Positions 1 to 61,627 are shown, counted from the whole stretch's first letter. The stretch is 61,627 nt of DNA, filler included, from Porpidia crustulata (GCA_964255105.1; 12 parts of 12 records of this genome joined end to end with filler, not necessarily neighbours in it), one strand, 5' to 3'. Notes: a model not told the origin generated them from the sequence alone. Numbers and translations: made by a program.

Positions 1-2537
1 CCTCCTCCCCCGCAGCCCTAAGCTCACCCGCCACATCTTCGGTTTTCTCCTCTGCAGTGACCATCACCATCCCTAGTCCACAATTCAGCACCCTTGCAAA
101 CTCCTCATGGCTCAGTTTTCCCATCGTCTTCAGCCACGCCATCACGGCCGGCATCTCCCATCTCGAGACATCAATTTCGGCCGCCACATGCTTCGGCAGC
201 ATCCTCGGAACGTTCTCCACCAAGCCGCCGCCGGTGATGTGCGAGAGGCCTTTTAGGAGGTCTTTGCCCACGGCCTTGAGGATGGGTTTGACGTAGATTC
301 GCGTCGGCGTCAGTAGACTCTCGCCTACGGTCTGGCGATCCAATGGTGCCCATGGCGCCTGGTCCTGGAAATTCAAGCCAGCGTGTTCGACGATTTCTCT
401 GATGAGCGAGAAGCCGTTGGAGTGGCATCCGCTGCTGGTTATCCCCAAAACGACGTCACCGACCTGCATGGCCGCCTTGTCTGGTAGCAACCGCCCACCA
501 TGCTTCACAGCTCCGACGGTGGCGCCCACGGCGTCGTACCCGTCATCAGACGCGAACATGCCAGGCATCTCTGCAGTTTCGCCGCCTATGAGTGCACAGC
601 CGGCCTCTTTGCAACCGGCAGCGACACCTTTGACAAACGCCTCTGCGACGTCAACATCTAGCTTGCCGCAGCTGTAGCAGTCAAGGAAGAAAAGTGGCTC
701 AGCGCCTTGTACCACCAGGTCGTTGACATTCATTGCTACCAGGTCAATGCCAATGGTATCGTGCTTTTTCATCGCGTGGGCAATTTTCAACTTTGTGCCC
801 ACGCCGTCAATCGCACCAATGAGGGTAGGTGGAGAGGTATAACCCGCGGCTGCGAGATCAAAGAGACCACCAAAGCCGCCAAGGTCGGCCGGTGCGCCTA
901 GTCGTGATGTCGATGAGACGTGGGGGATTATGCGCTTGACGAGGGTGTTGCCAGAGGTTATGTCCACGCCGGCGGAGGCATACGTCAGTGATTCACCACC
1001 TGACTGGGCCATATTTGCGGATGTAGAGGGAACGCCCAGAGCGCGGTGGCCGATATCAGTACGATGATGCATATTGGGGAAATGAATGGTTGAGATGCCG
1101 GTATAGGCGAGTATAATTGCAGCGTCAAGTGTAGCCGCGGTAGACGTGGCAGCTATGACTCGGCCGCCAGCAGTCGTGAGATCTTGAGAGGCGAGAGCTG
1201 TGCCGGCGTGGAATATCATGATATCGGAGGGAGGCGGACTTAAAGTGATAATCTCGCCGCGAACATAGGGTCCTGGATAACCTCCTGCTGCTGCAACGAC
1301 GGTGGCGGAAAACTTGGGCTCGATCCTAATTGTGATGGCGTCTAAATAATGGTCCGTACAAGCAACCATGATCTCTGCTAGATCGGTGTCTGGACTGATC
1401 AGTGGAAGTAGTGTTTGTGTTTCTGGATCACCAAAGCGAACATTATATTCGAGTACCTTCGGCCCCTTTTTGGTGATCATCAGGCCTGTGAAAAGTAAGC
1501 CAACGAGCGGGATGCCTATCTTTCAATCAGCTTTACTCAGTTATAGATAATGGAAGCTGCCAACCTTCCCTTCTCATCCCATCAACGGTTGGCTGCAATA
1601 TTTTATGATGTACCTCTTTTATCAAGTGTGGCGTTGCAACCTTTGTAGGTGCATAACAGCCCATGCCACCGGTATTCGGTCCAAGATCTCCATTATAGAC
1701 CTGCTTATGGTCCTGTGCTGGCGGGAGGGACCGAATAGTGTAGCCGTCACTGAACGTCAAGAAGCTCAGCTCATCACCTTCCAAGTACTCCTCAATTACC
1801 ACCTGATTCCCCGCAGCACCAAAATCTTTGTTCACCATAATGCTTTTAAGGGATTTTTGAGCCTGCTCTAAAGTAGATGGTATTACAACCCCTTTACCGG
1901 CCGCTAGACCATCGGCTTTCAGCACGATGTCATGCGAGATATTATCCAGGTACGATCTTGCCACTTCGTAATTATCGAAACTGCGGTAAGCTGCAGTGGG
2001 TATGTTATGTCTGGCCATGAATTCCTTGGAGAAAGCTTTCGAGCCTTCCATACGTGCAGCAGCTTTGCTGGGCCCAAAACACCGTATTCCCGCTGTCAAT
2101 AAGGATCAGTATTCCTATAATTTCCTGCAGTCGGTAAAGATCCCACCTGCACGGAAGAAACCTTCGATTCCTGCGACCAACGGCGCTTCAGGGCCTGGGA
2201 TGACGAGATTGATATCATGTTCCTTTGCAAATGCGACGAGTCCTGGAAAATCTTCTGGTTTAACGCAAGTCACATTATGCACGTTTCGCATGCCTCTTGC
2301 CGTGCCTCCCTCTCGTCCAAGTTAGAAGTCAATCTTCAGCATCGCGTGAGAGAGTAGCTCACATTGCCGGGCGCCACATATATGACGTCCACTATAGTCC
2401 TGTCAGAAAAGTGTCCAGAGATCAAGAGCATACAGCATTTGAAACTTGCCTCGACGCGACTGGCTCAACTTCCAGGCCAGGGCATGCTCTCTTCCTCCAT
2501 TTCCTACCAGCAGTATGCGAAGACGCTCTTTCTCCAT
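1..2537 (-). CDS. ADE5,7: Bifunctional GAR synthetase / AIR synthetase (purine biosynthesis), at least 4 introns, 3' end cut by contig edge
   Basis: Spliced reading MEKERLRILLVGNGGREHALAWKL..V/DVIYVAPGN/GGTA. GARS motifs MEGSKAFSK, KADGLAAGKGV, QDHK..GPNTGGMG. AIRS motifs YASAGVDI, DGVGTK, GGETAEMPG, HSNGFSL, HITGGG. Confidence 0.96.
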
Positions 2538-2827
2538 CACTAACCAAGTGCTGAATCGCCAATCGATATATTTAAATTGATAAGAAGTATAGGATATGAA
2601 ATTAGATAGCTATAGTTTCAGAAGTATGAGAATCCCGAAGAAGATTCAATGTCCGCGAATAGGCCTGGTTCGTCAATATCGCGGGCCCAAGTACGTATAA
2701 AACCCAATGGGAGCAGACATCTAGAACGTACAATGTTCACATTTAGCGATTTTGGAGTTTCTTGGTGAGAATCTTCAAGTGAACCCCACACCCCCACCGA
2801 CGGATAAGGCTACAGCTACTCGGCCCA

Positions 2828-2913
2828 CACCCCTCATCAGCCCACTACACCTAGGGTTGGGGCTTTGAAAAATTACAGCCCTAACCCTAGGTGTAGTGGG
2901 CCGATGAGGGGTG
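2828..2913. repeat. 86-bp inverted repeat (37-bp arms, 2 mismatches, 12-nt loop) containing TAGGGTTAGGG telomere-type motif; MITE-like or hairpin
   Basis: CACCCCTCATCAGCCCACTACACCTAGGGTTGGGGCT (2828-2864) vs reverse complement of 2877-2913 CACCCCTCATCGGCCCACTACACCTAGGGTTAGGGCT. Confidence 0.9.
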
Positions 2914-3018
2914 GAAACGAGTAGTGCGCATGAATCTTGGGCTAACCTCGATTTTTTGGCTGAAATCGGGACCAGAATTTTGATTAATTACACGCCAAAA
3001 GTTTTGGGGTATCTCATA

Positions 3019-3897
3019 TCAACGCAGTACGATTGCAAAATTATTCCTCGACCCTCCCTGCCTCACCTCCTGCTTCCTGAAAACCTTTCGTTCTCCAGCT
3101 ACCTGACTCTCATATCTCCAATAGTAATACACCAGCTTCAAGCTGATCTTCCTCCTCACCTTCACGTAGCCCAAGGCCTGCATCATTTCTAACAACTTCT
3201 CCTCATCCAAGTACCTAGAGTTATTTACGCAAGACGCTGGCAGCACGAGGAAAAGTCCCGGAAATATATCCACCATATCCCCCGACTTCTGTGTCCTCAG
3301 GAATTGTGATACCCTCTTCAGCATCTCTCCTCTCCTTGATGCATCCCCAACGTAATTCACGACCAAGCTCAGGCTCACGACCTCGAAACCCTGTTCTTCT
3401 AGTTTCTCTGATGTGGGTGCTTGCATCTCCATGAAGTCCTGCTGCTCGATTTCGGGGTGCTGTGAATGTAAATCTATCCTTGTGACGTCAAAGATCCCAC
3501 TCTTGGAACACGCGTTGTCCGTCCTCAGTGCGCCAACCTCGAGCATCCTCAATTTCTTCTTTTCACCAGAGGCGATATTGGCTTTCAAACGCGGCATGAG
3601 CTCAAAGAGCCATTCAATAAACACGCGGCTTGAATCTCCGCCCCTCTCGGACGATTGCCCTTGAATGCTGGCTTCTTGGTACTTTGGTAGACCGCCAGAG
3701 GTAGAAAGCTGGTACTTCAGGGACGATATGAGGCTGGTATCATTCATAGCTAATGCACTATTGAGCTGTTTCTGGAGCGTGTGGTGGCGACGAATGAGAG
3801 AGCGGGTCGCACGAGAGGAAAGCGAGGAAGGTTTCTTTGCTATAAGTGGCCTGGTGTTGGAAAGGAGAGCTTTGCGTTTGTAGTTCTTTGAGGCCAT
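3019..3897 (-). CDS. BMT2: 25S rRNA adenine-N1 methyltransferase (Bmt2/DUF3321 family)
   Basis: Intronless ORF from MASKNYK; GGL.KYQEAS..GQ..RGGDSS, LEVGAL, IDLHSQHP.I.QQDFM, SLSLVVNYV, GGSRNNFAIVL. Confidence 0.92.
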   Translation of the reverse strand: MASKNYKRKALLSNTRPLIAKKPSSLSSRATRSLIRRHHTLQKQLNSALAMNDTSLISSLKYQLSTSGGLPKYQEASIQGQSSERGGDSSRVFIEWLFELMPRLKANIASGEKKKLRMLEVGALRTDNACSKSGIFDVTRIDLHSQHPEIEQQDFMEMQAPTSEKLEEQGFEVVSLSLVVNYVGDASRRGEMLKRVSQFLRTQKSGDMVDIFPGLFLVLPASCVNNSRYLDEEKLLEMMQALGYVKVRRKISLKLVYYYWRYESQVAGERKVFRKQEVRQGGSRNNFAIVLR

Positions 3898-4045
3898 GGC
3901 ACCGAAGGTTGTTAAGCCTAGCCAGCTTAGCTGGATAGGCAGTTGTAAGCACTTCAATCCATCGGTTTGGAGATCGTGAACGATTAAAGCGGCAGCTTTC
4001 GAGAAAATCGGTATGGTTGTCACCGGCGCTAGTGCTACCCACAAA

Positions 4046-4056
4046 CTAGGGTTTAG
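4046..4056. promoter_or_regulatory. Telobox-like motif in the BMT2/RPL25 bidirectional promoter
   Basis: CTAGGGTTTAG (AAACCCTAG on minus strand) about 65 bp upstream of the RPL25 ATG. Confidence 0.4.
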
Positions 4057-4118
4057 CGACAAATCTGCTTGAACAATCGACATTCGAGAATTGACGGCAA
4101 GCATTCACGACCAACGCA

Positions 4119-4928
4119 ATGGCGCCAGGAAAAGATAGCAAGAGCAAAGGTGAGAATGTTCTACCCGCGTGTGGTCTCTGAGGTTGGGAAAGGCGGAAGT
4201 CGCTCGAGTACGCTACAAGGACTCGATGAACATGCTCGCTCCAGAAATTGGCAGTTGGACGACAAGCAACCCATATGATGTATAATAAGGAGCTCCAGGA
4301 ACCACTGGCTGACACATTGCATCTCAGGCCCCGTCACCGGCAAGCACAATGCCAAAGCCTCCCTCGCCGCCAAGTCCGCGCTCAAAGGCGTACGTCCCGC
4401 CCTACAAACGATCCCTCATAATTCCAACCGATCGAACTGACTCTCTATGCCAGGTCAACTCCAAAAAAGTCCGCAAAGTGCGCCTCTCGACCACCTTCCA
4501 CCGTCCAAAGACCCTCCAACTCTCGCGCGCCCCCAAATATCCCCGTAAATCCGTACCCCACGAACCCCGCCTCGACCACCACAAGGTCATCATCCACCCG
4601 CTAAACACGGAGAGCGCGATGAAGAAGATTGAAGAGAATAATACGCTGGTGTTTATTTGCGACGTCAAGGCGAATAAGAGGCAGATCAAGGATGCATTGA
4701 AGAAGCTGTACGATGTGGATTGCGTGAATATTAATACTTTGGTCAGGTGCGTTGTCAATTAATTATTTTCTCACTTAGGGTTGTAAAATGGAGTTGGGAT
4801 GGGGGTGTCCTTGGAGGGCTAATGGGTGTATCTGCAATAGACCCGATGGATCGAAGAAGGCTTATGCGAGGCTGACGCCGGACGTGGATGCTTTAGATAT
4901 CGCGGCGACGAAGCTGGCGATTGTTTAG
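4119..4928 (+). CDS. RPL25: 60S ribosomal protein L25 (uL23), 3 introns
   Basis: [94 protein letters not shown], stop TAG 4926-4928. Confidence 0.97.
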
Positions 4929-5068
4929 ATGGTGATTGGGGATGGTGCTCGACGTGTGGCTTTAGTAATCCAAAATCTACAATCGAACACGCAACTCCCC
5001 TAATCCTGAACGAAGAGTGGAGTCCCTAACAACTTACATATGCGGAGCACCCACGCTCTACGCATCTC

Positions 5069-5168
5069 NNNNNNNNNNNNNNNNNNNNNNNNNNNNNNNN
5101 NNNNNNNNNNNNTTAATTAATTAANNNNNNNNNNNNNNNNNNNNNNNNNNNNNNNNNNNNNNNNNNNN
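5069..5168. other. Artificial contig linker 1
   Basis: N44-TTAATTAATTAA-N44, stops in all six frames. Confidence 0.98.
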
Positions 5169-5209
5169 GTTGTGAGGAGCCATTGGCGGGATTGGGTTGG
5201 GATGGTCAT
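5169..5209 (-). CDS. 5' end of a probable NADP-dependent alkenal/prostaglandin reductase-like (MDR) gene, cut by contig edge
   Basis: MTIPTQSRQWLLT resembles the fungal MAPPTxTRQWILANKP start; TATAAA-like box about 90 bp upstream. Confidence 0.45.
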
Positions 5210-6778
5210 CTTGATGGGTGCTTGCAGGCTAGGAGATGGTGATTGTCTGAGGAATGAGTTTGGTTTTACGTCCGAAACCGTTGTTGGGGGGCTTCTTTAT
5301 ACATTTGCGACTGACAGTGACAACATTAATAATGCGATTGACCGAGGTTGAAATTTGGATTGCACAACGTCAGAATCGGCAGGGACGGCCCGGCGCTCCA
5401 GCCCCTTTCGGTATCGTCACGTCTTCGGCCCTCGGTGATTCGCACCTGGCGCTTCAGCGATACCGATTTAGCCCCACTGATTCATGCTCATCCTCAATTG
5501 AATTGTCCAATCCAAGTCCATTGTCGCATTCTCTATGAGATCGCCTCTGATGTTGATGCTCTGCGGTGGCGCTGATGTAGGCCTGTGCTATCTGTCTATC
5601 TTGATCCAACACACCAACTAGCGACAGATCGGGCCGACTCGGATCTGTAGCATTTGCGTTGTGGATTTTGAGCCTTCGAGGCTGCAGGGTACATCTGGTC
5701 CAGACATGAGTTCAGATTGATATCTTTTGCCTGGTTGATCAAAGTGGAATTGGAACTTACTGTGCGAGCCCAAAGGAAGTGGGCTTCAATATTGCATGAT
5801 CTACTCTCTTACTCTACGAGTTTTATGCTTACTCTGGTACTGCATCTACTTCTACAATGATCTCTATTTCCTACCTCGTAAGGATCCTTAAAAAGACAGC
5901 CTTTACGCAATCTAGCAGACTACAAGCACATCTATCCAATTCCGACTCTAATGTACTTATCCTTCCCGAGCTTCTCTGGACCTAGACGTTTCGCCCACAG
6001 CTTAGTACGCTACGCTATTCAAGTGGCTCAAATGGCAAAGGGGGAAAATTGGGTATCAGGTTTGGTATATCAAGGGGCGATCGTTTCGATTCATTTCATA
6101 CTATATCCGCAACAAAAACCTTTCACATTTCCATATTTTTAGTTGGTGCAACGAAAGGAGTTGGGTATATGACCCCCTGGTTAACCTGTTGTTTACTTTC
6201 CTATAGTAATATTTTATTATGTCAATTATCGCCGGTGGCCCAGCCCAATAGTCCTTTGATATTAAGAACAACAAGATACATTGGGGCTGACGAAGGGATA
6301 ATTTTTACATTCCATTATGCAAGTCGCAATAGAGACGGACGATTGGCATTTTCCAGCTGTACACTCAACGAAGCGTTTGAAACTTTGTCAACCCAGACCA
6401 CTCGCTGTAGAAACTGCGGAGAGTATCAGATATAGGGTGTCAGCAGGCTTGCTAACCTATTAAGTTTGAGTTAGGTAGGTAGACGGAGCTTAAAGAAGGT
6501 GGCATCGGTGGAGTCGCGACAATTCGTTCATATTACCTTACTACTGAGATGAAGTCTCTTTCCCGGGTTTTCGCTAAGAGCCGGTTTCCCCAATGATACG
6601 AGATGTTCTTTCGATCCCTGTGAAGAAGGCATACCTTGAGCTTCTCGAATGCCATTACGAGTCACGCACATCTCACCTGATTGTTTCGCGTCTTGTATGT
6701 GGTAAGTTCTATCCCACAAGCCGAGCTTCTGTAGTAGCTTACGCTAGAACTTTGTTTGTAGCTTAAGGCCGTTCTCAG

Positions 6779-7742
6779 TACAGTGAAAACAAGTTTGGAA
6801 CCTTTGCAAGCCTTCGAGTTGGTACAATAGCCTTTGACAAGCCCATCGTACGTTTACCTCTTATATTCTACCCCACTGGAACATATAAACTGATTATCGC
6901 TACTACATATCAAGATTTCTCTACAAATCTATTTTCACTAGATTTGTCGGCCCTAGAAGTACCGTTTCGAGGTCCGCCAAGACTTCCTATGCCAAATTCT
7001 CAAGTTTTTCGAAAAGGCTCTGGATAGCAGCTTCAAAGTGAAAGCAGGCGAAGTTCCATTCCTTAAACAACGCGAAACGACTATCAGATACTGTCTCTAC
7101 TGGCTTTATACAGGCCAGCTTGATGGGTTCTTCCGCTCAAAAGCGATGAAGCCCACTCGCTGAGAATTGAAGGTTATGATAATGAAGGAGCAGACGGCGC
7201 TGTATGCGGCTCTACGTGAAGAGATCATTCCTTATTACCTTTACCAAAAACTCAGTTGCGGAGGTAGCACTGGATTATGTTGCATTTCGAGACTTTCTTT
7301 TGACGAGGTCATTAGTCTGTACATGCTGTCTAACGTCCATCAATTAAAGGCCTCAAGGATCAAGTTGTAGCACGAAAGGTCATGATCTATGGCGGATCAG
7401 TTCTTCGTGAAGCTGGTCGCCTTTCCTAGGGGGACACATATTCCAGAAGAAGTGCTCAATTACCAGATCCAGTCTTCAGCATCGATCTCGCCTGAGAGAA
7501 TATACCGTATGGTTCCATTCTGCGAGAAAGTTGTAGATTCTGGAGCGGAGCTCACTGGAGAAGCGCTAAACCACGATTTCCTTCCGCATACACACGCCTA
7601 TCGAATCTACGTACTCAATCAGTTGATAGCGCCCGATTGGAAAGAAGAAGTTTCACTATGCGAGTTCCATACGCATGACCAACCATGCTTCGAGACGGTG
7701 ATAAACTATGGAGAAAGAGGGACACGGAATGGAGCTAAATGA
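6779..7742 (+). pseudogene. Degenerate BTB/POZ-family gene, tandem paralog of 8124-9148
   Basis: Frameshifted pieces align with the neighbour: FGTFASLRVG~WGLLITVRVG; VISLYMLSNVHQ/KGLKDQVV~MVALYALAEFLQVRGLKDQII; PDWKEEVSLCEFHTHDQPC~TDWSYAAVCNFHDHDAEC. Confidence 0.7.
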
Positions 7743-8123
7743 ATATACCGGTTTAAAGCTTTGTGGTCATATTGAAGATGCCAAAGCTGCAAATCATGCT
7801 GATCAGCCCTAGAGAACTTACAGGCATCTTGTATTATTTTTGAATTATTGTTAGTTCTATGCTTTCATAAACAACACACCCCACCCCCTAGCTTGATTTG
7901 CTCAATGTATATTGTAGCCAAATATGGACATCAACACTGCGTGTTCAATAGCGTCTGCAATTGCGTTGCAGCACCAATATCAGGTGGCCCAGTGCCTACC
8001 GCCAAAGTTTCACCAGCGACAGCTTTGTTACGCATTGCTCAAGTTGTCACAAAGGCCTTTGGAATTCATTCATCTCCACGAACTCCTCCTTCCCTCCTGC
8101 AATCGATCCTTAACTTCGAAACA

Positions 8124-9148
8124 ATGCAGCAGCTCATCATGGATCAGTCAACTGTGGAACAAGGCGCCGCAGAAGTACCAAGCAAGGATCAGGGCTTCGC
8201 GGATCCACCGTAAGCCGATAGTCTACCTAGACACTACAAAAATGAGCCTGTAAAGAATTTTTAAGTAATCATTTTCTTAGCTTCGTTTGGGGGTTGCTTA
8301 TCACTGTTCGTGTCGGTCCGAACAGAGAGTCCTTCCATGTACATAAGGATCTTATAGGCCAGACGTCGGCCTTTTTTCAAAATGCTTGCAAAGGCGGCTT
8401 CAAGGAAGCAGATGGCATTATAAACCTACCAGGGCAGGAGCCGAAGATTTTCAAGCACTTCATTTACTGGCTTTACACGGGTAAAATCAGAGGATACTAC
8501 TATCCACCATCTTTAAGACCTACCATCAAGGAATTGAAGGTCGCTGCGAACGAAGTCCTCGAACTCAGCGACAAGGAAACGCTGGCAGACCTCGATAACG
8601 ATGATCCTGCAGGGCTGGCATTGAATCTGGCAAATTATCGCGACGTTCCATTACCTGCCATGGTAGCTCTGTATGCCTTGGCCGAATTTCTACAGGTCCG
8701 CGGATTGAAAGATCAGATAATTACTTCGCTGGCATTTGTCTACAGCTATAACAATATCGATAGGCCGAAAGAAGCATATGTCCTTTTCTGGGAAATCTCC
8801 AACTCTACGAAAGAACTAAAGCCAGGATGGCTTATGACTCCAGCTAAGGGTATCAACATGGCATGAAATATGCTGCCTCGCGGCTGCCACCTCCGGCGGC
8901 TACTTTTGGTACACTTCTGCGATAATGCGCTCACTCTGAAAGTAGAAGAGGGTGGAGAGACTTACAATCCCGCTTTCATGGAGGAAGCTTTTAGAGTCAT
9001 GGCTGGTCGTTGGTACGAAGATAGCGGTTTTACTGATTGGTCGTACGCAGCTGTCTGCAACTTCCACGATCACGACGCTGAATGTCCACTGGCTCGAAAA
9101 GACAAACTCACAATACCTTATTTTTCAGACGAGAGATATCTTGACTAA
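8124..9148 (+). pseudogene. BTB/POZ domain protein with one in-frame TGA (8864-8866); one intron 8210-8280
   Basis: ITVRVGP..ESFHVHKDLI..SAFFQNAC.GGFKEA..INLP..EPKIF..FIYWLYTG; ORFs 8294-8866 and 8870-9148 are in the same frame; C-terminal C.FH.H motif. Confidence 0.8.
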
Positions 9149-10234
9149 TCTGGAAGAATGGTCCATTGTGGGTTATTTGCTCTGCGGCCATGGTCGCAAT
9201 AGAATTGTGCAATCTGGGCAAAAGATTCCGAAACAGACTCAAATTCACAATACTAAGGTCTCCAAGCTAGGCAGACAGTCCGATACATGAGTTCTTTTAG
9301 ATAGTCGGCCATCTTTCAATCAAATCCGATCTTATAAGTCTGGAAGGAGATTCATTTGATTCACTCCCCTTTACGTGAGCTGCTACGCACACTTCCCTTG
9401 GTTGAAATTGCCGGCCTTCAACTCGCAACTTGAAGCTACAGCGTCTCTGCCTCAATGTGTCAGCAACGTTTTGTGAATCGAAGCTAACGAGTCGCCCGAT
9501 CTCTGCATATTCATATATTGCTTATAATTGATCCTGAGACGTATCTTGCATCTTTCTACGCCCCCACTCTGTCATCCTTTACTTCTCAAACACTCCTTGA
9601 CGCTTGATCGCTTCATGCCTAATCCTGAAATCGAAATTCTTAGAACGCTGAAACCTCAAATTATCGTGCTATCCTACTGCTAAGAGATCAAGATACTCAA
9701 CATGGTGATGGCTCATTCAGCACTGGCACATAGCTAACATTCAGTCAGAGATTGAGGATCTAGCTGACTATTGTTAGACGAGAACAAACCTCTTTCACTA
9801 GTTTTTTGGAACTCTCGGGAATAGATACAACCTATGTGCATACCTAGAAACACGAGACCCATGAGCTCGATATACTTGGTTTGTTAGATCAAAGGGTCTT
9901 CCTTAACACACACGGCTACAGGAAATCTTAATAGCTTCTCGATGCGGATGGAAAAGAAAATCCGCCGGCAAATAACGTTGATAAATAGGAAATATTCGAT
10001 AATAGGAGACTTTAGGCAGACCATGAGCGCGGCTTGTCCAAATTTCCTCATCGTGTATCAAAACCACTAATATCTTCTTCGCATAGTCTATTGAACGATG
10101 TGCTGTGTAGATAGGTAGAGGTGTCTCGATTGTCAAGTTTAACAGAGCGTTCCAAGGTCATCGAGGATGCAGAAGATGCAATACAAGCCCACCCAAAAAG
10201 TTAGCGAGGTTATATCTGGTGATCGTGGCTAATC

Positions 10235-10334
10235 NNNNNNNNNNNNNNNNNNNNNNNNNNNNNNNNNNNNNNNNNNNNTTAATTAATTAANNNNNNNNNN
10301 NNNNNNNNNNNNNNNNNNNNNNNNNNNNNNNNNN
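10235..10334. other. Artificial contig linker 2
   Basis: N44-TTAATTAATTAA-N44. Confidence 0.98.
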
Positions 10335-10461
10335 GGTTGTTTGCTCGCTATGTTTGCTCTCGAAGGCATATTTATCTTGGCATGGTCGTTATTGTAAACG
10401 GCTCTCAAGAGAAAAGAGCCGATCACGATTTTGCGAGCTTGCTGGGAAAGGTAGAGACTAA

Positions 10462-13231
10462 TTACTGCTCGCGCCGTGATGGGCGATGGTCAGCTCTACT
10501 TGATCTGACACGTGGAAGGTCTGATGCCACGATCAACATGTAATTAGTATTCGAAGACCCATCAACGAGTCCGGAACAGCTTACCACGCCTCCTCTCGTC
10601 AAGGATTTTGGGGCTCTCTGCGGGGGCTTCGTTTGCAAATATTTCTAAATTTGAGGGAAGCTGGGCCACTAGCTCTCGTACCACGTACATCCTGAGCTCT
10701 TTCTCTTCGCGCATGTCTTCCTTGATCAGTTTTGCTTTTGCTTCAATCGAGAATTGCTCTCTTCTCTTTGAGCGGATAGATTTGATGATAGTGGATAGAA
10801 ATTCTTCGGAAACCCTGGTACGAGGTAAACCATAACTTGCTTCATCACGAACATAACGCCTCGTCACATCTGTAGCGCCATCGATGGAGAAGGCTATACA
10901 GTAGGACATTTTCTTAGACCAGGCTATTTATTCGTCGGTTATCAGTTTCCTTGTAAGAAAAGTTAAATGTTCGAGGTTACCTTTTGTATACAACGGTGCT
11001 TGGTCCCAAGCCTCTTCACAACAGTCGACATGTATCCACCGTTTCTGATGCTCCGAATACACTTCGGTCCAGACGTGATCTTCTGGGCACCAGACCCAGC
11101 GCACTTTTGCTCCAGCAGCTCGACAAAGTAAGCTGAAACAGTTTGCCCACTCTCCAACTCGTCCTCGCCTTGTATTGAGGAGTGCCCAAGGACTCGAAAT
11201 TCTTGGAAAGCGCTCCCATGATTCACATATAGGATCTACACATTGAAAGAGCTCGACACGTGAAGCGCCATTAGCCATTTCATCGGGGGTCGGAGGGGTC
11301 AGCCCGACTGCCTTAGTTGGAGAGGAACAAACAGGGCAGAACGGGTTATTGACCCAAGAGAAAAAGGATCGTTTGAACCATCTTGAAGACATCAATCATC
11401 AGATCGCATAGTTACTATTGATATTATGCAGTAGAATGTGTCTTACCTCATAATAGCGCGTATTACGAAGTCATGGTATCCCCATAAGGGCTTGCCAGAA
11501 CCATCCAAACTCATTGCAGTAGCCAAATCAAGCTGACTGTCTTCTTCAGCTTGATCATATATCCGATCTAGTGGCAGTAACGCTAACGCTTCGTCAAGAA
11601 GCCCGGGATTCTCGTATTGAAGAGGCGTATCCGACAGTTTGAATAATTGACTCCTAAAAAGGTCTTCCTCCGCCGTCCTGGGCGTTTTGGGAATGACTGA
11701 ACCTTGAGAAGTAGCTGCGAATTTGTATGGTGGTGGCGGGAGCGATGATCGCGGATCTGTAAGTGGAATGAGTGATGACACATGTATTGGAGGATCGCTA
11801 CTGCCGGCTCTGTCTTCAGGGGTAGATGATCCCTCTTTGAAATTATTATTAGCACTTTTCACTGATACAGTCGATTATTGACTTTGATATCTTAATGTAT
11901 ACAAACAAGTTCATCACTCAAGGCCTAAAAGCACGACGTACCGGCTTTACAGTTTCAAATATTAGCTGGATCGTCAACCCAAATTGATAAGAGACTTACG
12001 TTTTGATTTAACATTTTTGATCTCATCTGTCCGCAAACCGATTCCTTTCTCAGATGTTAGCCACTCACTGATGACACAGAAAACTGTTGGCATACGAAGA
12101 TCTTGCGGAGAAATGTCTGAGCCCGTCTTTGTCCACTTCTCCTTCGATTCTATCCAGAAACGATTAGCGCTCAGGGTTTCCGTCGCATCGGTTACAAGAC
12201 CACGTATTCTATGTCCCGAACATCATATTAACGTACCCCTAAGTCCTTGTAACAGCTGAGTGCGAGAGGTTCGGGTTCCACCTTTTTGAGATAAAGACAT
12301 TCCTCGTGATGCATCATATTTCGGCTTAGGTCTTTGGGCCAACATCTGTTCGAATTGATCCTTGAGATCTTTCGCCCAGTGCTTTCCATATCTGCTTATC
12401 GGTGTTGATGGTTCTGCGATATTTTTCGTGGGGGCGATCTTCGTTGAAACAGAACTTGTATCGTTTTCTGAATTGAGGGATTTCGAGGATTTAATATCTC
12501 CAACGACATCTGATACCAAGATCTGTGAGATCAACGAACTTTGATCACCATCTACCTCTTCCAACATCTGATCATACGCTTGCTCCAGGGATGGAACCAG
12601 ATTCATTAGTAGGGTAACATAGAATCGAATACTCTCTGATCCCTCGTCGTCATCTGTGCTCTCTGAAACTTCAGACTCCAAGTCGGACTCCTGCTCGCCC
12701 TCAAGCTTGACCTTTATCAGAGGTAAACAGGTAGATTCTGCACTCTCAATGGACTTTTTGAGCTCATCAACTACTCCTACGGCTTGCCGAAAGGTAGAAC
12801 TAGTGACATCTGCGAGGAATTCTACCATGCTCTATGTTTAGCGAGGACCCAGATTGATCTGATTTCTCAACTATTTTACCTCGAATAATAACTTTGCCTA
12901 AAGTCACTAGACTCCTTAGGACAGAAAGACGAAGGTCCGGATAGGAATTCAGGATCATGTCCAGCTTTCTGTTACGGAAACTTTCACCCCACAAGAAAAG
13001 CCGCCCCAGCTCTTCCGTCAAGTTCTTATCGACTTCATTCCTTGCTTTCCGAGAACGGTCTACGAGTAAGGAGAACAAAGCAATAACATTGACATAGAGA
13101 CCCTCAGCAACTTCATCGCTCCCCGGAACTCGAGTCCCGAGTAGGGAATTTGAACTGAGTTCGGTCATTGATCGAAGGCCTTCATGCAGTGATCCTCGAG
13201 CAATTAGGCGATCAGACCGTTGTAGCAGCAT
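10462..13231 (-). CDS. Fusion protein: uncharacterised N-terminal helical domain plus full PNG1-like (peptide:N-glycanase / transglutaminase-fold) region, catalytic Cys replaced by Val; about 7-8 introns; start 13231 or 13168
   Basis: N-term [46 protein letters not shown]1 motifs [96 protein letters not shown] introns join all pieces in frame. Confidence 0.85.
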
Positions 13232-13626
13232 CTTTCATTCGTCACATGAATAGCTTGCTGGCAATAATTGGCTGATACCTGATGTGTAACAGAAGTCCAA
13301 ATTAAGTGATCGAACGACGAAAGCTCCAAGTTGATTTGACAATTGCCTGCAGTTGCAATAGAGGAACGTTATTGCCAAATGCCAAGGCGCTAAGCCCTGT
13401 AATTGCGCCCAGCTCCCCAACCACAATTCTTCCTCTCTAATTCAAGGCTTCTCGCCTGGTCTTTGCTACCTGAAGACGATGGATGTATGTACATACGCGC
13501 CCAAAGTCGATCATGCTGGTCGGGTTCTTATTTTTGTTCTCGTGCTTTCAGCTTGTTAGCCTCGCCTCATGTGAAAGCCTTGGGGTCAGGTCTTGCGCGA
13601 CCCAGTTGGCAAAGCGCTGAATAAAG

Positions 13627-15397
13627 ATGTCGGGAGCCGAAGTTGTCGCAGGTCTATTCCTTGGTGTACTGCCTCTTGTAATTTCTGCAATTGAGCATTA
13701 TGACGACGTCCTGCGGCCCTTTGTAAGCTATCGGAATTTCACATCAAAAGCACAAAAAATCTACGACGAGCTGGAGACAGAAAAGACCATCTTCCGCACA
13801 GAATGCCAGTTGCTACTGTCTACCGTCGTTGAGCAGAGTACTGTCTCTAGAATGCTTGATAATGTTGACCATTCGTCATGGACCGATAAAGTCGTACGCC
13901 AACGGTTTGCTCGCAAGCTTGGACCCCTGGGGGCAGCATGTTCATCTATAGTTCTCAAGATCAAGAATCAGCTATGTGAGATAGAGAAAAAGTGTGAGGA
14001 GTTTAGTCCTGTTATTTTGATTCCCAAAGAGGTAAGCTCCATATACCACCAGGCGGTTTCACTTTCCTACTGAATAACAGAGCAAAATGACTGAACCTTC
14101 TAGGGAGTTATATTTGGCAACAAAATCTGGCGACATCGGGCGGGTAAGAAATTGAAGTTCGCCTTTTCTGAATCTGGCTTATTGAACTCCATTGTCGAGC
14201 TGGGGAGATTCAATCGGACCTTTTTGACGATAGCAAATCAGATCATACGCCTTGACCGGCCAGTAGCCTCTCCCGTAGATTCCAAGATTCAAGAGCCCAT
14301 CAGTGAAATGAGTCAACAGATTGAAAAGTTCAGAATAATGCAACGAGCGTCACGGCAACTGTACGAAGCTCTAAGTCAAACGTGCCGAGTACACACTGAA
14401 CACATGGCACTACTTTGTATGGATACAAAGTACGCCAAACCCAATGGAACTTCTCGATTCGCAGAGATACAGTTCAAATTATCTTTTACTCACGAGGTCT
14501 CTGGTACTAGTCCCGTATACACATCGCACAAGAATGACGATAGGCCAAATCCAGTACCTTTATCCTTCACACAAGGAGAAGATCAAAATGAAGTCTTGAG
14601 AAGTATGGATACTAACCAGCAGGAGATTCATCCTGTCACAAGTCCGACTAGAAAGCCTCCAAAGCTCTCTGTCTGCAACATCTCACGGTTCGATATCAAG
14701 ACTATCATAATTCGCGAGGTCTCGTCCTCTCAGATAGGGCCACATCAGAACGTTCTATCATCGGAGAATGTGAACCAGATCTCCAACTTCCTTGGGATAC
14801 TCGAGGAAACGGAGTCTTGTAGACTTATCGTCTTGAGCCCCACCACGTCCATCCCTCGCCGTCCTAGCAAGGAAGCCATGTCACTGACACAGCTCGTTGT
14901 ACGGGAGTCTGGGAAGCAACCTTTAGGAGGGATGCCGCAGTACCAGCGCTTACGTCTTGCCAAATATCTTGCATTAGCCATCTTGAAATTCCATGCAACA
15001 CCGTGGCTTGGTGAGAATCTGCAGAGTAAAGATGTAATGTTCAACGACTCGACAATAGCAAGTTCGGATTTTGCTGAGACCTGCATGCTTCCATACTTGC
15101 ATGCTGTGGTGGTGCCACCCAAATCTGAGGGTGTTTCTGTCTACGATGGTGAGGGGTCTCGATCTTCGCTTTCGAGAATGAGTGTTGCTCCCAATACGCT
15201 GCTCTTCAATCTTGGAGTAATGCTTCTGGAATTAGCTTATGGCGCACCCTTCAATACCCTACGACAACCCGAAGATGCTGCAGCATCTCCAGATAATGGA
15301 CTGGCGGATTTTGTCACTGCACGAAGGCTGGCTGACAGCGTGGGTATGTCTCTTGGCTCCACCTTTGCTTCGATCATCAGAAAGTGTCTTCGGTGTG
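13627..15397 (+). CDS. HeLo-like N-terminal domain plus kinase-C-lobe-like (DUF7580-type) protein; intron 14032-14103; 3' end cut by contig edge
   Basis: MSGAEVVAGLFLGVLPLVISAIEHY start; C-terminal RLRLAKYLALAILKFHATPWL..SKDVMF, NTLLFNLGVMLLELAY, G.TFASIIRKCLRC. Confidence 0.82.
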
Positions 15398-15497
15398 NNN
15401 NNNNNNNNNNNNNNNNNNNNNNNNNNNNNNNNNNNNNNNNNTTAATTAATTAANNNNNNNNNNNNNNNNNNNNNNNNNNNNNNNNNNNNNNNNNNNN
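15398..15497. other. Artificial contig linker 3
   Basis: N44-TTAATTAATTAA-N44. Confidence 0.98.
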
Positions 15498-16364
15498 GTT
15501 GTATTGCGCTACTTTGAAGGAGATATATAGTCAATAGCAATCAAGATGTCGGTTTCTGAAAATGTCGTGTACTGCCGTAACGACACATCGGTCTTCATAT
15601 GGAATTCCGAGTGCTCCTGATATACAGCTGGGTCTGTGAAGACCGGATGGTTGGAAAATGGACGCTTGAACCATGGTTTCCAGCAGCAAGTCCTAACAGA
15701 GGAGCCGCACAAGTCTTCCCAGTCAGACACGCAACATTTGTCTATCATTCATGGATCGGTAATGATTGTCGAAGACGGTCCATCAAAGGATGGATAGCAT
15801 TTGCACGATGGCCCACGTCTCCACCCATCAATCTTGGTAGGTTGCCGGATAGCATAACAATCCACCGGTAACTTGGCTCGGAGTTCAGAAAATAGAATGC
15901 TTGATATGTTGGTGAACAAGGACGCACGCATTTGAAGGTGCTTGTGGATATTGGAGGCCACACGTTTTCCATCTACGAGTGGCAGGATGCAGAATTACAG
16001 TGACGTGCGGATGCTGTTGGTGAGCTGGGTGCTTGTTGATTGATGGCTGTGGAGACTGTGGAATAAAGATAGTGGATGTAGGCTTTCAGGATGTTAATTT
16101 GGACCCAGGTTGGAACATACTTCTTCTGGTGTTTATCGCTAATACCTACACTAAAACACGGTTCCCTGTTCCAACAAATAGCAATCTAATGGTACAGTCT
16201 AAACGAGCGAGAATTCAATAACAACGTCTAATGAGCAGCGATCCCCTTCCTAAGCCCTGGCCCTTAACCCTCTGTATGCAACAGTCAAATGCCAAGACAG
16301 ACATCAGCACCCGTACCAGTTGCCGAATCTCGCTTCCATAGAAGAAGCTATATGTAGGCTGCAT

Positions 16365-16826
16365 CTAGCTCTGCACCGCCTTCAATGCCTGGTCGAGCTC
16401 GTTCAATTGAGCCGTGCTCAAAACATTGTACTGCAGGCTCGCACTGCCCATGGGGATAGGTTGCGGCTGCCCCGGGCGGTTCTGGCCCAAGAACACGCCC
16501 GCAAGCGTCATGCACGCCGGTGGGACATCGTCGAAGCGCACGTCACCCTCTCGAATCTGGCTGACATGCACGGTGGTGGTCTTGAGTTGGGTGTTGCAAG
16601 CTTGTAGCGCTGCCAGAGGGATGTCGGGGTTCGCTGGATCTTGGCGTTTGTGGTGGGGAATTTGACCAAGGCCCCCGGCGACGGCGCCGCCAGCAACGGC
16701 GCCGCCTGCTGCTGCGGCTTCACCGGCCGTCAGGCCGACAACGGCGAGGACAGGAGGAGCGGGGCAGGCCTGTAAGAGGCAGGTGAGGGCGATGGCGACA
16801 GTGGAGATGGCGGTGAAGGTCTTCAT
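16365..16826 (-). CDS. Small secreted protein (153 aa) with Ala/Gly-rich propeptide and KR site
   Basis: Signal peptide MKTFTAISTVAIALTCLLQACPA; HHKR/QDP Kex2-like site; VRFDDVPPACMTLA; TATAAA upstream. Confidence 0.8.
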   Translation of the reverse strand: MKTFTAISTVAIALTCLLQACPAPPVLAVVGLTAGEAAAAGGAVAGGAVAGGLGQIPHHKRQDPANPDIPLAALQACNTQLKTTTVHVSQIREGDVRFDDVPPACMTLAGVFLGQNRPGQPQPIPMGSASLQYNVLSTAQLNELDQALKAVQS

Positions 16827-18973
16827 TTTGGATAGTGATGGATTAAATTTGAATTTTCTTTCAAGTCGTTGAGGTTGAGGTCTTTTGCAATGATATTTAG
16901 GTTTTGATGTAATAGAGAAGCTGTTGTTGTGGTTGTGGCTGTGGTTGATGGTGGTTGTTTCATGATGGTCATGACTTGAAGGTGATCTTGCGTTCTTTTA
17001 TACTTGATTTTGGATCGATCCTCTTCGCAAGGCACTCTGTGGAAGCAGCTTTAATGACATCAAGGTCTCATCTGAGATGACTCCGCCACCCGAGTACAAT
17101 CCTCAAGGATGTAGCTGAAATTGTAATTACGGCTTTGCTATTGATGTCTTGTCAATGTAATGCAATAAGCAGAGGTCCTCGACGTGGTGTGCCTGGTTCT
17201 GCGACTTGTACGACTGCTAGGATCATAATTTAAACGCAAGACTTCTGGGCCGCAGCTCTCCGCATATGCTGAGACTCGTGCCAACCTCCATGTGATGTGA
17301 TGTTGAAAAGGAAATACAATTAGCAGCGTGTGTGCAAGACATTGTGCCTCATTCATGGGCACAATTGCTTGTTCCAACGCCAGTGTGGCAACACCATTGC
17401 AGGCATCTAATGTGGAGAGATGTTGATCTGAAGCTGTGAGCATAGCTGAGGATCCTTCTCTAGCTTCGGCGGATTAGCTCGAGATGAGCTGGGTCATTCA
17501 AGACCAAGGGAGATTGATTCAGATTTGCTATGTGCATCTTAATACAGACTTGTGATCGTCAATGCTACGAGATGGCCAAGTCACGCATCGAAACATCGCT
17601 TGCAGCTTCAAGGGACCTAGATTAGTCTGAACGGAATCCGAGAGAGAGATACTTTCAAGTTTACTATCGTGATTCCGATCCGCTAGCGATGGACGAGATT
17701 TGTGTCGTAGGGAGGAAAGGAATGTCAGAAACATTGCTTAGGTATAAAAGCCACCGTCTCTGGATTTGCGGGACGAGCCAATGGGGAAAGATGAGGCCTT
17801 GCAGTCCGAGCTCGAAACGGCACTGCGTAGAGGTCACTCCAGACTGGTCGAGCAGCTAGTGACCCTTGACTATGGAGATTGGATCTTGAAATGTGAGATG
17901 CGCAAGTATAGATAATCCACAACTTTGATTGAGTAGATATCGGCATTTCTTCATTATCATCTTCCACATTCCAGATTCGATAATATCTCTCTCCGAAGGT
18001 TGCCACTTGAAAGTTTCAGCAAGTTCCATATGGTTGCATGGGCGACCGCACCAGTACTGTAATCGAGGCTGTTCAGACTCTCTCGATTCTATGCGAGAGG
18101 GGGAAATCGGCAGGTGACGCAGCTGCAGTGCTGGCTTGCCATTGGCTCAGATCACCGAACTCAGCGTCACTTGCTCAGCTTCCGATTTTTGTCCTCATCT
18201 CCGTCACTTGTGGTCTTTGGGTCCAACGTTGGGAGGAGCTGGAGGAATACTTGGTGATTCTTCCATCAGTGCTGGTGTGAGCCATATGAAGATGAAACGA
18301 ATCCGTGACAAAATGGATATGTAGGAGAACAAGGCAAGTCCGCACGCGCTCCAAGTCTGCTTGGCATGGTTGGCCTGCGCATTCCACCCTTGGACACCCA
18401 CGCAGCACATCCATCAGCTGGCTCATGGGGGAAGCTTGTGGGCAGGTTCCACGAGCCATGATGCGTGTTGCGGCATATGCATCAGCTGGTCAAGGCTCTT
18501 CGGGGAACACAGCCAGAGGTGGTGGTGACACCGATGTTCCTGCTGTGTTTCAACAGCGCGAATACCAATTTTGGGTGGCGCGAAAACGCGCCTGCCCCTG
18601 CGTCGGCCAAGGGCGAGCTGGTTGTCCCAGCCTGGCAGGATCAGCTAGAACTGCAAGTCATCTCCAATATCAGATGACCTGAGACATGCGATTTTAAAGG
18701 GTGCGCCGCCTTTGTTGCTGGGTTGGTTGAAGCCCATCGATCCATCGTAAGCGTGATAATGTAACGGCAGTGACTTGGTCATTGCTACAAATAAATCTAC
18801 ACTTCAACTCGAAGGATTCACAGATCACATCTGCAACTACCCGCCACCGTCATTCACGAATGAACGGAGGACCTTTGCAAGCGGACGAAGTACACCGTAA
18901 CCACTTGGAAATACCTCTTTTATCCCTTGCTTCCCCTCACCTGGTCTCAAGTCTCGTACTCATCAACGACACC

Positions 18974-19678
18974 ATGTCTGAACCTCGCCCACATCTGCAT
19001 GCCCTGAAGCAACCGCTGGCCATCCGTGCTGAGTGTATTGCGCCTCAAGCCACCAAGATCAATATCAAGCTGGGCTTTAGCTGGTCTAGTGGTGACTTTA
19101 CAGCCGAAAAGGCCGACGGCTCTACTATCCTCTCCAGCCAAGGAATAGTATGGTCGTGGAGTGCTCGCAAGGAGGTGAAAGACGCATCCGGTCTGCCGCT
19201 GTTCAACTTGCGCTGTTCCTGGTTTTCCTTGGCTAAAGCGTGGCGTCTTGAGTTGCCCGGTGATGGACATATAATCATGGTGGTACGTCCGCGATGGTCG
19301 TTAGGGAGGTTGAAGCTGGAGTGTACTTTTACCAACGCTGCTCCCGGCGGAGAGGGGCAGGAGGTGAAGCTGGAAGTTCAAGGGCAGGATTTTCAGCATC
19401 TAGAGACACATATTAACTACGAAGGAAATACAGTGGCGGTAGTAAGGAGGTTTTTCAGTAATAGGAGCGTGGTAACGAAAGGGATGTTCAAGCCGTTGGT
19501 TGAGGTAGAAGTGGCCGAAGGGTTTGATACTGCACTGGTAAGTTGCAAGCTGAATACTCAGCATTTCTCTATGAGAGCTGTTGCGGGCGGCTAATTGATG
19601 CTATAGGCCTCAGTCATCGTCATCACCATAACGAGTCTTGTTCAATCGCGGTGGGACACTAGCTGGGCCAGCAAATGA
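18974..19678 (+). CDS. LURP-one-related / Tubby C-terminal-like (DUF567) protein; intron 19538-19606
   Basis: SWSSGDFT, SARKEVKDASGLPLFNLR, FTNA..VKLEVQG, VEVAEGFDTAL/ASVIVITI. Confidence 0.85.
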
Positions 19679-20077
19679 AGTATGGCAAAATTGTATAGGG
19701 TTCGTAGGAAGCAAATGCCATCGAAGGCACGGCGTTTTGGGAGTCAAGGACTGTTCAAGAATGCTTTATACAGTAGGAATACCGAACTTCACCTGAGACA
19801 AGAGGCACAACAGCGTTATGGGGAATACAATGCCGACCTGGGTAGAGAATCCTCGCTTTCTTAATCCCACCAAGAATAATTAATGATGGCATGTTTTTGA
19901 TAGATTGAGACATGAACTGTATTCGGAGCTCTTGCATTGTGCCTTCAGTTCTTTCGCTTGGTCTCGACACTATCTTTCTTCTGACTGATGGGAATTGTTG
20001 CGAAAATCCAAATGTCTATTATACTCCAGCGACATTTGAAACCAGTGTGAGAAAAAAAAATCAAACTAATCAATTAT

Positions 20078-20133
20078 ATTTGATTTGATTTAATTTGATT
20101 TAATTTAATCTAATTTAATTTAATTATTTAATT
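20078..20133. repeat. AT-rich pentamer microsatellite (ATTTG/ATTTA)n
   Basis: ATTTGATTTGATTTAATTTGATTTAATTTAATCTAATTTAATTTAATT. Confidence 0.8.
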
Positions 20134-20435
20134 GTTATGGATGCACATGAGGTGGCCCAGCCCTAAGGTAATGCCAATGGCTTACGAAATTAGCTAATCA
20201 GGGGTGTAACAAACAAAGATCTAAAAGCTGAAGAGAAAAGAAAGGATTTCCGGGTGGAAGAGGCTTTGTGGGCATAAGGGATCACGCCTTACCCGATTAG
20301 GTAAGGTGCTCGCTTTACCCGGTGCCAGAGGCCAGAAGGCTCCAGCTGGGTCAGGTGACTTTGGCCTAGGTTAGCTTGGCCCCGAGTTGCCCTATGGCCG
20401 CCCGATAAGGCTAACGCTAAACCCCTTTGGGAAGC

Positions 20436-20471
20436 TAGGGGAGTTAGGGGAGTTAGGGGAGTTAAGGGAGT
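20436..20471 (+). repeat. Tandem 9-mer TAGGGGAGT x4, followed by TGTAAC (possible LTR edge)
   Basis: TAGGGGAGT TAGGGGAGT TAGGGGAGT TAAGGGAGT; TGTAAC at 20205 and 20475. Confidence 0.7.
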
Positions 20472-20546
20472 TGGTGTAACGGTTGTCCCTTTAACACAAG
20501 ATATAAACAGAGAGAGTAATAGACTTCACTATAAGACTGCGGTCTG

Positions 20547-20646
20547 NNNNNNNNNNNNNNNNNNNNNNNNNNNNNNNNNNNNNNNNNNNNTTAATTAATT
20601 AANNNNNNNNNNNNNNNNNNNNNNNNNNNNNNNNNNNNNNNNNNNN
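20547..20646. other. Artificial contig linker 4
   Basis: N44-TTAATTAATTAA-N44. Confidence 0.98.
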
Positions 20647-21443
20647 CCACGAGTGAGTTCGGAGATGGAAAAGGCGATGATGACCCAGGAAACGGCGGTC
20701 ATGAGGAAGCAGAAGACAATGTTGCCGGCGGTTTCGATGCGGGCCTTTCCCGATGGAAATCTTCTGGGGTCGACCTTTCGTACGGCGCGATTGCTAACCA
20801 TAAGTGTTAGGTTGGACATCGGGTCGAAGATGGCGTCGGCCATTGTGGTGAAGAGTGAGAGCGAGCCGGAGCTTGCGGCGGCGTATATCTGGAGACCTGC
20901 GAGTATGAGGTTGGCGGCGAAGGACCCTTTGACTGCGATCTGGAATTTGAGGTGGTTTTCCCCTTCGAATTCCCTGGCTTGCCGGACGTGCTCGTCCACG
21001 GGCTTCAGCCATCTTTCAATGTTCTCGTTTTGGTTTTCATAAAAATGTTGGATCTTCCTTGCCTTTTTAGCCTCTTGATTGAATGTGATGGGTCCGCAGC
21101 CATCTCGCTTTCGGGATGTGTTTGCACGAATTAGGTTAATTTCGCTTTCTGATCTTAGTCTCGAAGAAAGTTGATATGGGTCGTTTTCAAGAGTGTAATT
21201 CGGTGGCGTGTGATCCTCTACGTCCGAGGAAGACGAACGTGTAAGATTGTGTCGAGCGATTGGATCATTCTCAAGTGTATTGGGAGTAATGGCTTCATAT
21301 GATGTACTCAGCGCGCGTTTGGCGGATGCACTGGGACCATCTGTTTGAGGGATTGGGGTCGAAGCTTCCGTACGGTCAGGGTGAGCATGAAATGGATGGG
21401 GATGTATTGAAATAGTACTATCGAGACTGGAACGTGATGCCAT
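20647..21443 (-). CDS. Cation diffusion facilitator (Mn-CDF / MTP-like) metal transporter, 5' part
   Basis: FYENQNENIE, AVKGSFAANLILAGLQIYAA..SGSLSLFTTMADAIFDP, RFPSGKARIETAGNIVF. Confidence 0.92.
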
Positions 21444-22090
21444 TGTGTAACGATGCGATCTTAGAGCTCTATTGGGAGCACTGGAGATGGACGTTGAGCT
21501 CTACTTGAACAAATGTTTTCAACTTCTGCGCATGTGACGGTGTGGCTGTGAGCTCATGAGGCGATGAGGCGCAGCTGAAAGATTACTGGACTTGGACTAG
21601 ACTAGCCGTAACATATAGTTACACAATTGCCGAGCTAAACTCCGTGTCTGCTTCTGCTCCCATCAGGCGGATCCTATTTATCTGCTTATAGTCTGTAGAG
21701 ATGCATGATCAACTGCTGCGAGTCGAGTGCAGTGGGCGTCAGGGCTTACTCCTCAAGACCAATACACTATCCTATCATATTCGAGCTCCTCCTCTACGAA
21801 AGCTATTGGGCTTTCTTAGCAGCTGTTACTTTATCGCCCTAATCCCATTATCTCCCCAAAGCTGAGTTGATACCATTGAATCTTGGAATCAAGTATCCTT
21901 ATCTCAAGAGATTGTTACTAAGACAAGAGCACGCTTGAGATAATATAGTTCAGGTGCAAGAGAGAGTATCTCAGACTTCAGAACTGTCTCATCACATAGT
22001 CATTCGATCCCTCCGATTCGTCTTATTCGCAGAAGTGAAATTATCTCTTCAAAATCAATCTTAGGTGAAGCAATTCACCCAAAGCCAATC

Positions 22091-23299
22091 ATGGAATCCT
22101 CGAAGTTTATTCCTCAATTGAAAGATATGACTGTGGACAGCATCACAGAAAATACGATCGGTACAAATTCTCAATGTCCCGACCCTCGTATGAAATACGT
22201 TCTTGAAAGGCTTGTCAGCCACCTCCATGACTTTGCTCGAGAGACCCGCCTTAGTACCAAGGAATGGGAGGCCGGCTACAAATTTCTCACCGCTGTGGGC
22301 CAGATCTGTTCCGACGTTCGACAGGTAAGCCATGCATGATTGAAACTGAAGTACTTCTCTTTGATATCACCCACGAGTCATTGAGAAAATATCTGGTTGG
22401 ACCATCTGCAGACGATCACATATCTAAGTCCCTGTCTAGGAGTTCATCATCCTTTCCGACATCCTTGGTCTGTCTATGTTAGTCGACTCCATCGACCACC
22501 CTAAACCCCCCCATTCAACTGAAGGCTCGGTCCTCGGCCCCTTCCACACTCATGAAGCCCAGGAAATTACGAATGGCGACTCAATGTCCCATGATTCCAA
22601 TGGTCAACCACTCCTTGTCCTCTGCTCCATCAAAGACTCCCGCGGCAAGCCGATTCCAGGTGTCAAGATCGACATTTGGGAAACTGACTCAGCCGGTCGC
22701 TACGACGTTCAGAATCCTGATCGCGAAGGTCCTGACGGACGATGCGTTATGCATAGTGACGAGTTTGGGAAATTCTGGTTCAAAGCAGTCAAGCCCGTCT
22801 CATATCCGATCCCACACGATGGCCCAGTCGGAAAGCTCTTATTCAAGTTACACAGGCATCCATATAGACCAGCACATATGCATTTCATGTTTGAAAAGCC
22901 AGGCTATGACCATCTGATCACGTAAGTCTGCAGACAGCTCAGCTCAGCAATAGCTGCCAACAATGTCTACACCTTTTTTGAGAGGTGGGAATAGCTTATC
23001 GACGTACCGCTAATACCTAATACTCAAGAGCGCTCTACCCCTGCGACGATCCTTACAAAGATTCTGATGCCGTCTTCGGTGTCAAGTCCTCCCTTGTCGT
23101 TGACATAGTCCCACTCCCTTCAGAGCTCGCCACCCAATACTCTACGTCTCCTGACTCTCTCCTACTTGAGTACGACTTTGTGTTGGTATCGGATCAGGAA
23201 GCTAGCGACTTGAGGGATCAGAAGAGTAGAAAGGCCTTAGAGGAGTTGGGGAAAAAAGTCAAGATCGTTGAAGGATTGCCGGTTCCAGATGTGGATTAA
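22091..23299 (+). CDS. Intradiol ring-cleavage dioxygenase (hydroxyquinol/catechol 1,2-dioxygenase), 2 introns
   Basis: HLHDFARETRL..EW, RQ/EFIILSDILG, TEGSVLGPFH, GRYD, SYPIPHDGPVG, RPAHMHF (Tyr/Tyr/His/His Fe ligands), DAVFGVK, VPDVD stop. Confidence 0.94.
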
Positions 23300-24022
23300 G
23301 GTCTCGAGATGATGAGAATGCACAAATATCGACTAGGGATGGATGAGGAGGTAGAAGATTCGCTCATTACATTTGGCACATCCTTGATCACCAGATCCAT
23401 GCTCTACCTTACGCCAAATCACATTCCACGTAATAACGCGTTTAACAAGGTGTGCAAGAATCAATAAATTTACAACAATCGAACCGCCGAGGCGCTCGTC
23501 TTCGTCTCGCACCTCCTAACTCTTCTAATTTCTGATCCTTGATCAGCTTCGCTCGTCATTTCGATGACTATTCCCAGATATCCATCGTGTCTTATTCTTG
23601 CCCCTCTGCAAACACTTTCTACGCGTGTGCCGCAAAACGCAAGGGGGTGTCTTGCTATCGAAATGGGGTGTCCTTCTACCGTGTCCCTAAATTTATGAAA
23701 TATGTCATAAATGATAAATCGACAGAGCGGATCTGTGATTGTTTTTCTTTGCATGTTGTAGACTGCCGTCGGTTCGCGCACCAGTCTTTCTTTCAACTTC
23801 TTTCGTGATTCAAGGAGTATGAAAAGGAAGAGAAAAGGAGGTGGTTCACACGAGGCATGGACCTGTGGATTTCTTGAAGTTTATCATTTACTCAATAATT
23901 GCTAACCTTCAGACAGTCGCAATTGGCAAACATAGCGGTGCCCGTCGAGGTGAGCTTGACATTAGAGCACTTGGAATCATCATGATGTTAGATCGACTTG
24001 CTGATAGGGGCTCCAATTGTAG

Positions 24023-25303
24023 AAACTCCCTGCAAAGAGTGCAGAAGCCACTACAACTACAGCAGATCCTGAGCTACTGGTGTGCTACGATACACCGTCA
24101 TCGGCTTGGACCAGACAGCCTCTCACAGAGGCCAATCTTCGTAGATTTGAGGAAGCGTACAGCGGCAGTAGTATGGATGAACTTCAAGCAGACTCAAGGG
24201 CCTCGGCTTCTACTGCGGAATCGAAAGCAAGCTCGAAATTGAGCACTCACAACATTCAAAGCTTAAAGGACGCTCTTAGCTGTAATAGGCTTTTCATTCG
24301 AGACATTGAAGCCAGGAAGGCATACCCAGAGGTGGTTGACTTGGCCCAGACACTTGTGAGGAACAAAAGACGCTCGGAGATCGACGAAGAATCTCAGCAA
24401 CTAGCCTATGAAGATCAGCTATACAATTCCTACGCCAATAAAGCTACATTTGTCTATGAGGTGTGGAAATACATGCATCAGGATCATCGCGATAAGCGGA
24501 TCTCGGGAAATCCTGGCTCTGACATTGACGACGCGGATTGGACAACTACGTATTGGGTAAAGGATGAACTCGCCTCGAGATGCGATTATGAATTCCGACG
24601 TGAGTCGACACCACATTTGGAGAACTTAACTACCTCACTGGTCAAACTCTTAAATGTCACACCGAGAACTGCGAACCCGAAACCTGATCTGGTGAACGGA
24701 ATCAAGACCAAAGCTTTCACAAGGGCAGAAATGGATATCGGCAACATGCACCGAGCTTTCTTGGAATCAATCCCCGGCATCATATGCCCCTTCTTCGCCG
24801 CCGAATTCAAAGGCGCCAACGGCAGCATCCAAGAAGCCGAGCTACAAGCTTGCCGGACCGGCGCCACCATGGTCAACGGCGCACGCGAGCTCAGCAAACT
24901 CGCCGGCGTCGCGCGCACCGACATCGGCGCCGACCAAACCTCGTTCGCCTTTACCCTGGCCATGATCACCACGAACGCCCAGCTCTACGTGCACTGGACC
25001 GAGGTCGTCCCCGACCAGCAAACCGTCTACCACATGCATATGGTCGGGCAGTACCACCTCGCGGCCGCCGACACCTACCCACGGATCCGCGCGCATCTGA
25101 ACAATATCCTGGACTGGGGCCTTTCGCAACGCTTGGCGCAGGTCAAGGAGATGTTTCGGCGCATCGATGCAAAGAATCGGCTGCTTCCGCTTCCGCCCTT
25201 CGCGAATTGGAGAATCGAGGCGCAGACGAACAAGATTGGACGGAGTGGGAGCGCGCCGCAGGGTGTGGGGGACAACGATGAGGAGCAAGGATCGGCTAGT
25301 TGA
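24023..25303 (+). CDS. Fungal uncharacterised protein with PD-(D/E)XK-like motifs (DUF7924-like); upstream exons unresolved
   Basis: Long ORF; PKPDLVNG..PFFAAEFKG..EAELQACRTGATMV, AQLYVHW, YHMH, NNILDWG..RL. Confidence 0.72.
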   Translation, partial: KLPAKSAEATTTTADPELLVCYDTPSSAWTRQPLTEANLRRFEEAYSGSSMDELQADSRASASTAESKASSKLSTHNIQSLKDALSCNRLFIRDIEARKAYPEVVDLAQTLVRNKRRSEIDEESQQLAYEDQLYNSYANKATFVYEVWKYMHQDHRDKRISGNPGSDIDDADWTTTYWVKDELASRCDYEFRRESTPHLENLTTSLVKLLNVTPRTANPKPDLVNGIKTKAFTRAEMDIGNMHRAFLESIPGIICPFFAAEFKGANGSIQEAELQACRTGATMVNGARELSKLAGVARTDIGADQTSFAFTLAMITTNAQLYVHWTEVVPDQQTVYHMHMVGQYHLAAADTYPRIRAHLNNILDWGLSQRLAQVKEMFRRIDAKNRLLPLPPFANWRIEAQTNKIGRSGSAPQGVGDNDEEQGSAS

Positions 25304-25691
25304 GCAGCAGAATGATGGGAATAAATTCGCAAAGGGCCCGGATACAGAAAAGGATAGGCTACGATACAGACGACCCGGGCCAAGAACATTTCGTTTTCTT
25401 TGTCTCTTTCAATCAATCAAGCGCCGCAATGCAAGGGAGGCATTGAAATCGATCGACCCAGCCCCAACATTCGACATCTTCTCATGCTCATTTTCATCTT
25501 TTTTTCTTCCTCGTTCTTTCACTAAAGCGTCGAAACGAACAGGCCACGGAATTAATTGCGGGATGAGTATAATATATCTCGTCTTTGTTTCGTGATTTTA
25601 TTTTCTAGGGAAAGGGTTATTGATATTTTCTTGTTGGATGTACATGTGTTTTTGGAATGATATTGGAATACCATCGCCTCCCCCATCATCC

Positions 25692-25791
25692 NNNNNNNNN
25701 NNNNNNNNNNNNNNNNNNNNNNNNNNNNNNNNNNNTTAATTAATTAANNNNNNNNNNNNNNNNNNNNNNNNNNNNNNNNNNNNNNNNNNNN
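25692..25791. other. Artificial contig linker 5
   Basis: N44-TTAATTAATTAA-N44. Confidence 0.98.
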
Positions 25792-28700
25792 CTCATACTC
25801 CTCCCCCTTCCCATACGTCCGCGTCGGCTCCTCGCGCTCATAGCCACCGGATCCAAATCCGCCAGGCATGGATTCCTCTTCCCGTCGCTCGTAGGCCGGT
25901 TCCTCGCGCCCGTAGCCGCCGGACATAGATTCCTGGCGCGCGGATTCGTATCTCGCCCCGCCGCCGCCGCCGTACGAAGGGGTTTCGTAAGCGGGCTCCT
26001 GCTGGAAGCGGCCGGGCGCTTGACCGTACTCCTCCTGGCGTCCGGTGTAGCTTTCGCCGCCATACTCCTGTCGGCGGCCGCCGTAGCTCTGAGATTCTTC
26101 GGGATACGTGCGCTGCGGAGCGCCGTATCCGGTGTTTTGCGCGCGGTAGGGTGTTTCGCCGTCGTTGGAGGAGCCGGAGTCGCGTTTGCCGTGCTTCTTG
26201 TACTTTTTCTGTTTCTTATAGCCGTCGTCGGAGTCGCTGTCGGACTGCTTACCATAACTGGAATGGTGTTTTTCCTCCTTAAAGAATTCGCCGTGCTTGT
26301 CTTTGCCCTGCCTCTGGACCTCGGACTGCCATGACCCGTCCGGTCCTTCAAACCTCGTTTCTGTCTTTTGCTCGTACCCGCCTCCATACATGGGTCTTTC
26401 CTCCTGGACCACCTGCTCCCCATACGCACCGTATCCCGTGCGCCCCGACTGGTCATCTTGCTGGTACCGCTGGTATTCCTGTCGCTGACCTCCTCCGGGG
26501 AACTGTGTCTGGCTATACTCTGCCTGCCCATAGCGGTACTGCTCATTACCGTACTGAGGCTGGGCGTAGCCAGTCTCTGTGACGGATTGCGTGAACGAGC
26601 CATCAGGCCCGTAGTTCTGTTTCTGATACCCCTGTTTCTTTTCCGCCGTAGAGCCGCCAAAGGCATCACCGAGGAGGTCACCGCCCAGGCCGCCTACCAG
26701 ACCACCTACGATACCACCAAAGGCACCTCCACCGACTGTCGCAGCAGCGCTATTTCCGAAACCCCCAGATGTGCCCATACCGGCGTTACCGCCGCTGACA
26801 GAGTAACTGGAGGATTCCCCACCGCCTAAGGCAGATGTGAGCCCGCCAAGGATTGCAGCCGGGGCGAGACCCCCGATGGCACCAGAGCTTTCTGCGGTTT
26901 TGGAGGTGGGCATGCCAAGGGATTTGCCGCAGCCATGGCCGCTGTCTACAACACCTTCCTTGTGGTTGCGGCCTTGTTCAACACCTTCACGGCTGAGCTG
27001 GTCTCGCATGAATGCACGTTCGCGCTCATCCTTGGAGGACCACCACTGCTGGACTACGCCAAACATCAAGCGGCGACCATCTACAGCTCCGTCGTCGCCA
27101 TAGTCGCGGAGGGCGGGGTGGTGGAAGACGCCGTTGATTACTCGGCTCAGAGTTCGATTCACATCAATACGTTCGTCGTCCCAGCAGCCAATCAGTTGGG
27201 GGACAACCCATTTGAGGACTTGGCTGGCAACCTTTCCGGCGGGCTCATTGAGGATATTGGAGAAGTGATCTTTCGAGAGCATTGAATGCGTCGGATTGGT
27301 GGAACGGTCATCATGAAACTCGACCAATTGTTTGTCTTTGCTGCTTTGAATAATCTCGGACGAGCCTGTAGCAAGTTCGGTTTTGACTTGGTTGATGATT
27401 GGGACGACGAAGGGTGCAAGAAGGCTGAAGACAAAAATGTTAATTTGATCTGTGAGTTCTTAGTTAAAAGATTCTGAGTAAGACTGGTATTGAAATCTCA
27501 TTACCTTCCAGCTGTTCAATCAGGTCAGGGAGTATTGGTATTTTCTCAATTGCCTCCGTAATTGATTGCATAATCTCGTCATGCCATTCAATGATTGGCA
27601 TAATCTGTTTTGATACCTCCTGCAATTGCCGAGTCCACGCCTCCGGCTGTTTAGGACTGATGTTCATGTTCTGCATTTGAGCGGCTTGCGCGCTTGCTTG
27701 AAGCTCATCAGCCTTGCCAGCCTGATCTTTTCCTCCAAACAAGCCAGCTGGAACCTGGCTTAAGAGGTCCTGTAGAAGACTAGGATTTGTTACGCCACTG
27801 TTTTGCATAGTGCCTTCTAGCTCTTGAATCTCAGATTGCGTGGCCTTATCTGAGAATTCACCCATGACACTGTGGAGGAAATCAACACCGCCGAATGTCC
27901 CAGTAATTATGGGAAAGACTGCTTGGCGCGCTCCAGGGAGATTCATCTGTGTCTGCCTGCCAACATGGGGAAACACTCCGCGCTCGCCAAGCTCAACGAG
28001 AGCAAGCTCGGTGTAATTTGAGTGAGCTGAGTAATCTTCAAGGCAGTGGCATCCAGTTCCCAGCAGGCGTAACGCCTCGTAGAGATCCGCTTGATTGCGA
28101 GACCGAGCATATTGACGACCAAGTTGGATGCTTCGACCAAAGAGATTACGAACCAAACCTGCCGAGGTGGTTATGCCAATATTTTCGGTGGCTATGTAGT
28201 TCTTTAGACCTGTCTGGGGGTTGATGGCAAGCTCTTTAAGCTCATCCACAGGCCCCCGCAACCTCCTATCGTACTGGCGTGCATCGACATTGTCAGCATA
28301 CTAGGATATTGTCAGCGAGACTGTCCCCTGATTTCCGATTGAGAGGCATGCATCTTTCGGATTGTCAATATGCTCTTCTGGTCTGTAGCAGCCCAATCGG
28401 TCCGTCGTGACTTCGAATTCTTTTGTACCATAGCCAAAACTCATGAAACCAAGTCTGGTCATTTTAGCATGACTATTTCCTGGTCTCTAGAATGCGATAT
28501 ACCTACACCCATAAGATAATCCTGATGGCCTCAGCACTGACATATTTGACGGTCCCAACATCTACAGCCTGGGAGTAATCACGAAGCCAATTACCAAAAT
28601 ACACGCGTTTGACGTCGAGTTTACCAAACTTCACGCCGCCAGCAGCGCGAGACATGAGTAAAGTGAGCAAGGTATCTTCAATGTCGCCATGTCGCCAGTT

Positions 28701-28879
28701 TTGGCCTTCAATGCGAGCAGTAGAGGCTAAGTCGCAGATTAGCAACTGGATGCTTGCTGTCCACGAGAAAGCTCATTACCGATGTTTCCAGCTCCAAAAG
28801 CTAGCGCAGGCGAAGACAGACACGCAAATACGATGACAGTAGATAGGCACAACCCGAACGATGGGGCAAAGGCTGGCAT
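25792..28879 (-). CDS. Het-C domain protein (TinC/het-c2-like paralog) with signal peptide and G/Y/Q-rich tail; 3' end cut
   Basis: AFGAGNI, EGQNWRHGDIED, YFGNWLRDYSQAVDVG, LGCYRPEEHIDNPK, HCLEDYSAHSNY, TGTFGGVDF, PTHSMLSKDHFSNILNEPAG. Confidence 0.93.
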
Positions 28880-29718
28880 TGTGAGATAAGGCCGAGAACG
28901 AAAGTGCGAATTATGGGGTGACAGGGTAGGAATGGAAAATAATTCAACGCAGTTGACTTTGAAACTACGAAGGAGCAAACATTGGTGGGGTGATTTTTAT
29001 ATACGTATTGTAATCTAACTATGTGGGGTCGGAGCAGGCTCTACAAAGTCAATCGATTGTCTGTATTGGCCAAAAGATCTAAGTTTCACGTCTAACAAGC
29101 AGAATTGCTTAGTAGGGGACTCCGCCTAATCTGCTTCAAAACATAGAGCTGCAAGTAATTGCCCTGCCCAATCGATGGCGATGAGTCTCTCACGGCTGCA
29201 TATACTTTCCCCAAGATGGAGACCTTGACGCTACGTCGCTCAATACTAGATCTCGACCGATCCGTTAGGCAGCGTTGCCATTTGTCATGCCCCTACCACA
29301 GGGCAAACCCTTTTGTATTGGAGCGTCTAGGTGCCTGAAATAGCACAAACATTTTGTGGTCCAGTTCCTCCAAGCTGTAGGTCCCCACAGATTCATGATA
29401 GTGATATCGTGTGTCATAATCTATCTTCTTCCTCTATCGTCTATACTCCTGGGAGTCGCTGGGCTTCGATGCTTATGAACGACTCAATGTACTGGTGTTC
29501 AGGAACTCCGTTTTCATCAAATATGCTCTCCAACAGCAATTTCCCTTCCCGTTATCCTAATCTCTTGAATTCAACCTTTTGAGTACCGAAGGCGGACCAG
29601 CCATTCAGCTCGCACGCACGCGATACGTTTTGAGCCTCAAAGCCTCGCCTAGAACCTGCTGATGGGGCTTGTTTACATCATAAACCTTCTCCCTCCAGTT
29701 GCACTTTGCGGTGGGCAT

Positions 29719-30573
29719 CTAATCTATCGTAGACTTAAATCCTGTGTATGCTCCTTCAATATCAAATGACAATTCACGTGCCTCCTCTTCTGCCAATTCT
29801 TCTGTTGCCCTCATTCCGTTAAGTCGTATCAACCAACTGATAATCTTGCCCCTATTCCCGAAGTCGGTGTCCGTTACTTGGTTCACTGATTGTATCACAT
29901 CGGATAATAATGGGTGTAGTGTATCTTTGGATAGCATTCCCAACTTCAGAGCATCGAGAAAGGTAATGAAATTCTCAGTTGCACGAAGAATTTGCGAACC
30001 AGATGCCAAAGGTCGCGCCTGTGTTGTGTGATTCGCAGACGTGGGGTGCGCATGGGAGGGATCGGCAACAGTGGCTGGAAGATTGATTCTTAAACGTTCA
30101 GTAGCTCGAGGGCAATCAATCTGCTTCAATCAATTAAGATACCGTGGCAGCATATCATGGACAGTATGGAACACTTCGTACATCCCAATTGCGTTTGAAG
30201 GTCTCCAAATCCTCAAAATCCCGTGCAACTGTCTCGTCGCTCAAATTCGACTTGTATTGCTTCAGAAGTCGGCTACATATTTCGGTATATTCTGATTCTG
30301 GTATAGAATCCTTTATATAAGCTTTCTCGAGGCCGTCGAGTGTGATGATGATACTGTAGATCTCCGCAAGTGAGTCGTAGAGATCACGTTCTACGGCGCT
30401 GTTCGAGAGCTTGACTTCCTAAACGCCGGTGTTATCCTATAACACCATTGCCAGTCTACGGTGGTTTGCCATTGAAATACCTCATCAAGATTTATAGTGG
30501 CGCCTAGGGCCGGGTTAGGCATATAGCTGTATGGTGTTGGGGCATACGGAAGCTGCCTTGTTGAGTTGAGCAT
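29719..30573 (-). CDS. VPS28: ESCRT-I subunit Vps28, with introns
   Basis: INLDE/EVKL..ERDLYDSLAEIYSIIITLDGLEKAYIKD, CPRATERL, ATENFITFLDALKL..KDTLHPLL. Confidence 0.95.
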
Positions 30574-30833
30574 CTTGCCAGCTTATTACACTAGTTCCGG
30601 ACAGAATCATAATTTATGCCGTACATGCACATTCAACAGAAGGTCTGACTATTGCAAAGCAGCAGCGATATGTTAGTAGGGTGATGGAGCATGACGTTTG
30701 GGCTCCGAGCTCAGCCTAGCTAGCCCTAAGCCCATGCCCTAATCTGATTTTGATTGTGTCCTGGCACGCCTAGGCAACTGTTACGATCAGACCTTCCCCA
30801 ATATCCCCAGCAGCCCACCGGATCAAGGTGGTG

Positions 30834-30933
30834 NNNNNNNNNNNNNNNNNNNNNNNNNNNNNNNNNNNNNNNNNNNNTTAATTAATTAANNNNNNNNNNN
30901 NNNNNNNNNNNNNNNNNNNNNNNNNNNNNNNNN
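30834..30933. other. Artificial contig linker 6
   Basis: N44-TTAATTAATTAA-N44. Confidence 0.98.
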
Positions 30934-32390
30934 CTCTCACGCGGTCCATGTTGCTCAATGCCGCTTCGCCCCTATCTAGCAAACTGCCCGTGCCGACGCT
31001 TTCGCCGCCACCGTCCTCGTCGCCGTTCTCGGAGAGGGGCGGCTCATAGGATTCTTCTTCTTCGAGGAGTTGGGGGTGTGCGCTTAGGGATGGGTAGCAG
31101 GATGCGCAGCGGCAGAAGTGGGTGCGGAAGTCTTCGCGGAGGAAGAGGGAGAAGGAGCCCAAAAGGGCAGAGGGGAGGGATTCGTGGTGAGGAGCGTTAG
31201 GGATGGGGGAGAGTTTGGATCTTTTCACTTCGGCGGATTCGGTAGGTGAGGAGGGTTCCGGAACCGATGGAGAAGAGGGTTCGAGTTTACGCTTTTTGGG
31301 ATTTTGAGAGTCGGTGGACGTTGGCGTGATTGACGGGGGCATGGATGTTGTCTCGTCGCGCTCAATTTGCTGCTTCTCGATTGGCTCCCCTTTCACGTCA
31401 TTGTTCGTGCCGTTGTTGTATACTGGGGGCAAAAAGCCTTCGGTTCCCGCATAGCGTTTGATCCATGGAACGGCATTTATGCATTTGTAGCAGATGAAGG
31501 TCTCAAAGTCGTCTTCGTGAGGAAAGCCAGGTGCCGATGTTAGGCCTGGCTGCGTATGTCCTTGGTGGTCGGCTTCCGGATCGTTTTCTCTTTGTGCTTC
31601 GCTGGGCGTTTCATCTGATTTCACCGCGGCTTTTATTCTCCGTGCACCACGTCCTGGGCCTATCAGGCATTCAGGGTGCCACCAATCCTCACCACAGCCA
31701 CCGTCCTTTTCTTCAGCAAGGCCAAGACACTGGAACATCGTTCCCTTTTCCTCGTCTGCATTGTAGACTTCTCCGCAGCCACAAAATCGATTTTGGAAAT
31801 TCTGGTTATAAGTATTTCCGTGTGCCGCCTTTTCCGAATGGACTGGGCCTTTTATCCCGGTTGCGGGATCAATCCTCAAGGTACATGGTGATGTTGATGG
31901 CATTCGCGTAGTCCCACAATCACAAGTAAAGTTACGCCTATTGAAGAGCTCGACCAGAGTATGCTCGCCATGGCAGGCAATCGAGCAGGAGTAACAGATC
32001 GCGGCGGGGATGTAAGAATCGGATGGTGATTTGGGCGGCGGTTTACAGGTCAAACAAGAGAACAGGTTCTGGCGGAGAGGACCAAGAAGATTGGTGCAAT
32101 GATCGAAAGCCTGGGAGAAGTCAGGATCACCGTAAGTGAGCGAAGATTAAGCGTACAAAGGGGAGAGCTTCGCGCGCATCGGCTTCGAGCTGCAGTTGGC
32201 TGTCAATAAACCTAAAAGATTACAAGTCAGTAATTGCAAATTCAAGAGTCCAAAGTAGAAAACGCGCTGAGGTAGCCGTCACATACTCGGCGGCAGTCTG
32301 GGAGGTTTCCGAGGGTTGAGAGAGGCTGGCATTGTCGACCAGCGGCTTATCTGCTCCATTCACAACAGTCTCCATGTTTACCGAAGTCAT
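30934..32390 (-). CDS. UBR-type zinc finger E3 ligase (UBR7/Mlo2-like); 3' end cut
   Basis: SQTAAE/FIDSQLQLEADAREALP, LGPLRQNLFSCLTC, CYSCSIACHGEHTLVELF..RNFTCDCG, YNQNF..FCGC, EDWWHPEC, FCRCASC. Confidence 0.92.
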
Positions 32391-32488
32391 GTCCAAAGTC
32401 ACGACCTCGATGTTGTTCAGATGCGCCAAGAGCGCAAGGCTGCTGTTCCTTGCTCAAGGTAAGGTTACAGGTCTCCGTACTAAAGTGG

Positions 32489-32524
32489 TTTCGCGACAAG
32501 AACGCGCTGCTCACGCGCTACGCG
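32489..32524. promoter_or_regulatory. Cluster of MCB/SCB-like G1/S elements in the UBR7-MCM2 divergent promoter
   Basis: TTTCGCG (CGCGAAA on minus strand) at 32489, ACGCG at 32502, 32513 and 32520. Confidence 0.6.
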
Positions 32525-32648
32525 ACTATCTCCAACCCCTCGGAGCATACACCTTCACAAAGACAACATTTCGTAGGCGTTGCCTGTTTTGGAGGTTTGG
32601 TGTTGAATCCAGCATATCAGTTGTATCATTGAAATAATTAGAATTAGT

Positions 32649-35642
32649 ATGAGGTAAGCCTTCGCTCCCCATGCGTCGAATTGGGAGTCTCGAAATCCCC
32701 CCGACTTTACGAAGGTAAAAGCTCACTCTCCACAGTTCACCACTTCGACCCAATATGTCTGCCGCAAATCGCGGAGTAATTGGTTCTACCGGGCGCAAGC
32801 GCTCGAGAGAACCAGACGATGATATCCCTTCATCTTCAGCGGCGCCTCCATCCAGTCGTAAGTGACAGAGCATCTACTGAGGAGCGTAATTCTTACAAGC
32901 GCTGCAGCTCCACCTTCATCTCCGCCAATGATGCCCTTGGATGAAGTTGATGACGACGTTCTAGACCCCGAGAACGAGATGATGGCTGACATTGATGACG
33001 CGGATGAGATGGCAGAAGAGGAGGGTGGAATCGATCTCTTCGCAGACAATTTCGAAAGAGATTACAAATCTCGCGAAAATGACGCATATGCAGGAGCAGA
33101 CATTGATGATGAGGACTACGATGAGCTAGACGTTGCGACACGACGACAGCTAGAAGCCCGCCTGAACAAGCGGGATCGGGAATTGGCCAGAAGGCGCCGT
33201 ATGCCTGCCGCATTCTTGCAAGATGAGGACGAAGATGGAGACATGGATTTGACGAGGCAACCGAGACGGCGACGGCATCACTATGACGAAGATCAGGAGG
33301 ACGAAGATATGGCCGACGACATCATGGAGGAAGAGCTTTCGCTCGAGACGCTACAAGATGTCAAGGCTTCAAGCTTGACGGATTGGGTTGCCCTTCCTGC
33401 GGTGCATCGAACCATTTTCAGAGAATTCAAATCGTTTCTCACAGAGTACACTGACGATCATGGTACATCAGTATACGGCACGCGAGTACGAACACTAGGA
33501 GAAGTCAATGCAGAATCTCTGGAAGTCTCTTATGACCATCTTTCCGCGTCCAAGGCTATCCTGGCATACTTTCTTGCCAATGCTCCAGCTGAGGTATTAA
33601 AAATATTTGATCAAGTCGCCATGGACGTGACTTTACTCCACTACCCAGATTATGAACGGATTCATTCGGAAATCCACGTTCGTATTTCGGATCTTCCAGT
33701 CCACTATACTCTTCGTCAGCTTCGTCAAACACATCTGAATTGTCTAGTGCGAGTCACTGGTGTGGTCACAAGGCGAACGGGTGTATTCCCGCAGCTAAAG
33801 TACGTGAGGTTCGATTGTACCAAATGCGGTGTCACTTTGGGTCCTTTCCAACAAGAATCGAATTCTGAGGTGAAGATATCGTACTGCCAAAACTGCCAGT
33901 CAAGAGGCCCTTTCACATTGAACTCAGAGAAGACAATATATCGAAACTACCAAAAGCTCACCCTTCAAGAATCTCCAGGAACCGTGCCAGCGGGTCGTCT
34001 GCCTCGTCATAGAGAAGTCATTCTGCTGTGGGATCTGATTGACTCTGCTAAGCCGGGGGAGGAAATTGAAGTTACAGGAATCTACCGAAACAACTACGAT
34101 GCCCAACTGAATAACCGGAATGGTTTCCCCGTCTTTGCCACAATTCTCGAGGCCAATCACGTGGTCAAATCCCACGACCAGCTTGCCGGCTTCCGTCTCA
34201 CTGAAGAAGACGAAAAGGAAATTCGAGCACTATCTCGGGATCCACAAATTGTCGATAAAATAATTGCTTCCATGGCCCCTAGCATATACGGCCATACAGA
34301 CATCAAAACCGCCGTCGCCCTCTCCCTGTTCGGCGGTGTCAGCAAAGAGACACAAGGCAAGCATCGTATTCGTGGCGACATCAACATCCTCCTTCTCGGT
34401 GACCCTGGAACTGCAAAATCCCAAGTCCTCAAATACATAGAGAAAACCGCACATCGCGCCGTCTTTGCCACCGGTCAAGGAGCCAGTGCCGTCGGTCTGA
34501 CCGCCAGCGTCCGTCGCGATCCAATGACTCAAGAATGGACACTCGAAGGCGGTGCCCTGGTGCTTGCAGACAGAGGAACGTGCCTGATAGATGAGTTTGA
34601 CAAGATGAACGATCAGGACAGAACCTCGATCCACGAGGCGATGGAACAGCAAACCATTTCCATTTCGAAAGCCGGTATAGTCACCACTCTGCAAGCACGC
34701 TGTGCCATCATCGCTGCCGCGAATCCGATCGGTGGTCGATACAATAGCACTATTCCCTTCGCACAGAATGTTGAACTCACCGAGCCTATCCTCTCCCGTT
34801 TCGATATCCTAGTTGTCGTTCGCGACACCGTAGACCCGGAAGAGGACGAGCGTCTCGCGAACTTTGTGGTCAACTCGCACGGAAGAGCACATCCGAGCGC
34901 GAGCGCCACCGACGCGAACCAAAACGCTATGGAAACAGCGCACAGCGAGGAGATGCGAGATCAGCAAGTCAATGGGGGCGAACCGAAGCAGGAAGGAGAG
35001 ATTCCGCAGGAGCTGCTGCGGAAATACGTCTTGTACGCGCGGGAGCGGTGCCGTCCCAAGCTGTACCAGATTGATCAGGATAAGGTGGCGAGGCTGTTTG
35101 CAGATATGCGAAGAGAGAGCTTGGCCACCGGGGCCTATCCCATTACCGTGAGTCCCTCCTATGTCTAGACAGCCACGGAGCGTAGACGCAGACCATTGTC
35201 GAAAATCGAATGCGGAACTGACATCCCCAACCATCCAGGTCCGCCACCTCGAAGCCATCATGCGCATCAGCGAAGCCTTTTGCAAAATGCGCCTCTCGGA
35301 ATACTGCACCTCCCAGGACGTCGACCGCGCCATCGCCGTCACCGTCGATAGTTTCGTCGGCGCCCAGAAAGTCAGCTGTAAAAAGGCTTTGGCCCGGGCC
35401 TTTGCCAAGTAAGTAAATTCTTTTTTCCCCAACTCGTCTTCTTGGGTTGTTTTTTTTTGTTTTTAAAGCCAAGTCCACGTGCATGCATGGCGGATCGAAG
35501 GAGAGATAAGGTAGATATAGAGGGGGCTGACCTGTGGCATTCTCGCAGATACACCCTCGCGAAACCGAAATCGCAACGGCAGAACGGGAGGAACGGCGTC
35601 AGGGCGGGCGGTGGCGCAAGGGCTACGGCTGTTATGGCTTGA
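32649..35642 (+). CDS. MCM2: DNA replication licensing factor Mcm2, 4 introns
   Basis: C4 zinc finger CTKC..CQNC, Walker [33 protein letters not shown]; short first exon ATGAG at 32649. Confidence 0.97.
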
Positions 35643-35974
35643 AGCTGCTGCTCTTGTCTTGAAGTCACATACCTGGTTTCCTAAGCTCGCCTACATCTCA
35701 CTTTTTTGTTCCATGAACGACTCTTTCCGCAGGTCGATAGTCATGATTAGGAGCGGGTGAATCGTAGATAATGCATGAACGATCCGAGCGAGGGCGTAAG
35801 CGGGCGTTTTTCGCGGTTGAATAATGGAGAAGGGGTGTATGATGGATAAAGTTTCGATGCTGTGATTTTTTGGCCTCCGCGTATGAGGATGCGATAGGAT
35901 GTGAGTGCGAGAAGTGAAGGGATCGTGTAGAGACGTAAGGATAGGTTCTAGTACATTTGAAGTATATGCGCTCC

Positions 35975-36074
35975 NNNNNNNNNNNNNNNNNNNNNNNNNN
36001 NNNNNNNNNNNNNNNNNNTTAATTAATTAANNNNNNNNNNNNNNNNNNNNNNNNNNNNNNNNNNNNNNNNNNNN
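35975..36074. other. Artificial contig linker 7
   Basis: N44-TTAATTAATTAA-N44. Confidence 0.98.
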
Positions 36075-37453
36075 CCCCAAGCCATTCCTCAACAATCGCA
36101 TTAACCCGCCCCGGCGCCTCCCACAACGCCCAATGGCCCGTCTCCACGGACCTGCGCGTCAGCTTAGAGCAAAACTTCTCCATCGCGGCGGACATGGCGG
36201 GCGGTAGGGCCTCGTCTTTGTTTGCTTGGATGAAGAGAACAGGGACGTCTATGGTTCTTTTCTCGAGTCTGTTGTTGTTCGCGGGGTTGTAGTGGGTGGT
36301 GGAGTTGGGGCTGGGGCTGCTGGGCAGCAAACGAGGGCGACGTACTTGAGCTCGTCTTGGAAGTTCTGTTCGCGGTTGCGGTACCAGTTTACTGGGTTCG
36401 GGGTCAGTGGGATAGTGTTGGTGGGTGGGTGCTGTGGACGTGGACTCACGAGGTCCGTGCAGCCCATGCCTGGCGTACTCGTCGGCGTAGTAGTCTAGCG
36501 TTTCGTCGTCGACGAGTCTGGTTTTCTCCAGTGTGGGCAGCGCTCTCAGGTTGAGTCCGTGCCGCACGTCGAAGCCACGTTCCTTGTCGGTAGACCATCC
36601 GCCGTGCATGGCATTCAACATCTGCCTAATCTGTTCTTTCGACACAATCTCCCGCTCGAGCTCACTGCCGGCAAATTGTAGTTGGTAGCCGAAATTAGGC
36701 AGCTGGCCGCTCCTGATGCGGTCCTCGAGAGGCGTAAATGCCTTGGTGGGAGGGAAATACGCGGTACAAACACAGAAGAGCTGGGCGACGAGCTCTGGAT
36801 GCCAGAGAGCCACTCGGTATACGATGGCTCCTCCCCTGTTATGCGATTACTCAAGCCTTTGCTCATCAAATCAGTCCAGATCCGAGCCTACCAGTCATGA
36901 CCGCCAAGGATTATCTGCGGGGCTCTAAGCTGCCGGGCCAGTTCTTTGATATCGTCCGCCGCTCTCTTGAAACCATAGAAAGCCATTGATTCGGGAGGCA
37001 CTTGTGGGGCATCCTGGAGGGTTCAACTCTCTTCCAAGCACAGCCATTCGAAATACCTACGGTTCCACCGAATCCCATAATGTCAGGGCACACTATCTGT
37101 CACAACGTTCAACAAAGAAATGTCTTTGCGCTCATCGAGATAACCAACTCGATAACCCAATCGCATCAAAAGAGGGATTTGATTCCTCCACCCCATCGAC
37201 AGATCAGGAAACCCATGGATCTTTAGGCTAGGCATCAGCCGTGATAATGGGAGCTCAAGCTAGGTAAAGACCCATACCAAGAATATGGTTTTGCGATATC
37301 CTTCACTTGGGACACCTAGAAGATAGTCTGTATTTTGTGCGATCAGTAAATCATTGCATCTATTTGGCTTGAGGCGCCCCCACGGTAGGTTTTGCCGTTA
37401 AGATTCGCATAGCAGTTGCTCACTCGTGGGTCACGGAGGAAATTTGTGGCCAT
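36075..37453 (-). CDS. Soluble epoxide hydrolase-like alpha/beta hydrolase, multi-intron; extreme 3' end cut
   Basis: IHGFPDLSMGWRNQIP, CPDIMGFGGT, ILGGHDW/GGA, NWYRNR, DEALPP, GHWALWE. Confidence 0.9.
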
Positions 37454-37866
37454 AGTAAATCAAACGAAAGTATCTGAGATAGTGAAAGAAAGACTCTCAA
37501 GAGGAAAGGAGCTTCTGGTCAGTCGAGAAAGAAATATCGCTGCAGCTCAAGCTGAGGACCAAATAGTGGGTTTCACCCCGCCTAAAGAATACAGCGAAAG
37601 TACCGAGGCTGCTCGGTTGGTAGAGTTTGAAGAGAACGAAGTGGTAAGGCACCCATCCACCACCAAACATGGAACACTTGGTAGATTCTGTAATATAGAG
37701 TAATGGATTTCAGCTATGGGAGCTTCCACTGACAATCAATTGTTTCGGTAGCAGTGCTTGAAGCAACTGTCTAAGTAGATACCGCTCTTTGGTGTCCGGC
37801 GTTCTCAGTACTTGATAACAAGTGGTAATGGTGAGCGACTTATGCACATAGATAAATGCAACGTGA

Positions 37867-38943
37867 TTAGTATATGACCGTGTCTTCTTCCCCTTCGAGC
37901 ACGATCTCGCCTGCATCATCTCCATGACCTTTCGAAGCTTCGGATGATTCAATGTGGACTGGTGCAGCGTCAGATGTTTCGGGGAATTTGGGGTCTGTGT
38001 TAGTATCGTTATGTATTTCCGAGCTCAAGGGCTCTTCTAAATTATCATCAGTTGCAGAACCCACCGTTTCCGAGGATTCGACAAGCATTTTGGAAGATTC
38101 CGGAGGCTTTCCGTTAGTCACAGATATTGGATCTTCGGTCTCTGGCGGGTTCTCGAGATCAGATGGTGAGGTTTCCTTCCGAATGATGTCCTCAGCTTCT
38201 TCGATCTGCCGCTTAATTGTTGCCTCGTCGCCCGGTAGAAGCTCCCACGGTTTATAGTACTTCATATATGGTCAGCAATGGCGGCTTAGTCCCTACATGT
38301 GATTGACCTACTAGTCTCGGCTCCGATCGTGTCTGAAGGAACTGCGCTCGAGCCAGAAGGCTCGAATGGTGGATGTGCACCTGGCAACAGAGTCAATACC
38401 GCTGAACACAAATATCATCAGTGGATTTGCGCATCATACCGACTGCTTATTGTATTTCTTTTGTTCTCGCCGCCGCACTTCCATGAGTGCTTCGAGGCGC
38501 TGCTTACTCTTCTCATCGTGCTCTTCAGCTTGCAGCTTCAGCTTGGCCTGCTGCTTCTTCTCAATGTCTGTTCGACGCCTTTGTGCTGTTGAAGATGAGC
38601 TCTGGGATAAAGTGCCAAGCAGAGCGCCAAACAGTCTCTGCCCGCGTTTACGCTCCTCTATCTGACCGCTCACACGTCTTTCCGATCTAGTGTCTGTCGC
38701 ATTGGATGCTGGGAGAGTATTTTCTTCGCTGTCACGGCCACTAGCCTCACTGAGCCGTAGCCTTTTAGTCCTTCCATCTTCGGGCGAAGACTTTCTACGT
38801 TTAATTAATCTAGACGGCGAACGAGGATGCTCATCCGACTCTGGGACAATGACCGCAGAAGCAAGTGTTCTTGATTTTGATGCACATTAGCATGCCCACC
38901 ACATGGTCAACATGGAATACACTCACATTTGAGCCTCAGTCAT
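37867..38943 (-). CDS. Pinin/SDK/memA domain splicing-associated protein, with introns
   Basis: EERKRGQRLFGALLGTLSQ..QRRRTDIEK, YYKPWEL, acidic C-terminus GEEDTVIY. Confidence 0.88.
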
Positions 38944-39194
38944 GGTAACCTAATACCTCTTATGTACAAATATGCACCTTTGTTGACGTTGAGTAGAGTA
39001 GTTTGCCTGAAGTTGCGAATCGGAGAATCTGAGAGGTCCAGATTTGAAATGGCGCTAGTGAAGCTCGGACCACTGACAAATCGCTAACATTCTTCAACTT
39101 CTCTGCTTCTTCAAGATTCTGTTCATCTACATATACTGTCACCTCTTGAGGCTCTATCTATACTCCAGCTTGGCGTTTCGATAGCAATAACAGC

Positions 39195-39629
39195 ATGTCT
39201 CGCCATCATCCGTAAGTGTTACGAATTTCTTCTTATGGTCTACCTTGAAGCTGACGAAGATCATAGCGATCTGGTGATGTGTCGGAAGCAGCCAGGTATA
39301 GCTATCGGCCGTCTGTGTGACAAGTGCGATGGCAAGTGCCCAGTCTGTGATAGTTACGTCCGGCCTACTACTCTTGTCCGTATCTGCGATGAGTGCTCTT
39401 TTGGAAATTACCAAAACAAGTGTGTTGTATGCGGAGGTGAAGTAAGTTATTGTATCCCAACCGTAGATATCGTGCTAACACCAGATGTATTTAGGGCATA
39501 TCAGATGCATTCTACTGTTTTGAATGTACCCGACTAGAGAAAGACCGCGATGGGTGTCCAAAGATCATCAATTTGGGCTCTTCGAGGACAGATCTGTTCT
39601 ATCAAAAGAAGAATTTTAGAAACCACTAG
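39195..39629 (+). CDS. RDS3: SF3b subunit PHF5A/Rds3/Ini1, 2 introns
   Basis: [77 protein letters not shown]. Confidence 0.97.
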
Positions 39630-41112
39630 CGTCGCCTTCCAACCACCTTTGTTTCGCTGCGCTGTTTTACCCAAGCGACGCTCATAGTCCCTGAGAAAAC
39701 CACCTCAAATAATGTCTGATCAGTCAGTTAGAGTTTCCATCATGCAGTCCCCTACGAGTGTATCCTGGAATCCCCACTGGCCAATCGAATGGCGCAGCGA
39801 AGGAACCAAGTCTGCTTGATCCGCAGTCTGAGAGTCGAGGGCTGAATGACGCTCGAGAGGTCTATTCAAGAAGATGTAGGCACATAAGATTACGTTCTTA
39901 TCCGGTGGCATATCCGATGTCTGCCTCGTAAGACGCCGCAGGGTAATGTATCCAAACACGCTCGCGGAATCAATCGTCTGCGCCTGTTTGATTTTCTCTC
40001 ACATCTCGACTTTGCTCTAAGAATCAAATGCTGGAAAAGTCAGAGCTGGCCAACATGTCCCAAATAGGCTATTCGAATTAGCCTTGGGCGGGACATCCTA
40101 GACGCAGAGGAAAAAGTTCTTCGAGATACGTGATACGTTTATCACCACTAGCTCGAATTTATAGCCCCTGGATTTTCGATATCATTCCGGTTTCCTCAAA
40201 CTAGTCAGGAATGGATAGCTACATACTCATATCAGACAGAATCTCGAGACAATGGAAGACTCCTGTTTACAACTTTTGTAGGGGTTAGCCATGGCAGGAG
40301 AGTCTAAATCTCGGCGCAGGAGCAATATGGGATACATTTGGTCATCATTGTGAGGACTCTGGTCCTGCTGATGCGGTTTGGGGTTTTTCCTCTAATTCTT
40401 ATCTCATCCTTCCAGAGGATCAAGTCTATTATACTGAAGTATTGACCGAAACTGCTGAAAACCCATACATCTCCTTCACCGTTTCCCTGGTCGCTTTGGT
40501 CTTGCAAAGCTCTGCTTTTGCTCCTCTTTGGGTCGAAATTCGTCCTCTACTGTGGCCGCCGTGATCTCTGATGGACTAGAAGCTTCAATCTAGAACCAGA
40601 ACCAGTCAGCAACGCTCGATCGACAAAACCAGAAGTCACTCACCCTTTTCGTTACTTCCAATCCCGCCTCTCGGCTTGCAGCAGCCATCACTCCTCTGAC
40701 CGAACATGCATACACCATACGTTCTTTTACTTTCGACCCAGAAGGACATGTATAAATGAATACTATATCACCCTGTTCTCTTTCATCGTCCTGCTGTCTA
40801 TACCTGAAGAATGAGTACCGAGGCTCCTCCTCTGAAAGCTGCTCAGATATGCCCGCGCCGTTCGTCTCTCTTACCCCAGCAAGCTCAATCGCCTCTTGTG
40901 ATACATTGATCTTCTACTTCAAGATTAGTCCTCGGACGTTTTGCGCAAAAAACCCGACAGATCCAAATTACCACCACGACTAGGTTACCTCCCTCTCCCC
41001 TCCGCAACGCCTGCAGCGCCTCGATCACTCCGTCCCGAATCTGCAGAGCCACCCCACTGCTGATGACGGACCCCTTCTTCCCCATCCCCGCCTTTTCACT
41101 CGCTTCCGCCTC

Positions 41113-41212
41113 NNNNNNNNNNNNNNNNNNNNNNNNNNNNNNNNNNNNNNNNNNNNTTAATTAATTAANNNNNNNNNNNNNNNNNNNNNNNNNNNNNNNN
41201 NNNNNNNNNNNN
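41113..41212. other. Artificial contig linker 8
   Basis: N44-TTAATTAATTAA-N44. Confidence 0.98.
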
Positions 41213-41564
41213 CCTTACCCCTATCACCACCCGAATCTAGCCGATTTCCCCTGCATATCCCGAGCTTTCCATCAACTCACACAGGTCACAGTCGCTATTG
41301 TCCTGCTTGGGTAGGGATGTTGATCCGGTGTAAGAAAGATAAATAGTCACGCCTGATCTAAAATGTAACAATACCGGAGGACTTGGTTTGCAGAGATATC
41401 TGAAGAGATCTCAAGATTTCGAGACGGAAGACTTCGGTGATCGAAAATCGTTCGACGGTCAAGGAGAAATCGTTACCTCGGGATCGAAGATCTGAAATTG
41501 TAAAGGTACCAAGTCGGAAACGGTCACGAAAACAGTCCAAAATTGAATGAATTTTGATGCCTAC

Positions 41565-41780
41565 CCCATTCAGTGCTTCAAATTTAATGCCCATTCAGCG
41601 CTTCGTTCAATGCTTATCCAGTGCTCCATTCAGTGTTTCACTCAGTGCTTCATTGATATTCGACTCAGTGCTCCATTCAATATTTCACCGAGTGCTTCAT
41701 TCAATGTTTCATTCAATGTTCCACTCAATGCTACATCCAATGTTTTCTTCAGTGCTTTATTCGGTGCTTCTTTCAGTGCA
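41565..41780. repeat. Degenerate 12-bp minisatellite, consensus about TTCATTCAGTGC, about 18 units
   Basis: e.g. TCCATTCAGTGT TTCACTCAGTGC .. TTCATTCAATGT TTCATTCAATGT TCCACTCAATGC TACATCCAATGT TTTCTTCAGTGC. Confidence 0.85.
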
Positions 41781-41916
41781 CAGCGGACTCGACCGCATGT
41801 CATTGCGCCCCTCCAAAAATTGATATAATACGGTTCACTTTTAGGCTAGCCACCTAGCCTCTAGCTTGGCAATCTTCTTAAAATATTTACAGTGTCTTTG
41901 GTGCTGTACTTATCAG

Positions 41917-42455
41917 ATGTTACTCCCCGGCCGCTCAGTCATCAACCGTGCGGCGTGGACCTGACACTCAAACGCATCAAGACATGGACTTCTCCGGGCA
42001 GCGTTGACTTCGACAACAGCCTGCGTCTGAACGCGTCAACCGTGGAAGTTCCGTTCATCAAACTACACAAGCAATTTCAGGACATCGCAGCGCAATTTCA
42101 TTTGACTCTCTCCAACGACCCCGCGATGCTTGAGAAGCATATGCACGGAGAAGAAGAGTCAGTTATGCTCAGGCCAGGCGCTTCTCTTGTGGAGTTTAAC
42201 GAGACTGTTGATACTCCTTTGTCTTTGATGGGCCAAAGCTTTGTGCGCAGTTCGTTGTTTCGTTCCGGAGCATTGCTGAGCGCGGGATTGATGGACAGTG
42301 GGTATAAAGGAGCGATGGGCGCCATGCTGCAGGTCATGAACCCGCATGGCTTGCTTTTATTTCGAGATGCTCGCTTGGCGCAGATGGCGTTTCATCAAAT
42401 GAGTGAGCCTGTAGATGGTTACAACGGAGTGTACCAAGGGTCCGAATCAGTATGA
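41917..42455 (+). pseudogene. Archaeal/dCTP-deaminase-type trimeric dUTPase-like gene, apparently frameshifted near the 5' end
   Basis: QPCGVDLTL, G.VDFDN, LVEFNETV, RSSLFRSG, GLMDSGYKG, RLAQM, GYNGVYQG; the only nearby ATG (41917, MLLPGRSVINR) is in the +1 frame. Confidence 0.75.
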
Positions 42456-45400
42456 GGGTAGAGTTGCTGCAGTCACTCAACACAAGATATTGATACAAAC
42501 TATAAATCCAGTGCTGCACCAAGGGCGGCAAACTCGAGGGTTGGCCTCTGACAACGGTCAAATGAACACAAGGCTAGGAAGGAATCTATAGCCAAGCGAT
42601 GATGACCGTGCTTTGTGTTTCTCGCCATTGATAATTTTCCGTCTCTCTGTTTTGCATCACCTAGCGCTAGGGGAGGAAGTTTGAACATGCCAGCGACCAT
42701 GGCATAGACCGAAGGCCGAAGGGACAAATCGTGGCATGAGACCTAGGACAGCCTGAAGAAACGGCACAGGACCATGAAGGTGGTAGCCTACTTTCAGGCC
42801 ACCGCTTCCGGGCTCTCAATCGTCTGTTGAGCTCGAATGATCGCATTGCTTATAATTTGTGAGGTACAGAATCTGCAGGGTGGAGTAACAGAAGGAGAAA
42901 CATGCCGTAAGACAAGAGAAACGCCCACATAGATAGAGTAGAGTATCGCATCCATTGAGTAACCGAGGAACCACAAAACACTAAGAACATTGTCGCACTT
43001 CGTAGGGCACAGTGATGATGCCGCCGCATAGAGCCATAGAGCATAGGCTGACCTCGTTGGATCGCATGAACAGAGTAAAACAAACAATGTTTGGGGAAGC
43101 TAGGCGCTCGGCGACAAGATGAAGTTAGGATTCCGGCAGCAACAAGATCATCAATGAATAATAAGGTAAGGCATGAAGACTAAATTATATTGAGGGCACC
43201 GTTCGTACAGCATTGTTGGTGGCAGGCCCGATGGGGCGGAATCGAATACTTTCGGGAGTCTGATGCGTTCCGTCTGCCTCGTCTTCATCGGCAAGCCCGT
43301 GAAACTATTAGCTAGGCGGCTCGGAGCCGCTTTCTATACCAGCAAATACACTCTTAGACTCTGCGCATAGGAGTAACACAAATACTCGAAGAAGACCTGT
43401 TGGCGCGGGTCGGTGCTCTCGAGTTCGTGCAGAGCCCATCCATGGATGAATTCCATTCTGAATCAATCGGGTTTCTCGGCTACCCCATTGGGACACGGTA
43501 ATCCTCCGATTGGGTCAGTGCTCTGATGCTACCGAACTAGGAAAGCCAGAATGATAGAGTATTTCGAATTCAGGAGTAGCATCTAGCGGTAGAATGAATG
43601 TAGCATTTATCGATATTAGTAATTGTAGTGGTAGCGTAGCATTTAACTTCTGGTTGAAGGGAATGGCGGTGGAGTGTGGCTCAACTTCTAGACCTCGTAA
43701 TCGTACGCTGATCGACACCGCAGCTGAAGACTCTAGCAGTCGTATACTCGTGGCTTTGAACTTGAACTTGATATTGAGCTTTCACACTTTCACATGCAAA
43801 CTGAAGAACGATTTGGGGCGAGTATGGCAGTGATGGCAGGGTGCGATGATTGGTTCGGCGAGTTCTCCTAGGACGATGGAGGACGGGCAGCTGCTTTGTT
43901 TCTTCTTGGTCGTGTGGACTGCGTGTAAGTGGTGAACTAAATCCAACTATCTAGTACTACTACCCATCCACTCCATCCACTGTGGACGAGCAAGACGAAA
44001 GTGGCAAGTGATGGCTGCCTCGGCAGCGGGGATAAATATCCCACTAGAACAAGTCCGGACTAGAATCAACCTCGACGCAGTCCGGAGTCGCCTCAGCCTC
44101 TTCTTTCCCGCACCCAATCGACTTCCTCATCTTGACGATTCGCACAGGTCTCGCAAAGGGAGCCGTCACTGTTGAAGCGTTCAAGTGCAGCAGTAGCCTA
44201 GAGCTATCATGCTTATACCTTTGCACCTCCCCTCTAGAGCGTCGGATTCCGAGGCTGAAAGATGAGGGAGCGAGGGAAACGCGAGGATTCTAGAGCCACA
44301 CGAGCCACACAAGATCTCTGTCCAGATGATCAACGGCACTGATTGGCACCAAGTCAAATGCGCGGTGGGGGGATCACCGGGTGTCCAGAGCATCCTCCGG
44401 ATCTCCTTGGATAGATCTGCTGAACACATAACCATGGTGCGTTTTGGACGGCCGAGCACTCGTCCGACAGCCACCCACATGGAGAAGCCATCGACCAGAG
44501 CTCGTCCCGTTCTGTCGTGCGCATTACACATGCCAATATCCAAGTCGCTGGGATTGCGCTGGTATAAACTCCAGTCATCCGCTCCCGTCGAGATGAGAGT
44601 CAATCATCCATGACACTTGTTCTTCGCATACCCCAGTCGCATATCCACGATGTGGATTCTTTAATCGTGGTCGAATGCGGTCAAACGACTCCTCGTAACC
44701 ACCATAGCCAATCATCCACTCTTCACGACCTGGTCCAGGTTTGGAGCACCTGTGCAGCTTACTTAACCACAAGTTCCCAAACATTAGCGAACCACCCCCT
44801 CGCGCAGTTGGGTTTTGTTCTTGTTATTATTGGAAGCCTTGAAAGACCAACGGTTGGATCTCATTGGCTTCGAGGTTGAAGAAGGTTGTGAAACGCGTCC
44901 TGATTTCGAGTCATAGCGAACGCGCAGCCCCTTAATCCGTCTCAGGTAAGAGAAAATGGTGGCTTTCTATTCGCTGTCTCAGGCTTGTCCGCTGGGCGCG
45001 CGCTAAGTCAGACTCCCAGGTCATTCGGTACCCAATCAAGCGACTTCCATATCCTCCTCCCAGATTTGGTCAAAAGACACTGCACACCGTTACCCTCCAG
45101 CTGCCACCCGCCAGGAAGGGGGAGGCAGAATCTGCAACCAACCCAGTGTTATTAAGTTCACCTCCAGGCCAGTTGAACCCCGTGTACTATTTTCCTCCAG
45201 ACACAACTGTGGGGCATGTGCACTGGGGTCACCTTGCTACCTCGACCGTGAGGAGTCTTAAAGATCGTTCACTCCCACTTCGAGTTTGAAACGGCAACCC
45301 GATTATCTTCCACTCGGTTGTTCCAGTTCGACACTGACTAAGCTTCACTGCCCTACCTTGCATCACTTTGGTTCATCGTCTTTCTGCCTCACCGGTTTGA

Positions 45401-46133
45401 GGTTTGCATCGGATTACCATTGTGCCCATTGTTCCTCATTCCACGTTTGAAGAACAAGCCTTCAACAGCTATCATTTTCTACCCCAAACGGCCAGGATTC
45501 GTATAGTGTCCACCAACCCGCCTCTAATCCCACTTAGGATTCGGAGCCCCCAATCTTCAAACCAGACATAGCCCCAAGGTTTCCGACCAACCCAAATCCA
45601 TCTTCCTAACGGACCCGTTCACGAGCTTTGCTGTAACCCTAATCGGTATCCTCACCACCCCCAAACTCATATTCGCTTCTTCCGCTGGCCGGATTTTTAT
45701 ACCACACCTTTTAATTACCCCAAACAAGTCAATCCTTGGGGTCTTTTCACTCGACGCTTCTACTTACTCATCGCCCTAACGAATCCTTCATTATTTGGTC
45801 GTGTGTATTATTTGCAAGAACAGCTTCGCGAACCAGGATCGTCTCGAAGGACTCACTTAAGTTTCTAATAACGTTCGTCGACAAGCTCGCCCCCAGACTA
45901 ATACTTGATTCGGTTGCGGTAATCTCTCTTGGTGCTATCATCCTTGAGGCTTACCCCGGATCAGCCTTGAAGCATTCGACACGGCTCATTCATTTGACCT
46001 TCATCATCAGCCTTGACCCTATTGTCACTGTACCCCACATCACTATTTGTTTGAGGATTGTTCTTACTCTTCATTCACATTACTTTGAATATATACTTTC
46101 TTCGAACTCCTCTTCGTCTACAAACTCCTAACC

Positions 46134-46242
46134 ATGGCAAACTCACGATCACCTCAGGATCAGGCCGCGCTGGATTGTTTCGTGATGCAACCAGTGTCGT
46201 CCTCAATGATATCTTACCTAGCAGAGAAAGCTACTTCGGTCA
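46134..46242 (+). CDS. 5' end of a Pho85 cyclin (Pcl1/Pcl2-like), cut by contig edge
   Basis: ACCATGG context; MANSRSPQDQAALDCFVMQPVSSSMISYLAEKATSV resembles the fungal Pcl N-terminus (AAL..F...PVS..MI.YLA..A..VI). Confidence 0.65.
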
Positions 46243-46342
46243 NNNNNNNNNNNNNNNNNNNNNNNNNNNNNNNNNNNNNNNNNNNNTTAATTAATTAANN
46301 NNNNNNNNNNNNNNNNNNNNNNNNNNNNNNNNNNNNNNNNNN
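46243..46342. other. Artificial contig linker 9
   Basis: N44-TTAATTAATTAA-N44. Confidence 0.98.
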
Positions 46343-48127
46343 CCCACCCCTCCCTCTAACCCTGAAATAATAAACCGGCACCCCCATGCCTACGAATGCC
46401 ACCACTACCAGTGTCTGCAATGGCTTGGCAAAGACGGCCCTGCTCACTAGGAATAGACTGACGCAGCAGAAGATGATTGGCGTTGACAGCCAAGTCCGAT
46501 ACGGACGCTCCAGATGCGGCTCCCTGACCCTCAGTACGATGAGGCCCAGCACAGTCAGGAAATAAAAGGTGTAGCCAGCCACGCCATAGAAGGTGATGAG
46601 GGTGCCGAATTCTCCAACGATGACGTAGCCAGCACACAGGAGTGCGTTGAAGACCATGGCGTTAATGGGCGTGAAGCCGAACTCGCCCTCTTCGTCACCG
46701 AGGAGGCGAGCAAGGGTTTTGCTTGCCCAGGAGCGGCGCTGAAGGCGGTTTGCGGCTGCTTCAGTAGTCCCAGGCATGCCGATGCGACCGAAGATTTCGG
46801 GAAGGAAACCTTCTTTACCTGCAGCGTAGACGAGACGGCCACTGGTGAAGGTGGTGGCATTTAGTGCGCCAAAACAGCTTGCGCTCACGGTAAGGGCTAG
46901 GACGAGGGAGCCGATAGGTCCAAAGACAACGGAGCCGAACTGGACAGCAACCGTTGTAGAGGTAGAGATTGTGGACGCGGGTAAGACAAATATGTAGGCG
47001 ATGTTGGCAAGGAGGTAGGAGAGGATGACAAGCGGCATAGCCGTATGGATGACACGGGGGAGGTCACGGTGCGGCGAGACAAACTCGCCAACGACGTAGT
47101 TGGTATTATCCCACCCATCAAAAGCCCAGAGACCGGCGTAGAGGGCGACTGCCCAATTACATGGGTCGGTGGAGGTACCGGAGAACCAGGGACTGCTTTT
47201 CCAGTCTGTTTCCGGTGGACCACCTCGCCAGGTGAAGCCTGTAGCGGCAACCACAATACCAATTATGGTTATCCCGAAGAGTGCGATGAACTTGAAGAAC
47301 ATGAAGACGTCGCCCATACGGGTGCCAAGTTTGGTCGATATACAATTCAACAATGTCACTACCGCCAGTCCTCCCAATGCGACTCCTTTGTTGATCCATG
47401 CACTTGCGTTCTCGGCTTCTGCCCCTACCAGAGCTCGTACAATGTATTCGCCAAAGATTATGGAGATGATGGCAGAGGAGCCAGGCTTCAGCACGAAGAC
47501 AGCGCACCAGGTGAAGAGAAAGCCAGCCAACTCTCCGAATATCTTTGACAGATATACCTGTGCTCCCCCGTTCAATGGAATTGCCCCTCCTAATTCCGCG
47601 TAGCTTGCAGCACCCGTCCAAGCAAGGACCCCAGCCACAGCCCAGACAATCAATGATGCACCGGGTGAGCCGACATTGGTGTTGACCTGACTCGGGGAGG
47701 AGAAAATCCCAGAGCCAATGATCAGGCCAACAATCAGGGATAGGCCGTTCAAGTAGGTGAGTGACTTGTGTTTCTCTAGGGATCTACCATTTAGATCCAA
47801 GGACCCCAAGGTTGGGGCGCCAAGCGCAGTGTATCCGGCTGCTGTTGATGACAGAGGGAAAAGGTTGGAAGCAAAATCGAAGGCTGATGAGACGGAATAC
47901 GAGCGGTTGTGAGGTACGGGGCGCGCAGTATTCTCCGGGTTCGCCTCGAAGAGGGGGTCATCGTCGTCGAGAGACGCTTTCCGAGAGGATGAGACGCCAG
48001 AAGGGGAAGATGACTGCGATCTGCGAGACGAGGTCGGAGTGGAGGAAGCGAGGGAAGCGAGCTCAAGAGAGTCTCTGGGGGTTTGCGATAATGGTAAAGT
48101 GAGTTTAGCGTAGCCAGAGCGGGACAT
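46343..48127 (-). CDS. APC-superfamily LAT-type amino acid permease; extreme 3' end cut
   Basis: GLIIGSGIFSSP, SYAELGGAIPLNGG, GLWAFDGWDN, P.RDLPR, SCFGALN, LERPYR; about 12 hydrophobic segments. Confidence 0.94.
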
Positions 48128-48449
48128 GTCAGAATGGAAGATGAAGTAGGCTATATACTTCTTTGTCGTCGTCGTCGCAGAATCATGATATTAGACTGAG
48201 CCTGAAACTGGAAGGAGATGTGAAAGTCTTGGAAGTCATTAATATAAACAGCAAGTAGCTCGAACATCAGCATCATTTAGAAGGAGTCGCTTTGGAAGAG
48301 AATGCGCTTCCCGCTTTCGGCCATTCGGCTATTGGAGGCTAGTAGGGGTGAAGGGATGATATACACCCCTTGGATACTTCCTATTAAATTATCTCTATTT
48401 CCTTTGTTGATCCGAATAATCACTAATCTACAGAGTTCATTAGTCTCAG

Positions 48450-49649
48450 ATGCCCTATTTCTTTTCGCCTCAAAGGAATTGTATGAAATCTTTGAATCTA
48501 AAGATATTATCCGCGATTGCAAGATTTCCTAAGCGCGATTTCGCTTCAAGTACTCCTCCAACTCGGTCTCCTACTAAATCAAGGTGGCCAATCTTTGCTC
48601 TGGGCTTCAGTAGTGGTCTTGCAGCATCTCTCGCCGTCATTGCCTACAATGAGAACAAATCTGATCAGGTCTTGAACCCCACCAACTTTACGCCTTTCAT
48701 CCTTGTCGGAAAAGATCGTATCTCTTCTACAAGCAGTGTCTTTACTCTTCAACCCATACTTACGGCAAAGAACTCCCAAGTTTACATTGATGCCTGGAAG
48801 AAGGGCGTGTGGAGTCTTCAGGTGAAGCAGCCCCAACTACAGATCGCAAGGGCTTACACCCCATTGCCGCCTTTGGATGGCGAAGGAATCATATCTCGCA
48901 ATGCCTTGAAATTCCTTATCCGTGAGGAGCCTCGGGGAGAAGTCTCTGGGTATCTTCATAGACTTCCGTTGGGCGCAACAGTAGATCTTCGCGGTCCGCA
49001 CTTGGAGTTCGAAATTCCAAAGGACATCGATGAGGTGCTCTTCATCGCGGGAGGCACTGGTATAGCGCCGGCCTTGCAAGTCGCACACAGTCTGACACAG
49101 GTAGGATCTGAGACCGCTAGGATACGTATTTTGTGGGCAAATAGAAAGCGGGAAGATTCACTCGGCGGTACGAGTGACCCTTTTCAGATACAACAGGAAT
49201 ACTCTTGGATCAAGTCAAAATCTGTACCTAGGTACTTGTCAGCTCCAGCATCCATAGAACAACCTATCAATTCGTCGCCGCAAGAAACAGCCCTTGTCAA
49301 ACAACTTAATGCTCTGAAAGCGAAACGCCCCTTGAAAATCAGTATTGAGTATTTTGTAGATGAAGAAGACAGTTTCATCACGGAGAGCCTATTGAAAGCC
49401 CGTCTAAATGATCTCCGGCTTGAAGATTATTACCACCTGCAACCTTACACTGGACGAGAAGGGCCTGAACTCGTACTTGATTCAGAACGTCGACCGGGGA
49501 GGAAATTGGTCCTAATTTCGGGACCAGACGGCTTCGTCAAACATCATGCTGGCCCCAAGGTTTGGAAAGAAGGCCAGGAAACTCAAGGAGCCCTGGGTGG
49601 TGTGCTGAAGAATATTAATCCCAAGGGCTGGGAAGTGTGGAAGCTCTGA
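48450..49649 (+). CDS. CYC2: Cyc2-like mitochondrial flavoprotein (cytochrome b5 reductase fold)
   Basis: KQPQLQIARAYTPLP, GEVSGYLH, LRGP, IAGGTGIAPALQ, ISGPDGFV..AGPK..QGALGGVL. Confidence 0.85.
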   Translation: MPYFFSPQRNCMKSLNLKILSAIARFPKRDFASSTPPTRSPTKSRWPIFALGFSSGLAASLAVIAYNENKSDQVLNPTNFTPFILVGKDRISSTSSVFTLQPILTAKNSQVYIDAWKKGVWSLQVKQPQLQIARAYTPLPPLDGEGIISRNALKFLIREEPRGEVSGYLHRLPLGATVDLRGPHLEFEIPKDIDEVLFIAGGTGIAPALQVAHSLTQVGSETARIRILWANRKREDSLGGTSDPFQIQQEYSWIKSKSVPRYLSAPASIEQPINSSPQETALVKQLNALKAKRPLKISIEYFVDEEDSFITESLLKARLNDLRLEDYYHLQPYTGREGPELVLDSERRPGRKLVLISGPDGFVKHHAGPKVWKEGQETQGALGGVLKNINPKGWEVWKL

Positions 49650-51371
49650 ATATGATGCCAACATATTCTACTTATCCTGTCCCGAATCGGAGATAGCGGA
49701 ACCTTCAAGGCCATTGATAGGTCTTCTGTTACGAATTTGAGACTACAGTGGTAATCTTCAGCATGACTTTGAACTATGGTTTTTTAAGGCGTTCATTAGC
49801 AGCAAGATTCCCCTCTTACGATTCGCAACCGTAATAGTGCAAAAACGGCGCCATTCAAAAACTTCATGATTTCCACTACGAGCTCTAGTCATTAGATTGC
49901 ATTACCACACCGGATTTCCCGTTTCGCTATAGCCAGCAGAGGACCAGGCCTTCTCTCTCGGAGTGAATCATATAAAATCACAATCATGAGAAATTGTCAC
50001 ATCTGGTCATCGAAATACCGCCACTCCATATTTCTCATACTTTATTTTCATTCGAGGCTGCAACAATTGTCGACCTTTCGCATACGCAAGACCAGCCTCT
50101 GCAAGAAGCAACCGAACCCACTCTAGAGCCTTTATCTTCTTTTCCGTCTTTCGTTACCCCTACATCTTCCTCTTCTTACTCCCATCATGCTCAAACAAAA
50201 ATTTTTGGTCTCCGTTTCTTTCTCATGTTTTTCCTCTATATCTCTGTCATCTGTTTTCTAAATCAATATCCTTCTGCTCTCCCGTCGCGCTTACTCCAAT
50301 CTATTTGATAAAGCATTATACAAGCCTTCTCTCAGTCGACTTTGTCCATCGGTTCTCATTTCACGCATCAATGGCTCGGTTTTCTCTTTCTCTTCTGCGT
50401 TTAAATTTATCGGTGGAGTTTTCGTATCAGTAGCAATGTAAAGTAGGTCTTGTATCGACCCCCTTTCTGATCAGCTGTTCTAATCCTTCCATCAACACAT
50501 ATCTTCGGTCTTCTCTACATTGCCAGCTCAATCACCAGACTGAGGACGAGAAGTGTTATCACTCGTTCATTCATATCAGCCCAGGGGTATAATCCTCCTT
50601 CTCGCGCGGCTCTTTCTTCTGTGCGCCCTGTACCTCTTTTCACAGTCGCAAGATCATTAATCCCTACTGTGATTGATGTCCTCACCGCGTTTGCCGACTA
50701 GCAGCTGCATATATACTGACGAAAACAGACTGGGGTTCTTGCCTAAGCAGGGAATTCTGCTTGCAGGTGAAGGAGGGAGGATGCAGAGAGACCAAAGGAG
50801 GTCTGATACGTGGAGTTTGGAGTTTCGTGTTTCGGTTCTTGGAATGATGTTTCACACCTTGATGCTTGAATTTGGATATCGACACGTCTGTCGGCATTCC
50901 CTGTACTCCGCTCGTGCATTATTCATCTATTTCCTCGCCATGATAAGTTTCGCACAGGCTAAAGCCACCGTAATACCCCCCTTGTCGCACACCGCAACAA
51001 GACCTCGCATACCATCGCATTGATCTTTGTCCATCCAGCCAGCTCTCCAGAAGAAATCAGTATATCGCAAGTCACAAATACATCGAGCAGCATCGAGTAT
51101 CCGCAAATCCACTCCGTTTGGAACACAAAAACATAATCCTAAACGGATAGGATAGCAAGATTGATAATGCGGGTTGTAAAAGAGATAGGTTCGGATGCCG
51201 CAGCTTTGATGGAGAGCGAAGCTAAAGTAGGGCAATGCGATGAATACTGGTTGGAGGTTTATTGACAAATTTCCATCAACGTAAATGACTCAATTATAAT
51301 ACTGAATTTTTGGAGGATTCCGGAGTTGGCATATGTGGATTATCAAAGTGGTGGGTTGGATTGATTGAGAG

Positions 51372-51471
51372 NNNNNNNNNNNNNNNNNNNNNNNNNNNNN
51401 NNNNNNNNNNNNNNNTTAATTAATTAANNNNNNNNNNNNNNNNNNNNNNNNNNNNNNNNNNNNNNNNNNNN
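51372..51471. other. Artificial contig linker 10
   Basis: N44-TTAATTAATTAA-N44. Confidence 0.98.
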
Positions 51472-53231
51472 CGGTGAGGGATCGCGAGGACGATGGTTAC
51501 TGCCTGGGGTCTCATAGTGAAAATGAAAGCTTTGATAGTAGACTTGACCCAAATAGAAAAAGTCTAAAAGAGACGACGAGAAAACTTGTTCTAAATAGGA
51601 GAAATAAAAACGAGGGAAATAGAACAAAACCGATGGAATCCTTCTTAAAGCTATTCCCAAACTGCATTCGCGGTGCTGACACCAGTCTAATGAATCCTCG
51701 AAGCCAGTCCCAAACATCGCATATGCAAAGCCCTCGTCACTCAGAGACGTCCTCCTCGTTGTCGTCGAAGTGGGGTCGAGACCGGACAACGCCAGTAATG
51801 GAGAGAGAATCGATGCATACTGCTTGAGCATAGCCGATTGTGCATACAGGACTGAGGAAATCTTATTGGTTTTTGGACTGTGGCTTCGTGAGTCTCGCTT
51901 CTGGAAAGCTGCGGATGAGCAGAAGGAGGGGACGATACAGCAGCTTATGGGCCACGGTCGTGGTCTTGAATGTTATTCTTTCGTGCTTTGGATCGTTTTA
52001 GTTGTTTGAGTCCTTGATCACAGTTGAGCCCTCTCGGAGTTACCTGAGTCGAAGAAAGTATTAAAGTAATGCTCGTCAGGAATTTCGTTAGAGCCACAAT
52101 ATGCTGCTGAATTTCAAAACAACTTCACCCAGATCCACAACTCTATGTATGATCTTTCTGGTCACATTCTTACAGGGTGCATATATTAAAGTGGTGTCGA
52201 TGTAATCACAACACACCCTTATCCTCAGCTCATCTGTAAGTATTAAAGTTTACGTCGCATCGCAGCGAAATTCATCGTCTGAAAGAAGTCGTTCCACCTT
52301 CGGAGTAAACAGCCAGCATTTTAGGCTCTTAGAAAAGGGTTGGCATCTCTCACAACAGAATTCCGAGGATCGTAGCTCTGGTGCAATAGCCTGATCACGG
52401 AACAGCTTGCGGCGTATCTGTGCCCCGATGTATGATGGTGCTTGATGATTTATTAGAGAAATATGCACAATTCTACGCGCCTTTGGTCCTAATCACCTTT
52501 ATGATAGGACCGCTAGTCTACTTTAGGCAGTTGCTAGTAACGTTGGTTTTTGTCGTCTGCTTTCTACTCCTTGACCAACTCGCCAACTCAGCAGAGCATC
52601 TGCCTTTCGCTCTTCATAAACATTGGCATCAAAACTGAACGTCCATGGCTCGGATGAGGCTAGCGCCTGTAAAGTGAACGCTAAGGGATAGCGTCAAGAC
52701 GCCGCCTCGACTCCGGCTGTGACGAGATCGGAATCTACAAATGGGATCGAGGGTTGAAGGAGACGAGGACGCTGCCGCTTGCTTTCATTACAAATGCCGT
52801 GAAGATGGTAGTGTCGTTCGAGTTTGTATTCAAAGGCATAGCCGTTTGCGCATATCGCATCTGTCGCATCTTGACCCTTAAAACTTTCCTCAAATCGAAA
52901 CTCGAATCCGCTGGGAGTACACATATTTAGAGGTTTCCGTCGTTGGAAATCAAATGCAAACTTTTCAAATCACAAAGGTTGAATCCATCAGATGATGCAT
53001 TTTCTCCCTGAGAATCCATTCGTGGTCTTCATTACGTTCCTGAAGTTCGGAATCGAAGTGCGAGCAGCTGGCCTGGAAAAAAGCCTGTCGGGGATATATG
53101 ATGCAGAGGCTACTGCACCGAACAGTTTCAAAGCCATCAGAGACGGAACGGCGAATAGCTCCCGGTAGATCTCCCTCCACCTTAGTATGAGCTTGCCTCT
53201 GCGCTTGGGGAAAGCTTTGCATACCGAAATC

Positions 53232-54058
53232 ATGCGCGTTCACGCGGTTAACCCGACAATTTCTTGATTTAGTCTGCAGTCTGTCTTTGATGTTAGTATT
53301 AGCGACCCCAACGGGGCTGATCTCTCGGAATCCATATCAGTCCTCCATCATCCCGACCACGGCTTTCAATCCTCCCAGAGTCAGCTCAGGAAAAGGGACC
53401 CTTCACGACCCCTCAACACCTGCGACGACAACATTTCGCAATTTAGATTCTCCTATTGCAAACGCACGGTCAGCCCTCAAGCGTACCAGATCCGTTGCAG
53501 GCACCCGAGGACATTTCGGCCAAAGATAATCGATGGCGCCTGCACAGCCTCCGAAATATGCATCGACCGCAAGCTTGGCCCCACGCAATATAGCAGACCT
53601 GTCACTAGGCTGTTGTCTTACTGTGTCAGTACCAAGAACTTCGTCCACATTGCCATAGCGGCGTTGCAAGATAGCTCGACGAGTACACCGTTCCACGAGA
53701 CTCCCGGTGACGCCTCTAATTTTGCAGTTGAAGCGGTGATGACGGGATTGGACAATACTACCAGCGTATTCGCGCGAAACCTGACAATACAGGCGCAAGA
53801 ACAAAGTACAAACGCCCAGCCATGGGACACTTTGGCCCAAGGGTCCAATACGTGCAGCAATTGTGCGGCGATTGCGATCGGTGAGTAGACATCTGGACTG
53901 GCCAAAGAAAACGCACCTAGTGAGGAGAGACGCTAACCGTGGAATTTGTTTAAGACCCAGTCCCCAGTGGAACATCGAGGATAAAGGTCGACATCGTAAT
54001 GAAGTCCGACGCTTCCCAGGGTTTGCTGTACCTCACAACGTCAAGAGACGAGCTGTGA
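53232..54058 (+). pseudogene. Cys-rich secreted-type protein with TGA at codon 12 (53265-53267), one intron, C-terminal RDEL
   Basis: MRVHAVNPTIS*FSLQ..QLRKR/DPSRPLNTCDD..FSYCKRTVSPQAYQIRC..GACTASEICID..SYCVSTKNFV..CSNCAAIAI, intron GTGAGT..GCTAAC..TAAG, then DPVPSG..SRDEL*. Confidence 0.6.
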
Positions 54059-54569
54059 AGCTGATCTCATCCTTCGGTTGTTCTCGTAAAGGTGTCAATC
54101 AACAAATAGACCGTCTTCAAGCAAAAACGCTTCGCCAAATTCTGACTTTCATTCAGGGCTCCTTGGCCACAAAAGCTGCTATCACGAGTCTGAACCAAGA
54201 TATGACTCCAAAGTCATTGGAATTGGTACCGATGCCGAAATCCGCCTGGCTCGGGTAGAAAATTCGGTATTAAGCCGAAAAAGGCGATTCGCGCGTCTGG
54301 AGCTTGCGCCACAAGGCCACCTAGCCAGCCCGTCGAAACCCCCAAACATATTTAAATAACACCCTGCGAAATCCCACAGTAGAAATTTTTCGAGACGCAT
54401 ATCGATACGGACAAGGCGTTGGATCCAGAAGCTTTGATGCTTGTATATATGTAGGTATAAATATTCTCCCCTCATTCTCAGAGTACCTTCCGGAGATAGC
54501 TTCAACAGATTAAAGTAGGCAGGAACTTCAACCACGCACGCCCACGGCCAAAAAAACTTCATCAAGCCT

Positions 54570-55208
54570 TTACTTGCCATTCAACCGAACAATCTCCCCG
54601 GAGGCAACCTCTGTCGCCCCCACCGTAACGCTAAAACTATTTTCATAAGGCAAGTCCCCGTTGTGGCCGTGCACCAACGACACCCCCATGGCGCAGATTA
54701 CATTGAACACCTCCCGGTACCAAATGCCATGGTCGCCCACGGCCTGCACGGTGAATTGATAGTCGCCATCGACCACTGTCCAGCGCCCGCCGTGAATGCG
54801 GGCGTTACCGTTTGTGCCAAGGTTGTTAGTGATAGTATCGAAGGCGGCGACAAGAAGGTTCTCCATGGCGAGGGCTGTCATGGCGTAGGCCTGGAGGCGG
54901 AAGCGCACAACGAGGTTGGAGTCGTCGAAGGTAAAAGGGGGGAGCCAATCGCGCTTCTGCATAGCCGGGGCATTGCGGAGGACGAGGTCTCGTTTTCTAT
55001 GTGGGGTTTAGTATGATAAAAACCGAACCTTGGGATGTTTTACGGAGATGACATACTTTATCGGGGGTAGAGGGGCGGGAGCACCGACGTCGCCGGATTT
55101 CTTGAAGTTGGATTCCATGAGACCCATCCTCTGCTCAACTTGGAGCCTCGTCATGGCTAATGCGTAACCGGTTAGGAGTAGGATAGCGGCACACTTGAAA
55201 AGCTGCAT
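54570..55208 (-). CDS. Small secreted protein with two KR sites, one intron
   Basis: MQLFKCAAILLLTGYALA signal peptide; GTATGT..ACTAAAC..TAG intron joins to KKR/DLVLRNAPAMQKR/DWLPPF; ends ASGEIVRLNGK. Confidence 0.78.
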
Positions 55209-56440
55209 CGTAGCAGTAGAGGTGAATACTAAACTCCCCACGGGACTCCTTAGACGTTATATATTATCAATAGATAATCTTGGAATGTGGAAAAGTCTTG
55301 AGGTGTTGAGATGGTGTATTTGAGTAGAGATGCAGGTGTATGGATACTTTTATATAGATAATAGAGTCGCTCATCCCTTTTACTTGATTCAGTTCATGTT
55401 CCGCCATCTGAGGCAATATGACGGGAAGATATGGATTTACGGCAACGATTAGGGCCTGTCCTGTCGGTCATCAAGCATCACGCCGAGAAATAGTACTATG
55501 ATGGATCAACTCGCCTCGGACGAGGCCGCGCTATGTCGACCTATAAAGAGTGTTTCAAGCCGCCATACCAAGATGCTGAAGGGAGCTAGAACGCTATAAC
55601 ATGTGGCTATGCCCTGCAAGTCTAGCCTTGAGACGATCTCTTAGTGTTTGCACTTGTATATGCAGGAAATGCTATATCCAGAAATCGTAAGGCCGAGATT
55701 TGAAAATTTAAATGTTTTGGCACATCACTAATAATGGTGAAACAGAAAACATGGAATATGGGCTAACTGCGTACACCCAAGTTTTTCAAAATTAGAGGAT
55801 TCGAAGCTGAGGGTGAAATAATCAATCCCAGGACATTTCCACTATGGTATTCTTCACGAGCCTCTTGGTCCTGGTGTGGCGAACTAAGTAGCTGAAGAGC
55901 CAATAGAGGAGCTTTTCGCCGTTCCAAATTACCACACAAGGGGTGCAATGCTTTGGTATCATCGTAGGTCCGACGCTTGACGGTCATGGCGTCCACCACA
56001 TAAGCTCCTGAGGCTGTCTTACATTTGCACAGACCCATCAGGAGCTTCAGCCCACGATCACATTGCTGTGTCCATCATAAGGATCGGATCCCAGGGTTCC
56101 ATGGCTGATTAGAGGGGGGGGGGACATTGGTGTTTATTTTAGAGACGTCGAACGGAAATAGGTACTTAAATCAGATCTCGGGTCACAGGGGCCCGTCATT
56201 CGTGTTCCCAGAGACGGAATTATATCCTGGCATCAGATGAGAGCATTTAGAGATCAGACTCGAAAGATATAAGCCTGGAAATGGGATTGGTTCGTTACAA
56301 TAGCTCGTGCCGTGTCTGCTAAGCTCAGACATAATGATGAAACGTCCGTGTAGGTCGGACGATTTCGCGGAAGTCGCGCTTATAGAAAACTCGGCTATCA
56401 AACCTCGGCTACTCGTTCCCACCCCCCAACGGTCCGCCCT

Positions 56441-56476
56441 ACCTAGGGTTAGGGCTAAAGCGTAGGGTTAGGGTTA
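56441..56476 (+). repeat. Short interstitial telomere-type motif cluster
   Basis: ACCTAGGGTTAGGGCT..TAGGGTTAGGGTTA; first 16 nt are identical to the reverse complement of 2877-2892. Confidence 0.7.
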
Positions 56477-56500
56477 TATTGACTAATCTTAACTAGCGCG

Positions 56501-56600
56501 NNNNNNNNNNNNNNNNNNNNNNNNNNNNNNNNNNNNNNNNNNNNTTAATTAATTAANNNNNNNNNNNNNNNNNNNNNNNNNNNNNNNNNNNNNNNNNNNN
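56501..56600. other. Artificial contig linker 11
   Basis: N44-TTAATTAATTAA-N44. Confidence 0.98.
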
Positions 56601-57182
56601 GTGTGGATCTATCCACCATACCAGCAATATTCACTGCTGTGGTTGAATCATCTAGATATGCGAAGTCTAACGACCTTCCCAAAATAGTCATCAATACATA
56701 CAGCTTATGCTCTATTCTCACCAACAAAGAAGAAAATTCTCAGTATGCAATTCAACATTCCTAGAGCCGCTCACAACACCCAGGCAGCGCCTCGGTGGTG
56801 TTGTCGATCTCTTTGTGATGGGTTTTTTCTTCCAGGTGGGGATCGTTAATGGTGATTTTGAAACTTCCATCTACCTCGCCGCGTACCTGCCGTTTGAGAT
56901 ACCAAAACGAAACCAAAATCACAGACTCAAAATTCTCTTGCATCGTTTATATTCCTGAATAGAAAAAAACTTGGAGATTTATGGTCATGATATCTTGATC
57001 ACAATCATCCGGAAGAATGGAAGAAATTTAGAAAGAAAGGTGTGAGAGCTAGGTTTTGAAGGTATCGGGAAGGACGAAGAAGGGGCTAGGGGCACGAATG
57101 GAATAGGGATGGAAGGTTGATGGACGGTATTGGGTATTTGATCTGTTATACTTGGTATGGATGTTTATGACATGGTGGATAT

Positions 57183-57331
57183 ATATATATCATATACACC
57201 CCGAACTTAGGATTGGAAATTGCCATTCTGGGTCTGGAAAGGGAGCAGGGCCGCTTTAGAGAGAGCACCGAGGTAGCAAGGGGGCGCAACAAGGGAGCAG
57301 TGAGCGAGCACGAGGGAGCACTGGGGGAGCA
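57183..57331 (+). repeat. Dispersed repeat copy 1 (TA-rich start, GGGAGCA-rich tail)
   Basis: Aligns without gaps to 61297-61445, 109/149 identical by hand count. Confidence 0.85.
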
Positions 57332-57354
57332 TCCCATCCTCTGTATCCGATTCC

Positions 57355-58888
57355 ATGGAAAGCTGGCTAAAAAATTCTGGAGCGGTCGGCCTGAACGACT
57401 TGGAGCTCGCCAATTTTCAGGTCACGGGGCGTGGTGTTAGATCACTGCAGTATTTTAAGGAAGGAGAAAGGGCTCTCACCATTCCATGTGGCATTCTCTG
57501 GACAGTCGAACATGCATATGCTGATCCCCTTCTGGGGCCAGCCCTTCGCTCTGCGCAGCCGCCCTTGACTGTCGAAGACACCTTGGCGATATATATCCTC
57601 TTCGTCCGATCACGCATGTCGGGATACAATGGCCTGCGAAGCCATGTGACGGCCTTACCTACGAGCTACTCTTCAAGCATCTTTTTTACCGAGAACGAGT
57701 TGAAAGTCTGCGCTGGGACCTCACTGTACACCACAACGAAGCAGCTAAAGCGACAGATTGAGGAGGACTACACGGGATTGGTCGCGCGAATTTTTGGACA
57801 GTATCAAGATCTTTTTCCCCTCGACAAATTCACCATCGAAGATGTAGGTGTTACATGGATGATGGATGTGACGAATCAAATGCTAACCTGTATTTCCCTT
57901 ACTCTTAGTATAAGTGGGCTCTCTCCACTGTATGGAGTCGTGGGATGGATTTTGTGCTGCCGGATGGAAATTCGATTCGATTGTTGGCACCCTTCGCGGA
58001 CATGTTGAACCACTCTTCTGAGGTTAAGTAGTGTCACGTCTACGATGCCTCGTCCGGAAATCTCTCTGTCCTTGCGGGGAAAGACTACAAAGTCGGAGAT
58101 CAGGTATGTTCTTTTTGTTCTCTGGCGGTGCTAGATTTGTGGTTGTAACATGGGACATATTCTTTCAGGTTTTTATCAATTATGTTCCCCTTCCGAATAA
58201 CCGCCTTTTACGTCTCTATGGCTTCGTCTCATCGAGTAATCCCAACGACAGCTATGATATCGTCCTTTCAACGCACCCTACGGCCCCATTTTGGGAGCAG
58301 AAGCAAAAGCTCTGGATATCGGCTGGACTCGATTCGGCCTGTACCATCTCCCTCACTCTCACCGATCCGCTACCGAAAAATGTCCTTCGATACCTCCGTA
58401 TTCAGCGATTGGACGAATCAGATCTCTCCGTCATACAAGTCGACGCTACGGATGGAATAATTAACGAACCGAATGAGGTGGAAGTCCTGCAATTTTTAGT
58501 GGACTCATTCTGTGGTCTTCTGGAAAATTTCGGAACTCAATTGGGAACGCTAGAAGAACAACTCGCAGCGAGCGTCCATCCTCCGGGAGGGAACGCATGG
58601 GCCGCGGCGCACGTCAGCGTGGGCGAACAGCGGGTATTGAGATTGGCGAGGAAGAGAGCGGAGGATCTGTTAGCGGCGGCAGAGAGCGGACGTGGGAGAA
58701 GGGGAGATTTGTCGCCACTGGCGCGATGCGCGAATTGCGACAAGGTTTCTGGGCCTTTCATGCTGTGTGGGAGGTGCAAAGCGGTGATTTATTGTACGCG
58801 GACGTGTCAGGTCGCTCATTACAAAGAGCACAAGGTCGTATGTCGAGTCATAAGCACAGCTTCAAAGAATGGTTCGGAGATGAAATAG
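57355..58888 (+). pseudogene. SET-domain (Rubisco-LSMT/SETD3-like) methyltransferase with C-terminal MYND finger; in-frame TAG at 58029-58031; 2 introns
   Basis: TGRGV, YKWALSTVWSRGMDF, LAPFADMLNHSSEVK*CHVYD, VFINY..NNRLLRLYGFV, CANC..CGRCKAVIYC..CQVAHYKEHKVVC. Confidence 0.85.
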
Positions 58889-59118
58889 AAAGATCTTCGA
58901 CCAATCCACTCCTTATGCCACCCGTCTTCAACTGCTATAATAGTACCTCCTTGAGGCATCCTCAGGCTAGGTTAGCTCCACCGCAACGTAGCCTTCTCCG
59001 TTCTCTTCCTAGCTTCTATCACATTCAATTTTGCAGCATCTTTCTATCGCAGACAACCTTGAAACAAAGGTCTAGATTTTGATAGTGACCAATCCGATCT
59101 TTCTTTGTCTACATAGGG

Positions 59119-60906
59119 ATGGAGGATCACCTCAGCCAGGTGAGCTGGGGGTGAGAGCACGTGACGCTGCTCACCCAAAAAGCGGCGAGGTCACTTGCTA
59201 GAATCGATCAGGGCGAGGGGCCTGCCCACGTACATATTCGGATTGCCAGTAATGCCGGAGTAGGTGAAAAGACCTTGAGAGAAGTCCGAGAACTTGTGGC
59301 TGTACCGAATACTATCGGTGATGGAGGTATGCTGGCCGCTACTGCTATGATGAAACGCCATATTGCGTGGAACTAACGTCGCTCTTCTTCAGTGCAAGGA
59401 AAGTCTAACGTCGAGGCCGAAGTTCTTGCTAGAATTATCAGAATTGACATCGCAAAAATACGACACTATCTGAAGGATCTCCGCGCTGTCAGAAGTGTCT
59501 TCGACGAGCCTGTCTCTACTGTCAAAGCACGGATCATGGCATCTTCAACTCGGGGCCTGCTCTAGAGGAATTTCTGGCATGGTTTAGGCACTTCGCCGCA
59601 ATCAAGGATCTGCCTCTAGATCTAGAACTGGGGAGTCTGCTTGAGTGCGTCAAATGGGCTCAAAAAGCTAGACCGTTCTACCTCGATCTTCTTTGGGCTG
59701 CTTTCTCTACCAGAACCCATTATTTGCCACGATGGATTTACATCATTTTCAAGCTGGGACGGTATGACATTGCTTCCAAAGCTCTCGTCCAGCTCGCCTT
59801 TGAATTTCCTGCTCTTTTCAATCCTGTGATCGTCGAACCGGACGTAGCGCCTTTGCGGATACCTTTTACCTTCCCCGCGGGTGAGATACCACTGACATGC
59901 GTCTTACGTAGGGTGGTGGGACCTCGTACTCCGGAATACCTCCCACGTATTGCTATGATCTGGAATACATCGAATGTAGAGAACTATTTTCGAGAAACTT
60001 GCTCCCTAAATCTAATTGTGCACGCTGAGATACAGCTTGTCAATTTCTACAATCATAATCAGCAATGCAGGCCATCATTTCGGTTTATTGGAGTAAGCAA
60101 GAAATCTTGCTATTTCTGTCACATGTTCCTTGCAGCTCACCCGGACTCCTTTTGTGTTTCATCTTGCCATCAAAAATTGTATTTGCCGTGGATTCCTCCA
60201 CCGGCCACTGATTCTAGTATCTATCGGCGATACAAAACCATCACCAACGAACTGAGCAAGTTGATGAAGCAGCAGCAAAACATGACATTGAAAATCGTCT
60301 AGGTGGTCAACGTAGACCGATTCCTGCGGATTCCACAGCAGGAGTGTCTCTTCCGGCCTGACAGATATAGTAAGAAGGGAGTCTCCAGATCTGTCACAGT
60401 TGCAAGGGAGTATACATGTCAGCTCAAGTATTTTAACGGAGCGCGGTGAGGGTAAAATTAGGAAGGAAGAAGAGGCTATTCAGTCCTCAATGTCATTGCA
60501 CCCCATCGACGTAGTCGAGCTCACGCCAGTGAATATAGATATCGAACCAATCATATCGGGCAAAGGAGACGAAGCAATAGCAACAGAACAATTAATCAAT
60601 AACAGCAACTCCACCTCAGTTCTGGCAATGGTTCTCCATTTTATGCGAGCTGATGAACTTGACAAGCAGGACATTGTCAGCATGAGAGACATCTTTGATC
60701 TTTCTACCAATCGCCCATCTTGGGAGAAACTACTCGAGATCTTGAAGGCGGACGACGGCTTTGGAATTGCCTTCAAAGAGGGTCAACAGGTGTTAATGAT
60801 AAATAATCAGATTCGGGTGAGCAACGAGCGACAATTTCTTGCTTGTTTACAGCACCTACTGAATTCGAACAATTTAAGCTGCGAAGTCCTCGTATGCAAT
60901 GTATGA
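59119..60906 (+). pseudogene. OTT_1508-like nucleic acid/nucleotide deaminase, several stops and frameshifts
   Basis: IRIASNAG, KLGRY, VHAEIQLVNFY..FIGVSKKSCYFC..SSCHQKLY.PW; TGA at 59152; frameshift near 60266 (LM/EAAAKHDIENRLGGQRRPIPADSTAG). Confidence 0.8.
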
Positions 60907-61296
60907 GGTAAGACTTGGTAAAGAGCAAGCAGTCCATTCCTTTTGCAAAAGCCATGAGGTCAAATCTGCTGATCTTTATCGGAGAGGATATACTTTGCCA
61001 ATAGCGTCTTGCCCGCCAGTCAATGGAGCGATTCTTGATGTCGGCATTGCCAATGATTCGATGAAAGCAATGATAGCAACTTTCCTGTTTATAGAAATCG
61101 CATGACTGAAGCATAGTCGGATAGAGCGATGCAATCTTGAATGAATTGACAAGCATCTCAAAAGCTTTTCCGTCGAGCAGATTGGATGAAAAACTCATAT
61201 GTCATTTTTTGATCTTGCTTCACTTGCTGAATGATATTGATTCTTGTTAGCTTAAACGACTTAAGTACTAAACACTTAATTTTCATTAATGAATAA

Positions 61297-61487
61297 ATAT
61301 ATATTATATACACCCTGAACTTAGAATTGAGGATTGTCGTTTTCGATCGAAAAAGAAAGTAGAATCGCTTTGAAGGGAGCAAGAAGTGAGCACGAGGACG
61401 CAGCAAGGAAGCAGTGAGGGAGCGCGGAGGAGTATTGAGGGAGCAGGGGAGAGCATTGAGGGAGCAAGGAGGAGCAAAGGGAGAGCA
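61297..61487 (+). repeat. Dispersed repeat copy 2, with extra 10-11-bp GAGCA units
   Basis: Homologous to 57183-57331; differences are mostly transitions. Confidence 0.85.
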
Positions 61488-61627
61488 TATCGACGAAATG
61501 AACGTTGACGGAGAAGTAAATCGACGGTACCTTAGTCAGCAGCTAATCACGTGCTATTGAATCCTAGGAATCTATATATATATTATGGGAAAGTATAACG
61601 GTACACCCCCTTTGTTTACACGTACAC

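Follow-up and report, generated by a model that had tools for sequence, protein, structure and literature searches.

A conserved head-to-head fungal gene pair that couples a DUF7580 protein of predicted MLKL-like domain order to a helical N-module on variable partners, one of them a whole PNG1

The window, by which we mean the whole stretch of 61,627 nucleotides of Porpidia crustulata DNA that was analyzed, consists of 12 contigs of about 5 kb each, separated by N44-TTAATTAATTAA-N44 spacers. Everything described here is confined to one contig of 5,063 bp (10335..15397), flanked on both sides by N/TTAATTAATTAA spacers, so the first-pass annotation was correct in placing two genes on a single contig; in addition, one Logan contig of run X1 spans 10360-15384 with 0 differences to the window. 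The two genes are transcribed divergently. The plus gene begins with an ATG at 13627 and the minus gene with an ATG at 13231 or, alternatively, a second one at 13168, giving 395 or 458 bp from start to start according to the minus ATG chosen, in agreement with the spacing of about 400-460 bp noted earlier. The 395-bp region between the start codons (13232..13626) is presumably a shared promoter. The spacing is comparable in most clusters of related loci, where the two domain matches lie about 250-890 bp apart.

The plus gene comprises two exons. Exon 1 (plusN; 13627..14031, plus strand) is an open reading frame bounded by a splice donor, GTAAGC, at 14032. It encodes an N-terminal helical domain of about 135 amino acids, whose first helix is hydrophobic (MSGAEVVAGLFLGVLPLVISAIEHY) and which is 69-71% identical to its counterpart in a sister locus, L001. 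The 72-nt intron that follows (14032..14103, plus strand; GTAAGC...ACTGAAC...TAG) was read from the sequence, and both the frame and the alignment with the homologue P0002 pick up again behind it at GVIFG/GIMFG. Exon 2 (14104..15397, plus strand) encodes two long helices and a kinase-like domain; its 3' part is cut off by the contig end at 15397, with a loss of about 46 residues by comparison to P0002. This exon matches the Pfam family DUF7580 (PF24476; E 1.2e-11, 45.3 bits, cut-off 27), which was also present in 42 of 42 homologues of the plus protein and, in two sets of relatives, in 43 of 43 and 38 of 39.

The fold was modeled with AF2 on P0002, which is 48% identical, and not on the window's own cut-off protein. 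The model (pLDDT 74.9) combines a helical N-terminal bundle (helices at residues 2-23, 25-36, 38-64 and 88-125) with two long helices and a kinase-like domain. In a Foldseek search it gave 17 matches at E<=1e-3, all of them kinases or pseudokinases such as Pan3 and IRAK4, and the MLKL pseudokinase 6bwk was among its matches at E 1.2e-3. VIA aligned residues 247-623 of the model to ROS1 (Z 10.1, rmsd 3.8, 177 aligned residues) and BRAF (Z 10.0), with Z>=8 for 434 of 1000 chains. The kinase match takes in part of the N-lobe together with the C-lobe, and thus extends beyond the degenerate kinase C-lobe proposed previously. A profile search gave weak matches to plant receptor kinases, in which the catalytic loop and subdomain IX were the aligned parts. 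None of the 43 and 39 family members matched the Pfam kinase families (Pkinase, PK_Tyr_Ser-Thr), at E<=0.1 or <=0.05, and the family consensus reads FHATPWL..SW.S.D at the expected position of HRD..K..N, as mapped by eye. As there is no Pfam kinase match and the catalytic motifs VAIK, HRD and DFG are missing, the domain is kinase-like in fold and not an active kinase; going by the model, the plus protein is a catalytically degenerate pseudokinase.

A HeLo-like hydrophobic N-terminal helix had also been proposed for the plus protein. The hydrophobic first helix is present, but HeLo identity was not borne out by sequence: exon 1 of the window matched 0 Pfam families at E<=0.1, HeLo and HeLo-like (PF14479, PF17111) included, and a PDB profile search with the N-domain returned no HeLo or MLKL entry. 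Two of 24 relatives had sub-threshold N-domain matches, one to PigL_N (E 0.0052; 16.6 vs 27.2 bits) and one to HeLo (E 0.0068; 16.7 vs 23.2 bits). In the fold searches, the kinase domain (residues 242-626 of the P0002 model) and not the N-bundle took up the listed matches. Among related DUF7580 clusters of the ESM Atlas, the domain ahead of DUF7580 is HeLo (in 27-98% of members), Peptidase_S8 or PNP_UDP_1, each of them typical of the effector ends of fungal NLRs. Some HELL domains occur in proteins with kinase or pseudokinase domains, as a 2025 review mentions.

Overall, the prediction on P0002 supports an MLKL domain order for the plus protein, namely a helical N-bundle, two connecting helices and a kinase-like domain, in keeping with the architecture first suggested. 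Vertebrate MLKL, the executioner of necroptosis, and the plant MLKLs likewise possess an N-terminal bundle, two long helices and a kinase-like domain that lacks HRD and DFG motifs, as far as the predicted model allows the comparison. By contrast with these proteins, the plus protein has no detectable sequence relation to MLKL, the 4HB/HeLo fold of its N-bundle is putative, and its strongest kinase matches are to TK/TKL kinases at large and not to MLKL specifically. Moreover, no RIPK3-like activating kinase is encoded near the pair, to which a non-kinase partner gene is linked instead. MLKL is described in PMC12881547 as acting via its brace and 4HB.

The minus gene opens with exon A (12880..13231, minus strand), an open reading frame for a conserved helical N-domain, here termed minA, which matched no Pfam family but has 85 database relatives. 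Its AF2 model (pLDDT 71.5) has helices at residues 38-62, 69-83, 89-96 and 98-121. Plant NLRs are represented among the top VIA rows of this model by their N-terminal or CC domains (MLA13, Z 7.5; Sw-5b, 6.2; ZAR1, 5.9), with scores in a range that the tool itself rates as unreliable for helical bundles. A putative intron of 58 nt (12822..12879, minus strand; GTAAAA...TAG), obtained by listing frame-preserving GT..AG introns and with approximate borders, separates minA from exon B (12238..12821, minus strand). Exon B carries in a single frame minB, which is the other conserved portion of the N-module, an acidic linker and a canonical PNG1 N terminus. A further putative intron of about 400 nt (11838..12237, minus strand; GTACGT...GCTAAT...GAG), read from the sequence and again with approximate borders, is missing in L001, where residues 174-216 bridge the gap. 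It holds an 82-codon open reading frame. The remaining exons on the minus strand encode the PNG1 N-terminal region (exon D, 11444..11837, located by tblastn with nine PNG1 proteins), the transglutaminase core (exon E, 10984..11384) and the C-terminal Rad4-like part (exon F, 10562..10927, with the stop codon at 10562-10564).

Could this be an ordinary PNG1 gene beside two unrelated neighbors, placed there by chance, with the apparent fusion a read-through of a short intergenic stretch? In favor of this, the splice junctions of exons A, B and D are putative, and the N-terminal extension, of about 300 amino acids in the window, occurs in 0 of the best 120 of 1429 PNG1 relatives (listed lengths 280-553 amino acids). 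Against it, residues 4-39 of P0057, that is, the canonical PNG1 N terminus, map to 12432-12331, inside an open frame (12831-12226) that also contains the upstream acidic/helical region. In L001, moreover, an uninterrupted 321-codon open reading frame runs from the acidic/helical region through the PNG1 N terminus into the PNG1 core. Since the frame is shared in the window and in L001, the fusion is real at the DNA level and conserved, and the earlier description of an unannotated helical N-domain joined to an entire PNG1 holds at that level. As judged from sequence, with splicing putative, an N-module is thus fused to a whole PNG1 and retained in a sister locus. The chance-neighbor explanation, highly improbable in our estimate, is already contradicted by these observations and by the linkage described below.

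The PNG1 part itself is well recognizable: the Pfam family Transglut_core matches at E 6.6e-15 and Rad4 at E 4e-7 (30.2 bits against a cut-off of 27), and the nine PNG1 queries covered about residues 42-430 (start between 42 and 99, depending on the query) at E values down to 4e-110. It shares the Transglut_core-Rad4 arrangement with the PNG1 proteins of filamentous ascomycetes and matches them over their full length, beginning at about residue 4. The catalytic Cys of the Cys-His-Asp triad is replaced by Val in the window (RGRVGEW) and by Ala in L001/4/6/9 (RGRAGEW). At the same site, 92 canonical PNG1 proteins have Cys in 46, Val in 40, Ala in 2, Ser in 1 and Gly in 1, with the motif missing in 2. 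As 40 of these 92 ordinary PNG1 proteins also have Val, this residue does not by itself point to a decoy. What distinguishes the window copy from canonical PNG1 is its extension and a much faster evolution. It groups in one clade with the PNG1 of cluster 1 (SH-aLRT 96), and the two have branch lengths of 1.5 and 1.4 where the median is 0.13; for branches this long an artifact is possible. In the contiguous core exon, fused PNG1 proteins are 69-71% identical to canonical ones, which are 82% identical among themselves. Read in this way, the fused PNG1 is a fast-evolving copy, predicted to be inactive through loss of the catalytic Cys. Such a copy may act as a decoy or bait; its fast evolution is compatible with this and proves nothing.

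We surveyed 80 metagenome loci of up to 20 kb each that contain a DUF7580 relative. An exon A homologue lay upstream on the opposite strand in 55 of the 80 and at no other place within up to 20 kb, and all 56 matches of a minA HMM in these loci were opposite-strand and preceded the DUF7580 gene on its upstream side. Grouped at >=85% nucleotide identity, the loci fall into 39 clusters, and in 26 of these the upstream DNA extends over about 0.9 kb or more. Among these 26, the N-module homologue on the opposite strand was clear in 21, weak in 3 and absent in 2, which answers the HMM check of linkage proposed in the first-pass annotation in the affirmative. The two genes diverge in parallel, as their distance matrices are correlated (Mantel r 0.81; 0 of 5000 permutations as high), and nearest neighbors agree between the two genes in 15 of 23 pairs. 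Across 24 representative loci only two gene families recurred, in 24/24 and 21/24, respectively, and no third one did. The two genes are therefore a conserved, co-inherited head-to-head module. Up to five paralogous clusters share one contig-name prefix, suggesting a multi-copy repertoire.

While the N-module is conserved, the partner C termini vary, as had been anticipated. Two outcomes that the first-pass annotation had named as refuting its idea, unlinked homologues and invariant partner C termini, were thus not observed. Within the same open reading frame as the N-module we found PNG1 (L001), TPR (L010), NPHP3_N/NACHT with ankyrin repeats (L075) and KilA-N (L052); adjoining open reading frames encode C2H2 (L014, L037) and RhoGEF (L032), and database proteins with the same N-domain add PHD and Clr5. 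No exon of the window's two genes contains NLR domains (NACHT/NB-ARC with TPR/ANK/WD repeats). Describing the pair as non-NLR is thus accurate for the window, but not in general, because the paralogous partner in L075 is a NACHT-ankyrin NLR.

These fused parts resemble an arbitrary sample of host genes, PNG1 being joined from about its 4th residue as a whole gene, a conserved exon border ends the minA exon in nearly all loci, and duplication affects the entire unit. This could be explained by a selfish toxin-antidote or mobile cassette if the DUF7580 gene, the promoter and the minA/minB exons inserted upstream of arbitrary host genes and the N-module exons spliced into or fused with them, so that the C termini would be captured bystanders and not sensors. 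We consider this improbable. Next to the pair there are no recurrent repeats and no recurrent transposase or other mobile-element gene, and close paralogues retain related C termini, for example zinc-finger-type matches in L014 and L025 (weak in L025). The PNG1 fusion, furthermore, is kept in lineages that share no more than about 48% identity in their DUF7580 proteins, and is therefore old and maintained.

Many of the partner C termini are DNA- or chromatin-binding domains, which makes a regulatory module fit as well as a decoy model. In a non-immune module of this kind DUF7580 would be a scaffold or allosteric regulator, and minA/minB would dock assorted clients (transcription and chromatin factors, RhoGEF, PNG1) without any cell death. 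The nuclear or DNA-binding nature of C2H2, KilA-N, PHD, Clr5/chromo and possibly bromodomain C termini is in line with this, as are the lack of a HeLo match above the cut-off for the plus N-domain and the purifying selection on the pair, without hypervariability, which four sister-locus copies display. On the other hand, NACHT-ankyrin NLR and TPR partners are typical builds of fungal immune receptors, and other members of the family place DUF7580 behind HeLo, S8 protease or PNP_UDP_1, the fungal NLR effector set. The unusually fast evolution of the PNG1 copy and the suggested multi-copy repertoire also speak against a non-immune regulatory role, which we regard as rather unlikely.

The same four sister-locus copies bear on the proposal that the pair is an allorecognition (het) locus, for which high polymorphism and diversifying selection are expected. 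In this small sample, from a relative of the window's species, the pair is 98.4-99.7% identical as opposed to 97.2% in the flanks. Given near-identical copies without hypervariability, in which the flanks have diverged more than the pair, allorecognition is disfavored.

The interpretation that we prefer, tentatively and with slightly less than an even chance of being right as a whole, is that a protein of MLKL order is paired with a modular partner in an immune or cell-death role, in which PNG1 would serve as bait. The N-module (minA plus minB, about 200 amino acids) is the part kept in every paralogue, with the C-terminal part differing between them. The N-module would dock onto the DUF7580 protein, so that the binding or sensing of a target by the variable C-terminal domain would either free the helical head or hold it back. 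If the analogy to MLKL and to HeLo/HELL proteins applies, the head may act on membranes, and the module may thereby bring about cell death.

Several known systems resemble this arrangement in part. The fungal HeLo/HELL two-gene clusters with amyloid signaling, het-S/nwd2 and hellp/pnt1 (PMC10197012, PMC9815663), also combine a helical-head protein with a modular receptor, and the likeness extends to the NACHT-ankyrin NLR among the paralogous partners and to Pfam HeLo in some DUF7580 relatives. They differ in that the head protein here ends in a kinase-like and not a prion-forming domain, and in that most partners of DUF7580 genes are not NLRs. We found no amyloid motif common to the partner and the DUF7580 protein, and profile comparisons of the partner N-module with any part of the DUF7580 protein gave no homology. 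The fungal gasdermin/protease clusters (rcd-1, het-Q1/het-Q2) similarly join a putative membrane-attacking protein to a highly variable partner; such pairs are reported as widespread in Ascomycota, with highly variable partner architecture (PMC10197012). The window pair, however, has neither gasdermin nor protease, although DUF7580-S8 protease fusions exist in other clusters. Plant head-to-head NLR pairs with integrated decoys are alike in having divergent genes, one of which bears an additional domain that duplicates part of a host protein, and plant NLRs with kinase or pseudokinase adaptors in having a kinase-like protein genetically tied to a receptor N-terminal domain; examples are RGA4/RGA5 and RRS1/RPS4 for the former, and ZAR1-RKS1 and Prf-Pto for the latter. 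Unlike in these plant pairs, neither window protein is an NLR. Integrated domains have been proposed for fungal NLRs of Sordariales, not for the present pair, in PMC12258605.

Our literature search found no paper on the pairing of DUF7580 and N-module genes. The pair may represent an undescribed two-component class of fungal cell-death or immune systems, in which a protein of MLKL architecture is controlled via a helical adaptor on interchangeable sensors, some of them NLRs and others fused to whole host proteins (PNG1, transcription factors, RhoGEF) as baits for effectors of pathogens or mycoviruses; in this specific form we consider the proposal doubtful. The adaptor domain would then possibly be like the coiled-coil of plant NLRs. 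More broadly, this conserved module would be a variant of the fungal two-gene cell-death and immune cluster theme.

Comparison of loci identifies here a two-gene module, arranged head to head and co-diverging. One gene encodes a protein with an MLKL-like domain order and a modeled kinase-like fold, and the other joins a conserved N-terminal module to interchangeable C termini, one of which is that of a true NLR. The whole finding lies within a single contig (10335-15397), which is present in one public run as one 5,025-nt assembly piece with zero differences. In the window (1-61627), 12 contigs, each about 5 kb long, are joined via N44-TTAATTAATTAA-N44 spacers (5069-5168, 10235-10334, 15398-15497 and so on), and adjoining contigs are not implied to be adjacent in the genome. 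No extra copies of either gene were found by tblastn in the other 11 contigs. All splice sites of both genes were inferred from sequence and homology.

The plus-strand gene starts with an ATG at 13627. Its first exon (13627-14031) ends at a GTAAGC donor and is followed by a 72-nt intron, placed by sequence and homology with its last base at 14103, and by a second exon that continues the frame at 14104 and is cut by the contig end. Pfam DUF7580 matches exon 2 (E 1.2e-11, 45.3 bits, cut-off 27). A word-indexed search returned 42 relatives of this exon, every one with DUF7580, the closest being 48% identical across the entire exon; the named relatives are from Exophiala, Endocarpon, Circinaria, and Acephala. 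Full-length relatives have about 630-650 amino acids, and the C terminus of the window protein would lie about 46 residues past the contig cut. A structure model was made for P0002, the closest full-length relative, from a 42-sequence alignment (mean pLDDT 74.9, pTM 0.60). It comprises N-terminal helices at residues 2-23, 25-36, 38-64, and 88-125, two long helices in the middle (167-213 and 223-251), and a mixed beta/alpha domain up to residue 626. Confidence is low at 135-161, and residues from about 146 to 170 (pLDDT <50) are missing from the window's spliced frame. Because its position coincides with that of the window intron (14032-14103, plus strand), this low-confidence stretch is probably an unspliced intron retained in the database gene call, which would mean that gene calls of the DUF7580 family in metagenome-derived protein sets are partly unspliced.

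Searched with Foldseek against solved structures, the P0002 model gave 17 matches at E≤1e-3, all of them kinases or pseudokinases, including Pan3 (4.5e-4) and IRAK4; the MLKL pseudokinase domain was at rank 29 (1.2e-3). VIA aligned residues 247-623 of the model with ROS1 (Z 10.1, rmsd 3.8 Å, 177 residues) and scored BRAF at Z 10.0 and FGFR4, FAK, VEGFR2, and TrkA at Z 9.2-9.6. Weak matches to three plant receptor kinases in a PDB profile search with the family (E 1.2-2.3) fall at the catalytic loop and the subdomain-IX helix. Among 43 proteins from the family and 39 ORFs from the loci, none matched a Pfam kinase model, and the family consensus reads FHATPWL at the expected HRD position. Based on the fold matches, the lack of a Pfam kinase match, and FHATPWL in place of HRD, we consider the DUF7580 domain to have a predicted kinase-like fold devoid of kinase motifs. 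The first-pass annotation, which described a degenerate kinase C-lobe, was correct and slightly understated in this respect, given that part of the N-lobe is modeled too.

The same annotation had called the head of this protein HeLo-like. A hydrophobic first helix and, in the homologue model, a bundle with four main helices agree with that description, but window exon 1 matched zero Pfam families and hence not HeLo. HeLo or PigL_N matches, below threshold, were seen in only 2 of 24 relatives, both aligning N terminus to N terminus, and a PDB profile search with the head gave helical proteins of a generic kind; neither HeLo nor MLKL was among the matches listed. The ESM Atlas offers a lead: clusters close to the DUF7580 family join DUF7580 with Pfam HeLo (27-98% of members), and in clusters near P0008, another database protein, DUF7580 follows Peptidase_S8 (96% of 70 members in one cluster) or PNP_UDP_1 (96% of 105 members in another). 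HeLo, Peptidase_S8, and PNP_UDP_1 are domains that fungal NLRs usually carry at the effector end. From its position behind Peptidase_S8 and PNP_UDP_1, the kinase-like DUF7580 domain looks like a C-terminal module in general use with effector domains of the fungal NLR type. A HeLo-like nature of the plus-gene head is plausible.

On the minus strand, the partner gene starts with an ATG at 13231. The helical domain specified by exon A (13231 to about 12880), termed minA, has a conserved motif and no Pfam family. Exon A is most likely linked through a 58-nt intron to exon B (12821-12238), in which a helical stretch (minB), an acidic linker, and the N terminus of PNG1 share a single open frame. This PNG1 part of exon B matches a canonical PNG1, P0057 from Chaenotheca, at its N-terminal residues 4-39 (E 3e-4). 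A putative intron of about 400 nt with a GTACGT donor follows, and the last three exons hold the remainder of PNG1 (Transglut_core, E 6.6e-15; Rad4, E 4e-7) up to the stop codon at 10562-10564. Since the listed lengths among the best 120 of 1429 PNG1 relatives are all 280-553 aa, the predicted N-terminal extension of about 300 aa in the window PNG1 is unusual. In the sister locus L001, the minB stretch leads through DWAKDLRVLFEQ into the PNG1 core within an uninterrupted 321-codon ORF. This same arrangement in a single ORF argues that the PNG1 fusion is no accident of the window's assembly. The putative intron of about 400 nt, which separates exon B from exon D, encloses an 82-codon open frame (11977-12222, minus strand). 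Pfam gave no match for this frame, and L001 has nothing equivalent, the region there being an intronless single ORF; a mini-exon, an insertion, or chance could account for it.

Linkage of the two genes elsewhere had been set as a test beforehand, and it was recovered in most loci. A metagenome contig collection was scanned with the DUF7580 family alignment, giving 80 loci with at most 10 kb per side, all turned so that the DUF7580 gene is on the plus strand. With the window exons as tblastn queries, 29 of the 80 loci showed a minA-like exon that lies a few hundred bases upstream and on the opposite strand, accompanied in 8 of them by minB and all PNG1 exons. An HMM built from 86 minA sequences was positive in 55 of the 80 loci; all 56 matches lie on the minus strand upstream of the DUF7580 gene, with none anywhere else in the 80 loci. 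Near-duplicate loci were grouped at ≥85% nucleotide identity into 39 clusters, 13 of which were left out because of too little upstream DNA. Among the 26 clusters judged, 21 have a clear minA match (E≤1e-5), located at most about 1.1 kb from the DUF7580 N-domain in 19 and 2.1-2.6 kb off in two, one of these inside a long open frame ending about 360 bp away. The match is weak in three more: L052 (E 0.02), L065 (E 0.007), and L053, where a minB-like match occurs together with the motif LSRLCLWASSI. minB is weakly conserved too, in the ORF following minA. In the other two clusters, L021 (8882-10753) and L055/L059/L060/L061, a minA/minB partner was undetected with several kilobases of upstream DNA present; their DUF7580 genes could be orphan executors, or could have a partner too diverged to be recognized.

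For 23 pairs, minA distances correlate with DUF7580 N-domain distances (Mantel r 0.81; 0 of 5000 permutations as high), and nearest neighbors are concordant in 15 of the 23. The correlated distances and concordant neighbors argue that the pair is inherited, and duplicated, as a unit. In an all-against-all comparison of ORFs of at least 90 aa from 24 representative loci, only two families recur (24/24 and 21/24), and no third recurring component was found among these ORFs. Against this background, a chance arrangement of the two genes is highly improbable. Contig sets with one name prefix contain up to five different clusters, and these metagenome contig-name prefixes suggest several paralogous pairs per genome. 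Some copies are irregular. In L004 and L005 (both 5072-6275, cluster 1), the DUF7580 gene is without the part matching window exon 2 residues 38-87. About 220 bp of L001 (10039-10261) have no equivalent in these two copies, which may represent a deletion allele or a pseudogene. minA is split between two reading frames in L009 (8673-8937), as is the DUF7580 N-domain in L015 and L033 (9538-9899) and in L013 (574-932), a pattern suggestive of frameshifts, additional short introns, or misassembly.

AF2 predicts a helical domain for exon A (pLDDT 71.5; 85-91 in the core blocks). With this model, Foldseek returned nothing at E≤1e-3. Pfam gave no significant match for 56 minA members (best MIT, E 0.0011, in two members, and HeLo, E 0.045, in one), and the ESM Atlas no usable match. 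In an exhaustive VIA search, a designed helical protein scored best (Z 8.3), and the top ten included plant NLR N-terminal domains at scores unreliable for helical bundles. MLA13 residues 2-90 (Z 7.5, rmsd 2.7, 80 aligned), Sw-5b (Z 6.2), and ZAR1 (Z 5.9) are all within this unreliable range, and we treat the likeness of the model to plant NLR N-terminal domains as a lead only. Homology between the two genes themselves was rejected by hhalign (minA versus DUF7580, probability 0.2; plus-gene N-terminal domain versus minA, 0.45). Because these profile comparisons detect no homology of the N-module to any part of a DUF7580 protein, the shared-motif logic of het-S/nwd2 does not apply here. minA/minB constitutes a new, unannotated domain that is N-terminal in at least one NLR.

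The first-pass annotation had anticipated variable partner C termini, which were indeed seen. We scanned 90 minus-strand ORFs downstream of minA with Pfam. Within the N-module's own ORF, the window and cluster 1 carry PNG1, L010 carries TPR_10/TPR_12 repeats (688 aa, minB included), and L052 carries KilA-N. L075 (4778-8605, minus strand) has a single 1,276-codon ORF with a minA-like start, then some 450 residues free of annotation, and finally NPHP3_N/NACHT plus ankyrin repeats; it is a fungal NLR, with an N-terminal domain outside any Pfam family, head to head with a DUF7580 gene. Adjoining ORFs contain C2H2-type fingers (L014, L037), RhoGEF (L032), KilA-N (L054), and possibly a bromodomain (L022), and many partner ORFs have no Pfam match. 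A word-based search with minA gave one weak match; an exhaustive HMMER search, used instead, found 85 database proteins with the minA domain. Of these, the 16 longest were scanned with Pfam, and a PHD finger occurs in P0211 and Clr5 in P0235. minA is N-terminal in the long proteins, with the match beginning somewhere from residue 27 to residue 86. Read as captured host genes, the various ends would make the pair a selfish or mobile cassette, an explanation that we regard as quite unlikely.

In a 97-row tree, the PNG1s of the window and cluster 1 grouped together (SH-aLRT 96) and were placed weakly beside Lecanoromycete PNG1s. Their branches of 1.51 and 1.41, compared with a median end branch of 0.13, raise the possibility of a long-branch artefact. 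Identities were also read from the core exon, a single contiguous exon of 134 columns that involves no splice reconstruction. Canonical PNG1s are a median 82% identical to each other (5th percentile 76.5%); identity to canonical PNG1s is 70.9% for the window copy (maximum 73.9%) and 69.4% for L001, and the two fused copies are 65.7% identical. The catalytic Cys is replaced by Val in the window and by Ala in cluster 1, and Val also occurs in 40 of 92 canonical PNG1s. The tree, core-exon, and catalytic-site results are consistent with a duplicated copy whose constraint has changed.

An allorecognition role had also been proposed, and here the evidence points the other way. In four cluster-1 locus copies from different contig sets (13.4 kb aligned), the pair is 98.4-99.7% identical versus 97.2% in the flanks. 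In this small sample, from a relative of the window organism, the pair appears to be under purifying selection, unlike hypervariable het loci.

We infer that the N-module of the partner would make contact with the DUF7580 protein, whose helical head would attack membranes, and that the variable C-terminal domains would act as inputs or baits. Taken as a whole, this sensor/executor reading is tentative and falls a little short of an even chance. A conserved N-module with interchangeable ends can also be read as a non-immune regulatory scaffold-and-client module, which we consider somewhat less likely.

Fungal regulated cell death involves small gene clusters, HeLo with NLR and gasdermin with protease (PMC12881547, PMC10197012, PMC9815663), the activators of these clusters are a major open question (PMC12881547), HELL-pseudokinase proteins are described in fungi (PMC12881547), and so are integrated domains in NLRs (PMC12258605). 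In passages of two reviews and two NLR surveys, the pairing of a minA module with DUF7580 is absent (PMC12881547, PMC10197012, PMC9815663, PMC12258605); unannotated NLR N termini in the survey supplementary tables may include a minA-type domain (PMC9815663, PMC12258605). Among the papers searched, we found no text naming DUF7580 and none linking PNG1 to heterokaryon incompatibility.

The pair would provide the first genomic context for Pfam DUF7580, and because it is compact (about 5 kb, with a presumed single shared promoter), direct cloning and testing should be possible. On the sensor/executor reading, the module would be a third type beside the HeLo/NLR and gasdermin/protease clusters, and its variable partner ends would name candidate inputs: PNG1, zinc-finger and KilA-N factors, RhoGEF, and TPR or NACHT-ankyrin sensors.
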